Assembly: GCA_040387015.1 (NCBI GenBank)
Contig: JAZKEP010000132.1
Coordinates: 3,261-48,148 of the forward strand
Length of the DNA: 44,888 nucleotides
Source: Bacteroidota bacterium
GTDB taxonomy: Bacteria; Bacteroidota; Bacteroidia; Chitinophagales; LD1
Reading direction: 5' to 3'
Part shown: positions 1 through 44,888 of the stretch, one piece after another
Numbering within the stretch: position 1 is the stretch's first letter
How the letters are laid out: every line of letters starts with the position of its first letter
Position numbers and translations under genes: made by a program
The notes under the pieces: generated by a model
Database searches by the model: none
The model's input: the letters and a program-made list of their open reading frames with translations, nothing else
What the model was told of the DNA's origin: nothing

Positions 1-2444
1 ACCGGGTTAGGCAGTGTGGAGGAAGTTCCATCTGCAAAATCCCATTGCAGATTTTGCGTAGTGCTGCCGTTACTGTTGAATTGTACTGTAAGCGGCACAC
101 AACCATTCGTTCTGGGAAACGCATTCAGCCTCACATCGGTGCCTGTTAGATTGAAAGCGATTTTCAAGCCGAGTAAATTACAATTTGAGCTTTGGTTGGT
201 GGGTGACCACACTCCCGGAGTAGTTGGGGTTTGTGGTCGCCCATTGCCTCTTCCGCACCCTGCACAAATGGCCTGATAAATTACTCCTCTCTTATCAAAA
301 CGACTGGTGCCGCCATCAACATGTTCGAAAGATCCACTCGCACCAAAGTAAGAACCGTACAAAAGATTTTGTGCGTCCTTATTGACAACGAAAAAATAAA
401 AATTAACTCCATCAGTAGTGCTTTGTGTGGCATCGGATGTAAGCGGCATGTTTAATCCCGGATTGAAAAATTTGGGACAGCAACTGTTTTGATTAAAATG
501 GGAGCTGTTGTTTGTCCAGCCTGATACATATACATTTTCGCAGGTATCTACCAGAAAAGCAGTAGGTGAAATATTAGGTTCACCCGCTCCATTCCCAAAA
601 ACGGTGGAGTAAATATGCGAGGAAAGGTCTGGCTGAACTTTGCCGATAAACTGGCCGCTGCCCGGGTTAGAATAAACACCGGCACTAACCGGATAAGAAC
701 CGGTAGTTTGCCCTACAAAATAAACGTCACCGGCTGCATCCAACTTTACAAAATAAACCTGGTCATCTTCGTTTGTGCCTATTAATGAAGAATGAAGTAT
801 TTGTGTTCCTCCTGAATTAATATGAGTTACAAAGCCGTCATACAAGCCGCCTAAATAGGAAGCGTTAATACTCCCCGAAGTACCGGGAAAATTAGTGCTC
901 ATGGTTCCCCCGCATACGTACGCCTCACCTGAATTGGTAATATCAAGTGAATAGCAGGCATCATCGTTCGCACCACCCAAATAAGTAGAATACAATAAAC
1001 TTTGGCAGTTGGCACTTAATTTAAACACACATCCGTCTTGCCCGCCACCAAAGGAACCTTGGGGTGCCGAAGCGGATACCGGAAAATTACTTGACTTTGT
1101 ACAAGAGGCGATGTAAATATTTTCCTGTGCATCTATTATTACTTCTCCGCGATTCTGGTCTCCGTAATTCCATTTCAAGTTGCCGCTGGTAAATTCCTCC
1201 GGGTCAAAATTAATTCCATCATCACCGGAACCACCCACGAAAGTGCTGGCAAGCAAAGCAGACCCGGCAGCATTCAGTTTGGTAACTACAATATCTCCTA
1301 AACCATTTTGGCTAACATCAAATGCACCGGCAGTTACAGGGTAGTTTGTAGAGTAACTGACCCCGTAAATAATCAGGTTGTTGTTATTATCCACTACTAA
1401 GCTGTGAGGGGTTTCATTATCCAATCCTCCCACATAAGTTGAGTAGAGAAGTTGCGTTCCGTTATCACTGAATTTACTTATACCCATGTCGCAGGCAAAA
1501 TCAATTCCGCTTCCTGTTCCCTGTCCGCTTCCTGTTCCGCCACCAAAACTTAATTGAAATGCTCCGGGAGTGGTGGGATAACCGGTGCCGAAGTCAACAT
1601 CATTTACATATCCACCAACATACATGTTCCCTTGATTATCGTACGTTGCAGTATAGCCCCAGTTATCTGTGGTTGAACCTGTATAAGTAGAGAATACGAG
1701 AGTGGGATCAATTACCAATTCATAATTTTGATCATAACCATTGGGAAAAGAAAAAGAAACAGTATTTGCAGCAGCATCCAATACATACTCACACTTTACT
1801 TCCTTCTGCTTTCCATTTATAGTTTGGTAAGCATAAGGAGCCAATTCACGAAACTCGGCCACACTTGTTTTGTAGCGGAGCTCTCCTTCCGATATCCTTA
1901 AATTTTCCGCTCCTTCATATTGAAGTTGCACTTTGCTAACATCTGCATGTGGCTGAACCTTGAAATCATATTTCAAGGCATCACCACTTCCATAAACATT
2001 TGCATCTATCCCGTTCCAAAGGTCTTGGTATGAAATTTTTTTGAAGAGAGAGACATTACCCGCCCAACGGGAAGGGTCATTGCCTATAAAATAATTTCGA
2101 TAAACCTTTTCTTTTTCTGATGAAACTATTTCGGGGGCGGGATTCGCGTTCCTGAAATGTATTTTGAAAAAATGGGCGTTGATTCCAGCAACTTTATGAT
2201 AATGGTGCGCCTCGTTTATCGCTTCTCCATCCCACATCAGAAAACCGATCGCATTTTTTTCGGCTATTAATTTGCCGCTAACAACATCGGCAACATATTG
2301 GACCTCCGGCATCCACTGTCCTTTGTTTTTTGTAAACTGTAAGGAGCTTGGTGTTCGAACAGGAGATGACTTTTCCGCTTCTGACCGAAAGCTGAAAAAT
2401 ATAGAAATCATAAAAATTAAGCCGAAGCGTAAAAGTGTGTCCAC
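1..2444 (-). CDS. Large secreted SBBP beta-propeller repeat / PKD-domain protein (probable T9SS cargo); partial, runs off the left edge
   Basis: Not in the ORF track. Hand translation from GTG at 2444 gives MDTLLRFGLIFMISIFFSFRSEA (signal peptide), FTKNKGQW, NYFIGNDPSRWA, LVIDPTLVFSTYTG and repeated Y(S/S)TY(V/L)GG motifs. It ends in the PKD-like LQWDFADGTSSTLPNP at the edge, in the same frame. Confidence 0.88.
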   Translation of the reverse strand, partial: MDTLLRFGLIFMISIFFSFRSEAEKSSPVRTPSSLQFTKNKGQWMPEVQYVADVVSGKLIAEKNAIGFLMWDGEAINEAHHYHKVAGINAHFFKIHFRNANPAPEIVSSEKEKVYRNYFIGNDPSRWAGNVSLFKKISYQDLWNGIDANVYGSGDALKYDFKVQPHADVSKVQLQYEGAENLRISEGELRYKTSVAEFRELAPYAYQTINGKQKEVKCEYVLDAAANTVSFSFPNGYDQNYELVIDPTLVFSTYTGSTTDNWGYTATYDNQGNMYVGGYVNDVDFGTGYPTTPGAFQLSFGGGTGSGQGTGSGIDFACDMGISKFSDNGTQLLYSTYVGGLDNETPHSLVVDNNNNLIIYGVSYSTNYPVTAGAFDVSQNGLGDIVVTKLNAAGSALLASTFVGGSGDDGINFDPEEFTSGNLKWNYGDQNRGEVIIDAQENIYIASCTKSSNFPVSASAPQGSFGGGQDGCVFKLSANCQSLLYSTYLGGANDDACYSLDITNSGEAYVCGGTMSTNFPGTSGSINASYLGGLYDGFVTHINSGGTQILHSSLIGTNEDDQVYFVKLDAAGDVYFVGQTTGSYPVSAGVYSNPGSGQFIGKVQPDLSSHIYSTVFGNGAGEPNISPTAFLVDTCENVYVSGWTNNSSHFNQNSCCPKFFNPGLNMPLTSDATQSTTDGVNFYFFVVNKDAQNLLYGSYFGASGSFEHVDGGTSRFDKRGVIYQAICAGCGRGNGRPQTPTTPGVWSPTNQSSNCNLLGLKIAFNLTGTDVRLNAFPRTNGCVPLTVQFNSNGSTTQNLQWDFADGTSSTLPNP

Positions 2445-2516
2445 AGCTACTATGTGATAAATTAAAGATAAGGAAAATTGTCAGGGAGTTGCCTTTAGGT
2501 AAAAAAATGTAAGGTT

Positions 2517-3884
2517 CTATTCCCCGAGCATTTTCATCACAATTTCACTGAAATAGGAGCCATTGCCCGGTCCGAACCAATTCATCAGGCGGGTTTCGTA
2601 GGTATTAAGGGAGTACCATTCATCATCGGTTATATAGCCCACGAATCCCCCATTGAAACTGGTAACTATTAGTTTTCGATTCCTTTTGTCTGCTATTGAA
2701 TCTATCTCGTTCACTAACTCTCCGCTAAAATCGCAGGGCATCCCTGCAAAAAAGATATTGCCGACTTGGAGTGTATTGATGTAAACTTTCTCATCTCCAA
2801 ACAACTTATGGAACAGCCAGGGACGAACGATAATGTTATTAGTGATTCTAAGATTAGGGTCTCTCAGGAATAATGGAAGATGAATCATACTGAGTGATGA
2901 AACCAAATCGGTTTTAATGCTGTCGAAATTTCGCCCAACAATTTCAGCAACCTGCTCCGCCATATAAGCAGCTTCGGTTTCCTGGTTTTTTGAAAACTCA
3001 TAAGGACCGTGACTTCCCACAGCCCCTGCACTCAGTGAACAGAAATTTACTTTGCCTGACAGGTTCAATCGTTTCATCATCATTCCTCCCCAATCTCCCG
3101 AAAGGCTCATCATATCTTCATGAAAAACAGTGCAGTGTGCAGCAAAGGTGATAATGGCAGCTTTCTCTCCGCTTTCCTTTTCAATTTTTACAAGGCGCAG
3201 AAGTGAATCCACTTCCCCCACTGAATCGGGAAGATGAGCCATGTCCTTTACCAAACGGTTGTAAACTAATTTTTGAGTGGAAAATTCTGCATAACCGATT
3301 TTGGCGGTAGCACAATTCTTCTCTGCTTCAAGAATCGCTTTTGAAATACAATCAGCTATATGTTTCGGAACACGCTCATCGTATTTGCCTGCAAATTTTT
3401 CTCCTACATAACTATTATACCAGCCGCCAATGCTTGAATGTGTATGTGTGGCAGTAAAGAAAATATTCGAAGCATCGTATCCTTCTTTCTTCAAAATGGT
3501 GTCGAACATTTTTGAAACAGTCGGGGGAATGATGAGTAGGTCAGCAGAGATGTAAGCTATTTTCTTTTCGCCCTGTTTAAAAACAAATGCTCTTACATAA
3601 ATCGAATCATGCACTCCTTCAAAATGTTTCCCCCCACGATTTGCATCTATAGCAATAGGAGTGGTAAATGGAGGCAATAGGTTAATACTGCTCCATCCAA
3701 CACTTATTGTGTCGCTACTTCTGATCTCTGATTTCTGATTGCTGACTTGATTGATTGCCGCAATTTCTTTTTTGTAAAATTCAGTTTGTTGATAGGGAGT
3801 TGTGTTAAGTGGTTTGAAACAGAAGAGAGCAACCAGCAGCAGAACAATGCCTGCTATAAAAAGAAAACCGAATATCTTTTTCAT
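2517..3884 (-). CDS. Neutral/alkaline non-lysosomal ceramidase N-terminal-domain family metallohydrolase, membrane anchored
   Basis: 455 aa with an N-terminal TM helix and the motifs HDSIYVRA, ATHTHS, FAAHCT, SGDW and GYI typical of this family. Confidence 0.75.
   Translation of the reverse strand: MKKIFGFLFIAGIVLLLVALFCFKPLNTTPYQQTEFYKKEIAAINQVSNQKSEIRSSDTISVGWSSINLLPPFTTPIAIDANRGGKHFEGVHDSIYVRAFVFKQGEKKIAYISADLLIIPPTVSKMFDTILKKEGYDASNIFFTATHTHSSIGGWYNSYVGEKFAGKYDERVPKHIADCISKAILEAEKNCATAKIGYAEFSTQKLVYNRLVKDMAHLPDSVGEVDSLLRLVKIEKESGEKAAIITFAAHCTVFHEDMMSLSGDWGGMMMKRLNLSGKVNFCSLSAGAVGSHGPYEFSKNQETEAAYMAEQVAEIVGRNFDSIKTDLVSSLSMIHLPLFLRDPNLRITNNIIVRPWLFHKLFGDEKVYINTLQVGNIFFAGMPCDFSGELVNEIDSIADKRNRKLIVTSFNGGFVGYITDDEWYSLNTYETRLMNWFGPGNGSYFSEIVMKMLGE
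3720..3748. repeat. Heptamer tandem repeat (CTGATCT CTGATTT CTGATTG CTGACTT) inside a CDS
   Basis: Read directly. Encodes QVSNQKSEIRS in the linker after the membrane anchor. Confidence 0.7.
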
Positions 3885-3893
3885 CGAATTATC

Positions 3894-5435
3894 TCAATGA
3901 ATATGGTGCATCCACTTTTTAATAAAAGGAGATGTTACAAGAATCGCGATTCCTCCAACCAGCGATACTTTAGCTATTTGAATACAGCCGTTCATATAAA
4001 TAGGAAGTGACTCGGTAATTGCAAAAGGACTTCCATCGGCATGAGCTTCAGGTATTGCCATTTGTGCGCCAATCCATCCGCCTAAATCGTGGCCGAAGGC
4101 AGAGGCAAGAAACCAAACGCCCATCATAAACCCCACCATTTGAAGTGGACTAAGTTTTGTAACCATCGAAAGACCGATAGGAGAAAGAAACAACTCGCCT
4201 GAAGTAATAAAGAAGTAACCGAGCATGAAATAAACAAGCGGCATCAATCCGCTGGCGGCACCAATTTGCCCACCGAGCACAAAAACAAAGTATCCCGCTG
4301 CCAGCAATAAAAAGGCTATGCCGAATTTAATCGGAGTGTTAGGCTCAATTTTATTTTTTGCCAGCAAGTCCCACATTACAGCAAAAATGGGAGTGAGGAA
4401 AATAATGTAGAAAGGATTGATGGAATTATTCACCATTGCTGAAGGAAGAATGGTTGCACCCACTTTCATATCTACATTTCTTTCCGCCATTAAATTGAGT
4501 GCGCCTCCGCTTTGTTCGTAGAATCCCCAAAACACTACGCTGAAGATGATGAGTAGCGTAGCCGCCCATAATCTTTCGCGCACGCCTTTATCAAATTTCA
4601 GGCTTATGAAAATGATATAGCCCAGTGAGATAACTGCCATCGGAACCATCACATAGTTCATTACCTGGTAAAACTTTACAAACAAAAGCATGACAGGAAC
4701 TAAAGCAAACCCAAGCATGTAAAACAACCACTCCTTCTTTATTCCGAAACTTTTCTCCTGCAGTTTTTCCGGAACAGGCGAATATCCTTTATCACCAAGA
4801 ACCTTTTGAAAGAGTAGAAAAACAACCAGGCCTAACATCATAAACCCTCCTGCTACACCAAAGCCCAGATGCCAGCTTATTTTCTGACCAAGATAACCGC
4901 ACAGCGCGCTACCCAGAAAAGCACCGATGTTGATGCCCATATAAAAAATAGAGTAGCCTGCATCTTTGCGCGGGTCGTTTTCGGTGTAATATCTGCCGAG
5001 AAAACTCGAAATGTTCGGTTTAAAAAATCCGTTACCCGAAATCAGGAATCCCAGACCAAGAAAGAAAGTTGTCTGCGATGGAATGGCAAGAACCAAGTGA
5101 CCAATCGCCATTAAAATTCCTCCCAGGAAAATTGCTTTTCGAAAACCGAGAAATTTATCGGCTATGTATCCGCCAATCAGCGGCATGGTATAAACCAGGG
5201 CGTTGTAAGCGCCATAGCGTAGGTTGGCTTCAATATCTTCATACAACAATACATTCGTCATATAAAGAATCAGCAAAGCGCGCATTCCGTAGAAAGAAAA
5301 ACGCTCCCACATTTCGGTAAAGAATAAAATCCAAAGGGCTTTCGGATGCTCTTTGTGGTTGATGAACCACGCCACACCAATCATCACTGCGCTGAAGATG
5401 GCGCCAAACGTTATAAGGATGATTTCTAAAGCCAT
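3894..5435 (-). CDS. POT/PTR family proton-dependent oligopeptide transporter (MFS)
   Basis: FFTEMWERFSFYGMR (ExxERFxYY-type motif), GGYIADKFLG, GNGFFKPNIS and FYMGINIG signatures. Confidence 0.95.
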   Translation of the reverse strand: MALEIILITFGAIFSAVMIGVAWFINHKEHPKALWILFFTEMWERFSFYGMRALLILYMTNVLLYEDIEANLRYGAYNALVYTMPLIGGYIADKFLGFRKAIFLGGILMAIGHLVLAIPSQTTFFLGLGFLISGNGFFKPNISSFLGRYYTENDPRKDAGYSIFYMGINIGAFLGSALCGYLGQKISWHLGFGVAGGFMMLGLVVFLLFQKVLGDKGYSPVPEKLQEKSFGIKKEWLFYMLGFALVPVMLLFVKFYQVMNYVMVPMAVISLGYIIFISLKFDKGVRERLWAATLLIIFSVVFWGFYEQSGGALNLMAERNVDMKVGATILPSAMVNNSINPFYIIFLTPIFAVMWDLLAKNKIEPNTPIKFGIAFLLLAAGYFVFVLGGQIGAASGLMPLVYFMLGYFFITSGELFLSPIGLSMVTKLSPLQMVGFMMGVWFLASAFGHDLGGWIGAQMAIPEAHADGSPFAITESLPIYMNGCIQIAKVSLVGGIAILVTSPFIKKWMHHIH

Positions 5436-5459
5436 AAATGGGTTAGCTTAACACAACAA

Positions 5460-5795
5460 TCAACGGGAAATTTCTATCAAATCGTTTTCTTCCAAAAACT
5501 TTATGGCATTCGTTAAATCTTTTTTTAGGATTTCTTTCATCCTGTCATTAGAACAGTTCCCGAAGGTGAGCCAAATAACTTTCGGTGGTGATTTTAAGCG
5601 ATTCAATAAATCGGAGAAATCTTCATCTTTAGTGATGATAACCACATCCCCTTTTAATTTAGCGGCAGTAAAAATTTCTTTATCGCTGGCATCGCGGAGT
5701 TTTAAATCGCGCACTGCGTAACATTCAAATAAAAATTCTTCCTGAATCCATCTCGCTATCAGAGGTGAGATATGAGCATCTAACCAAAGTTCCAT
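5460..5795 (-). CDS. DUF5615 family PIN-like toxin (VapC45-like)
   Basis: LWLDAHISP, DASDKEIF, IITKDEDF and PPKVIWLTFGN motifs. Start overlaps the stop of the DUF433 gene. Confidence 0.88.
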   Translation of the reverse strand: MELWLDAHISPLIARWIQEEFLFECYAVRDLKLRDASDKEIFTAAKLKGDVVIITKDEDFSDLLNRLKSPPKVIWLTFGNCSNDRMKEILKKDLTNAIKFLEENDLIEISR

Positions 5796-6022
5796 CAGGC
5801 GGCCTTAAGAAAGGGGAAGTTGGCTCTGCTTGCTGCAAAAAGCAAACATGCTTTGATGTCGTCCGCTTCTAAATCGGGATGTTCTTCTAGTATTTGCTGT
5901 TGGCTCATTCCCGAAGCAAGAAGTTCTAATACATCTACCACACGAATACGCATTCCGCGAACACATGGCTTGCCGCCACACTTGTTCTGCTCAGAAGTAA
6001 TTCTTGAAAGTAATTCGTTCAT
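5795..6022 (-). CDS. DUF433 family antitoxin (VapB45-like)
   Basis: RITSEQNKCGGKPCVRGMRIRVVDVLELLASGMS...HPDLEADDIKACLLFA. Start re-assigned to ATG 6022 (75 aa). Confidence 0.9.
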   Translation of the reverse strand: MNELLSRITSEQNKCGGKPCVRGMRIRVVDVLELLASGMSQQQILEEHPDLEADDIKACLLFAASRANFPFLKAA

Positions 6023-6026
6023 GAAT

Positions 6027-6034
6027 CGAAAATA
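6027..6034 (-). promoter_or_regulatory. Putative Bacteroidota -7 promoter element (TATTTTCG) for the TA operon
   Basis: Near-match to TAnnTTTG, 4 nt upstream of ATG 6022. Confidence 0.5.
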
Positions 6035-6073
6035 AGTAAAAACGTGTTCAGTTTCTTCTTTCTTCAATCCGAT

Positions 6074-6081
6074 TATCTTCG
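6074..6081 (+). promoter_or_regulatory. Putative -7 promoter element (TATCTTCG) for lysA
   Basis: Near-match to TAnnTTTG, 21 nt upstream of the lysA ATG. Confidence 0.45.
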
Positions 6082-6102
6082 CCCCCTCAAAATTTATTCG
6101 AG

Positions 6103-7344
6103 ATGATTCAACTCAACAACGGGGTTTATGAAATTGGCGGAATTCCGGTTTCGCAATTGGCGGCTAAATACGACTCGCCTCTTTACGTGTACGACACGGG
6201 TATTATGGAAAGACAATACAATCTGCTGAAGGATGCTTTCAGCGGAACTAATTGCAGAATAAAGTTTGCCTGCAAAGCGTTGAACAATATCAATGTGCTC
6301 AAGTTCTTCAATAAGATAGGAGTGGAGTTGGATACTGTTTCTATTCAGGAGGTATGGACCGGCTTGCGCGCAGGTTTCGACCCCAAGAAAATTCTTTACA
6401 CCCCTAACTGCGTTTCGATGGAAGAGATTGAACTGGCAGTGAAAGAAGGCGTGCAGATAAACATTGATAACATTTCTATCCTCGAACAATTTGGTCACAA
6501 GTATGGCTCAAGCATTCCGGTTTGCATCCGCATCAATCCGCACATTATGGCGGGAGGCAACGAAAAAATTTCTACCGGTCATGTGGATTCCAAATTCGGA
6601 ATTTCTATTTACCAGATGCGCCATTTAGAGCGCGTAGTGAAGAGCGAAAAAATTCGTGTGAATGGCTTACACATGCACACCGGCAGCGATATATTGGATG
6701 TGGATGTGTTCCTCCGCGCTTCCGAAATTCTTTTTGAAGCAGCCGAACAATTTCCCGACCTGGAGTTTCTTGATTTTGGCAGCGGCTTTAAAGTGCCTTA
6801 CAAGCCCGATGATTATTACACCGATGTAAAAGATTTAGGCGCGCGCCTAACGCCCCGCTTTCAGGCCTTCTGCAAAAAATACGGGCGCGATTTAGAGTTG
6901 TGGTTCGAGCCGGGAAAATTCTTAGTGAGCCAGAGCGGAACTTTTTTGGCTAAGGTGAATGTGATTAAGCAAACCACCTCCGCCATGTTTGTAGGGCTTG
7001 ACTCGGGCCTTAATCATCTCATCCGCCCCATGATGTATAACTCTTACCATCACCTGGTAAATATTTCCAACCCTGCGGGCGTGCAGCGCATTTATACCGT
7101 GGTGGGCTACATCTGCGAAACCGATACGTTCGGCTGGGACAGAAAACTAACCGAGGTGCGCGAAGGCGACATCATCGCTTTTCAAAATGCGGGCGCTTAC
7201 GGCTTTAGCATGTCATCTAATTACAACTCACGTTTCCGCCCTGCCGAGGTGCTGGTGCATAAAGGCAACGATTACTTGATACGCAAGCGCGAAAACCTCG
7301 AAGACCTGCTGAGAAATCAGGTGGAAGTAGAAGCGTTCGGTTAA
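6103..7344 (+). CDS. lysA: Diaminopimelate decarboxylase
   Basis: FACKAL (PLP lysine), SKFG, HMHTGS, DFGSGF, EPGKFLV, GYICETDTF and GAYGFSMSSNYNSRFRPAEV motifs. Confidence 0.96.
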   Translation: MIQLNNGVYEIGGIPVSQLAAKYDSPLYVYDTGIMERQYNLLKDAFSGTNCRIKFACKALNNINVLKFFNKIGVELDTVSIQEVWTGLRAGFDPKKILYTPNCVSMEEIELAVKEGVQINIDNISILEQFGHKYGSSIPVCIRINPHIMAGGNEKISTGHVDSKFGISIYQMRHLERVVKSEKIRVNGLHMHTGSDILDVDVFLRASEILFEAAEQFPDLEFLDFGSGFKVPYKPDDYYTDVKDLGARLTPRFQAFCKKYGRDLELWFEPGKFLVSQSGTFLAKVNVIKQTTSAMFVGLDSGLNHLIRPMMYNSYHHLVNISNPAGVQRIYTVVGYICETDTFGWDRKLTEVREGDIIAFQNAGAYGFSMSSNYNSRFRPAEVLVHKGNDYLIRKRENLEDLLRNQVEVEAFG

Positions 7345-7350
7345 TTCTTT

Positions 7351-7437
7351 GGCGTTCCCCCGCTCAAAGCAGCGGGGTCGGGCTTTCACTCCAATTCCCG
7401 CAGAAACTGCGGGAGATTTCCGTTCAATCCCTAACGC
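7351..7437 (+). ncRNA. Structured RNA / interspersed repeat resembling the Flavo-1 motif
   Basis: Closing helix GCGTT(7352-56)/AACGC(7433-37), hairpin CCCCGCT-caaagc-AGCGGGG and hairpin TCCCGCAG-aaa-CTGCGGGA. The segments GGTCGGGCTTTC and CAATCCCTAACGC match my recollection of a Bacteroidota intergenic element. The family name is from memory, not a search. Confidence 0.55.
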
Positions 7438-7456
7438 AAACAGCCAATACAAAATC

Positions 7457-7488
7457 CAACCCCGCGTAAATGCGGGGTTGTTTGTTTT
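7457..7488 (+). terminator. Intrinsic terminator downstream of lysA and the structured element
   Basis: CAACCCCGCG-taaa-TGCGGGGTTG stem followed by TTTGTTTT. Confidence 0.8.
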
Positions 7489-7649
7489 ACGTTATCACCC
7501 AATCCTAGACCACACCCGGCTAAGCAGGAAGAACCGGCAGGATTAAAATGAGCAGCCGCACCTTCTCATCTTTTCTTCTTGTTTTTCCTTTAAGTGCTCC
7601 TGGTTCTTGAAACCTTTTCAAGAATAATTTATACTCCTGCTTCTTTTTT

Positions 7650-7859
7650 GTAATCCTTATTGATAGATTTATAAATGCTTATTCTATTTTAAAAAATTCT
7701 TATTTTCAAAATTAGAGTAACAATTTTATGATGTAGAGTAAGAATTTCTGTTTATAGTATAAAAATTCAAAATAATAAAATAATGATTTTAGAAAATAAG
7801 ATAATCATTCAGGATTTATAAATGAGTATTTTCTTATGTAAAATAATTACCCGAAAATT
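7650..7859. repeat. Degenerate AT-rich tandem array with 21-bp period (about 10 units)
   Basis: ATT occurs at 7681, 7702, 7723, 7744, 7765, 7786, 7807 and 7828. TAnnnTAA occurs at 7713, 7734, 7755, 7776, 7797 and 7839. GATTTATAAATG occurs at 7666 and 7813 (147 = 7x21 apart). Confidence 0.75.
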
Positions 7860-7936
7860 TTATAAACACCAATATAAGTCGTAATATTGCTTATTACAGC
7901 TTAAAAAAAAGCTTTTTATACCTAAAACACTGCTTT

Positions 7937-8608
7937 ATGGCAACCGATTACATTCCTAGAAAGATAGCAGAGTTCAATACATTTCAGCTTAATCTGGTTA
8001 AAGCAGTGGCTGACAATGGCGCAAGTTGGAATATTCCTGCGGAAGTGGTAACCGCCTGGACGGCAGAAGCCGCTGCTTACAAAACTGTATATACAACACA
8101 GACGAATAAGGCGGCAAGAACGACCGTAGATGTGCGCATACATGCTGAGTTTCGCAAGGAATACGAAATGAAAATACGCCTTTGGGTAAATGCTTATGTA
8201 AATGGCAACATGGCCGTATCGCCCGTAATAAAAGACACCCTCGGGCTTAAAAAGCGCGGCAAAAAGCGCAACCATCGCGGGCGTATTACCGCTAATATTC
8301 TGTTTACGCTCGAGCCGCTGCGGGGTGGCAGGGTGCGTATTATCTGTCGCGAGCCCGAGCACCGGGGCCGTGCGCGCCTGCCACACGACAGCGATGGCGT
8401 GGAACTGCGCTACGCCATAGGCACCAAACCCGAACATTCCGAAACGCCCTCTGTTACCCGGCATTTTAGCTCTACTGCCAAATTACTGCTCGACCTCGGA
8501 ACGGCTAACATAGGCAAGTATTTTTATGTGTTTGTTCGCTGGCGCAACCTTCGCCACGAAGAAAAAAGCGGCTCCTGGAGTGCCATGCAGGAAATGATGA
8601 TTGCGTAG
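7937..8608 (+). CDS. Hypothetical protein: helical N-terminal domain, basic linker and beta-sandwich (Ig/FN3-like) C-terminal domain
   Basis: 223 aa with no signal peptide. Has an N-terminal DYIP...F motif, a KKRGKKRNHRGR linker and a C-terminal YVFVRWRN...SGSWS resembling the FN3-like 'G.WS' ending. Confidence 0.8.
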   Translation: MATDYIPRKIAEFNTFQLNLVKAVADNGASWNIPAEVVTAWTAEAAAYKTVYTTQTNKAARTTVDVRIHAEFRKEYEMKIRLWVNAYVNGNMAVSPVIKDTLGLKKRGKKRNHRGRITANILFTLEPLRGGRVRIICREPEHRGRARLPHDSDGVELRYAIGTKPEHSETPSVTRHFSSTAKLLLDLGTANIGKYFYVFVRWRNLRHEEKSGSWSAMQEMMIA

Positions 8609-8691
8609 GCGCAATTGCATTCAGTTATTTTTTAAAAAATTTCTTTACGAAAAGTATAGAGCTATTTTCATAGCCAATTCAAAGCTCGCCC

Positions 8692-9627
8692 ATGAAATTC
8701 TTCAAAAGCAAAACCTTCCTCGTTATCGCTTTTATTTTAAGCGCATGGATTCTCGCCAACATCATTTTATATGAACCCGATATTGCGGTTGAAAAGCTGA
8801 AAGAAAAATACACCACTGCCGCTTCAAAGTTTATCGAAGTTGACGGCATGCAGGTGCATTACCGCATCCAGGGCGAAGGCGAGCCGCTTGTGCTCATACA
8901 CGGCACAGGTGCCATGCTTCAAACCTGGGATGAATGGACGAACCTCCTCAGCCCGCACTACAAAATTATCCGCATGGATATTCCTGCCTTTGGCTTAACC
9001 GGTCCGCGTGCCGATGGAGTTTACAGCGATTCGATGTATGTAAATTTTATAGAGCAGTTTGTAAGCAAGATTGGCGTTGATTCGTTTTACCTCGGGGGAA
9101 ATTCCTTAGGCGGATTAATTGCCTGGAAATATGCCGCGGCCTATCCCGGCAAGGTAAAAAAACTGGTGTTGGTTGACCCTGCCGGCTTTCATGGGTTTAA
9201 TGATAAAGGGGGCTCGTTCATCTTTAACTTATCCCGCAATTTCCCAACGCTTACTTCTATGGTTTCGAAAATAGGAACGCACTATTTCGTAGAGCATACA
9301 CTCACCGAAGTTTATTCCGATGATTCAAAAATTACGGATAAAGAAAAGATAATGTATGCCGAGTTGAACAGGTGCCAGGGCAACCGCCACGCATTTATAC
9401 AGCGTGCTAAATACACACACAACTGTAGCGAAGAAGAATTAAGCGCCATTACTGCACCCACTTTAATCATGTGGGGTAAAGAAGATGTGTTGATAGATGT
9501 GCGCGAAGCAGCGCATTTTAAAAAGATAGCTAACGCTTCGCTTGTAGTGTATGATAACATCGGCCATTGTCCGCAGCAAGAACTCCCCGAACGCTCCGCT
9601 GCCGATGTAATGAGGTTTTTGAAATAG
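8692..9627 (+). CDS. Alpha/beta fold hydrolase with N-terminal membrane anchor
   Basis: LIHG oxyanion motif, GNSLGG nucleophile, WGKED acid and GHCPQ histidine. Confidence 0.92.
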   Translation: MKFFKSKTFLVIAFILSAWILANIILYEPDIAVEKLKEKYTTAASKFIEVDGMQVHYRIQGEGEPLVLIHGTGAMLQTWDEWTNLLSPHYKIIRMDIPAFGLTGPRADGVYSDSMYVNFIEQFVSKIGVDSFYLGGNSLGGLIAWKYAAAYPGKVKKLVLVDPAGFHGFNDKGGSFIFNLSRNFPTLTSMVSKIGTHYFVEHTLTEVYSDDSKITDKEKIMYAELNRCQGNRHAFIQRAKYTHNCSEEELSAITAPTLIMWGKEDVLIDVREAAHFKKIANASLVVYDNIGHCPQQELPERSAADVMRFLK

Positions 9628-9718
9628 AACATATTAGGGACAACAGTAACGAATAACTGTTTTCCTCAAACACACGCTCAAAAGCGCAAATCACAAAACC
9701 CTCCCCTATATTCACGCC

Positions 9719-11698
9719 ATGAAGTTTGAGCGCAAAAAACTTTCGAACGAAGAACTGATATCGCTTTATAAACTCATTCTTAAACCTCGGGTGATTGAAG
9801 AGCGAATGCTCAAACTTTTGCGCCAAGGCAGAGTCAGCAAATGGTTCAGCGGCATCGGGCAGGAGGCTATTGCAGTAGGAGTAACAGCCGCATTGGAAGA
9901 AGACGAATACGTTTGCCCTTTGCACCGTAACCTTGGTGTTTTCACTACGCGCAACTGCAGTTTGCAACAACTCTTCGAACAGTTTCAGGGCAAGGCGGGA
10001 GGTTTCTCGCAAGGGCGCGAAAGGAGTTTTCACTTCGGTACTAATCAGCACCATATTGTAGGCATGATTTCGCACCTGGGCCCGCAGCTTTGTGTGGGCG
10101 ATGGAATTGCGCTGGCTTCAAAACTTAAAAAAGAAAAAAAGATAACCGTTGCTTTTACGGGCGAAGGCGGAACGAGCGAAGGCGATTTTCATGAAGCCTG
10201 CAACATTGCTGCCGTGTGGGACTTGCCTATTATTATTTTAATTGAGAACAACGGCTATGGGTTGAGCACTCCCACCAGCGAGCAATACCGCTGCAAATAT
10301 TTAGCGGAACGTGCCATCGGCTACGGCATGAAAGGGCTGACGATTGACGGCAATAATATCCTTGAAGTATATCACACAGTAAAAGAGCTGGGTGAAAAGA
10401 TGCGCAAAAAACCTTTCCCGGTTTTGTTGGAATGCATGACCTTCCGCATGCGCGGACATGAAGAAGCAAGCGGTGTAAAATATGTTCCGAAAGAATTACT
10501 GGAAGAGTGGGAGAAGAAAGACCCCGTAATGAATTACGAAAACTGGTTGATGGAAGAGGGCATCATCTCTCCCGATTACCCCGATATGCTGCGCGAAGAA
10601 TTTGATGCAGAAGTGCGCGCGGCTTTTGATGCAGCAGATAAGCAACCGGAAGTAACTCCAAGCACAGAAAAGGAAATGGAAGATTTATACGCGCCCCCGG
10701 CTGTTCAAATCCGAAATCCCCAATCCGCAATCCGTAATAACCTCCGCTTTGTAGATGCAATTTCTGAAGGATTAAAACAAAGCATGCAGCAACATCCCAA
10801 CCTTGTCATCATGGGTCAGGATGTGGCGGAGTATGGTGGTGTGTTCAAAATCACCGAAGGTTTTGTTGAACAGTTTGGCAAAGAAAGGGTGCGCAATACA
10901 CCTATTTGCGAGAGCGGGGTTTTAAGTGCGGCACTCGGGTTAAGTATAAAAGGAATGAAGGCAGTGGTGGAAATGCAGTTTGCTGATTTTGTTTCTACGG
11001 GCTTCAACCCCATTGTAAATAACCTTGCTAAATCGTATTGGCGCTGGCGACAAAATGCCGATGTGGTAGTGCGTATGCCTACAGGAGGCGGTGTGGGCGC
11101 AGGGCCCTTTCATTCACAAAGCAACGAGGCCTGGTTCTTTCATGTGCCGGGGCTTAAAATTGTTTATCCAAGTTCATCGTTTGATGCCAAAGGTTTGCTG
11201 TGTGCTGCTATCGAAGACCCCAACCCGGTGATGTATTTCGAACACAAAGCGCTTTACCGAAGTATTGAAGGGGAAGTGCCCGAAGATTATTACACCCTCG
11301 AAATAGGCAAAGCCAAATTGATAGCTGAAGGCGAAGAGGTAAGCATCATTACTTATGGAGCGGGGGTGCATTGGGCAATGGAACTTGTTAGTCAGTCAAC
11401 TAATATCTCTGCTGATATTCTAGACTTAAGAACGCTTCTTCCGTTTGATAAGGAGGCAATTGAAGCTACCGTAAAGAAAACCGGAAAGGTTCTTGTTCTT
11501 CATGAAGACACTTTGATTGGTGGAATTGGTGCAGAGATTTCAGCATGGATAACCGAGAACTTTTTTGAGTATCTCGATGCTCCGGTAATGCGGTGTGCTT
11601 CGCTGGATACTCCCGTACCGTTTGCCATTTCTTTGGAAAATAATTTTCTGGCAAAAGGAAAACTGAAAAGTAAATTGCAGGAACTTATAGCATACTGA
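9719..11698 (+). CDS. Fused 2-oxoacid (probably branched-chain) dehydrogenase E1 alpha/beta subunit
   Basis: Alpha part has GEGGTSEGDFHEACN...ENN (TPP motif) and FRMRGHEE. Beta part has GQDV, NTPICE, EMQFADF and GPFHSQ. Confidence 0.93.
   Translation: MKFERKKLSNEELISLYKLILKPRVIEERMLKLLRQGRVSKWFSGIGQEAIAVGVTAALEEDEYVCPLHRNLGVFTTRNCSLQQLFEQFQGKAGGFSQGRERSFHFGTNQHHIVGMISHLGPQLCVGDGIALASKLKKEKKITVAFTGEGGTSEGDFHEACNIAAVWDLPIIILIENNGYGLSTPTSEQYRCKYLAERAIGYGMKGLTIDGNNILEVYHTVKELGEKMRKKPFPVLLECMTFRMRGHEEASGVKYVPKELLEEWEKKDPVMNYENWLMEEGIISPDYPDMLREEFDAEVRAAFDAADKQPEVTPSTEKEMEDLYAPPAVQIRNPQSAIRNNLRFVDAISEGLKQSMQQHPNLVIMGQDVAEYGGVFKITEGFVEQFGKERVRNTPICESGVLSAALGLSIKGMKAVVEMQFADFVSTGFNPIVNNLAKSYWRWRQNADVVVRMPTGGGVGAGPFHSQSNEAWFFHVPGLKIVYPSSSFDAKGLLCAAIEDPNPVMYFEHKALYRSIEGEVPEDYYTLEIGKAKLIAEGEEVSIITYGAGVHWAMELVSQSTNISADILDLRTLLPFDKEAIEATVKKTGKVLVLHEDTLIGGIGAEISAWITENFFEYLDAPVMRCASLDTPVPFAISLENNFLAKGKLKSKLQELIAY
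10708..10738. repeat. Heptamer tandem repeat (AATCCGA AATCCCC AATCCGC AATCCGT AAT) in the E1 alpha/beta linker
   Basis: Read directly. Encodes IRNPQSAIRN. Confidence 0.8.
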
Positions 11699-11831
11699 AA
11701 ACGCTATCAATGCCGAAATGCCTACGTACAATCAATCGGTTCAGAAAATAGTCGAAGTAAAAATGCTGTTGATAAGTGCCTTGTAGGGCCGTTTAAACAA
11801 TCTACTTTCGGTTAAACTAAAACCCAAGACT

Positions 11832-12332
11832 ATGTCACTACTTATTACTTGCGCTGTAACGGCACTCTTTCCTTTAATATTTGGATTTATCTGGTATAAC
11901 CCTAAAGTATTCGGCAAACCCTGGATGGAAGGAGCAGGGCTGACTGAAGCGGACGCCAAAACCATGAACATGCCGCTGGTGTTCGGGCTTACTTATGTCT
12001 TTAGTTTCTTTATAGCGTTATCGCTTCACGGGGTTACTATCCATCAATTCGGGGCGGGTGGTCTTTTGGAGCCCTCGCAGGGATATACGGATCCCGAAGG
12101 CGCACTTACCACATTAACGGATGCCCTCAAATTGTTTGAAAATAAATTCAGGAGTTTCAAACATGGAGCGCTTCATGGAGGCCTTGCAGGAGTTTTCTTT
12201 ATCCTGCCTGTCATAGCTATTGATGCCATGTTCGGTCGCAAGAACTGGAAATATATTCTCATCAATGCCGGCTATTGGATTATCAGCTTAGCAGTAATGG
12301 GAGGCGTTGTTTGCCAGTTTTCCGGCAGATAG
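11832..12332 (+). CDS. DUF1761 family membrane protein
   Basis: GFIWYNPKVFGKPWM, FRSFKHGALHG and WKYILINAGYW motifs. Confidence 0.85.
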   Translation: MSLLITCAVTALFPLIFGFIWYNPKVFGKPWMEGAGLTEADAKTMNMPLVFGLTYVFSFFIALSLHGVTIHQFGAGGLLEPSQGYTDPEGALTTLTDALKLFENKFRSFKHGALHGGLAGVFFILPVIAIDAMFGRKNWKYILINAGYWIISLAVMGGVVCQFSGR

Positions 12333-12350
12333 TTTATAACGAAACTTTTA

Positions 12351-12389
12351 AGCCGCTCTGCTTTTATGAAGCAGGGCGGTTTTGTTTTA
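12351..12389 (+). terminator. Intrinsic terminator hairpin after the DUF1761 gene, overlapping the 3' end of the convergent ORF
   Basis: AGCCGCTCTGCTT/AAGCAGGGCGGTT stem followed by TTGTTTT. Confidence 0.7.
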
Positions 12390-12702
12390 TAATAAATAAA
12401 GCTGCGAGCGGCAATACAATAATTACTTGCAAACAAATGGAGTTGAATTTGTGTAGTTCAATCAGGGGAACTAAAAAACATCTTGCGTGAAAGAAGAAAG
12501 GATAAACCGCACCGATGCAGTACAGTAGCATGCGATACTTTACGGGTCGTAAAAAAGTGAAGAGGCAAAGCGAATAACTGAGGATATGAATAACATGCGA
12601 TAAGTCGGACTCAGAAAAAGAATGATAAATCAATCCGTAAATGTGAACCAACACGCCAATAGTCAGGAACAACGCCAACAGGATTCTAACAACCGTATTC
12701 AT
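12364..12702 (-). CDS. Hypothetical membrane protein with four His-bearing hydrophobic segments
   Basis: 112 aa, about 4 TM helices, fills the gap downstream of the desaturase. Confidence 0.65.
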   Translation of the reverse strand: MNTVVRILLALFLTIGVLVHIYGLIYHSFSESDLSHVIHILSYSLCLFTFLRPVKYRMLLYCIGAVYPFFFHARCFLVPLIELHKFNSICLQVIIVLPLAALFIIKQNRPAS

Positions 12703-12725
12703 ACACTAAAAATAGAAATTGATTT

Positions 12726-13838
12726 CTATCCGATGTCGGTTGCTACCTGAAACACTTCATTTCTTCCCAGCTTGCCCATTAAGCTTACGTGCGAAGCAAA
12801 TGCTTCCGTGAGGGTATCATAAGTGAGATACGGAATTCCAAACTCCTTTGCTGTTTGCTGAACAATAGGAGCTATTTGTGGGTAGTGTATATGACATACT
12901 CGCGTAAACAGGTGGTGCTCAATCTGATAATTCAAGCCGCCCACGTAATACGAAACCCACTTATTGTTCGGTGCGAAGTTGGAGGTGGTGTGCATCTGAT
13001 GAATCGCCCATTCGTTTTCAATCTTTCCGGTTTCGTCAGGAACAGGGAAGTGAACTCCTTCTACCACATGCGCTAACTGAAAAACTATGGCCAATGTAAA
13101 ACCACCTACCGCGTGCATGGTCATAAAGCCTATCAGCAGTTGCCACCAGGTAATGTCAAGAACAAGCATTGGTAAAATCAGAATATATAGAACGTAAATC
13201 AACTTTGTGAAAAACATAATCAACAGATGATTTGTTCTTGCTGATTTGTCTCTGCCATCATCCCCGGATTTTCTAAATCGTTCGAACTGCATAAAATCTT
13301 TCATGAACACCCAGAAGAAAGTTTGCAAAGCATAAAGAAAGAAGACATAAAACAATTGAAACCGCTGAAAGGGCTTATGCTTAACTCCGGGAGTAAAACG
13401 AAGCCCCGCATTTTCGCGAATGTCCAAATCAAAACCGTGAATATTGGTATACGTATGGTGCAACTTGTTGTGCTGAATTTTCCAATTATCAGCATCGCCA
13501 CCAACCAGGTTGAGTGAATACCCGATCAGCTGGTTCAGGCGATGGCTGGAGGTGTACGCTCCATGATTGGCGTCATGCATCACCGACATACCAATACCGG
13601 CTAACCCGAAACCCATTACTACGGTGCCAAGCCACATAGCCCATAAAGGGAGTATGCCGGACATGATTATGCCATATGGAACAAAATAAAAGGCAAGCAT
13701 CACGATGGTCTTAAACACCATGCCCGCATCTGCATGCTTCGATAATTTATTTTCTGCAAAATATTTATCAACCCGCTGAATGAGTACTTTATAAAAATCT
13801 GTTTTGTTCTTGTTAACGAACCGGGGAGTCTGAATCAT
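12726..13838 (-). CDS. Membrane fatty acid / acyl-CoA desaturase (delta-6/linoleoyl-CoA desaturase-like)
   Basis: His boxes HDANH, HNKLHH and QIEHH. Confidence 0.92.
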   Translation of the reverse strand: MIQTPRFVNKNKTDFYKVLIQRVDKYFAENKLSKHADAGMVFKTIVMLAFYFVPYGIIMSGILPLWAMWLGTVVMGFGLAGIGMSVMHDANHGAYTSSHRLNQLIGYSLNLVGGDADNWKIQHNKLHHTYTNIHGFDLDIRENAGLRFTPGVKHKPFQRFQLFYVFFLYALQTFFWVFMKDFMQFERFRKSGDDGRDKSARTNHLLIMFFTKLIYVLYILILPMLVLDITWWQLLIGFMTMHAVGGFTLAIVFQLAHVVEGVHFPVPDETGKIENEWAIHQMHTTSNFAPNNKWVSYYVGGLNYQIEHHLFTRVCHIHYPQIAPIVQQTAKEFGIPYLTYDTLTEAFASHVSLMGKLGRNEVFQVATDIG

Positions 13839-13855
13839 TTATTGTTTATGAGTGA

Positions 13856-13863
13856 CAAATGTA
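13856..13863 (-). promoter_or_regulatory. -7 promoter element (TACATTTG) for the desaturase
   Basis: Exact TAnnTTTG match 17 nt upstream of the ATG. Confidence 0.55.
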
Positions 13864-13985
13864 GCCTATTAACTCCTTTCGGGTTGTTATATTGCCTTAA
13901 AGACAAATTCAAAATCATTAATCGCTGATAGATCTCACTTGCACATTTAGATTAATGGTTCATTTTTGCCTGCCGCTACACCCGT

Positions 13986-15386
13986 ATGTACAAAAGACAT
14001 CTTAAACTTTATCCCCTTGTAATTTTACCTCTCACAGCGATTATTTTATTCCTGCTGTGGCAAGGGAAAAAACTGGAAGCTGATGCAGTAAGTTCAGTGG
14101 CAGCAAATAACCCGATTCAAAGCCATTTTACTGAAAGTGCCCGACATCCTTTAGCTATCCTGCTTTTGCAAATCATTGTTATCCTTTTGGTAGCGCGAAT
14201 AGTGGGATACATTTTTTCACGTATTGGCCAGCAAGCGGTTATTGGCGAGATAACAGCCGGGATTATTCTCGGTCCTTCTTTGCTTGGTTGGCTGGCTCCC
14301 GATGTTTTTGGTTTCCTCTTTACTGCATCCTCACTTCCTAATCTTCAACTGCTAAGTCAAATCGGCCTTGTGCTTTTTATGTTTATTATAGGCATGGAAC
14401 TCGACATCAATACCATTAAAAGCCGTGCCTCTGAAGCAATTCTGGTAAGCCATGTAAGTATCGTGTTCCCTTATACTCTCGGAGTAGCCCTGGCTTATTT
14501 TCTTTATCTATCGTTTGCCCCTGAAAGTATTTCGTTTTTGGCCTTTGCTCTTTTTATGGGTATAGCCATGAGTATTACAGCCTTTCCTGTACTTGCCCGA
14601 ATTTTGAAAGAACGGAAAATGACAAAAACACAGGTAGGCAGCATGGCGATTATCAGTGCCGCAATAGGAGATGTTACTGCCTGGTGTATTCTTCCTTTTG
14701 TTATTGCTATTGCACGAGCAGGAGATATTTCGAATGCATGGTTCAGTATATTTCTTGCTGTAGTTTATGTACTGGTTATGCTGCTTGCGGTAAAACCTTT
14801 ATTGCAAAAACTAAGCGAACGGTTTTTCTCTAACGGTAATCTTCATTCAACTTTCACTGCCGCAGTCTTTTTGGTCCTTCTGGCTTCGGCTTATGTAGCT
14901 GAGTTAATTGGTATTCACGCTTTGTTTGGTGCCTTTTTAGCGGGAGCTGTTATGCCCCAGAATATTTCCCTTCGTAATATATTTACGGAACGGATTGAGG
15001 ATGTCAGTACCTTTTTATTGATGCCCCTTTTCTTTGCATTCACAGGTCTGCGTACGCAGATTGGATTACTCAACAGCACCTATCTCTGGTCAATCTGTTT
15101 AATCATTGTTGCTATTGCCGTAGTTGGGAAATTTGTCGGAAGCATGGGTGCTGCAAAATTAGTAGGTCAATCATGGAAAGATTCATTAAGCATTGGCGCA
15201 TTGATGAATACCCGTGGACTGATGGAGTTAATTGTGCTGAATATTGGTTATGACTTGGGAATTTTGAAACCCGAAATTTTTACCATGATGGTTTTTATGG
15301 CGCTTGCCACTACTTTCATGACTGCTCCGACCCTAAACCTGATAGAAAGAATTTTTTCCCGCAAGGAAAACTTATCCGCGCGGTAA
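13986..15386 (+). CDS. Cation:proton antiporter, CPA2 family
   Basis: VIGEITAGIILGPS, SITAFPVLARIL, GIHALFGAF and LMNTRGLMELIVLNIG motifs. Confidence 0.92.
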   Translation: MYKRHLKLYPLVILPLTAIILFLLWQGKKLEADAVSSVAANNPIQSHFTESARHPLAILLLQIIVILLVARIVGYIFSRIGQQAVIGEITAGIILGPSLLGWLAPDVFGFLFTASSLPNLQLLSQIGLVLFMFIIGMELDINTIKSRASEAILVSHVSIVFPYTLGVALAYFLYLSFAPESISFLAFALFMGIAMSITAFPVLARILKERKMTKTQVGSMAIISAAIGDVTAWCILPFVIAIARAGDISNAWFSIFLAVVYVLVMLLAVKPLLQKLSERFFSNGNLHSTFTAAVFLVLLASAYVAELIGIHALFGAFLAGAVMPQNISLRNIFTERIEDVSTFLLMPLFFAFTGLRTQIGLLNSTYLWSICLIIVAIAVVGKFVGSMGAAKLVGQSWKDSLSIGALMNTRGLMELIVLNIGYDLGILKPEIFTMMVFMALATTFMTAPTLNLIERIFSRKENLSAR

Positions 15387-15413
15387 TTGTTATCTTACAA
15401 TTAAATCTGTTCC

Positions 15414-15812
15414 ATGAACAATCTGATCTTATACGGAATTGCTACCGTTATCTTTTTTTCAATTGACATGCTCTGGCTGGGTCTAGTTGCTAAAAACCTG
15501 TATCGTCAAAAACTCGGATTCATCTTATCGAACGAAGTAAACTGGGCGGCAGCTATTATCTTCTATCTGATTTACATTGGGGGCATTTTATTTTTTGCCG
15601 TATTGCCTGCCCTTAAAGATTCCAATTGGCAAACTGCTTTAATGAACGGTGCCATTCTCGGTGGATTATGCTATGCCACCTACGACTTAACTAACATGGC
15701 TACCATTGCCAAGTGGCCACTTGATATAGTCATCATAGATATTGTTTGGGGCATGGTTCTTACAGGAAGTGTAGCGGGCCTCACTTATTTTGCAGCCACA
15801 AAATTTTTGTAG
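15414..15812 (+). CDS. DUF2177 family membrane protein
   Basis: IDMLWLG, YATYDLTNMAT and DIVWG motifs. Confidence 0.88.
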   Translation: MNNLILYGIATVIFFSIDMLWLGLVAKNLYRQKLGFILSNEVNWAAAIIFYLIYIGGILFFAVLPALKDSNWQTALMNGAILGGLCYATYDLTNMATIAKWPLDIVIIDIVWGMVLTGSVAGLTYFAATKFL

Positions 15813-15814
15813 AA

Positions 15815-16618
15815 CTATTTCAAAAGAAATTTTTGAAATTCTTTTTCACTGCCGGTAAAGATATTGGCATCGGTGTTTCCATTCACACCAAGCAAGTCAG
15901 ATTTATCGCTGTGCTGCCAGAATAAAAAACGAAGACTGTCAATTGGAGTCATTTCCGCCTGATAATAATGCGCAATCCAGAAAGGGTACTCTTTAAAGTC
16001 ATCTGCCAGATAATCTTCGATAAAATTCAAATTGGAATAGATGATGGGTTTCACTTTATACCTCTTTTCTATTATGGGCAGAAACTCCTTCAATGCTTTT
16101 ACAATCTCCTTTTTTGTTTTGCCTCGCTTCTCCTCTACATCAACCACAGGAGGCAGGTCGCCCTTTTTCAGTTTAACGCTTGACGTAAAATTGGCGGCTT
16201 GTATTTTGGGGCTTCTGTCAGGAAGAAAGTAATGATAAGCTCCGCGTACAATGGAGTGGTCTTTCGCATCTTCCCAATGTTCATCAAACATCGCATCCTC
16301 AATAAGCAACCCTTCTGTAGCCTTAATAAAAGCGAAACGAAATTGAACGGTATCGCCTAACTGATCAATAGCTTTCAGCTTCTCCCAATCAACTTCTTTT
16401 TGATAATGCGAAATATCAATACCGTGAATGCTATATCCTAAAGGGAAGTCAGTAGGCCTTACCTTTGTTTTTATATATCGATGAGTAAAATATCGAAAAG
16501 CCCTGTGCACATATTTCTTGTTCTCATAAATGGCTGCTGCCAAAAGACAAAGCAGAGCAAATACCAAAAGGTACTTCGCCCATTTAGGCAGACTTGCTTT
16601 TGACTTTTTCTTAACCAT
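15815..16618 (-). CDS. Glycoside hydrolase family 25 lysozyme (YegX-like), membrane anchored
   Basis: HGIDISHYQ, FIKATEG, RGAYHYF, LPPVVDVE, WIAHY and FWQHS motifs. Confidence 0.93.
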   Translation of the reverse strand: MVKKKSKASLPKWAKYLLVFALLCLLAAAIYENKKYVHRAFRYFTHRYIKTKVRPTDFPLGYSIHGIDISHYQKEVDWEKLKAIDQLGDTVQFRFAFIKATEGLLIEDAMFDEHWEDAKDHSIVRGAYHYFLPDRSPKIQAANFTSSVKLKKGDLPPVVDVEEKRGKTKKEIVKALKEFLPIIEKRYKVKPIIYSNLNFIEDYLADDFKEYPFWIAHYYQAEMTPIDSLRFLFWQHSDKSDLLGVNGNTDANIFTGSEKEFQKFLLK

Positions 16619-16624
16619 CTGATA

Positions 16625-17038
16625 TTAAACGGTGGCTATTACTTTTAATTCTATAGCGATAGGTGTTGGCAGCGACTTTATTTCAACGGTTGTGCGGCAG
16701 GGCTGCGCATCTTTAAAATACTGAGCATACAATTCGTTGTATATTTTAAAATCATCTTTCATGTTGGTGAGAAAAACCGTTACATCAACCATATTATTCC
16801 ATTCGCTGCCGCTTTCTTCCAAAACCGTTCTTACATTTTTGAAAACAGATTGACACTGCGCAGCAATATCATACTTCACCAATTGCCCCTCGCTGTCGTA
16901 TTCATTGCCCGGAATATTATTGGTGCCCGCCTCGCGGGGACCAATGCCTGAAAGGAAAAGTAAATTACCCACTTGTCTTGCATGCGGATATAAACCGACC
17001 GGTTTAGGAGCTTTGTCGGTAGAAATTTTATTGCTCAT
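16625..17038 (-). CDS. RidA family protein, probable 2-aminomuconate deaminase
   Basis: Start re-assigned to ATG 17038, which overlaps the ALDH stop (ATGA). Motifs GLYPHAR, LFLSGIGPR, PCRTTVE and LPTPIAIELK. Kynurenine-pathway context. Confidence 0.85.
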   Translation of the reverse strand: MSNKISTDKAPKPVGLYPHARQVGNLLFLSGIGPREAGTNNIPGNEYDSEGQLVKYDIAAQCQSVFKNVRTVLEESGSEWNNMVDVTVFLTNMKDDFKIYNELYAQYFKDAQPCRTTVEIKSLPTPIAIELKVIATV

Positions 17039-18477
17039 GATTTTATAAATACATTTTTTGCTTCCGTGAAAAACCGCAGCGCCTCCCAGCCACCTTCTCT
17101 GCCCACTCCGCTTTGCTTTACTCCGCCAAATGGCGTGCGCAAATCGCGCACGAGCCAACTGTTTATCCAAACTAGGCCAGCTTCTATTTTCTCAGCAACA
17201 CGATGAGCGCGTTTTAAATCATTTGTCCAAATGGAAGATGACAGTCCATACTTTACGCTATTCGCCATCATCAACGCTTCTTCTTCATTTTCAAAAGGAG
17301 TAAGCGTAACCACCGGGCCGAAAATTTCTTCCTGTTGTGTTCTGCATTTATAGTCTAATCCGTCAATTACGGTTGGCTCTATGAAATATCCATTCGCACA
17401 TCTTCCATCAATTTTCAACTCATTTCCCCCGCACAAAATTTTCCCGCCTTCTTCTTTTGCCAGCTTTATGTAGGACAGCACCTTCTCTTTATGCTGCTCA
17501 GAAACAATTGCTCCCATATTTGAGCTGTCATCATTTGGGTCGCCAACTTTTAAAGTTTTCACTCTTCCTACAAACGCATCTCTGAACTTCCCATAAATTG
17601 ATTTCTCAATAAAAATGCGCGAGCCGCAAAGGCAAATTTCACCCTGGTTGCTGAAAGAGGCTGTTACCACCTGTTTCACGGTTTCTTCAAAATCACAATC
17701 AGCAAAAACTAGCGTTGGGTTTTTCCCTCCAAGCTCAAGCGAAAGCTTCTTAAACATGGGTGCAGCAGTAGCAGCAATTCGCTTTCCGGTCTCTGTTCCT
17801 CCCGTGAATGAAATTGCCTTTATGTTTTCGTGTTCAACAATCGCCTGCCCTACTTTGTTGCCCAAGCCGTGAACGATATTCAAAACACCTTTCGGTAACC
17901 CTGCTTCGATGCAAACTTGTGAAAGAAGAAAAGCAGTGTATGGAGTTATCTCACTCGGCTTTGCTACCACACAATTTCCGGTGGCAAGTGCGGGCGCAAT
18001 TTTCCAGCTGAATAAATAAATAGGAAGATTCCAAGGAGAGATACAACCCACTACACCAATTGGTTGGCGCAACGTATAGTTGATGCCAACACCCGGCATT
18101 TGATGCGACTCTGATGCAAAGTGCTGAACAGCCGAAGCATAAAACCGGAAGTTGGAAATAGCTCTTGGTACATCAACGGCTTTTGCAAGTTTCAGCGGTT
18201 TGCCATTGTCTTTGCTTTCTGCGGCAACAAACTCTTCAAAACGTTTTTCAATGCCATCAGCAATCTTCATCAGCAACAGCATGCGCTCTTCCAAACCGGT
18301 TTTGCTCCAGGTTTTGAAAGCAGCCTTCGCTGCCTCCACTGCCATTTGCACATCGCGCTCATCGCTATCGGGGCAAAGCGAATACACTTTGCCCATGGCG
18401 GGCTCATAGTTATCGAGATATTTGCCCGATGCCGGCTCCTTTAGTTCACCGTTGATATAGTTGTTGATTCTTTCCAT
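17035..18477 (-). CDS. Aldehyde dehydrogenase, probable 2-aminomuconate/2-hydroxymuconate semialdehyde dehydrogenase (ALDH8A1-like)
   Basis: Start re-assigned to ATG 18477. Motifs ISPWNLPIYL, LELGGKN, NQGEICLCGSR, EEIFGPV and WLVRDLRTPFGG. Confidence 0.9.
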   Translation of the reverse strand: MERINNYINGELKEPASGKYLDNYEPAMGKVYSLCPDSDERDVQMAVEAAKAAFKTWSKTGLEERMLLLMKIADGIEKRFEEFVAAESKDNGKPLKLAKAVDVPRAISNFRFYASAVQHFASESHQMPGVGINYTLRQPIGVVGCISPWNLPIYLFSWKIAPALATGNCVVAKPSEITPYTAFLLSQVCIEAGLPKGVLNIVHGLGNKVGQAIVEHENIKAISFTGGTETGKRIAATAAPMFKKLSLELGGKNPTLVFADCDFEETVKQVVTASFSNQGEICLCGSRIFIEKSIYGKFRDAFVGRVKTLKVGDPNDDSSNMGAIVSEQHKEKVLSYIKLAKEEGGKILCGGNELKIDGRCANGYFIEPTVIDGLDYKCRTQQEEIFGPVVTLTPFENEEEALMMANSVKYGLSSSIWTNDLKRAHRVAEKIEAGLVWINSWLVRDLRTPFGGVKQSGVGREGGWEALRFFTEAKNVFIKS

Positions 18478-18536
18478 TGTGCTTTTGCGAATGTAACAAC
18501 ACAAATTGATTACCATTAATTCCGAAAACAAAACAT

Positions 18537-19949
18537 ATGCAAAAGCAATCCACCTTTTATGCGGTCGTTTCCATTTTCTTTTTCTGGGGTTTTATGGCTG
18601 CCAGCAATGGTATCTTCATTCCTTTTTGTAAAGAACACTTTCAGCTTACGCAGTTTCAGAGCCAGTTGATTGACTCTACTTTTTATGGCGGTTACTTTAT
18701 CGGCTCCCTCCTTCTGTTCCTTTATACCTTTCTCAAGAAGAAAGATTTTGTAAACGAACACGGCTATGCCAAATCTTTTTCAATCGGGCTGATTATTTCT
18801 GCGGTGGGCGCCTTGTGTATGATACCTTCTCTTCACATTGGCAGCTACGGATTGATTCTTACGTCCTTCTTCATCATCGCTCTCGGTTTTTGTTTGCAGC
18901 AAACTGCTGCTAATCCTTTTGTTGTTCTACTAGGCGAAGAACGAACAGGAGCACATCGTTTGAATTTGGCGGGAGGGATTAATTCTTTCGGCACTACGAT
19001 AGGTCCTTTAATTGTTGCTTACTTTTTATTTGGCGGTATTTCAATTGCGAAAACTTCAAGCACCGTTGACCTGAAAAACGTTGACATGCTTTATGGAATT
19101 TTAATCGCACTTTTTATTGCCCTTGCGGTTTTACTCCGCGCAATAAAAATTGAAGAGAAGATACAAACCGAAGAGCAGAATTTTTCTCTTGCAGCGCTTA
19201 AGTATCCGCAGTTGGTAATGGGAATGGTTGCCATTTTTGCTTATGTAGGCGTGGAGGTTACTATTCAAAGCAACATGGGTGCCTTGCTCAACACACCCGA
19301 ATACGGCAGCATCCCCAGCAACTTAATTTTCCCCTTCATCTCTTTGTATTGGGGTAGCTTGATGATTGGCCGCTGGACAGGCGCCAGCGAATCGCTTTCG
19401 GAGAATAAGAACACACGGAAAATTTTGCAGGTTGTTCTTCCGTTCATTGCGTTTACGGTGGTGTATGTAGTTAACCTGCTTAAAGCACAGGGTATGGAAA
19501 ACGTTCACCTGAACGATGTGTTTTTCCCTTATCTCGGTTTTGTAGTGCTGATGGTGGTGGTGTCTTATTTCTCCATCGAGAACTCGGCTAAAATGCTTTT
19601 TGCTTTTGCCAGCGCAGCAGTGCTTTGTATGCTTGGAGGCATGTTTACCGAGGGCAATCTTTCCATCCTGTTTTTTCTGAGCGGTGGTTTATGGTGCTCG
19701 GTAATGTGGCCTTGCATTTTTGCTAACGCTATTAAAAATATGGGCGACTACACTTCGCAGGCTTCTTCGTTTTTAATTATGATGATTCTTGGCGGGGCAG
19801 TGATTCCTCCTTTTCAAGGTTGGCTGGCCGATGTAACCAATATTAAGATGAGCTACATTGTTGCTCCGGTTTGTTTCGCGTATCTTGCTTATTACGGTTG
19901 GTGGGCTATGAACCACAACAAAGGTGCGGAGACCAAGGTGGCGCACTAG
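18537..19949 (+). CDS. MFS sugar transporter, FucP/GluP-like
   Basis: FFFWGF, LQQTAANP, RLNLAGGINSFGTTIGP, YVGVEV, YWGSLMIGR and MMILGGAVIP motifs. Confidence 0.9.
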   Translation: MQKQSTFYAVVSIFFFWGFMAASNGIFIPFCKEHFQLTQFQSQLIDSTFYGGYFIGSLLLFLYTFLKKKDFVNEHGYAKSFSIGLIISAVGALCMIPSLHIGSYGLILTSFFIIALGFCLQQTAANPFVVLLGEERTGAHRLNLAGGINSFGTTIGPLIVAYFLFGGISIAKTSSTVDLKNVDMLYGILIALFIALAVLLRAIKIEEKIQTEEQNFSLAALKYPQLVMGMVAIFAYVGVEVTIQSNMGALLNTPEYGSIPSNLIFPFISLYWGSLMIGRWTGASESLSENKNTRKILQVVLPFIAFTVVYVVNLLKAQGMENVHLNDVFFPYLGFVVLMVVVSYFSIENSAKMLFAFASAAVLCMLGGMFTEGNLSILFFLSGGLWCSVMWPCIFANAIKNMGDYTSQASSFLIMMILGGAVIPPFQGWLADVTNIKMSYIVAPVCFAYLAYYGWWAMNHNKGAETKVAH

Positions 19950-19955
19950 AATCTT

Positions 19956-20417
19956 ATGCAATCTCCTTTTCAGTTTGAAGTAGCTGCCTGTTTGCTGTTT
20001 GATAAAAACGGCAAGCTCCTCATTTATCTTCGTGATGATAAGCCCGGCATTTCATTTCCCAACCACTGGGATTTGTTTGGAGGCATTATAGAAGAAGGTG
20101 AAACTCCCGAGCAAGCGCTGGTGCGCGAAGTGAAAGAAGAAATAGGAATTGACCTTAAGGAATTTAAGTTCTTTAAAACATTCGACTGTGTGGAAGGCGA
20201 CATACAACCCAACCGCAAATACATTTACTACGTTCAAATCAACCACCTGCCCGAAGACCTGAAACTGCTTGACGTAGGCCAGCGTATTGTGAGCATTGAT
20301 TTGAACGAGATAGGCAACTACCCTTTTGCCAATATCCTGTTTGATATAGTTGAAGACTTTGCGAATTCCGGAATTGATGTTCCCAAAAGTGCAGAAGGCG
20401 ATGTACCGGTAACGTAG
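19956..20417 (+). CDS. NUDIX hydrolase
   Basis: Nudix box GGIIEEGETPEQALVREVKEEIG. Confidence 0.92.
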   Translation: MQSPFQFEVAACLLFDKNGKLLIYLRDDKPGISFPNHWDLFGGIIEEGETPEQALVREVKEEIGIDLKEFKFFKTFDCVEGDIQPNRKYIYYVQINHLPEDLKLLDVGQRIVSIDLNEIGNYPFANILFDIVEDFANSGIDVPKSAEGDVPVT

Positions 20418-20493
20418 ATTATATTGGGTGAAATGCGTGCCATTCAATCTGGTTGAAATAGCTGCATCACAAAAATTTTTATAGATTAGTTAA

Positions 20494-21147
20494 ATGAAAC
20501 TCACCATCCGATGTTTAAGTCTGCTCCTTCTTATTTCGGTTAAATCAGTTAGCACAGCGCAGGATTTTATTCTTGATAAAAACGGCAGAGAGGAGAAAGT
20601 GCGGATATTGGGCATGAATGAACGTAAAATTGAGTTTAGAAATTACAGACAACCTTCATTTGACCACCGCACTTTTGGTTATAAAAAAGTAAACGCGCTG
20701 GCCATTAAATATGAAAACGGTTCAATTGTTAACGGGCACGGACTGCCCATTACAAATGAAAATTACGATTATATAAAACACAATGCACTCAGTAAAACAT
20801 ATTTTAAAAAAGGCATACCTGCTCTTTGCTTTGCGGGTACTTTCGTAATTGCAGGTATTAGTTTATTAGGCTATGGTTTAAATGCAAAACGGGAATTAGG
20901 TAAAAATCCTGAATGGGATCAGCGTAGCGCAAACTATCTTATCATTTCCGGGGCATGTACCATCATTCCTGCAATTCCGTTAGGTATTGTTGGTTCAGTG
21001 CTGACATTTAGAGGTGTAAAAAGCAGAAAAAAAGCAGACGCTTTAAAACCTTCCGTCAGTTTTAGTCCTTTAATAGGCCCGAATATCGATTACAGCGGAC
21101 AGGCAGTAAATTTTAAAACCGGTTTAACTACAACTTTTATTTTTTAA
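20494..21147 (+). CDS. Hypothetical exported/membrane protein
   Basis: Signal peptide, two hydrophobic Gly-rich helices and a C-terminal Phe. Confidence 0.75.
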   Translation: MKLTIRCLSLLLLISVKSVSTAQDFILDKNGREEKVRILGMNERKIEFRNYRQPSFDHRTFGYKKVNALAIKYENGSIVNGHGLPITNENYDYIKHNALSKTYFKKGIPALCFAGTFVIAGISLLGYGLNAKRELGKNPEWDQRSANYLIISGACTIIPAIPLGIVGSVLTFRGVKSRKKADALKPSVSFSPLIGPNIDYSGQAVNFKTGLTTTFIF

Positions 21148-21171
21148 AACTTTACCCTTTCCCAGCATACA

Positions 21172-21606
21172 ATGAAAGCCAAACTGTTTTTGTTTCTACT
21201 TATTATATCAGGCTTTAGCGGTTGTAGAAAACTGATAAATATCGATTCGGATTATGTAGGCGTGTGGCGCGGAGGATACTATGGCAGTAGGTACTATAAA
21301 CTAAATATTACTGAAGATGGCGGTGCAGAATACGAGCGGAAATTCCAGGGAGGTGGTCCATCACAATATGGTTATGAGCGTTGGTACGGTCCTTTAAAAT
21401 CGAACGGCAGGCGTTTTCAAATTGCATATTCAAGCCCGTGGTTTATTATTATTGAAAATCCCGTGCTTACAAACGATGACTGCCGATCTCTGTTTTTTAG
21501 TTCGGATAGCACCTATTTAAAGAACAACTGGAGGATAAAATTTAAATATCCAAAAACCATTGGTTACGATGGTGCTGAAGTGGTTATGTACCGTCATCAG
21601 TTTTAG
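21172..21606 (+). CDS. Hypothetical lipoprotein
   Basis: MKAKLFLFLLIISGFSGC lipobox-like signal, followed by YVGVWRG (lipocalin-like GxW). Confidence 0.75.
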   Translation: MKAKLFLFLLIISGFSGCRKLINIDSDYVGVWRGGYYGSRYYKLNITEDGGAEYERKFQGGGPSQYGYERWYGPLKSNGRRFQIAYSSPWFIIIENPVLTNDDCRSLFFSSDSTYLKNNWRIKFKYPKTIGYDGAEVVMYRHQF

Positions 21607-21659
21607 AGAGCTACGCAACTTTGCCAGTAACGAAGATTGAATGAGAAGCGGCAAACGTT

Positions 21660-21749
21660 TTAGTGTTTGTAGAATTCCGTTTCCATCAATTCTCCCTCCG
21701 CAGAGTACTTAAGGCTTATATGTTCTTTATCTTTTACCACCACCCTCAT
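21660..21749 (-). pseudogene. Possible gene remnant (C-terminal fragment, PepSY/BLIP-like appearance)
   Basis: MRVVVKDKEHISLKYSAEGELMETEFYKH*. A 1-nt shift would give KLYE-VVVKDKE. Lies 11 nt from the inverted-repeat element. Confidence 0.25.
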
Positions 21750-21760
21750 ATAATTTGGAT

Positions 21761-21974
21761 GCCTTTAGGGAAGACTTCAGTGTCTTTAAGGTTGACCCGG
21801 GAGCCTCTAAGTATGACTCTGGAACCTCTAAGGTTGACTCCGGAACTTCTAAGTATCACTCCGGAGCATCTAAGGTTGACTTGGGAGCCTCTAAGTATGA
21901 CTTCGGAACCATCCTTTTGAGAAAATGATTGCTCCGAAGTCGACCTTAAAGACACTGAAGTTTTACCTAAAGGC
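21761..21974. repeat. 214-bp element: about 44-bp terminal inverted repeats enclosing a 21-bp tandem array (MITE-like, non-autonomous)
   Basis: Left end GCCTTTAGGGAAGACTTCAGTGTCTTTAAGGTTGAC matches the reverse complement of the right end, GCCTTTAGGTAAAACTTCAGTGTCTTTAAGGTCGAC, at 33/36. Units start at 21766, 21787, 21808, 21829, 21850, 21871 and 21892. Confidence 0.9.
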
Positions 21975-22076
21975 GGTTTTGTGACAAATATTGTCGGTTT
22001 CTAACTCAATGATGGTTTTCTACTAGAAACTAGATTGGAAAGGAACCAACCCGAAGGGCTCTTTAAGCTTATAGGT

Positions 22077-22874
22077 CTAAAGACTGCCTGTTCTTCCACC
22101 GTCCACCGGCACATTAATGCCGTTAATGTAAGACGCAGCCGGAGAAGCCAGAAACGCCACCGCAGCCGCCACTTCTTCGGGTTTGGCAAAGCGCGCCATG
22201 GGAATTTCGCGCATCATTTCTTCGCGCACCATGTCTTCATCCCAGCCTGTTTTATCTACGCGGTTTTTGATGATGCTTTTCATGCGGTCGGTGTCGGTGG
22301 CTCCGGGCAGCACATTGTTTACCGTAATGCCAAAAGCACCCAGCTCGTTGGCCATGGTTTTGGCCCAGTTGGCAACAGCCGCACGAATGGTGTTGCTCAC
22401 GCCAAGATTGGCGAGAGGCTGCTTTACCGAAGTGGAAATAATATTTATAATTCTGCCGTACCCGCTCTTCTTCATTCCTTCGACAAACATTTTTGTAAGC
22501 ACATGATTGTTTAACAGGTGTGCTTCAAACGCGCTCACAAATTCTTTTTCCTCCGAATCAAAAATTTTTCCCGATGGCGGGCCGCCTGTATTATTGATAA
22601 GGATATGATAGGTCTTGTTTGTTTTCTTCAGATGCTTTTGAACCGCGCTTCGCACCTTTTCATGATTCGAAAAGTCAACGGCCACTGAATCATGATGTTG
22701 TTCGGCTTTGCTGATAAAGCTGAGGTCAATTAAGCCCTGCATCAGTGCCGGTTCATCTCTTCCTACAAGCGTTATATTGGCGCCAAGCTTTGCCAGTTCC
22801 ATGGCTACAGCACGTCCAATTCCTTTGCTGCTTCCACCTACGAAAGCATTTTTTCCTGTAAGGTCCAGATTCAT
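22077..22874 (-). CDS. Atypical SDR family oxidoreductase (BKR-like, lacking the catalytic Tyr)
   Basis: GGSSKGIG, NNTGGPP, SNTIR in place of YxxxK, VNNVLPG and VDGG motifs. Confidence 0.92.
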   Translation of the reverse strand: MNLDLTGKNAFVGGSSKGIGRAVAMELAKLGANITLVGRDEPALMQGLIDLSFISKAEQHHDSVAVDFSNHEKVRSAVQKHLKKTNKTYHILINNTGGPPSGKIFDSEEKEFVSAFEAHLLNNHVLTKMFVEGMKKSGYGRIINIISTSVKQPLANLGVSNTIRAAVANWAKTMANELGAFGITVNNVLPGATDTDRMKSIIKNRVDKTGWDEDMVREEMMREIPMARFAKPEEVAAAVAFLASPAASYINGINVPVDGGRTGSL

Positions 22875-22917
22875 TTGTTAGTTTATTTTTACAATCGTAA
22901 ATCTAAAATTAATCATC

Positions 22918-23430
22918 ATGGTTACACGACCTTTCAATTTTAAAAAGTGGATTGATGAGCACCGCCACCTGCTAAAGCCGCCTGTAATGAACCAGGTAGT
23001 TTATAAAGGCAACGATGATTTTATTGTAATGGTGGTAGGCGGGCCGAACAAGCGTAAAGATTTTCACTATAACGAAACCGAGGAGTTTTTCTACCAGCTG
23101 GAAGGAAACATTGTGGTGAAGATTCTGGAGGACGGAAAGATTGTGGACATGAATATTAACGAGGGAGATATTTTTCTGCTGCCCGCACGCACTCCGCACT
23201 CTCCCCGAAGAACGGAAGGCAGTGTTGGTTTGGTAATGGAAATAAACCGCCCTACCGATGTGCTGGATGCTTTTATGTGGTTCTGCGAAAACTGCAGTAA
23301 CAAGTTGTATGAAGAAAAACTGCGAGTAGATGATATAGTAAAAGATTTGCCGGACGTGATGGAGCGCTTTTACTCGAACAAAGATTTATGCACGTGCATA
23401 AAATGCGGAAAGGTAATGGAGAAACCGTAG
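22918..23430 (+). CDS. nbaC: 3-hydroxyanthranilate 3,4-dioxygenase
   Basis: LLKPPV, VGGPNKRKDFHYNETEEFFYQLEG and PHSPRR motifs, plus a rubredoxin-like CENC...CIKC site. Confidence 0.95.
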   Translation: MVTRPFNFKKWIDEHRHLLKPPVMNQVVYKGNDDFIVMVVGGPNKRKDFHYNETEEFFYQLEGNIVVKILEDGKIVDMNINEGDIFLLPARTPHSPRRTEGSVGLVMEINRPTDVLDAFMWFCENCSNKLYEEKLRVDDIVKDLPDVMERFYSNKDLCTCIKCGKVMEKP

Positions 23431-23431
23431 A

Positions 23432-24820
23432 CTATTCTTTAATCAATTTTACAGAAGAAGTTATTCCGCCTGCTTTAATTGCCAATAAATAAAATCCCGA
23501 AGGCAGGTTGCGGAGTGATAACTCTGTATTTGCATTTTTAAAATGCCTGATTAATTGCCCCACTTCATTATACAGGGTTGCGCTTTCCACTTTGCCGCTT
23601 CCAGCATCAATTCTGAAACTATTGGCCACAGGATTAGGATAGACTTTAACCGCATCTGCTTTTACTTCTACTGCTCCGGTATTTATCCGGGTAATTCCCA
23701 ACGCACTATCAGCATTCAGCACAAACAGACCGTTTTGCATATCAGCGACAATAATGTGCTTACTGGGCAGCTGCGTATAAGCACCCCAGGCCCCCGCGAA
23801 TGAACCAACAGCGGAATCAGTGGCTGTTTGGTAGTGGGTGTCAAAATAGCCTGTTCTTATTGGCGATGCAGGGTTTGTAAAGTCAAAAATTTGCAGTCCG
23901 TCTTCATAATAAGCAATGGCAACGTGGTTGTTATCGCACAAAAACGGATTGTGCGGAGTTGCCAGAGAACCACTGGAGAGGGTATCAATCACTTCCAAAT
24001 CATTAGGGCTGTTAATTCGTACCGACTTAACCGGAAGCCCTTCCGGAACTTCATCCAACATTACTAGATGATTTCCGTCTGCTGCTAAACAAGAGCTATG
24101 GTTATATCCCTGAAAAGAATATTGGGTTAACGAGCCAATCAGTTGAAAGTGATTAGCAGTATCTAAGTTGAAAACGTGTAGACCATCGTAGCCACAAGAA
24201 GCATAAATAGTATCGTTCTGTACAAACATATCATGAACGTTTCCGGTTATAGACCCGTAATCCTGCTCTAGCTTTCGAAGTAAAACAGGCAATGCAGGAT
24301 TGTCTAAACTGTATACGGACATAGCGGACTTTTGTCCATTCCCAAAAGTAGTGGCTCCGGAATAGAGCTTATCTCCATCAATAAAAATGGTATGGCTTTG
24401 CTTAAAAATGGTGGCATCATCGTAAACGACCACCGCGCTATCCGGTAGAAAAGATAAATCGACAATCTGCAGGCTATTAACTACCGGGTCATCGCTTACC
24501 ATGTAAACATAATGCTGATATACTTTATACTCTCTCCATGTGCAGCCGTTTCTTCTTCCGTAAATACGGGCAATACGCACAGGTAGATAAGGATCCGTAA
24601 TATCTATGATATGCAATCCATTTTCTGCACCCAAAAGAGCGTATTCACGACCATTTGAAGCATATCCCCAAATTCCGGAATAGCGGCTGCCAACCTGCGA
24701 TAGAACGGTAATAGTGGTATCATCCCAACGACTTAGTAGTTCAATTTTCTCATGGTCATAGTTTTGTGCCCATACATGAGAAGAGTAAAGGCAGCAAATG
24801 ACGAGGAGGAGTTTTTTCAT
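23432..24820 (-). CDS. Choice-of-anchor B / LVIVD-repeat beta-propeller protein with T9SS type A C-terminal domain
   Basis: Signal peptide, SGIWGY..NGREYA, TWREYK, YNHS, TPHNPF and GAWGAY motifs. CTD is VYPNP...LPSGFYLL...KLIKE. Confidence 0.88.
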   Translation of the reverse strand: MKKLLLVICCLYSSHVWAQNYDHEKIELLSRWDDTTITVLSQVGSRYSGIWGYASNGREYALLGAENGLHIIDITDPYLPVRIARIYGRRNGCTWREYKVYQHYVYMVSDDPVVNSLQIVDLSFLPDSAVVVYDDATIFKQSHTIFIDGDKLYSGATTFGNGQKSAMSVYSLDNPALPVLLRKLEQDYGSITGNVHDMFVQNDTIYASCGYDGLHVFNLDTANHFQLIGSLTQYSFQGYNHSSCLAADGNHLVMLDEVPEGLPVKSVRINSPNDLEVIDTLSSGSLATPHNPFLCDNNHVAIAYYEDGLQIFDFTNPASPIRTGYFDTHYQTATDSAVGSFAGAWGAYTQLPSKHIIVADMQNGLFVLNADSALGITRINTGAVEVKADAVKVYPNPVANSFRIDAGSGKVESATLYNEVGQLIRHFKNANTELSLRNLPSGFYLLAIKAGGITSSVKLIKE

Positions 24821-24828
24821 GGAGTCAT

Positions 24829-25782
24829 TTAAAAAACTGCTTTCGCAATCTCTATTGTAGCTTCACTCCGGCTCATGGTGTAGTAATGCAGGCAAGGAAC
24901 ACCTGCAGTCTTCAGTTCTTTCGATTGCTGAATAGCCCATTCAATACCCACACGCTTTACCGCTTTATCGTCCTTACAGTCTTCTACTGCTGAGGCTAAA
25001 TCTTCCGGAATATCAATGTGAAACATTTTTGGGAGTACAGAAAGTTGCGATTTAGTGGCAAGTGCTTTTAAGCCCGGGATAATAGGAACATTGATTCCCA
25101 TAGCGCGGCATTTCTCAACAAACTCAAAATATTTTTTGTTGTCGTAGAACATCTGGGTAACAATATAATCGGAGCCTTGGTCAACTTTATGCTTCAGCCA
25201 TTTCATATCGGTATTCAGGTTAGGCGCTTCGAAATGTTTTTCGGGATAGCCTGCTACGCCAATACAGAATTGTGTTTTCAATTCATTCTCGGTTTCCTCA
25301 TGCAAAAATTTTCCTTTATTCATATTAGCTACCTGATGAACCAGGTCGCAGGCATATTTGTATGCCGAGGGCTTAGCGGGAGTTTTGGGATTCTTATCCT
25401 GGTCGCCCTGCAAAAGCAAAAGGTTGTTAATGCCGAGATAATAAAGAGTGAACAAAGCATCCTCGGTTTCTTCAGGGGTAAAGCCCCCGCATACAAGGTG
25501 AGGTACGGTATCTACATTGAACCTTCCTTTAATAGCCGCACAAATGCCCACCGTGCCGGGACGCTTGCGCAAAGGCACTTCCTCCACCAAACCGTCAGGC
25601 CGCTTTTTATAAATAATCTCTTCGCGGTGATAAGTCACATCAATAAAAGGCGGTTTGAAATCCATTAAAGGCTCAATCACTTTCAACAAATCATCAATCG
25701 TCTTTCCTTTTTGCGGAGGAAGAACTTCTATGCTGAAAAGTGTATTGCCATTTGCTTTGGCGAGATGTTCGGTAACTTTCAC
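24829..25782 (-). CDS. metF: 5,10-methylenetetrahydrofolate reductase
   Basis: FSIEVLPP, FIDVTYH, VPHLVCGG, GVAGYPEKH, VTQMFYDN and LHYYTM motifs. GTG start. Confidence 0.95.
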   Translation of the reverse strand: MKVTEHLAKANGNTLFSIEVLPPQKGKTIDDLLKVIEPLMDFKPPFIDVTYHREEIIYKKRPDGLVEEVPLRKRPGTVGICAAIKGRFNVDTVPHLVCGGFTPEETEDALFTLYYLGINNLLLLQGDQDKNPKTPAKPSAYKYACDLVHQVANMNKGKFLHEETENELKTQFCIGVAGYPEKHFEAPNLNTDMKWLKHKVDQGSDYIVTQMFYDNKKYFEFVEKCRAMGINVPIIPGLKALATKSQLSVLPKMFHIDIPEDLASAVEDCKDDKAVKRVGIEWAIQQSKELKTAGVPCLHYYTMSRSEATIEIAKAVF

Positions 25783-25841
25783 TGGGCTGTTTTTTGAGCG
25801 CGCTAATGTAACGAACGATTTTAATTGTTAGAGATTACGGT

Positions 25842-25849
25842 TATATTTG
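25842..25849 (+). promoter_or_regulatory. -7 promoter element (TATATTTG) for the riboswitch-metH transcript
   Basis: Exact TAnnTTTG match about 20 nt upstream of riboswitch P1. A divergent TACATTAG (25803-25810, minus strand) may serve metF. Confidence 0.6.
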
Positions 25850-25868
25850 CCCTGCTCTTTGAATAAAT

Positions 25869-25980
25869 CGTTATCAAGAAAGACCGAGGGACAGGCCCGT
25901 TGAAGTCTTGACAACCACTCCGCAGCAATGTGGGGCAGGTGCCAAATCCTGCTCTGATTTTTTATCAGAGATAGATAAGT
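25869..25980 (+). promoter_or_regulatory. SAM-I (S-box) riboswitch
   Basis: P1 TTATC/GATAA, then AAGAAAGAC-CGAGGGACAGGCCCGTTGAAGTC (P2/kink-turn), CAACC...GGTGCCAAATCC (P3) and CTCTGAT/ATCAGAG (P4). Lies upstream of metH. Confidence 0.93.
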
Positions 25981-26049
25981 AGAATTTATTTTCTTCTTCC
26001 TTCCCAATTTCTTGAAAGCGAACTACAAAGACAAAACTTGTATTGTCTA

Positions 26050-26077
26050 AATACTAACTACTATATACTTGATACTG
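26050..26077. repeat. Heptamer tandem repeat (AATACTA ACTACTA TATACTT GATACTG) in the metH leader
   Basis: TACT at 26052, 26059, 26066 and 26073. Confidence 0.6.
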
Positions 26078-26082
26078 AAATT

Positions 26083-29000
26083 ATGAGTACTACTAAGCCT
26101 AATCTTACCGAAGAAATTGAAAAGCGAATCCTGGTGCTTGATGGTGCCATGGGAACCATGATTCAGCGTTACACGTTAACCGAAGAAGATTTTCGTGGTG
26201 AGCGTTTGAAAAATCACACGCACGATCTTCGCGGTAACAATGATTTACTTTCTATAACCAAGCCCGAAATCATTCGCGAGATTCACCATCAATATTTTGA
26301 AGCCGGTGCTGATATTGTAGAAACAAATACTTTTTCCTCCACTACCATTGCACAGGCCGATTACAAACTTGAGCATCTTGCTTACGAGCTAAACTTCGAG
26401 TCAGCAAAAATTGCGAAGGAAGTTGCTGAAGAGTTCACGAAGAAGGAACCGGGTAAACCGCGCTTTGTTGCAGGCGCGTTCGGCCCCACTAACAGAACTG
26501 CAAGTATTTCTCCCGATGTAAATAATCCCGGCTTTCGTGCCATCAGCTTTGATGAGTTGGTGAAAGCGTATAGCGAACAAGCACACGGTTTAATTGATGG
26601 CGGAGTTGATTGGCTATTGGTGGAAACTGTTTTCGATACACTGAATTGTAAAGCAGCACTCTTTGCAATCATGAAAGTTCAGGAAGAGAAAGGAACCAAT
26701 CTTCCGGTTTCGGTTTCAGGAACTATTACGGATGCCAGCGGAAGAACTTTGAGTGGGCAGACTACCGAAGCGTTTTGGATTTCGATTAAGCACGCGAATC
26801 TTCTTTCTGTGGGATTGAATTGCGCGCTGGGTGCAAAGGACATGCGGCCGTATCTCGAAACGCTTTCGAATGTAGCTCATACCTGGGTGAGTGTTTATCC
26901 GAATGCCGGTTTGCCAAATGCGTTTGGCGGTTATGATGAAACCGCTCAGATGATGGGTGCGGATATTGAGGATTTCTGTAAGAGTGGTTTTGTAAATATT
27001 GTAGGAGGCTGTTGTGGTACCACTCCTGATCACATCCGTGAGTTTGCGAAGGTGGCAGCAAAGTATTCTCCGCGTAAGAAACCAATGCGTATTCCTTTCA
27101 TGCAATTGAGCGGACTGGAACCTGTTACCATGACACCCGAAAGTAATTTCATGAATGTGGGTGAGCGCACGAATGTTACAGGCTCTGCCAAGTTTTTAAA
27201 ACTGATTAAGGAAGATAAATACGAGGACGCGCTTACGGTGGCGCTTGACCAGGTGCAGGGTGGCGCGCAGGTGATTGACGTGAATATGGATGAAGGGATG
27301 CTGGATGGAGAAGATGCCATGAAGAGATATCTGAACCTGACCGCCAGCGAACCTGATATTGCAAAGGTGCCGGTGATGGTGGATAGTTCTAAGTTTCACA
27401 TAATTGAAGCCGGCTTGAAATGTTTGCAAGGTAAAGGAATTGTGAATTCCATTTCCTTAAAAGGTGGCGAAGAAGAATTTATCAAACAGGCGAAGTTGAT
27501 TCATCATTATGGTGCTGCCATTATTGTAATGGCGTTTGATGAAAAAGGACAAGCCGATAGTTACGAACGTAGAATTGAAATCTGTGAACGCAGCTATAAA
27601 ATACTTACAGAGCAAATAGGCTTTCCTGCCGAGGATATCATCTTTGACCCTAATATTTTTCCGGTAGCAACCGGCATGGAAGAACACCGCCAGAATGCGA
27701 TTGATTTTTTCCGAGCTACCAAATGGATAAAAGAAAATCTCCCGCATGCACACGTAAGCGGAGGAGTGAGCAATGTTTCCTTCTCTTTCCGGGGAAATAA
27801 TCCGGTGCGCGAAGCAATGCACTCTGCATTTTTGTATCACGCAATCAAAAATGGTATGGACATGGGCATTGTGAACCCAACCATGCTCGAAGTGTATGAT
27901 GATATTCCGAAAGATTTATTGGATCGCGTAGAGGATGTTTTGTTAGACAGAAGAGAAGATGCTACTGAGCGTTTACTCGCTTTTGCCGAAACAGTGAAGA
28001 AGAAAGACAAAGCCGAAATAGTAAATGAGGAGTGGCGAAATGGTTCAGTTGAAGATAGGTTGGCTCACGCGCTTGCAAAAGGAATTGTAGAGTTTATTGA
28101 TACTGAAGAAGCTCGACAGAAATATGATAAGCCATTAGAAATTATTGAAGGTCCGTTAATGGCGGGAATGAACATCGTGGGTGATTTATTTGGCAGCGGG
28201 AAAATGTTTTTACCGCAGGTAGTAAAGAGTGCTCGTGTGATGAAGAAGGCAGTAGCATATCTGCTTCCGTATCTTGAAGAAGAAAAAAGGAAATCAGGAA
28301 ACACTGCGAAGAACAATGGTAAAATTCTCCTTGCCACCGTTAAAGGGGATGTGCATGACATTGGAAAAAACATTGTTGGAGTTGTGCTTGCCTGCAACAA
28401 CTATGAGATTGTTGACATGGGGGTGATGGTTCCTGCTGATAAAATTTTAGAGCGCGCGCGTGAAGAAGGAGCGCAGATCATCGGTTTGAGTGGTTTGATT
28501 ACTCCATCACTTGATGAAATGGTTCACGTAGCGAAAGAAATGGAGCGGCTTGGTATGAAACAGCCTTTGCTGATTGGCGGAGCAACTACCTCAAAACTTC
28601 ACACAGCTGTTAAAGTGGCGCCTGTATTTTCAGGAAATGTGGTTCACGTTCTCGATGCTTCTAAAGCTGTAACGGTAGCGAGTAGTTTATTGAGCAAAGA
28701 TGAAAGCGCAAATTTCTCTGCGAATGTAAAGAAGGAATATGCTGACATGCGCGAATTGCATGCAAACAGGAAAAGCGATGTCGAGTATGTAACGCTTACT
28801 GAAGCGCGCAAAAACAAATATCAGATTGACTGGAGCAAAGAACAAATCAGGAAGCCGAATTTTGTTGGCGTAAAAGTGTTTGACGATTACAGTTTAGAAG
28901 AGCTGGCTCAATACATTGATTGGTCCCCTTTCTTCTCCACTTGGGAAATGAACGGTGCTTATCCGCGAATTTTTGAAAGTGAGAAATATGGAAGGGAAGC

Positions 29001-29739
29001 AAAGAAACTCTATGATGATGCACAAGCATTGCTCAAAAAAATAATTGCAGAAAAATGGATTACTGCAAAAGCAGTAATTGGAATTTTCCCTGCAGCTTCT
29101 GAAAATGAAACCATCAATGTATTTGACGAAAGCGGAAAACAACTCACTTCCTTTCACCAAATGCGACAGCAGATTAAGAAAGATAGGCAATCGAATATCT
29201 GTTTAGTAGATTTTGTTGCACCTAAAGATGATTACTTCGGAGCTTTTGCAGTAACCACCGGATTAGGAATTGAAAAGCAAATTGAAAAGTTTGAAAAAGA
29301 CCTTGATGATTATAACTCCATCATGCTCAAAGCGCTTGCTGACCGGTTGGCGGAAGCGTTTGCTGAAAGAATGCATGAGCGGGTGCGCAAAGAATTTTGG
29401 GGATATGCAGGTGATGAAAAACTTTCTAACGAAGACTTGATTCACGAAAAGTACCAAGGCATTCGCCCGGCACCTGGTTACCCAGCTTGCCCTGACCATA
29501 CGGAAAAGCCAACTATCTGGAAATTGCTGGATGTAGAAAAGAATACAGGAATCAAGCTAACTGAAAGCAACGCTATGTATCCAACAGCCAGCGTAAGCGG
29601 GTTTTATTTTGCTTCACCTCATTCAAAGTATTTTGGTGTAGGAAAAATCCAAAAGGATCAGGTGGAATCGTTGGCAAAGGCGAAAGGATTGTCAGTTGCA
29701 GAAATGGAAAGGTGGTTGAGTCCGAATTTGGCGTATTGA
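26083..29739 (+). CDS. metH: Cobalamin-dependent methionine synthase (single full-length polypeptide)
   Basis: Start re-assigned to ATG 26083. Motifs [37 protein letters not shown] and [12 protein letters not shown]. Confidence 0.97.
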
Positions 29740-30197
29740 TGAATGATTTCACTTTCGCTATTGAGTCAGAAATAAACTCCTCAAAGGAAATTTTGTGGCA
29801 GCACATCACGCAGATGAAAAATGTGAATGCAGAACTAAAGCCATTCGCAAGGATGACTTATCCTAAAGAGATGAGTGAAATTGGTAAAAATGAAGTTCCT
29901 TTAAAGCAAGTTCTTTTCAAAAGTGTGATCCTTCTATTTGGTTCTATTCCGATTGACTTGCATTACCTATGCTTAGATAGAATTGATGTCGGGACCGCAT
30001 TTTATGAAAACTCATATTCAATTCAACATCATTACTGGAAACATATTCGCACTATTTCTGAATGCAATGGAAAAACACTTGTAAAAGATGAGATCCACTT
30101 CGCTCCGCGCATTTCTTTACTCGGCTATTTATTGCTTCCGGTTTATAAGATAATTTTTGCAAATAGACACAAACAATTAAGCAAAGTCTTTAGTTAA
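29739..30197 (+). CDS. Hypothetical protein, SRPBCC/START-like fold likely
   Basis: ATG overlaps the metH stop (TGATG). Patterns FAIESEI...LWQHI, WKHIRTI, TLVKDEI and IFANRH. Confidence 0.7.
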   Translation: MNDFTFAIESEINSSKEILWQHITQMKNVNAELKPFARMTYPKEMSEIGKNEVPLKQVLFKSVILLFGSIPIDLHYLCLDRIDVGTAFYENSYSIQHHYWKHIRTISECNGKTLVKDEIHFAPRISLLGYLLLPVYKIIFANRHKQLSKVFS

Positions 30198-30223
30198 CGT
30201 TTGGAGTTTTCTTTCTTTGTCTC

Positions 30224-31288
30224 ATGCATTCGCCAGATAGTTTTCTCAATTACCAAATATACCACAATGCCATCTCGGAGTGGCTGATTGCGCTATCTAT
30301 TCTTGTTACTTCTGTTGTTTTTGCCAGGATTATTTATTGGCTTATAAGCAAGTTGCTCAAAATGTTGACCAAGCAAACTTCTTCCGAATTTGATGACCTT
30401 CTTTTTGAGAAGATAGATACTCCGGTCGCATTTGGAATTGTGTTGCTCGGTTTCAGGTTTGCTGTTGAGCAACTTCATTTTTCAAAAGCCATTGAAAATT
30501 ATTTACAGAGAGGTTTTGTTTTCATGAGTGCACTTGCTATTACGTGGTTTCTTACGCGAGTTATACGAGTGGGAATAGAATTTTATTTCAGCAAATATCG
30601 AGAGGAGGAGACATCCAAACTGGACAGACAAATGATGGCTCTGACTAAGCGGGCTTCAAAAATCGTTTTATGGTCGTTAGGAATTATTGTTGGTTTGAAT
30701 AATGCGGGCTTTGATGTAGGGGCATTGATTGCAGGTTTAGGAATCGGAGGACTTGCCTTGGCTTTGGCTGCTCAAGACACGGTAAAAAATATCATTGGTG
30801 GATTGGTGGTATTTATGGATAAGCCATTTCATATTGGAGAGGTTATTAAAATAAAGGAAATTGAAGGGACCGTAGTATATACCGGAATACGGAGTACGAG
30901 GATGCGTACAGGGGCCGGAAGAGTGGTTACAATTCCGAATGCCTACTTTACAGATAATGCCATCGAAAATATTTCTGTTGAACCTTCAAAACGCATAGTA
31001 ATTTATCTCACTTTGGTGTACGAAACCTCTTCTGAGAAAATTGATGAAGCGATTTCTATTTTAAAAAGTATTGTTGAACAATCCCCCGATGTAAATGGAT
31101 TTGAGTCACATATTTTTCTGGAAAAATTTTCTGCATCGTCAATTGATATAAATTTTACTTACTTCATAAAAAAGCAAAGCGACAATCATTCCACTCAAAC
31201 TGAAATAAATAAGGAAGTGCTGCGAAAATTTAAAACTGCCGGAATTGAATTCGCTTACCCAACACAAACCGTTATTGAAAAACGATAA
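30224..31288 (+). CDS. MscS family mechanosensitive channel
   Basis: AGLGIGGLALALAAQDT, DKPFHIGE, GIRSTRMRT, IPN and GIEFAYPTQT motifs. Confidence 0.94.
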   Translation: MHSPDSFLNYQIYHNAISEWLIALSILVTSVVFARIIYWLISKLLKMLTKQTSSEFDDLLFEKIDTPVAFGIVLLGFRFAVEQLHFSKAIENYLQRGFVFMSALAITWFLTRVIRVGIEFYFSKYREEETSKLDRQMMALTKRASKIVLWSLGIIVGLNNAGFDVGALIAGLGIGGLALALAAQDTVKNIIGGLVVFMDKPFHIGEVIKIKEIEGTVVYTGIRSTRMRTGAGRVVTIPNAYFTDNAIENISVEPSKRIVIYLTLVYETSSEKIDEAISILKSIVEQSPDVNGFESHIFLEKFSASSIDINFTYFIKKQSDNHSTQTEINKEVLRKFKTAGIEFAYPTQTVIEKR

Positions 31289-31300
31289 AACAGATATATC

Positions 31301-31645
31301 ATGAATGCGAAGCACTTATTTCTTGCTCTTGTTTTTTTTCTATTTGCTCATTCCGCTTATTCACAGTTAGGAGGCTATGCAACAGTTCGGGTATTCGATT
31401 GTAACAAGGCAATAGGAATGGGCAGCGGCTACATTGCCGCAAAAATTTTTATTGTTTATGAGGATGGAAACACGGAAGATATTCCTTTGCTTCCTTACAG
31501 CGAAAAAAACGAATTGGAAAATCTGAAAAAAATTAATCAGACCATTAATAAGCTTAAATCAAAAGGCTACTTTTTGATTGCTCAATATACCACCGGTGAA
31601 CAGGGTAATTTGATTTCGGACTACACTTTTCTAAAACAACAGTGA
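31301..31645 (+). CDS. Hypothetical exported protein
   Basis: Signal peptide ending AYS-Q; 114 aa. Confidence 0.75.
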   Translation: MNAKHLFLALVFFLFAHSAYSQLGGYATVRVFDCNKAIGMGSGYIAAKIFIVYEDGNTEDIPLLPYSEKNELENLKKINQTINKLKSKGYFLIAQYTTGEQGNLISDYTFLKQQ

Positions 31646-31669
31646 ACTCCTTTTGCAAGTTTTTGAATT

Positions 31670-32404
31670 TTAATTGATATTAAAATTCAACTTTACAGTA
31701 ATAGAAGCTGTCTTGTTTTTAGAAGATGTATTAAATGCTCCGCCCCAGCTATAATCTTCGGTGGAGTTTTGTGCAGTTATTTGAAAAATACCCATATCAG
31801 CGTTGTTAAGTCCGCTTATTTTTGTTTTCGAATTTTCAGCAATTTTTTCGGCTCTCGTGCGACCATCCTTTGTTGCTGCAGCCAGCATTTCAATTTTTAA
31901 ATCGGCAAGTTTTGTATAAAAATAGTTAGGCGCAATAGAATTCAATTCAATCTGTTGACCTATTAACTCTGTAATGTCGCGCGAAATTCTTTCAATCTTA
32001 TCTACTTCCCTACTTTCAATTTGCACTTGCTGTGTTAATTGATTGCCAATAAAAACCTGTTTCCAGTTATTCTCTCCCATCTGAACCTGCTGAAATTGTT
32101 TATTAATGGTTACTGATGAAAAAACAATTTCGTTCTCTGTGACTCCCTTCGATATCAGGTAAGTTTTAATCATATCCGCATCACGTTTCAGGTCATTGAA
32201 AGCTTCGGCCGTATTCATACTCATTCTAGAGAAATTTCCTTTCCAAACAATAAGGTCAGAAACAAAATCTTTGGAGGCAAGTCCGGTTACGCTAATCCTT
32301 TCATTTCCTTTTTTTCCTTTAACCCACGCATTGCGTAATGCAAGAGATGAAAAGACGATAGCGAAAGCTATTATAGCCGATGTGAAAATTTTAGTGTTGT
32401 TCAT
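31670..32404 (-). CDS. SIMPL domain (DUF541) protein
   Basis: ISVTGLAS...SDLIVW, YFYTKLADLKIEMLAAATKDGRTRAEKIA and MGIFQIT motifs. Confidence 0.9.
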   Translation of the reverse strand: MNNTKIFTSAIIAFAIVFSSLALRNAWVKGKKGNERISVTGLASKDFVSDLIVWKGNFSRMSMNTAEAFNDLKRDADMIKTYLISKGVTENEIVFSSVTINKQFQQVQMGENNWKQVFIGNQLTQQVQIESREVDKIERISRDITELIGQQIELNSIAPNYFYTKLADLKIEMLAAATKDGRTRAEKIAENSKTKISGLNNADMGIFQITAQNSTEDYSWGGAFNTSSKNKTASITVKLNFNIN

Positions 32405-33311
32405 GGGGGTAAATATTTTTTAGCGCTGCGTGGATATCAGCAAATGTAAAACGGAAACCTGTATTTATTATTTTCTCTGCGGAACATCTCTGGCTACTCA
32501 ATAGCATTTCACTCATTTCTCCCATTGCTATTTTGATTGCGAATGACGGAACAGGCAACAAGGCAGCATTCGATTTTCTAGTTTCAAGAATTTCTTTCAT
32601 TAAATCTCTCATCAAAAGCGGTTGTGACGATGTTGTGTTGATTGCTCCGTTAACGTCTTCGTTTTCGAGCGCGTGAATTATAATTCTGCAAACATCATCT
32701 ATATGTACCCAAGGATAGTAGAGATTGTCCTTTGAAAAATAAGTAGCCACTCCTAAGGGGATGGTTTTGGTAAGTTCAGGGAGTGCCCCACCCTTTTTTG
32801 AAAGAACTATCCCAATTCTGCAGCGCACCTCCCTAATTCCGAGCTTTGGAAACTGCTTCGCCCCTGCTTCCCATTTTTTGCAGACATCTGCCAGGAAACC
32901 ATTGCCAGATTGGCGTTCCTCTGTTACAATTTCATCAGCGCAATCACCGTAGTAGCCTACTGCACTAGCACTGATAAAAGTCTTCACTTCATGTTTTTCT
33001 TTTTTCAAAAAATTGAAAATCACTTTTGAACTTTGCACACGGCTGTCAATAATCTCCTTTTTGCGTTTTTCGCCCCATTTTTTAGCAGCCACTCCCGCAC
33101 CGGCAAGGTGCACAACAGCAGAAACCCCTTCAAATGCCTTTTCATCTATTTTACCCTTTTCAATATCCCAAACAAAAGACTCCGTCCTGAATCTTGACTC
33201 TTGGCTCTTGGCTCTTCCCAACTGGCTCACCGAATAGCCTTTATTTAAAAGTAACTCGGTTAATCGGATACCGATTAAGCCGCTCCCACCTGTAATCAGA
33301 ACTTTTTTCAT
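32391..33311 (-). CDS. TIGR01777 family NAD-dependent epimerase/oxidoreductase (YfcH-like)
   Basis: ITGGSGLIG, HLAGAGV, SASAVGYYG, FLADVCKKWE, RIGIVL and WVHIDD motifs. Confidence 0.93.
   Translation of the reverse strand: MKKVLITGGSGLIGIRLTELLLNKGYSVSQLGRAKSQESRFRTESFVWDIEKGKIDEKAFEGVSAVVHLAGAGVAAKKWGEKRKKEIIDSRVQSSKVIFNFLKKEKHEVKTFISASAVGYYGDCADEIVTEERQSGNGFLADVCKKWEAGAKQFPKLGIREVRCRIGIVLSKKGGALPELTKTIPLGVATYFSKDNLYYPWVHIDDVCRIIIHALENEDVNGAINTTSSQPLLMRDLMKEILETRKSNAALLPVPSFAIKIAMGEMSEMLLSSQRCSAEKIINTGFRFTFADIHAALKNIYPHEQH
33185..33216. repeat. Heptamer tandem repeat (TCCTGAA TCTTGAC TCTTGGC TCTTGGC TCTT) inside a CDS
   Basis: Read directly. Encodes RAKSQESRFRT in the loop after the second Rossmann strand. 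Confidence 0.75.
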
Positions 33312-33347
33312 AGCTGCAAATTTTATCTTTCTTCTTACCTATTCTTA

Positions 33348-33355
33348 TATATTTG
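33348..33355 (+). promoter_or_regulatory. -7 promoter element (TATATTTG) for the ABC transporter operon
   Basis: Exact TAnnTTTG match 37 nt upstream of ATG 33393. Confidence 0.55.
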
Positions 33356-33392
33356 TCCACCTCAAAATAACCCCAACAAAAAATATACAGCA

Positions 33393-35138
33393 ATGAACAC
33401 TCAACTCACCAAGAAAGTTTTTGTAATGGCTTTGGCGGCTCTGGTTTTATACGGCTGCGGAAAGAAAAAAGAGAAGAATGAAGTTATCGTTCATGAGTTG
33501 AGCGATACCGATATGTTGAACCCCACCAACTATCAAAGTGCTGATGCGGGTTATTACATTGCTCAGATGTTTCAGGGTTTGTGGGGGACCAATCCTAGGA
33601 CTTTGGAGTATGAACCTATTTTGGCAAAGGCCTTGCCCATTGAGGAGTACGACAGCATTAAAAATTTATTGACCTATACCTGCGAACTCCGCGAAGAAGC
33701 AAAATGGGATAATGGCGAACCGATTACACCAGCCGATGTTATTTTCTCTATTAAAATGTATAAGGCCCCTGTTATCAGTAATGAACCGCAGCGTCCTTAT
33801 TTTGAATTGATCAGTGATGTAATTACCTATCCTGACAATCCGCGCAAACTGACTATTGTCTGCAACAAAAAATATATTCTGGCTAAATCGGTTGCAGGTG
33901 GATTTGTTGTAATTCCAAGATATATCTACGATCCTAAGAACCTGATGGAGAACTTCAGCATTGGCGACATCAACACAAAATTTGCCGAGATAGAGCAAGA
34001 TGCCCGGATGAAAGAGTTTGCCACCGAATATAATAGCGAAAAATTTCAGCGCGATTCAGGTTACATTGTAGGTTCAGGGCCTTATGCATTTGACCAGTGG
34101 GTGACAGGACAAAAAATTGTTTTGAAAAAGAAGAAGAACTGGTGGGGTGAAAAATTTAATAATGAATATTCATATGAAGCATTTCCTGATAAACTGATTT
34201 ACCAAACTATCAAAGACCAGACTGCCGCTCTAACTGCACTAAAAGGAAAGCGTTTAGATGTGATGTATGGTATCAAGAGCAAAGATTTTGTTGAGCAATT
34301 ACAAACTTCGGAAGAGGTGAAGAAAAACTTTACTCTGAATACACCGCTTTCTATGGCTTATACGTATTTCGGTATTAATATGCGCAACCCTAAGTTTGAA
34401 GATGTGCGCGTTCGTGAAGCATTAGCTCACCTTACCGATGTTGAGAAAATTATAAAAGTTATTGGCTACGGCTTGGGCGAGCGCGTGAATGGCCCTGTTA
34501 ATCCTTACAAAAAAGGCGCATTCAATGACACCATCACTCCTTACGATTTCAATATTGAAAAATCTAAGGTTCTTTTAGCTGAAGCCGGATGGAAAGACAG
34601 CAATGGTGATGGAACCATTGACAAAAAAATAAACGGACAGCAAACGGAGTTTAATATCACATTTACATATAATGCCGGGAATGATTCTCGCAGAGATGCG
34701 GCTCTTATTTTCAAAGAAGCATGCCGGCAGGTGGGAATTAATGTGGATGTGGTTCCTCAAGAGTGGAGTATTTATCTTGAGAACCAAAACAAACACGATT
34801 TTGAAATGTATTACGGTGCCTGGATTGGTTCGCCAAACCCTGATGATCCGAAGCAAATCTGGCATACAGAGTCTATCAATGGCGGGAGCAATTATGTTTA
34901 TTTCGGAAATGCCGAAACGGATAAACTGATTGAAGATATCCGCTCAGAGTTGGATGATGAAAAACGGAATAATCTTTACCGCAAATTCCAGGTAGCTGTT
35001 CATGATGCCGTTCCCTATATTTTTATCTGGAGCCCCAAAGAGAGAATTGCTATCAGCAAACGTTTCACAAACACAGAAACGTTTATTGTTCGTCCTGGAT
35101 TTAACGAGGCTTCTTTTAAACTGTCGCAAAATAATTAA
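33393..35138 (+). CDS. ABC transporter substrate-binding lipoprotein, family 5 (peptide/nickel)
   Basis: Lipobox LYGC, LREEAKWDNGEPITPADVIFS, VGSGPY and DVRVREALAH motifs. Confidence 0.93.
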   Translation: MNTQLTKKVFVMALAALVLYGCGKKKEKNEVIVHELSDTDMLNPTNYQSADAGYYIAQMFQGLWGTNPRTLEYEPILAKALPIEEYDSIKNLLTYTCELREEAKWDNGEPITPADVIFSIKMYKAPVISNEPQRPYFELISDVITYPDNPRKLTIVCNKKYILAKSVAGGFVVIPRYIYDPKNLMENFSIGDINTKFAEIEQDARMKEFATEYNSEKFQRDSGYIVGSGPYAFDQWVTGQKIVLKKKKNWWGEKFNNEYSYEAFPDKLIYQTIKDQTAALTALKGKRLDVMYGIKSKDFVEQLQTSEEVKKNFTLNTPLSMAYTYFGINMRNPKFEDVRVREALAHLTDVEKIIKVIGYGLGERVNGPVNPYKKGAFNDTITPYDFNIEKSKVLLAEAGWKDSNGDGTIDKKINGQQTEFNITFTYNAGNDSRRDAALIFKEACRQVGINVDVVPQEWSIYLENQNKHDFEMYYGAWIGSPNPDDPKQIWHTESINGGSNYVYFGNAETDKLIEDIRSELDDEKRNNLYRKFQVAVHDAVPYIFIWSPKERIAISKRFTNTETFIVRPGFNEASFKLSQNN

Positions 35139-35150
35139 GCACACAGTTTA

Positions 35151-36698
35151 ATGAAACCGGTAGAAATAGAAACCAAGTCTGGAAAAACAGAGGCGGGCAA
35201 GAAAGTTTTCTTTGCAAGAATTTCTTTCCCCTTGTTCGGTTATATCCTTAAAAGGATATTGATTTTTATTCCTACCCTTTTTATTATTTCTCTCCTGACT
35301 TTCATTTTAATTTCAGCTGCCCCAGGTGACCCTGCCGAGACTATGTTAAGCCGGAGCAGTAGCGAAGGGCAGGCATCTGATAAGCTTGCCACCGAGCGCT
35401 CGTATCGCGAGCTTAGACATAAACTTGGTTTGGATTTACCCATCTTTTATTTTGCTTTTACCAATACAGCTCAGAGCGATACGCTTATCCGGATACCTAC
35501 CAAGAATCATCGCGAAATGCTCGACCGTTTAGTGTATGAGTATGGTAACTGGCCGCAGATTGAAAACTATTATCATCAGCTTAAAACGCTGGAGTTTTCA
35601 ATTATTGCTACAAAAAAAGATTCTACCAATGTGGATGCTTTGATAGAATTGAGAAATACGGTTGCTAAAGTTTTTATTCATCATCAAGATGTTGTGCTCT
35701 CTGCATTATTTACTGATCTGAAAGAGCAATCAGCGCTTGCACCTAATCTGGTTGATATAAAAGCGAAAGTTGAAGCAACTGAAATTGCTTACAGCAAAAT
35801 AAAGAGTGAAGCCAGTGTCTGGAAAAGATATGTGCCTAAGGTCCAATGGAGCGGAACACATAACCAATACCACCGCTGGCTGTTTGGTGAAGCAAGATGG
35901 GTTGGTGAAGAAACCGACCCTACATTGGGCAAAGGATTTATAAGAGGTGATTACGGTATTTCATTTTTCACCAAACGCCCTGTAAAGAGTGTTATCTGGG
36001 ACGGTCTTTGGATAACCATGCTTATCAGCATTTTGGTCATTGTAATTGAGTACATCATTTCAATTCCATTGGGAATTTCGTTGGCGATAAGAAAGGGCTC
36101 TGCGTACGATTCAGGAATGACCGTAGCGCTTTTTATCACCTATTCACTCCCTGTGTTTTGGATAGGAACTATGGCTATTTTCTTTCTATGCAGTCCTGAC
36201 TACATAGAAATTTTCCCTCCATTTGGTTTAGGGGATGCCACTATGGAGGACGGCTTTTTCTACAAATTTGGCGATTTGGCGTATCACTTAGCCCTTCCGT
36301 TAATTATTGCCTCGTATGCAAGCTTCGCTTATCTATCCCGCCAAATGCGAGGTTCTATGCTGACCGTGTTAGGAGCAGATTATATCCGCACTGCACGTGC
36401 TAAAGGCTTGCCCGAAAACAAAGTGATTTGGAGGCATGCTTTCCGTAATTCACTGTTACCTATCATTACCATTTTTGCTTCCTTTTTTCCTGCGCTGATT
36501 GGCGGTTCCATTATTCTCGAATTTCTATTCACCATTCCGGGACTGGGACAAATAACATACGCAGCGGTAATCCAAAAAGATTACCCGATGATTTTGACCA
36601 ACACCATGTTTGCCGCAATTCTCACATTGGTGGGTTATTTGGTTTCCGATATTTTATATGCCGTGGTTGACCCACGAATTTCATATTCAAAGAAGTAA
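35151..36698 (+). CDS. ABC transporter permease, OppB/DppB-like, with an enlarged extracytoplasmic loop
   Basis: YILKRIL, APGDPA, GDYGISF, DYIRTARAKGL and DPRI motifs. Confidence 0.92.
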   Translation: MKPVEIETKSGKTEAGKKVFFARISFPLFGYILKRILIFIPTLFIISLLTFILISAAPGDPAETMLSRSSSEGQASDKLATERSYRELRHKLGLDLPIFYFAFTNTAQSDTLIRIPTKNHREMLDRLVYEYGNWPQIENYYHQLKTLEFSIIATKKDSTNVDALIELRNTVAKVFIHHQDVVLSALFTDLKEQSALAPNLVDIKAKVEATEIAYSKIKSEASVWKRYVPKVQWSGTHNQYHRWLFGEARWVGEETDPTLGKGFIRGDYGISFFTKRPVKSVIWDGLWITMLISILVIVIEYIISIPLGISLAIRKGSAYDSGMTVALFITYSLPVFWIGTMAIFFLCSPDYIEIFPPFGLGDATMEDGFFYKFGDLAYHLALPLIIASYASFAYLSRQMRGSMLTVLGADYIRTARAKGLPENKVIWRHAFRNSLLPIITIFASFFPALIGGSIILEFLFTIPGLGQITYAAVIQKDYPMILTNTMFAAILTLVGYLVSDILYAVVDPRISYSKK

Positions 36699-36704
36699 AA
36701 GAAA

Positions 36705-38000
36705 ATGGCTGCAGATACAGTGAGGGAAAAGAATGACCAAGGCTATTGGGCCTTTGTGTGGAAGCAGTTCCGCAGAAAGAAGACCGCGGTTATTTCACTT
36801 TACATTGTTATTCTGCTGGCTGTTATTGCGGTATTAGCTCCTTTTCTTGCCAACGAAAAACCCTTAGTCTGCAAGTATCAGGGAGAGTTATATTTTCCAG
36901 TGCTTAAAGAAATTTCCGTAGGGTTTGGTATCGGAGAATTTCAAAGACAGTTTCAGAATATTGATTGGAAAAAGCTGGATTATGACATGGTGATATTTCC
37001 CCCTGTGCCATATTTGCCAATGAACCAAGATGACGGCAACATCCATTCCAAAGGTCCCTTCGATGAGCAGGTAGTTCCTTCCATGCGCTTTCACCACTGG
37101 TTTGGAACCGATGAGTTAGGCCGCGATGTGTTAGCGGGAATGATTCACGGGACCAAAATTGCCATGACGGTAGGAATTTTCTCCATGTTCATTGCTTCGG
37201 TTATCGGCATTTTGCTTGGCTCGCTGGCAGGTTTCTATGGGGATGAAAACTTTCAGGTATCCCTCGTTCGCTTATGGGGAAATTTACTGTTCCTGTTTTT
37301 TGCTTTCTTCTATGCGTTTGGTGTGCGCTCGTATGATATTACTGATGCGCTCGGCAAATCTTTAGGTGACGGATTTTTCCAACTTTTTATCAGCGTGTTG
37401 ATTTTTGCCGGGGTAATTACCCTTGGAAACCTACTGGTTATTCCGCTCAAGAAAATTCCTTTTCTTGGAAAGCAGGTGGCCGTGCCTTTCGATTTAGTTA
37501 TTATGCGCATCATTGAAGTTCTAAATTCCATTCCTACACTTTTCCTCATCCTTCTTATCATTTCAATTGTGCGTAAACCAAACCTGTATGTCATTATGGG
37601 TATCATCGGTTTAACCGGCTGGACTGGCATTGCGCGTTTCATCCGTGCCGAGCTTTTAAAGGTTCGTAGCCTGGAATATATAGAAGCAGCTAACTCGCTT
37701 GGCTACTCCCATGCACATATCCTTTTCCGACATGCTATACCCAATGCGCTCTCTCCGGTTCTTATCTCTATTGCCTTTGGTATTGCGGGAGCCATTCTTA
37801 CCGAATCAACTTTATCTTTTTTAGGACTCGGCCCTGCAGATACTGTTACCTGGGGTCAACTCCTTTCTTACGCGCGTCAAATTCCCCAGGCCTGGTGGTT
37901 GGCCATCTTCCCGGGCTTTGCCATCTTCGTAACCGTTACAACTTTTAACCTGATTGGTGACGGATTAACGGATGCTATGGATCCGCGGCTGAAGCAATAG
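36705..38000 (+). CDS. ABC transporter permease, OppC/DppC-like
   Basis: HWFGTDELGRDV, EYIEAA (EAA motif), HAIPN, ESTLSFLGLG and GDGLTDAMDP motifs. Confidence 0.93.
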   Translation: MAADTVREKNDQGYWAFVWKQFRRKKTAVISLYIVILLAVIAVLAPFLANEKPLVCKYQGELYFPVLKEISVGFGIGEFQRQFQNIDWKKLDYDMVIFPPVPYLPMNQDDGNIHSKGPFDEQVVPSMRFHHWFGTDELGRDVLAGMIHGTKIAMTVGIFSMFIASVIGILLGSLAGFYGDENFQVSLVRLWGNLLFLFFAFFYAFGVRSYDITDALGKSLGDGFFQLFISVLIFAGVITLGNLLVIPLKKIPFLGKQVAVPFDLVIMRIIEVLNSIPTLFLILLIISIVRKPNLYVIMGIIGLTGWTGIARFIRAELLKVRSLEYIEAANSLGYSHAHILFRHAIPNALSPVLISIAFGIAGAILTESTLSFLGLGPADTVTWGQLLSYARQIPQAWWLAIFPGFAIFVTVTTFNLIGDGLTDAMDPRLKQ

Positions 38001-38035
38001 CAACTATTCATCTTTGATTTCTTAGTTTTGAGCAG

Positions 38036-39475
38036 ATGAAACTTCACCTGATTCCTTTACTTATTCTGCTTTTTCTTTCCTCTGTTGCACAACCTGTAGT
38101 TCAAATTTCTGGTGCTTCTAAGTTGCCTGCAAAAACCAGCAAGTTTAAAGTAATTGGAAAGAATAATGATGGTATTGTTTTGAGGCTGTATGGGACGGAA
38201 GATGTGATCGATATTTTTGATAATGAGATGAAGCTGGTTACTTCTAAAACTATAGAGTTTAAAAATCAGAACGGACTATTGCAGTACATAATGTTGAATA
38301 AAACAGGGGCTGTAATTTTTTATTTGCAGCAGGACAGAAAATATTCGGTACTATATGCACAACCGGTCAATGCAAAATTTATGGAGATTGGGAAGCCCAT
38401 CCTCATTGATTCCGTTCTCGACCGAAAAGACTTGGTCGCTTCTAATCTTCGCTTCAAACCATCGGTTGACCAATCTTCTTTGATGATTTATTATCCCTTC
38501 TTTTCGAACGGCAAAGTAGATGTGATAAAGTTCATGTGTTTAGATCGGGGGTTGAAAATGCTTTATAATAAAATAATTCCGGCCGGTAGGGATGAGCGTG
38601 AACTGGAATATTCAAAATCGGTAATCGATAACAATGGGAATGCGTTTTTAATTTTGAAACCTGAAATCAAAAGCAGTGGCAGTGAATATCATGTCCTTCA
38701 TATGAGTAGTGATGGGCAGTTTTCTAATTATGCTATAACTACGGAAAAGGAAACATTTGGTGAACCTTGGTTTGAGATTGATAATAAAAACGGGAACTTA
38801 GTAATGACCAGCTTTTATGACTCTAAAGAGCGGGATGAAGATGTTGCAAATGGTTTTGTTTATTCCAGCTTTGACCCGGCAAACGGTACGCTTATTAAAG
38901 TGAGATATACCCCCTTTTCTAAAGAATTCATTGCTGAACTTACAGGTAGAGAAAATGTTACGAATCAAAGTCTATATACTTTCAATATTCGTAAAAGTAC
39001 TTTGCGTAATGATGGAGGATCCCTGATTGTAGCAGAATCATTTATAAAAGACACTCGGGAAACGCCTGTAGGGGTAAGTATTCAACCAGGCTTTAGTAAC
39101 TATCGAACATCTGAAATTTTTCAATTCAACGATATCATTGCTTTCTCTATAAATTCGAATGGTATTATGGAATGGAGTTCGGTGATGCGGAAAAAGCAAG
39201 CTAGTGAAGATGATAATGGGGTGTATTCTTCCTTTCTGATAGTGAATGAAAAGGATAAACTTCGCTTCATTTATCTGGATGATATTTCGTCCTCTGGCGT
39301 GTTAAATGAATATACCTTAACCAGTGTTGGTAAGAGCAACCGGCAAACAATTTTAAACCAGGAGGAAAAGGATATGATGTTGCTTCCTAAAATGGGGAAG
39401 CAGGTTTCTCCAAATGAAGTAATCATTCCCAGTTATAAAAACGGTGCCTTGCAATTGGCAAAAATTATTTTTTAG
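38036..39475 (+). CDS. Conserved hypothetical exported beta-rich protein
   Basis: Signal peptide and a long uninterrupted 479-aa ORF. Confidence 0.8.
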   Translation: MKLHLIPLLILLFLSSVAQPVVQISGASKLPAKTSKFKVIGKNNDGIVLRLYGTEDVIDIFDNEMKLVTSKTIEFKNQNGLLQYIMLNKTGAVIFYLQQDRKYSVLYAQPVNAKFMEIGKPILIDSVLDRKDLVASNLRFKPSVDQSSLMIYYPFFSNGKVDVIKFMCLDRGLKMLYNKIIPAGRDERELEYSKSVIDNNGNAFLILKPEIKSSGSEYHVLHMSSDGQFSNYAITTEKETFGEPWFEIDNKNGNLVMTSFYDSKERDEDVANGFVYSSFDPANGTLIKVRYTPFSKEFIAELTGRENVTNQSLYTFNIRKSTLRNDGGSLIVAESFIKDTRETPVGVSIQPGFSNYRTSEIFQFNDIIAFSINSNGIMEWSSVMRKKQASEDDNGVYSSFLIVNEKDKLRFIYLDDISSSGVLNEYTLTSVGKSNRQTILNQEEKDMMLLPKMGKQVSPNEVIIPSYKNGALQLAKIIF

Positions 39476-39502
39476 CAAACTAATCAATAACAATTTTAGA
39501 CC

Positions 39503-40510
39503 TTGTTCTCTTTCTTCAAATCAAATAATCCTTCCGTAATAGTTTTTTACATTTTCTATTTAGTTCTTTTCAGAATTTACTTTGCTTTTGTTCCTATCGA
39601 TTCAAATTTTGTTTTTGAGTACCGTGAACCTCTAAGTCAGCTTCTTTTCGGTTTTTTAAAAGATGTTTCTTTTAATCCTACCGTCTTCAGTATAGTTCTA
39701 TCAGCGCTTCTGTGTTTTGTTCAATCCCTTTTAGTTAATAGCATTGTAAACGGGAATAAGTTTTTACCAAGGAAAAGCTATATCTCTGGTGCATTATTCA
39801 TACTCTTTGCTTCTTTTTTTAAACAAGGCTTGCTATTTTCTCCGGCTGCAGTGGCTTTGACGTTTCTGCTGCTTTCTACAGAAAGACTTTTTTCACTTTT
39901 TAAAAAAGAAAAACCTAACACAGCTATTTTTGATGTGGGGTTTTTCATTGCCATTGCCACTTTATTCTATTTCCCCTCTATTTTGTTCCTGTTTTTGGCT
40001 TACATCGGACTTTCAACTATTCGTGCGTTCGCATATAGGGAGTGGGTCATTATACTGATTGGATTCATCTGCCCCTTTTTTCTTGTCTTTACCTACTATT
40101 TTTGGAACGACCAAGCGGGTAAGTTAATTGGAGATATTGCTAATGTACATTCTGTTGGCTGGCTGCAAGCCGTTACATTCAATCGCTTTGATGGGGTGAT
40201 GCTCCTGTCTCTTTCCGTGCTTGCTATTGCTTCACTCATCCTGCTGCCATCGGCCTTATATTCCAGCCTGATTCAGGTGCGTAAATTTTCAACTCTTCTT
40301 GTTATTTTCTTCTTTCTGATCGTTATCTCATTTGCCCTTCAGCAAACGATTAGTCTTAGTCACCTTGTGATGATGGGCTTGCCGCTGGGGATAATTTCTT
40401 CTTTAGTGATTATGCAAATAAAAAATAAAGTGGTTTCGGAAGTCATTCATTTAATTCTAATTTTGCTCGTATTAGCAGGGCAGTTTCTTCCTTTATTCAA
40501 TATCTTTTAA
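39503..40510 (+). CDS. Polytopic membrane protein, DUF6427-like
   Basis: TTG start, [24 protein letters not shown] and REW motifs; about 10 TM helices. Confidence 0.7.
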
Positions 40511-40520
40511 AAATCTATTT

Positions 40521-41240
40521 ATGAAATTCGGAATTGTAGTTTTCCCCGGTTCTAATTGCGATAAAGACATGTATCGTGTAGTAAAAGAAGTCATGGGCTG
40601 CGAAGCACGTTATATCTGGCATAAGGAAACCGATTTAACGGACTTTACTACAGATGATTGCATTATTCTTCCCGGAGGCTTTAGCTACGGTGATTACCTT
40701 CGCACAGGTGCGATTGCACGCTTCTCTCCGGTGATGGAAGCGGTCATCCCATTTGCCAACAACGGGGGCAAAGTTTTTGGAGTTTGCAATGGCTTCCAGA
40801 TTTTATGTGAATCCCATTTGTTGCCGGGGGCGCTTTTGCGGAACGAAAGCATGAAGTATGAATGCAAAAATATTTATCTGAAATCTCAAACAACCAAAAC
40901 TTTGCTCACCTGTAAGATTGACGAAAAAGCGGTATTGAAAATTCCTATTGCTCATGGTGACGGAAGATATTATTGCGACAAAGAAACCCTGCGATCACTT
41001 TACGAGAACGATCAAATTCTTTTTAAGTATTGCGATGAGTATGGTGATATTGAAATGGAAGCCAATCCCAATGGTTCATTGGATAATATTGCGGGCATTT
41101 GCAACGCAGGCAAAAATGTTTTCGGTATGATGCCACATCCTGAGCGCGCTTCGGAGAAAACGTTGTTCAATACCGATGGAAAAATTCTGTTTGAATCGTT
41201 AATCAGCAAAGTGCTGGAGATGACGGTGCTGTATAGCTGA
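40521..41240 (+). CDS. purQ: Phosphoribosylformylglycinamidine synthase subunit PurQ
   Basis: [39 protein letters not shown] and GMMPHPER motifs. Confidence 0.97.
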
Positions 41241-41263
41241 TAAAATAATAATACTGATTTGTT

Positions 41264-41298
41264 AAGCAGGAGCCAGACGCTTCTGCTTTTTTTATTTT
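41264..41298 (+). terminator. Intrinsic terminator after purQ
   Basis: AAGCAGGAGC-cagac-GCTTCTGCTT stem followed by a T tract. Confidence 0.8.
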
Positions 41299-41319
41299 CT
41301 TCATTCCCAACTGACCATT

Positions 41320-41802
41320 ATGACAAAGCAGGAACGCAATGCCCTTATTGAATCCTATGGAACTGCTTACCATATTTTGATTGGAGCATTGATGGAATTT
41401 CCTAAAGAGATGTGGCAATGGAAACCGGCTCCTGAAAAATGGAGTATTCACGAAGTAGTTATTCATATTGCTGATAGCGAAGCAAATTCGTTTGTTCGGT
41501 GCAGAAGGTTTATTGCTGAGTCCGGGAGCGGAGTGTATGGTTATGACGAAAATAAATGGGCCAGGAGTTTGGATTATCATTCACAATCTATTGAAGAGTC
41601 ATTGGAGCTTTTTAGATTACTGCGTAAAACGACCTATGATTTAATTAAAAAGACAGATGATAAAACCTGGATGTCTGCAACCATTCATCATTCCGAAAAC
41701 GGATTAATGAACTTTGAACAATGGCTTAAAACATACGAAGAGCATATTCCGGTTCATATCCGGCAAATGCAACGAAACTTTGACGCATGGAAAAACAGAT
41801 AG
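41320..41802 (+). CDS. DinB family protein
   Basis: KWSIHEVVIHIADSE and HIPVHIRQ His triad. Confidence 0.9.
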   Translation: MTKQERNALIESYGTAYHILIGALMEFPKEMWQWKPAPEKWSIHEVVIHIADSEANSFVRCRRFIAESGSGVYGYDENKWARSLDYHSQSIEESLELFRLLRKTTYDLIKKTDDKTWMSATIHHSENGLMNFEQWLKTYEEHIPVHIRQMQRNFDAWKNR

Positions 41803-42143
41803 GGTTAGTTTACAGCATTCTTCTCTACAGCCATGTTATGCAGAAACGGTTGCTCTGCTCACCGGATTAATTGCGCTTTCAACAGAAAAGGCATCACGAC
41901 TCAACGCATAACAGCAAAATCTTTTGTCATGATGGGTGGTAATAGTCTTCTTATATTTTTTCTCCGCCAGAAAACGATTATAAATTTTGTTAAGCCTGGC
42001 TGAGTGTTAGGGTTGCTGCCAACCGCCTTGGGCACACCTGTCATCATCTATTTTACCAGGATTTGGAGGAAGAGACTAAAACTGGAGTAATTTTATATGA
42101 AAGGTTATTCTTCTATTTTCGTCAACGTCAAAAATTAGTTTCG

Positions 42144-44192
42144 ATGAAGAAGATTTCTGTTTTAGTTTTTGTATTGCTCATTTCCCAATTTTCATTTTCT
42201 CAAATCCTCAACCCCTCGAGTTGGACTTCGAAAGCGGAACAAACCGCGAAAGGAGAATACAAACTTATTCTTACCGCAAAGATTGATAAAGGATGGCATA
42301 CGTACTCGCAGTTTATCTCAAACGATGGCCCGGTTCCCACTTCTCTCACTTTCGATAAGAATAATAAAAACGTTCAACTGATTGGTAAGGTTACCGAGGC
42401 AGGAACAAAAATTCACTCCGGTCATGACCCTGTGTTTGATATGGAGTTGAAATATTTTGAAAATGATTTGACGCTTGAGCAACAAGTAAAAGTATTGAAG
42501 GACACCAAACTTAAGGTAACGCTTGAGTTTATGCTTTGCGATGATGCAAGATGTTTGCCGCCCGACCTGCTTGAATTTGAATTTGATTTGAAAGCAGCAG
42601 GACCAACTCCTAAAGAAATTGTTCCCTCCGATTCAAAAACAAAGGGCTTTATTGACAATCCACAAATAGTTTTTGATTCTGCGGTGCAGGCAGTTATTCA
42701 AGATGAAATAGAAAAGGATTCCATAGATCAATCTTTAGTAGCAGCTGCTCCCGAAGATAAATTCGGCAAGCCACTTACTGATTGCGGTTCAGGTGAGGAA
42801 ACAGAAAACAAAGGTCTGCTCTCTATTATTGTTCTTGGTTTTCTTGGCGGCTTAGTGGCGCTCATTACCCCTTGTGTTTTCCCTATGATTCCGCTCACGG
42901 TTTCTTTCTTTACCAAGCGTAGCGAGAGTAAAACCAAAGGCAAGTCCGAAGCGTTCGTCTATGCCTTTAGCATTGTATTTATTTATTTTTTACTGGCGGT
43001 TCCGTTTTTGATTTTTGATATTTCGCCCGATACACTCAACGAAATTTCTACCGGTGCACCGCTCAATGTTTTCTTCTTTCTAATCTTCCTGATTTTTGCT
43101 TTCTCCTTCTTCGGTTTCTATGAAATTGAGCTGCCAAGTTTCATTGCCAACAAAGCCGACTCTGCCTCAAACGTAGGAGGATTGATAGGCATCTTCTTTA
43201 TGGCACTTACGCTGGCCATTGTTTCTTTTTCCTGCACCGGTCCTATTATCGGTTCGTTATTGGTAGGTGCGCTCAGTTCTTCAAGCGGCAAAATAAACCT
43301 GGTAGCAGGTATGACCTCCTTTGGATTTGCGTTGGCACTACCCTTCGGATTATTCGCGCTGTTCCCCGGAATGATGAAATCGCTTCCTAAATCAGGGGGC
43401 TGGCTTAACTCAGTTAAAGTTGTTCTTGGATTTGTGGAGTTAATTTTCGCTATCAAGTTTTTATCCAATGCCGATTTAGTAGCGCACTGGGGAATTTTAA
43501 AACGTGAAGTATTTCTTGGTTTGTGGGCTTTGCTTGGCGCAGGTATGTTTGTTTACTTAATTGGCAAGCTGAAATTTCCGCACGATTCGCCTGTTCTCAA
43601 ACTTTCACCGGTTAGAATTTTCGCTGCCGTGCTTGCGCTGGTTTTTACCATTTATACAGTTTATGGAATTCCCGGTAACGACCTTAATCTCTTCAGTGGA
43701 TTTCCACCCCCGAAATTTTATTCTTTAAAAGCGCACGAAGCTGCTTTTGAACCTATACAGAATGATTATGATGCTGCCCTTGCCAAAGCAAAGGCTGAAA
43801 ACAAACCATTGATGATTGACTTTACCGGTTGGGCTTGTGTGAACTGCCGTAAAATGGAAGAGAACGTTTGGACAAATGCTGAAGTGATGAAACGCTTATC
43901 GGAGAAGTATGTAATTGTTTCGTTGTATGTGGATGATAAACGCGAGCTGCCGGAACAAGATCAACGCATGAGTGAGTTTTTTCAGGGGAAGAGGATTAAA
44001 ACAGTAGGCAACAATTTCAGCGAGATGCAGGCGAAATATTTTGGCGCTAACACACAGCCCTATTATGCCCTGGTCACCCCCGATGAACAACTGCTTACCC
44101 GGCCGCGTGGTTACACTCCGGATGTAAAGGAGTATATAAATTTTCTCGATTGCGGTTTAAATGCTTACCATCAAACAGCTGAAGTAAGATAA
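42144..44192 (+). CDS. dsbD: Thiol:disulfide interchange protein DsbD
   Basis: Start re-assigned to ATG 42144 (signal peptide). Has CDDARC (alpha), TPCVFPMIP and SFSCTGP (TM), and DFTGWACVNCRKME (thioredoxin). Confidence 0.93.
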   Translation: MKKISVLVFVLLISQFSFSQILNPSSWTSKAEQTAKGEYKLILTAKIDKGWHTYSQFISNDGPVPTSLTFDKNNKNVQLIGKVTEAGTKIHSGHDPVFDMELKYFENDLTLEQQVKVLKDTKLKVTLEFMLCDDARCLPPDLLEFEFDLKAAGPTPKEIVPSDSKTKGFIDNPQIVFDSAVQAVIQDEIEKDSIDQSLVAAAPEDKFGKPLTDCGSGEETENKGLLSIIVLGFLGGLVALITPCVFPMIPLTVSFFTKRSESKTKGKSEAFVYAFSIVFIYFLLAVPFLIFDISPDTLNEISTGAPLNVFFFLIFLIFAFSFFGFYEIELPSFIANKADSASNVGGLIGIFFMALTLAIVSFSCTGPIIGSLLVGALSSSSGKINLVAGMTSFGFALALPFGLFALFPGMMKSLPKSGGWLNSVKVVLGFVELIFAIKFLSNADLVAHWGILKREVFLGLWALLGAGMFVYLIGKLKFPHDSPVLKLSPVRIFAAVLALVFTIYTVYGIPGNDLNLFSGFPPPKFYSLKAHEAAFEPIQNDYDAALAKAKAENKPLMIDFTGWACVNCRKMEENVWTNAEVMKRLSEKYVIVSLYVDDKRELPEQDQRMSEFFQGKRIKTVGNNFSEMQAKYFGANTQPYYALVTPDEQLLTRPRGYTPDVKEYINFLDCGLNAYHQTAEVR

Positions 44193-44235
44193 CCTGATAA
44201 TCTTTCAATAGAGAATTTAACGGCAGAAGAAGTAC

Positions 44236-44888
44236 CTACCCTTTTGGTTGATTTGCTTTTCGCGCCTGTAAGTCTTTCTTAAACATGGCACAATCCTTAT
44301 TCCCCGGATCTACCCATTCGTAAATGGTAATTATTTTTTCAGCATTGGCCAGGTCGTTGGCGGAAAGAAATTTTTGGGAAAAGGAGTAACAACTGAGTGA
44401 TACCAGTCCAAGCAACCTGCGATACATAATATCATCTTTGGCTTTCAATTGCATATTCTGCACTTCACTCTTCCACCAGTTTAAGGTTTGTTTTTGCAGC
44501 GCATCATAATATCCCTGGCGTAATTGTTTCTCCAGCTGAAATTTTTTCTCGCTTCCTGCATCAAACACAAACAGTTTTTCAGCAGGTATGGTACTGTATG
44601 GATATAAGAAAGCAGATTCAAACACATTTGCATCGGGCCATTCATGTTTGCCATTCCACTCTATCAGGTAATGTGGCTTATCTTTTAAATATTTCGATTG
44701 ATGGAAAGATACCAGCTCGGTATAATTCATATCCTCTTTACCGGCAATACCTAAAAATTCAATGTTGTGAGCAAGGCGTTCCCATAGTATAACACTGCCC
44801 GAATAAACAACGGCATCTACTTCGGCATTGGCACAGCCTGCATCAATGGCAATTTTTGCACCACCGCTGAATCCCGCAAAAATTATTT
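44236..44888 (-). CDS. Alpha/beta hydrolase (esterase-like) with helical/TPR-like C-terminus; partial, 5' end outside the window
   Basis: The frame is open upstream of the track's Met to the window edge: IIFAGFSGGAKIA (nucleophile elbow), AGKEDMN (acid) and WNGKHEWP (His). Confidence 0.85.
   Translation of the reverse strand, partial: IIFAGFSGGAKIAIDAGCANAEVDAVVYSGSVILWERLAHNIEFLGIAGKEDMNYTELVSFHQSKYLKDKPHYLIEWNGKHEWPDANVFESAFLYPYSTIPAEKLFVFDAGSEKKFQLEKQLRQGYYDALQKQTLNWWKSEVQNMQLKAKDDIMYRRLLGLVSLSCYSFSQKFLSANDLANAEKIITIYEWVDPGNKDCAMFKKDLQARKANQPKG

Follow-up and report, generated by a model that had tools for sequence, protein, structure and literature searches.

In the window, by which we mean the whole 44,888-nt stretch of Bacteroidota DNA analyzed here, an AT-rich array of degenerate 21-bp units lies directly upstream of a stand-alone gene for a 223-aa protein, and arrays with a period of 21 or 42 bp were found in the same position at 43 of 48 loci that carry a gene of this family. 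The array and the gene are a recurrent module, and their pairing is not by chance. Pairing this near to constant points to an unusual way of controlling a gene family. The reading that we favor, tentatively, is that a dimeric regulator of the gene's promoter docks on the array, which would serve it as a phased platform rich in palindromes, and that the docking partner is not the encoded protein itself. What is new is the near-obligate link of such arrays to one undescribed protein family, the reach of this link into other phyla, and the regulator genes that lie across some of the arrays. In a full-text literature search, the result listings and the opening parts of the abstracts contained no report of 21-bp arrays in Bacteroidota or of this protein family.

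The locus begins with lysA (6103-7344), which encodes Orn/DAP decarboxylase domains and is followed by a GC-rich hairpin segment and then an AT-rich spacer. A pattern scan located an intrinsic-terminator-like hairpin with a T-run on the + strand at 7457..7480, its 10-pair stem holding 7 G-C pairs and leading into TTTGTTTT; this element would end the lysA transcript upstream of the array. From the sigma-70 promoter scan only the terminator call was kept, as the sigma-70 model is unsuited to Bacteroidota promoters. The non-coding array, to which no strand is assigned, occupies about 7640..7860, and the gene for the helical and FN3-type protein follows on the + strand at 7937..8608, stop codon included. 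The GC content is 0.16-0.25 over 7575-7949 (0.16-0.18 in the array) compared to 0.45-0.63 within the 223-aa gene, and the array signal stops 77 nt before the ATG; on both points the initial annotation, which had been made from the sequence alone, was accurate. The downstream neighbor is an alpha/beta hydrolase gene (8692-9627), so that lysA and the hydrolase flank the array and its gene, and no regulator gene adjoins the window's array.

Two short elements lie between the array and the ATG. The sequence TAATATTG (7882..7889, + strand) is a candidate Bacteroidota-type –7 box, with one mismatch to TAnnTTTG, which we take to be the consensus; in the ortholog from the closest relative (genome G006), TAATGTTG is aligned to this candidate box and a TTTG lies about 20 nt upstream. 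TAnnTTTG-like boxes were also seen between array and ATG in another array-fronted family of the genome. The second element is a conserved leader motif, TTTTTATACCTAAAAC (7913..7928, + strand), placed 8 nt before the ATG. By eye and uncounted, motifs of this class, TTTTTTAACCnnTAAAAC, were noted at many of the 48 family loci, 10-30 nt upstream of the ATG; of the 2670 genes of the genome without an array, 17 are likewise preceded by one.

The periodicity of the window's array was assessed by lag analysis. Over 7650-7859 the identity at lag 21 was 0.524, relative to 0.354 in dinucleotide shuffles (z 5.4, n=500), and lag 42 reached z 4.0; when the best of 45 lags was taken from each shuffle, the 95th percentile was z 3.1. 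A 7/21-bp periodicity had been described originally, of which the 21-bp part is upheld and the 7-bp part is not: a 7-nt period, such as that of STRR-like heptamer repeats, is flat over 7650-7859 (lag 7 z 0.15, lag 14 z 0.67). Laid out in rows of 21, the sequence resolves into about 10 units from ~7642 to 7860, ending ..ATT/T, in agreement with the sliding lag-21 identity. The units have a core of TAAnnATTT[T/C] and are loosely palindromic, AAATnnnnATTT, with 6 of 8 dyad pairs in the window's own unit. Because Tandem Repeats Finder reports only two short fragments (7681-7711 and 7769-7784), the window's array is taken to be degenerate, and it is among the weakest of the family, with z 5.1 compared to 5.2-19 in the other 42 positive loci. 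No ORF of at least 50 aa crosses the array on either strand. A coding heptad repeat was rejected for want of an open frame, and a CRISPR-like array was rejected since there are no spacers. Four DNA sequencing runs, which yielded source-like contigs and short relative pieces only, contained no length variants of the window's array.

A second array in the window, at 21761..21975 (no strand assigned), had also been pointed out, and it is real: its period is 42 in Tandem Repeats Finder (score 178), and lag 21 over 21761-21974 gives z 12.3. It is built of the unit TGACTCCGGAGCCTCTAAGTA, has inverted end copies and lies between convergent genes. No family gene was found among its flanking ORFs, and one related array is present elsewhere in the genome, on contig C106.

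The ORF at 7937..8608 is a real protein. A HMMER search of 1.84 billion cluster representatives returned 520 relatives at E≤1e-3, nearly all of 220-245 aa, with the family consensus DYIP..F..Q..L...NA..W.IP ... RW.N...SGPWS. The query has no Pfam family at E≤0.1, no NCBIfam family, no PHROG family at E≤0.05 and no PADLOC defence protein model at E≤0.01. Among 102 aligned members none matched PF00041 at E≤0.01, and three gave one weak Pfam match each (E 0.00045-0.01), to different unrelated families; in one nearby Atlas cluster, fn3 is annotated on 18% of members. A search of viral contigs with the query found no match, and with no PHROG family either, a phage structural gene was rejected. Genome contigs searched with the distant member P0060 likewise gave no match.

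The AlphaFold2 model built on the family alignment (mean pLDDT 95.3) has three long helices (residues 10-27, 35-56 and 63-88) joined by a linker to a sandwich of seven strands (122-221). AlphaFold2 and the Foldseek and VIA-align comparisons agree with the helical N-domain and Ig/FN3-like C-domain of the initial annotation. The N-terminal three-helix bundle (residues 1-105; 7937..8251, + strand), delimited from the models and the family consensus and carrying the motif DYIP...F, was modeled alone at pLDDT 90.6. Its best fold matches were generic bundles only, at Z≤8.2, which is below the bar for helical bundles; Foldseek gave no match at E≤1e-3, and the fold searches returned no HTH, RHH or winged-helix match. 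The linker KKRGKKRNHRGR (8252..8296, + strand), where the pLDDT dips to 83-88, had been singled out as very basic; this holds for the query (net charge +8) and its close subfamily, but not as a family trait, the family median being +2. The C-terminal domain (residues 121-223; 8297..8608, + strand), which ends RWxN...SGxWS, is an FN3-type β-sandwich by structure match: it aligns with an FN3 domain of PTP-delta over 96 residues (VIA-align Z 11.3, rmsd 2.2 Å), and almost all of its 26 Foldseek PDB matches at E≤1e-3 are FN3 domains or receptor ectodomains. The domain thus shares the seven-strand topology of FN3 proteins (PF00041). It differs from them in having no Pfam FN3 sequence match, in the fusion of the sandwich to a family-specific three-helix bundle within a multi-copy family of single genes, and in the absence of an evident signal peptide, judged by eye from the polar N-terminus. 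The helical domain diverges more slowly between close paralogs than the FN3 domain does (about 0.8 vs 0.5). We infer that the product would be a non-secreted structural or binding protein in which a conserved helical anchor carries a fast-diverging FN3 module.

To what extent the array and the gene belong together was measured across the family. The sample comprised the family matches of the genus search that had usable flanks, with gene starts placed by the family HMM; 3 loci with too little upstream DNA were dropped and 5 duplicate fetches removed, giving 48 unique loci with at least 150 nt upstream. An array was called when the strongest lag among 5-49 was 21 or 42 with z≥5. By this measure, an array lies upstream of the family gene in 42 of the 45 loci that belong to the genus and in 1 of the 3 that do not; the positives include one pair of recent duplicates, and related loci are not independent samples. 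Three of the misses were borderline (L033, 4.9; L015, 4.7; L044, 4.2), and two, L012 and L016, had no signal. In the 300 nt downstream of family genes, by comparison, none of 50 loci reached z≥5 at lag 21 (maximum 3.2). As background, 74 of 2744 ORFs of at least 100 aa in the genome (2.7%) have z≥5 at lag 21 upstream, rising to 6-11% for genes with upstream gaps of at least 300 nt. The initial annotation had proposed that gene and periodic DNA form one unit; the flanks of the homologs are periodic, and thus the module is real. An array comprises 3-14 units (median 9); relative to the ATG, the median position of the array end is –67 (IQR –98 to –44, n=40), which leaves room for a promoter before the start codon.

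The pairing extends beyond the genus. Six metagenome relatives that are 22-28% identical in sequence, on contigs of 40-64% GC, yielded four loci that were independent and could be tested, of which three have 55-64% GC. In all four the 21/42 signal peaks immediately upstream of the gene, with maxima of 5.5, 5.6, 8.9 and a weak 4.5, and one of these loci is flanked by a gene with planctomycete-type cytochrome domains. Atlas clusters of the family have members in Spirochaetota, Bacteroidota and Verrucomicrobiota. The genome of the window, a 3.84-Mb assembly that is 92% complete, has three paralogs, and the family is present in 15 of 36 other genomes of the genus, with at most 8 matches per genome; the initial annotation was correct in describing such proteins as paralog families in Bacteroidota and spirochaetes. 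An even draw of 401 genomes across the phylum contained the family in 3, that of the window included. T9SS-type neighboring genes, a Flavo-1-like RNA match and the Atlas taxa mark the genome of the window as Bacteroidota.

The array type is not private to the 223-aa family. In the genome of the window, Tandem Repeats Finder reported 210 rows of period 21 and 119 rows of period 42, which merge into 158 arrays of at least 84 nt, and an independent lag-21 scan found 124 segments totaling 25 kb; against these 124-158 arrays stand three family genes. The units are nearly all different from array to array, with a common unit only in small groups of 2-4 loci. Among 94 arrays whose context was classified, by crude gene calls that miss genes below 100 aa, 51 were co-directional, 22 divergent and 21 convergent, and the 755 intergenic gaps of at least 150 nt divide into 413, 192 and 150. 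Since the arrays are distributed like intergenic space, as a class they are not tied to promoters. The 74 array-fronted genes of the genome are a non-random set. They include all three members of the 223-aa family, every member of two small HTH families (4/4 and 5/5; HTH_26/HTH_3 by Pfam), 3 of 4 members of a 223-232-aa family, 3 of 3 of a 321-353-aa family, and 18 of 33 in a cluster of unannotated proteins, some with a CarboxypepD_reg β-sandwich at the C-terminal end. Aligned by hhalign with eight other array-fronted clusters of the genome, the 223-aa family gave a best probability of 15%, and hence has no detectable kinship to them.

The units look like dimer sites on duplex DNA. In the family arrays the best dyad per unit averages 5.77 of 8 pairs, relative to 4.97 in shuffles (z 7.1), and 23% of units have at least 7 of the 8 pairs, compared to 3.7% in shuffles. 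Several units are perfect palindromes without a loop. When the palindrome centers were placed relative to the ATG or to an AAYC anchor, modulo 21 and modulo 10.5, the best of 12 tests gave an uncorrected p of 0.03. A small HTH gene lies directly across the array in 12 of the 48 loci: in 8 it is GerE/LuxR-like and upstream on the same strand, as at the paralog locus on contig C151 of the window's own genome, in 3 it is a divergent XRE gene, and at one, L038, it is of the LytTR type. On C151 the array spans 24705-24890 and the GerE-like gene 25031-25447. The three locus pairs whose GerE-like proteins are 51-57% identical also have the three most similar arrays of 21 pairs, matching at 16, 14 and 12 of 21 positions with one other pair tied at 12, in what is a small sample of three related loci, confounded by common ancestry. 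In addition, a 12-bp core of the GAATAnnTATTC type recurs, within one subgroup, in six loci of different contexts whose proteins are 35-39% identical to the query, and its recurrence in such diverged loci argues for constraint on the core.

On this basis we propose that the array would act in cis as a regulatory platform of double-stranded DNA, with the 223-aa protein as the product under its control. About ten units are spaced two helical turns apart just upstream of the gene's putative promoter, a spacing that puts every unit on the same face of the helix, and the loosely palindromic core of each unit would serve as the site for a dimer. Cooperative binding of the units by a dimeric HTH regulator (GerE/LuxR, XRE or LytTR type) would govern how the gene is transcribed. 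For a quarter of the loci, the HTH gene just across the array would be the source of that regulator; at the locus in the window the regulator may act in trans or have been lost, and the array there would be the most decayed of the family. The position of the promoter, the binding of a regulator and the direction of control are what we infer from this arrangement. Several observations weigh against this platform. No regulator gene is present at the window's locus, nor within ~1 kb in 36 of the 48 loci. The arrays are too varied for a simple regulon: because their sequences are nearly all different, the platform requires many regulators or fast re-matching of regulators to sites. A fifth of all arrays, the convergent class (21/94), also lie where no promoter is expected.

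Comparison with known systems bears on the same proposal. The lambda OR/OL operators for Cro and CI are, as in our arrays, tandem palindromic units just upstream of a promoter; operators of small HTH proteins have the HTH gene across the repeats, a layout matched divergently in the 3 XRE loci and on the same strand in the 8 GerE-like loci; and the same-face spacing of the arrays suits the cooperative binding known from operators of HTH dimers. Unlike the lambda operators, the arrays have 3-14 units where lambda has three, they keep strictly to a period of 21 or 42 bp, the window's locus lacks a regulator gene, and a single genome has hundreds of arrays of unrelated sequence. LytTR-type sites are 9-bp direct repeats with a 12-bp spacer, and so have a 21-bp period; the one LytTR gene among the 48 loci was noted above, and our units are enriched in inverted repeats. 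The iterons of plasmids R6K, RK2 and pSC101 are helix-phased direct repeats of ~20 bp beside a gene, with a replicon-specific sequence, and the window's array (z 5.4) is likewise a run of tandem direct repeats within the 17-22 bp that is usual for helically phased iterons. In contrast to iterons, it is chromosomal, lies between housekeeping genes with no replication genes nearby, and exists in several copies per genome. Among the folds listed for the 223-aa protein there is no Rep-like or winged-helix one, the best matches of the N-domain being generic helical bundles. Partition centromeres offer a further parallel. The sopC site of F consists of 43-bp repeats with a palindrome and has SopB as its partner, and sopC/SopB, parC/ParR and stbS/StbA have in common fixed-length tandem units with an inverted repeat, as in our arrays, and a small dimeric DNA-binding protein encoded beside them. 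Here, by contrast, no ParA/ParM-type NTPase, ParB, ParR or StbA-like protein was found at the locus or in the 48 family flanks.

A different account, which we consider somewhat unlikely, is that the array acts by shape: small phased bends would produce curved or superhelical DNA, or a landing pad for nucleoid proteins, that boosts or insulates the downstream promoter, with selection acting on the period and not on the words. At 10.5 bp per turn, 21 is the smallest whole number of base pairs that gives whole turns. The arrays conserve their period and position but not their sequence, and units are unrelated even in close paralogs; family arrays range in GC from 0.14 to 0.60; and one period runs through the 124-158 arrays of unrelated sequence in the genome. 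Against this, the palindrome excess and the adjoining HTH genes point to sequence-specific dimers, and units are alike within an array, with the GAATAnnTATTC-type core shared by the six diverged loci. A further reading, which we regard as rather doubtful, is a hitherto unrecognized kind of self-contained genetic module whose array and gene stay together across phyla, in which a two-turn, sequence-free platform is continually rewritten with its period held, and the cargo families, the 223-aa one and the other array-fronted ones, assemble on the platform or are switched by it.

The initial annotation had suggested the protein itself as a binder, coating its own array in an autoregulatory or nucleoid-like filament. 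The tight linkage in cis even where no regulator gene is near, as in the window, the persistence of the link in distant lineages and the mostly basic character of the family (median pI 9.4) are consistent with this idea. It does not fit the protein, however, in which no DNA-binding fold was found and whose basic linker is not conserved, nor the arrays, which vastly outnumber the family genes. For 12 pairs of loci whose N-domains are 60-82% identical, moreover, the units match on average at 10.1 of 21 positions, compared to 9.3-9.4 for unrelated pairs, so that the array sequence does not track the similarity of the family proteins. The array binder is probably not the 223-aa protein, and self-coating is decidedly unlikely.

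Equally unlikely in our judgment is that the arrays are functionless, lineage-wide minisatellites, produced by slippage or a length-measuring process and piling up in long, weakly constrained spacers before young, fast-moving genes. Their distribution like that of general intergenic DNA would be expected of such satellites, as would a family that is patchy (15/36 genomes of the genus, 3/401 of the phylum sample) and fast-evolving: identity to the closest relatives is 74-78% for the protein, compared to 97-98% for lysA. The array of the G006 ortholog matches the window's at 149 of 220 positions (68%), similar to third codon positions at 65-72%; the promoter-proximal 85 nt are 76% identical. On the other hand, the two orthologous regions align without a gap over 327 columns, with register and core kept. 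The 43 of 48 loci are also far above the 6-11% seen for genes with long upstream gaps, arrays downstream of family genes are absent, and arrays front relatives in high-GC lineages as well.

That array and gene are a mobile or recombining cassette, with the array as a site of recombination or rearrangement, is highly improbable. The gene does occur in differing contexts across genomes, arrays with a common unit are found at 2-4 loci, and in the closest relative a two-gene block known from beside the window's second array adjoins the family array. But a gene for a recombinase, integrase or transposase was not seen beside any of the loci, no target duplications or defined ends were found, and the one recent duplicate pair shares 1.67 kb and not a neat cassette. 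A cassette inherited between lysA and the hydrolase, as first suggested, describes the window's own genome only: in G006 the order is lysA, a hicBA-like pair, two further genes, the array and the family gene, which puts four genes between lysA and the array. Neither the family gene nor the hydrolase was found within 3.4 kb of lysA in ten other species, and as these share only lysA, clean borders of an insertion cannot be drawn. Finally, it is barely credible that the array acts as RNA, a tandem-hairpin leader or small RNA bound by the protein as had also been suggested, for although palindromic units could form hairpins, the fold of the array has a z of only –1.9 with 12 of 200 shuffles folding equally well, 7640-7936 has no Rfam match at E≤1, many units are palindromes without a loop, and in the family arrays the strands are balanced in G and C (GC skew 0.005) and A exceeds T only slightly (AT skew 0.065, p 0.03).

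Bacterial promoters are usually controlled from one to three operator sites; here, 3-14 phased units front a whole protein family, as well as several other unannotated families and small HTH regulators of the genome, and the length of the unit is fixed while its sequence is free. If the arrays are platforms for regulators, they would be a natural catalogue, open to reading, that pairs regulators with their sites in a lineage not yet cultured, and would serve as a model of cooperative control from one face of the helix. If shape alone acts, they would rank among the few cases in which selection acts on the geometry of DNA and not on its sequence, and a platform that is truly sequence-free would amount to a chromatin-like or enhancer-like layer of control undescribed in bacteria. 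Now that gene families are named and a clonable three-part locus is at hand on contig C151 of the window's own genome, where a GerE-like gene, an array and a family gene lie together, the genome-wide 21-bp arrays have become testable.

Arrays of the 21-bp-period type are found upstream of 74 genes in the window's own genome, and, besides the FN3 family, there are several unannotated protein families in which the majority of members are array-fronted. One such unannotated cluster has 33 members, some of which end in a CarboxypepD_reg-type sandwich, and in two small HTH families every member is array-fronted. Examples of array-fronted genes in this genome lie on four contigs (C35:107839-108261, C92:8010-9095, C77:10048-10746 and C44:108066-109040). 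Genome-wide, Tandem Repeats Finder detected not only periods of 21, 42, 63 and 84 but also shorter ones, with 86 rows at period 7 and 54 at period 14; these may be heptamer-type repeats.

The ATG of the family gene is preceded by a conserved motif, TTTTTTAACCnnTAAAAC (window 7913-7928), and inspection by eye placed the same motif 10-30 nt 5' of the ATG in many of the family loci. However, TTTTTTAACCnnTAAAAC also precedes 17 of 2670 non-array genes, following a TAnnTTTG box at one of them, and therefore probably serves this lineage as a signal in the leader or for translation start.

The second 21/42-bp array of the window (21761-21975) consists of approximately seven direct units followed by two inverted copies, so that its ends are able to pair. 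This array is flanked by convergent genes, no family gene adjoins it, and it has one relative in the genome, at C106:1315-1416. Immediately ahead of it is a two-gene block (20494-21606) whose products, 217 aa and 144/149 aa in length, each begin with a signal-peptide-like sequence. In the closest relative (L078:911-2038) the block is inverted and lies immediately ahead of the family array, a rearrangement for which each of the two end points is at an array.

Downstream of lysA, a GC-rich hairpin segment (7345-7500) contains a full-length match to the Rfam Flavo-1 RNA (7372-7449, reverse strand; 36.2 bits, E = 5.5e-6), which falls below the gathering score of 42. The genome has five partial copies of this segment at other sites, and metagenome contigs carry fragments of it with different flanks. 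Immediately upstream of lysA, a DUF433/DUF5615 (PIN-like) gene pair (5460-6067, reverse strand) forms a toxin-antitoxin-like module; the closest relative's genome carries a hicBA-like pair on the corresponding side of lysA. A SAM riboswitch (RF00162; 75.3 bits) is located at 25868-25981 on the forward strand.

In close paralog pairs among the family loci of the genus, the helical N-domain is conserved far more than the FN3 domain (e.g., 0.82 versus 0.48). This is the pattern expected of a conserved anchor joined to a diversifying binding module.

Follow-up and report, generated by a model that had tools for sequence, protein, structure and literature searches.

The window, by which we mean the whole analysed stretch of 44,888 nucleotides, contains a chromosomal locus in which the gene of a 223-residue protein without a named family, P0001 (7937–8608, plus strand), is flanked by lysA (6103–7344; TIGR01048 at 1.4e-119) and by an alpha/beta hydrolase gene. 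The 592-bp spacer between lysA and the P0001 reading frame (7345–7936) holds a terminator-like hairpin after lysA on the plus strand (7457–7480), formed by a 10-pair stem followed by a T run, and an AT-rich array of 21-bp units without strand assignment (7650–7880), supported by its lag-21 identity, its register with an orthologous locus and its stop codons. The hairpin marks the upstream limit of the array–gene unit. Between the array and a promoter-proximal motif lies a palindrome, likewise without strand, in which a run of A is followed by GC and then by a run of T (7903–7917), and a weak copy of the motif itself (CTTTTTATACCTAA; 7912–7925, plus strand) ends 11 nt before the ATG. The A-run/GC/T-run palindrome is a minority feature, present within 100 nt of the ATG at 8 of 67 loci of the P0001 family and at 8 of 582 background genes. 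Two DNA runs were inspected as contigs, of which the source sample contains the stretch and the second sample has parts of the flanking genes, with no joint seen; a search of sequencing runs returned none of RNA that contains this DNA.

The original prediction had cut the array every 21 nt from 7671 into nine units (7671–7859), and these match the DNA letter for letter. Its two constant features are likewise there, the T at unit position 6 in 9/9 units and the ATT at positions 11–13 as an A11 in 9/9 and a T12 and a T13 in 8/9 units each. Weaker units border the nine clear ones on both sides (7650–7670 and 7860–7880), and the A+T content of the entire array (~7650–7880) is 82%. Using 2000 dinucleotide-preserving shuffles as the null, the lag-21 identity of the interval 7650–7880 was 0.524 compared with 0.352 in the shuffles (z 5.36), and the lag-42 identity 0.494 (z 4.12). 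In the autocorrelation comparison that had been proposed as a check, 0/2000 shuffles came up to the observed lag-21 identity, whether scored at that lag or by their highest value across lags 1–60. The 21-bp period of the array is thereby confirmed, and the best lags of 21 and 42 agree with a unit length of 20–21 nt or a multiple of it. Calling the array cryptic was fair, as Tandem Repeats Finder gave no period-21 array over 7300–8100 and reported at the array only two small repeats with periods of 16 and 8. Because it escapes this program, we regard the array as a degenerate relative of the constant-size repeat class discussed below. The stops reported earlier for the frames then checked extend to all six frames, with 4–11 per frame and a longest open run of 30 codons, and no ORF of at least 40 aa overlaps the interval 7547–7921.

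Within the units, a dyad core AAAT-N4-ATTT occupies positions 3–6 and 11–14, which the best units extend to TAAAAT-N4-ATTTTA. Owing to this dyad, units 1, 2 and 8 resemble reverse-complement copies of the others, and a repeat search returned many long inverted pairs between units (I1–I5). A permutation test for the dyad on the unit profile yielded p 0.015 with boundaries of 146 bp and p 0.60 with narrower boundaries of 100 bp, the test having little power in such AT-rich DNA and its outcome here depending on the array boundaries. For the orthologous array of the closest relative, the same test gave p 0.005. Terminal inverted repeats are absent from the array 7650–7880.

Searches of Pfam and NCBIfam gave no match to P0001. 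Its AlphaFold2 model (pLDDT 95.4, based on a 104-row alignment) comprises an antiparallel three-helix bundle (residues 10–101) and a seven-stranded beta sandwich resembling FN3 domains (residues 122–221). The sandwich matched FN3 domains at a Foldseek E of 1e-4 and a VIA Z of 11.2, with an rmsd of 2.2 over 95 residues. The amino-terminal bundle modelled alone reached a pLDDT of 86.5, and matched nothing at E <= 1e-3 in Foldseek and only generic helical folds at background level in VIA (best Z 8.0). Neither method found a recognisable DNA-binding fold in P0001, and the homodimer prediction scored 0.00 against a mark of 0.42, a score that speaks neither for nor against a dimer. At E <= 1e-3, a profile search of public data clustered at 50% identity retrieved 2017 cluster representatives, of which 674 remained at E <= 1e-10. 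Pfam gave no common family for 104 members, returning four unrelated families, each with one weak single-member match (best E 4.5e-4), and the ESM Atlas neighbours of P0001 are all annotated as 'hypothetical protein'. A scan of viral contigs with patterns of alignment A1 found no relative. The family is patchy, being present in 31/401 genomes sampled in the order, including 13/33 in the genus, and a single genome of the order sample may carry as many as 7 copies; in an even sample of the phylum it was found in 5/401 genomes.

The genome of the closest relative, G381, encodes a P0001 orthologue that is 74% identical over residues 1–195, the only one found by a pattern scan of genome contigs. 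Its upstream DNA aligns with the window from the array start to the ATG, in register and with zero indels, and upstream of the array the two DNAs are not alignable. The interval between lysA and the array contains in G381 two lipoprotein-like genes and a further gene pair, which from its reading frames we take to be HicB/HicA-like. Since other genes thus separate lysA from the array in G381, the conserved unit consists of the array and the gene. In the other genomes of the genus lysA does not adjoin the hydrolase gene, so that no empty site can be defined from which insertion boundaries could be read. Among the unit positions, 6, 8, 11 and 20 are identical between the window and G381 in 9/9 units and 12 and 13 in 8/9, compared with only 3–5 of 9 units for positions 3, 9, 10, 16, 17 and 21. 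For the eight positions with the highest information within the array, 59/72 cells are identical, and for the remaining thirteen positions 77/117. A core that is kept while other positions drift is the pattern that selection on the core would be expected to leave, as far as the comparison of two sequences can suggest it. The original prediction had held that spacing rather than sequence is conserved, which applies between paralogous arrays; within the array and between orthologues the core sequence is kept as well.

Both paralogues of P0001 in the source genome are directly preceded by clean arrays of approximately nine 21-bp units that stop 50–60 bp before the ATG, and their GC-rich units, AAGTTCCCGCGGCACGGTGGA and TGCAACCACAAAGAGACATTG, are unrelated in sequence. 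We located 83 places of the family in the 401 genomes of the order and analysed 67 upstream regions, comprising the window, its two own paralogues and 64 regions from other genomes. Left out were five places at contig ends (L015, L017, L025, L027 and L080), one that starts at base 3 of its contig (G363:C448) and ten weak or partial matches. A search upstream of homologues of the downstream gene had been suggested together with the array, and it bore out the pairing, with a period of 21, 42 or 63 at z >= 4 in 59/67 regions, mostly with another unit sequence, and at z >= 3.5 in 61/67. The same score was passed by 12/387 random genes of the source genome, taken as the 400 bp upstream of random ORFs of at least 200 aa. 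A first pass with 168-bp scoring windows, 450-bp regions and a cut-off of z > 3.5 had given 21/26 upstream regions and 0/24 downstream flanks. In G484, a genome of another class, 2/3 matches to the amino-terminal domain only were preceded by clear 21-bp units at z >= 4, and the third scored z 3.6. The arrays of the family have a median of 9.1 units (IQR 6.2–10.3) and end at a median of 78 bp (IQR 60–115) before the ATG, and the dyad is present at p <= 0.05 in 39/59 of them. Related genomes are not independent, so that these pairing counts overstate the number of separate events. Array and gene together behave as a single unit of inheritance.

Across all 3.84 Mb of the assembly, at least 136 regions were detected with z >= 5, a lower bound, since the array 7650–7880 itself falls below this cut. 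When only AT-rich windows are considered, the best lag was 21 or 42 in 24/25 top regions. For the 133 arrays with at least four units, 78 share their unit with no other array and the remaining ones group by similar unit into families of 2–4; the dyad was detected at p <= 0.05 in 42/133, compared with 6.7 expected. The genes facing these arrays with their 5' end form recurrent small families. Those of helical proteins of ~141 aa (12 genes) and ~226 aa (11 genes) are the largest, followed by proteins of ~140 aa with an HTH plus a leucine zipper (9 genes), proteins of ~305 aa (4 genes), ~120 aa with a Cro-type HTH (4 genes) and ~224 aa (4 genes), and the P0001 family (3 genes). HMM searches of all ORFs found an upstream array in 44/63 evaluable members of the array-facing families, a proportion that is partly circular because the families were defined from arrays. 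Profile–profile comparison of the seven array-linked families gave no significant relation, the best results being 36% probability and P 0.0037 with shallow alignments. A few arrays have a divergent HTH gene on one side and a further array-linked gene on the other. The class is not uniformly located upstream of a gene, as 59/146 arrays had no facing gene start within 250 bp (based on crude gene calls), and a second array in the window, which passes z >= 5, has a gene's 3' end on either side and is bordered by inverted repeats of 44 nt with 86% complementarity.

Alignment of the 67 upstream regions at the ATG revealed a proximal motif with the consensus TATTTTTTAACCAA, followed by TAAAA, ending at a median of 14 nt (IQR 13–16) before the ATG. 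A score above the 95th percentile of shuffles (threshold 4.6) was reached by 39/67 family loci and 36/588 background genes, and stricter cut-offs gave 26/67 versus 11/588 and 16/67 versus 0/588. These counts indicate that the motif is not generic to genes here. At 10–20 nt from the ATG it was also found in 13/61 members of the other six array-linked families, compared with 17/588 background genes. The copy in the window scores 3.7, below the threshold, and that of the orthologue, in the same place, 4.7. We take the motif to be a putative core-promoter or leader element. Among 21 family loci, none has an exact match to the Bacteroidota −7 consensus TAnnTTTG within its final 130 nt.

The arrays keep a fixed helical phase to this motif. 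As a measure of phase we took the distance that separates the first A of AACC in the motif TATTTTTTAACC from the array's dyad axis, reduced modulo 10.5 bp; this is the natural modulus because the two equivalent axes of a periodic palindrome lie 10.5 bp from each other. For the arrays with a dyad at p <= 0.05, a motif above threshold and z >= 4, the phases clustered (n 26, R 0.68, Rayleigh p 1.3e-6), as they did once arrays whose units resemble one another had been taken out (mean phase 8.7, n 23, R 0.68, p 6.7e-6), with the limit that loci from related genomes are not independent samples. The same axes showed no clustering relative to the ATG (R 0.24, p 0.28). The clustering was first noticed in 11 loci; the 17 qualifying loci fetched after this first sighting gave R 0.65 (p 3.3e-4, mean 8.7) and the earlier 9 qualifying loci R 0.74 (mean 8.9). 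Upon jittering the anchor by ±20 bp, 0/5000 trials attained the observed R. Periods of 9.5–11 fit about equally well in this test, and periods of 7 and 21 do not. Omitting the motif-score filter weakened the signal (n 39, R 0.41, p 0.0011), and eight arrays without a significant dyad showed weak clustering too (R 0.66, p 0.027). The phase of the window's own array is 0.0 (equal to 10.5), at the edge of the cluster, and that of the orthologue 9.5.

Based on these properties, we propose, at slightly better than even confidence, that the array is a helically phased row of dimer-binding sites predicted to control the adjacent promoter. It would act as a cis-regulatory platform on double-stranded DNA, in which about ten dyad-symmetric sites, each of 16 bp plus a 5-bp spacer, would give rise to the 21-bp period. 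This period equals two helix turns, so that all sites would face the same side of the helix, and the row would end a few tens of bp upstream of the putative core promoter or leader motif of the gene 7937–8608. A sequence-specific dimeric protein would fill the sites cooperatively and, from a fixed helix face, might switch the adjacent promoter on or off, the array serving as an extended operator or as an upstream activating array. The binding of a protein, the role of the motif as a promoter element and the direction of the regulation are what we infer from the arrangement. The phased protein-binding array offered in the original prediction is favoured by the dyad units, by the retention of their core in the orthologue and by the constant phase relative to the motif, with the binding itself a predicted step. 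The symmetry acts at the level of DNA, as sense-strand mismatches in 13 dyad arrays of known orientation are divided evenly between G.T (34) and A.C (35). Counting against the proposal are the sub-threshold motif copy of the window, a dyad p-value that shifts with the boundaries chosen, the weak phase clustering of arrays lacking a significant dyad, the arrays that face no gene start, and the failure to recognise a DNA-binding fold in P0001.

The protein that would read the sites can be named only tentatively. Because the unit sequence is private to most arrays, the most parsimonious candidate is the protein encoded next to the array, an assignment to which we give a minority chance. The reader might otherwise be a specific factor encoded elsewhere; if each array called for such a factor of its own, a genome of 3.8 Mb would have to supply more than 100 of them. 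Among the array-linked families, those of the HTH type directly suit a locally encoded reader, and the FN3 family shows no known DNA-binding fold. In its most far-reaching and rather doubtful form, the proposal would make the array plus its gene a self-addressed cassette, in which a small neighbour-encoded protein would read each of more than 140 private arrays, polymerising at a two-turn pitch on a fixed face relative to a special promoter element common to the loci, TATTTTTTAACC, and switching its own gene. If true, this would imply a large undescribed class of DNA-binding proteins, including the family of helical bundle plus FN3, and a function for the 'enigmatic' constant-size repeats of many phyla.

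Other readings of the array were weighed against the same data. That it is the remnant of a heptad-repeat coding sequence, in which 21 bp would correspond to 7 codons, draws on a period that is a multiple of three, and is hardly credible given 4–11 stops per frame, a longest open run of 30 codons and no ORF of at least 40 aa; the decayed coding sequence that had been named as grounds for giving up the original prediction therefore falls away on the stops in all six frames. Moreover, the conservation in the orthologue follows the 21-bp unit positions and not codon positions, and the same type of array stands before intact genes in 59/67 relatives. We consider it improbable that the array works as RNA, either as a long 5' leader or as a separate repeat RNA whose unit hairpins bind or antagonise the downstream protein in the style of type III toxin–antitoxin systems or serve as a sponge for a protein. 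The placement of repeats immediately ahead of a small gene does resemble ToxIN-type loci, and palindromic units could form hairpins; built from 4–6 A-U pairs at 82% A+T, these would have very little stability. A short way before the array, at 7607–7635, there is a sigma-70-like hexamer pair, and the orthologue has a TATAMT-like element aligned there; this consensus is not that of the Bacteroidota, and the sigma-70 scan was given no weight as inappropriate for the phylum. Against an RNA, folding of 7650–7936 was unremarkable and alike on both strands (z −1.85 on the plus and −1.76 on the minus strand), no better than shuffles, the 13 dyad arrays lack the sense-strand excess of G.U pairs that an RNA stem would be expected to leave, and Rfam gave no match in the array region, so that the repeat RNA of the original prediction finds no support in these tests. 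The same helical-repeat multiple also recurs across unrelated units and several unrelated protein families, and the arrays are phase-locked to a downstream DNA motif and not to the ATG.

Only marginally less improbable is a selfish or neutral minisatellite spread by slippage or MITE-like elements, of which the array would be a functionless, old and decaying copy in long intergenic DNA. Its degeneracy, with 52% lag-21 identity and invisibility to Tandem Repeats Finder, would suit such an origin, as would the at least 136 arrays in the genome, the 59/146 without a facing gene on crude calls, and the second array of the window with its inverted-repeat flanks between two 3' ends; BrickBuilt of Porphyromonas gingivalis is a minisatellite inside a MITE (PMC4596501). 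A neutral repeat accounts poorly for the 5' pairing with one family (59/67 compared with 12/387 in the background and 0/24 downstream flanks), for core positions kept between orthologues while others drift, and for a constrained unit number and ATG distance with a fixed phase to the motif, and neutral decay would erase the register. For the gene-paired arrays these data argue against a neutral minisatellite; stand-alone arrays may be such. Equally improbable as an RNA is a structural element without a sequence-specific binder, be it curved, prone to slippage or cruciforms, or a loading zone for nucleoid proteins, that tunes the promoter or insulates the gene. In its favour, a predicted promoter follows the array, whose AT content is very high, and a common period with differing sequence would fit a reader of geometry. 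Stems of 4–8 bp are too short for stable cruciforms. The DNA bending considered in the original prediction finds no support as A-tract curvature, as AA, TT, AA+TT and AAA/TTT lack 10.5-bp phasing (z −0.8 to 1.6) and the paralogous arrays are GC-rich, so that the arrays have no composition in common; base-specific reading is what the conserved dyad cores suggest. For constant-size repeats, Subirana and Messeguer suggest a protein that forms polymers on them and lends stability to the nucleoid (PMC8161180), which would also be in line with a structural role.

The arrays have their closest published counterpart in these constant-size repeats. Subirana and Messeguer describe 'enigmatic' non-coding tandem repeats of 20–21 nt with constant size and variable sequence in bacteria, report that multiples of 40–42 nt occur and that one unit spans two turns of the helix, and consider that the repeats may serve a polymerising protein or function as RNA (PMC8161180). 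Like them, the arrays here are non-coding, have a 21-nt unit and occur many times per genome with differing sequence; the published repeats were found as near-perfect tandem repeats, and the array at 7650–7880 is too degenerate for Tandem Repeats Finder. The passages of PMC8161180 consulted do not tie the repeats to gene families, dyad symmetry or promoter phase, a connection that may be in print elsewhere. The literature searched yielded no explanation of the arrays and no link to the P0001 family.

Several better-known systems may serve as working analogies, namely iterons, partition arrays, the sites of OmpR, PhoB and BvgA, BrickBuilt and type III toxin–antitoxin loci. The iterons of plasmids with Rep initiators (R6K, P1, F, RK2, pSC101 and pPS10) are direct repeats of ~19–22 bp with a period of 21–22 bp on one face of the helix, and they adjoin the gene of their binding protein and autoregulate that gene. 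The array resembles them in its tandem ~21-bp repeats on one helix face beside a gene. Unlike at iterons, Pfam and NCBIfam revealed no Rep family among the genes here, and the surroundings lack DnaA boxes and partition genes; the locus is chromosomal, the genome holds at least 136 arrays, and the neighbour is a helical bundle plus FN3. Partition-type arrays, such as sopC of F (12 x 43 bp with inverted repeats), parC of R1 and of pSK41 with ParR, and stbS with StbA of R388, load many dimers through repeated dyad sites into a higher-order complex and are also operators of the adjacent operon. They share with the present locus a row of repeated dyad sites beside a gene, and differ in that a ParA, ParM or StbB partner is absent here, the arrays are dispersed in the chromosome and they are phase-locked to a proximal motif. 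At the F1–F3 and C1–C3 sites of OmpR, the pho boxes of PhoB and the BvgA sites at fha and ptx, head-to-tail sites of ~20–22 bp abut a promoter on one helix face, are occupied cooperatively and depend on the phase to the promoter, with 2–4 sites and one global regulator. The array is likewise head-to-tail, on one face and near a proximal motif, whereas it has ~9–10 sites and each gene has its own site sequence.

In type III toxin–antitoxin systems (ToxIN, CptIN and TenpIN), 2–6 repeats of 34–45 nt give a processed RNA that is paired with an endoribonuclease of the ToxN/AbiQ type, and each repeat is specific to its protein. The locus shares with them a short tandem array directly upstream of a small protein gene, but P0001 is a three-helix bundle plus an FN3 fold and not a ToxN/AbiQ-type endoribonuclease. 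Within the phylum, BrickBuilt in Porphyromonas gingivalis comprises intergenic tandem repeats of ~23 nt, many per genome, with segments that have promoter activity (PMC4596501). The present arrays are similarly intergenic tandem repeats of a Bacteroidota genome in many copies; BrickBuilt is one sequence family with leader and tail inverted repeats, whereas the units here vary between arrays, and comparable terminal inverted repeats are lacking at 7650–7880 and present at the second array of the window. Compared with the constant-size repeats as described so far in the passages cited, the locus and its relatives tie such repeats to the 5' side of small-gene families, to dyad units and to a fixed motif phase, so that the descriptive puzzle of the 20–21-nt repeats, recorded in print as widespread and unexplained, becomes a model of regulation that can be tested. 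Should the arrays prove to be private operators, a sizeable layer of bacterial gene control would have gone unrecognised, possibly with new DNA-binding folds.

Within the last 60 nt before the ATG of array-linked genes, analysed at 67 loci of the family of P0001 (the 223-aa protein encoded downstream of the first array), we found a conserved motif, TATTTTTTAACCAA followed by TAAAA, which ends approximately 14 nt upstream of the start codon and is rare ahead of other genes in the same genome. The window copy of the motif lies at 7912–7925. The motif could be a promoter served by a dedicated sigma factor or, alternatively, a leader element.

Some of the period-21 arrays elsewhere in the genome are flanked by a divergently transcribed HTH gene on one side and, on the other, by a member of a different array-linked gene family (e.g. 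C161:5230–7043, C44:79452–80960 and C191:3268–4774). The unit of such HTH-adjoining arrays is common to some of the arrays at other places in the genome. Together, the shared units and the HTH-adjoining arrangement hint at small regulons.

A second period-21 array is located at 21761–21974 of the window, comprising about six GGAGCCTCTAAGTATGACTCT-like units (at about 21780–21905), with 44-nt inverted repeats of 86% complementarity on both sides. As its neighbours are the 3′ end of a gene for a 144-aa protein on one side and the 3′ end of an SDR gene on the other, the array precedes no gene start. Within the class, it represents a stand-alone member of MITE-like type. Adjoining this array, two lipoprotein-like genes encoding 217 and 144 aa (20494–21606) have orthologues with 74% and 70% identity, respectively, in a relative's genome (locus L046 on contig G381:C18, 911–2038), where they sit between lysA and the P0001-type array. 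The differing placement of the pair represents a rearrangement that has arrays near both ends. Further along the window, a SAM riboswitch (RF00162, 75.3 bits; 25868–25981) precedes a 1233-aa ORF (26038–29739).

On the other side of the P0001 gene, the minus strand carries a DUF433 (90 aa) and DUF5615/PIN-like (111 aa) gene pair (5460–6067), which looks like a toxin–antitoxin module. Directly after lysA (6103–7344) follows a hairpin-rich element of approximately 115 nt (7347–7462), for which short matches (query positions 1245–1360) revealed many copies in the same genome as well as in most genomes of the genus, and which resembles a repeat of the REP or MITE type.
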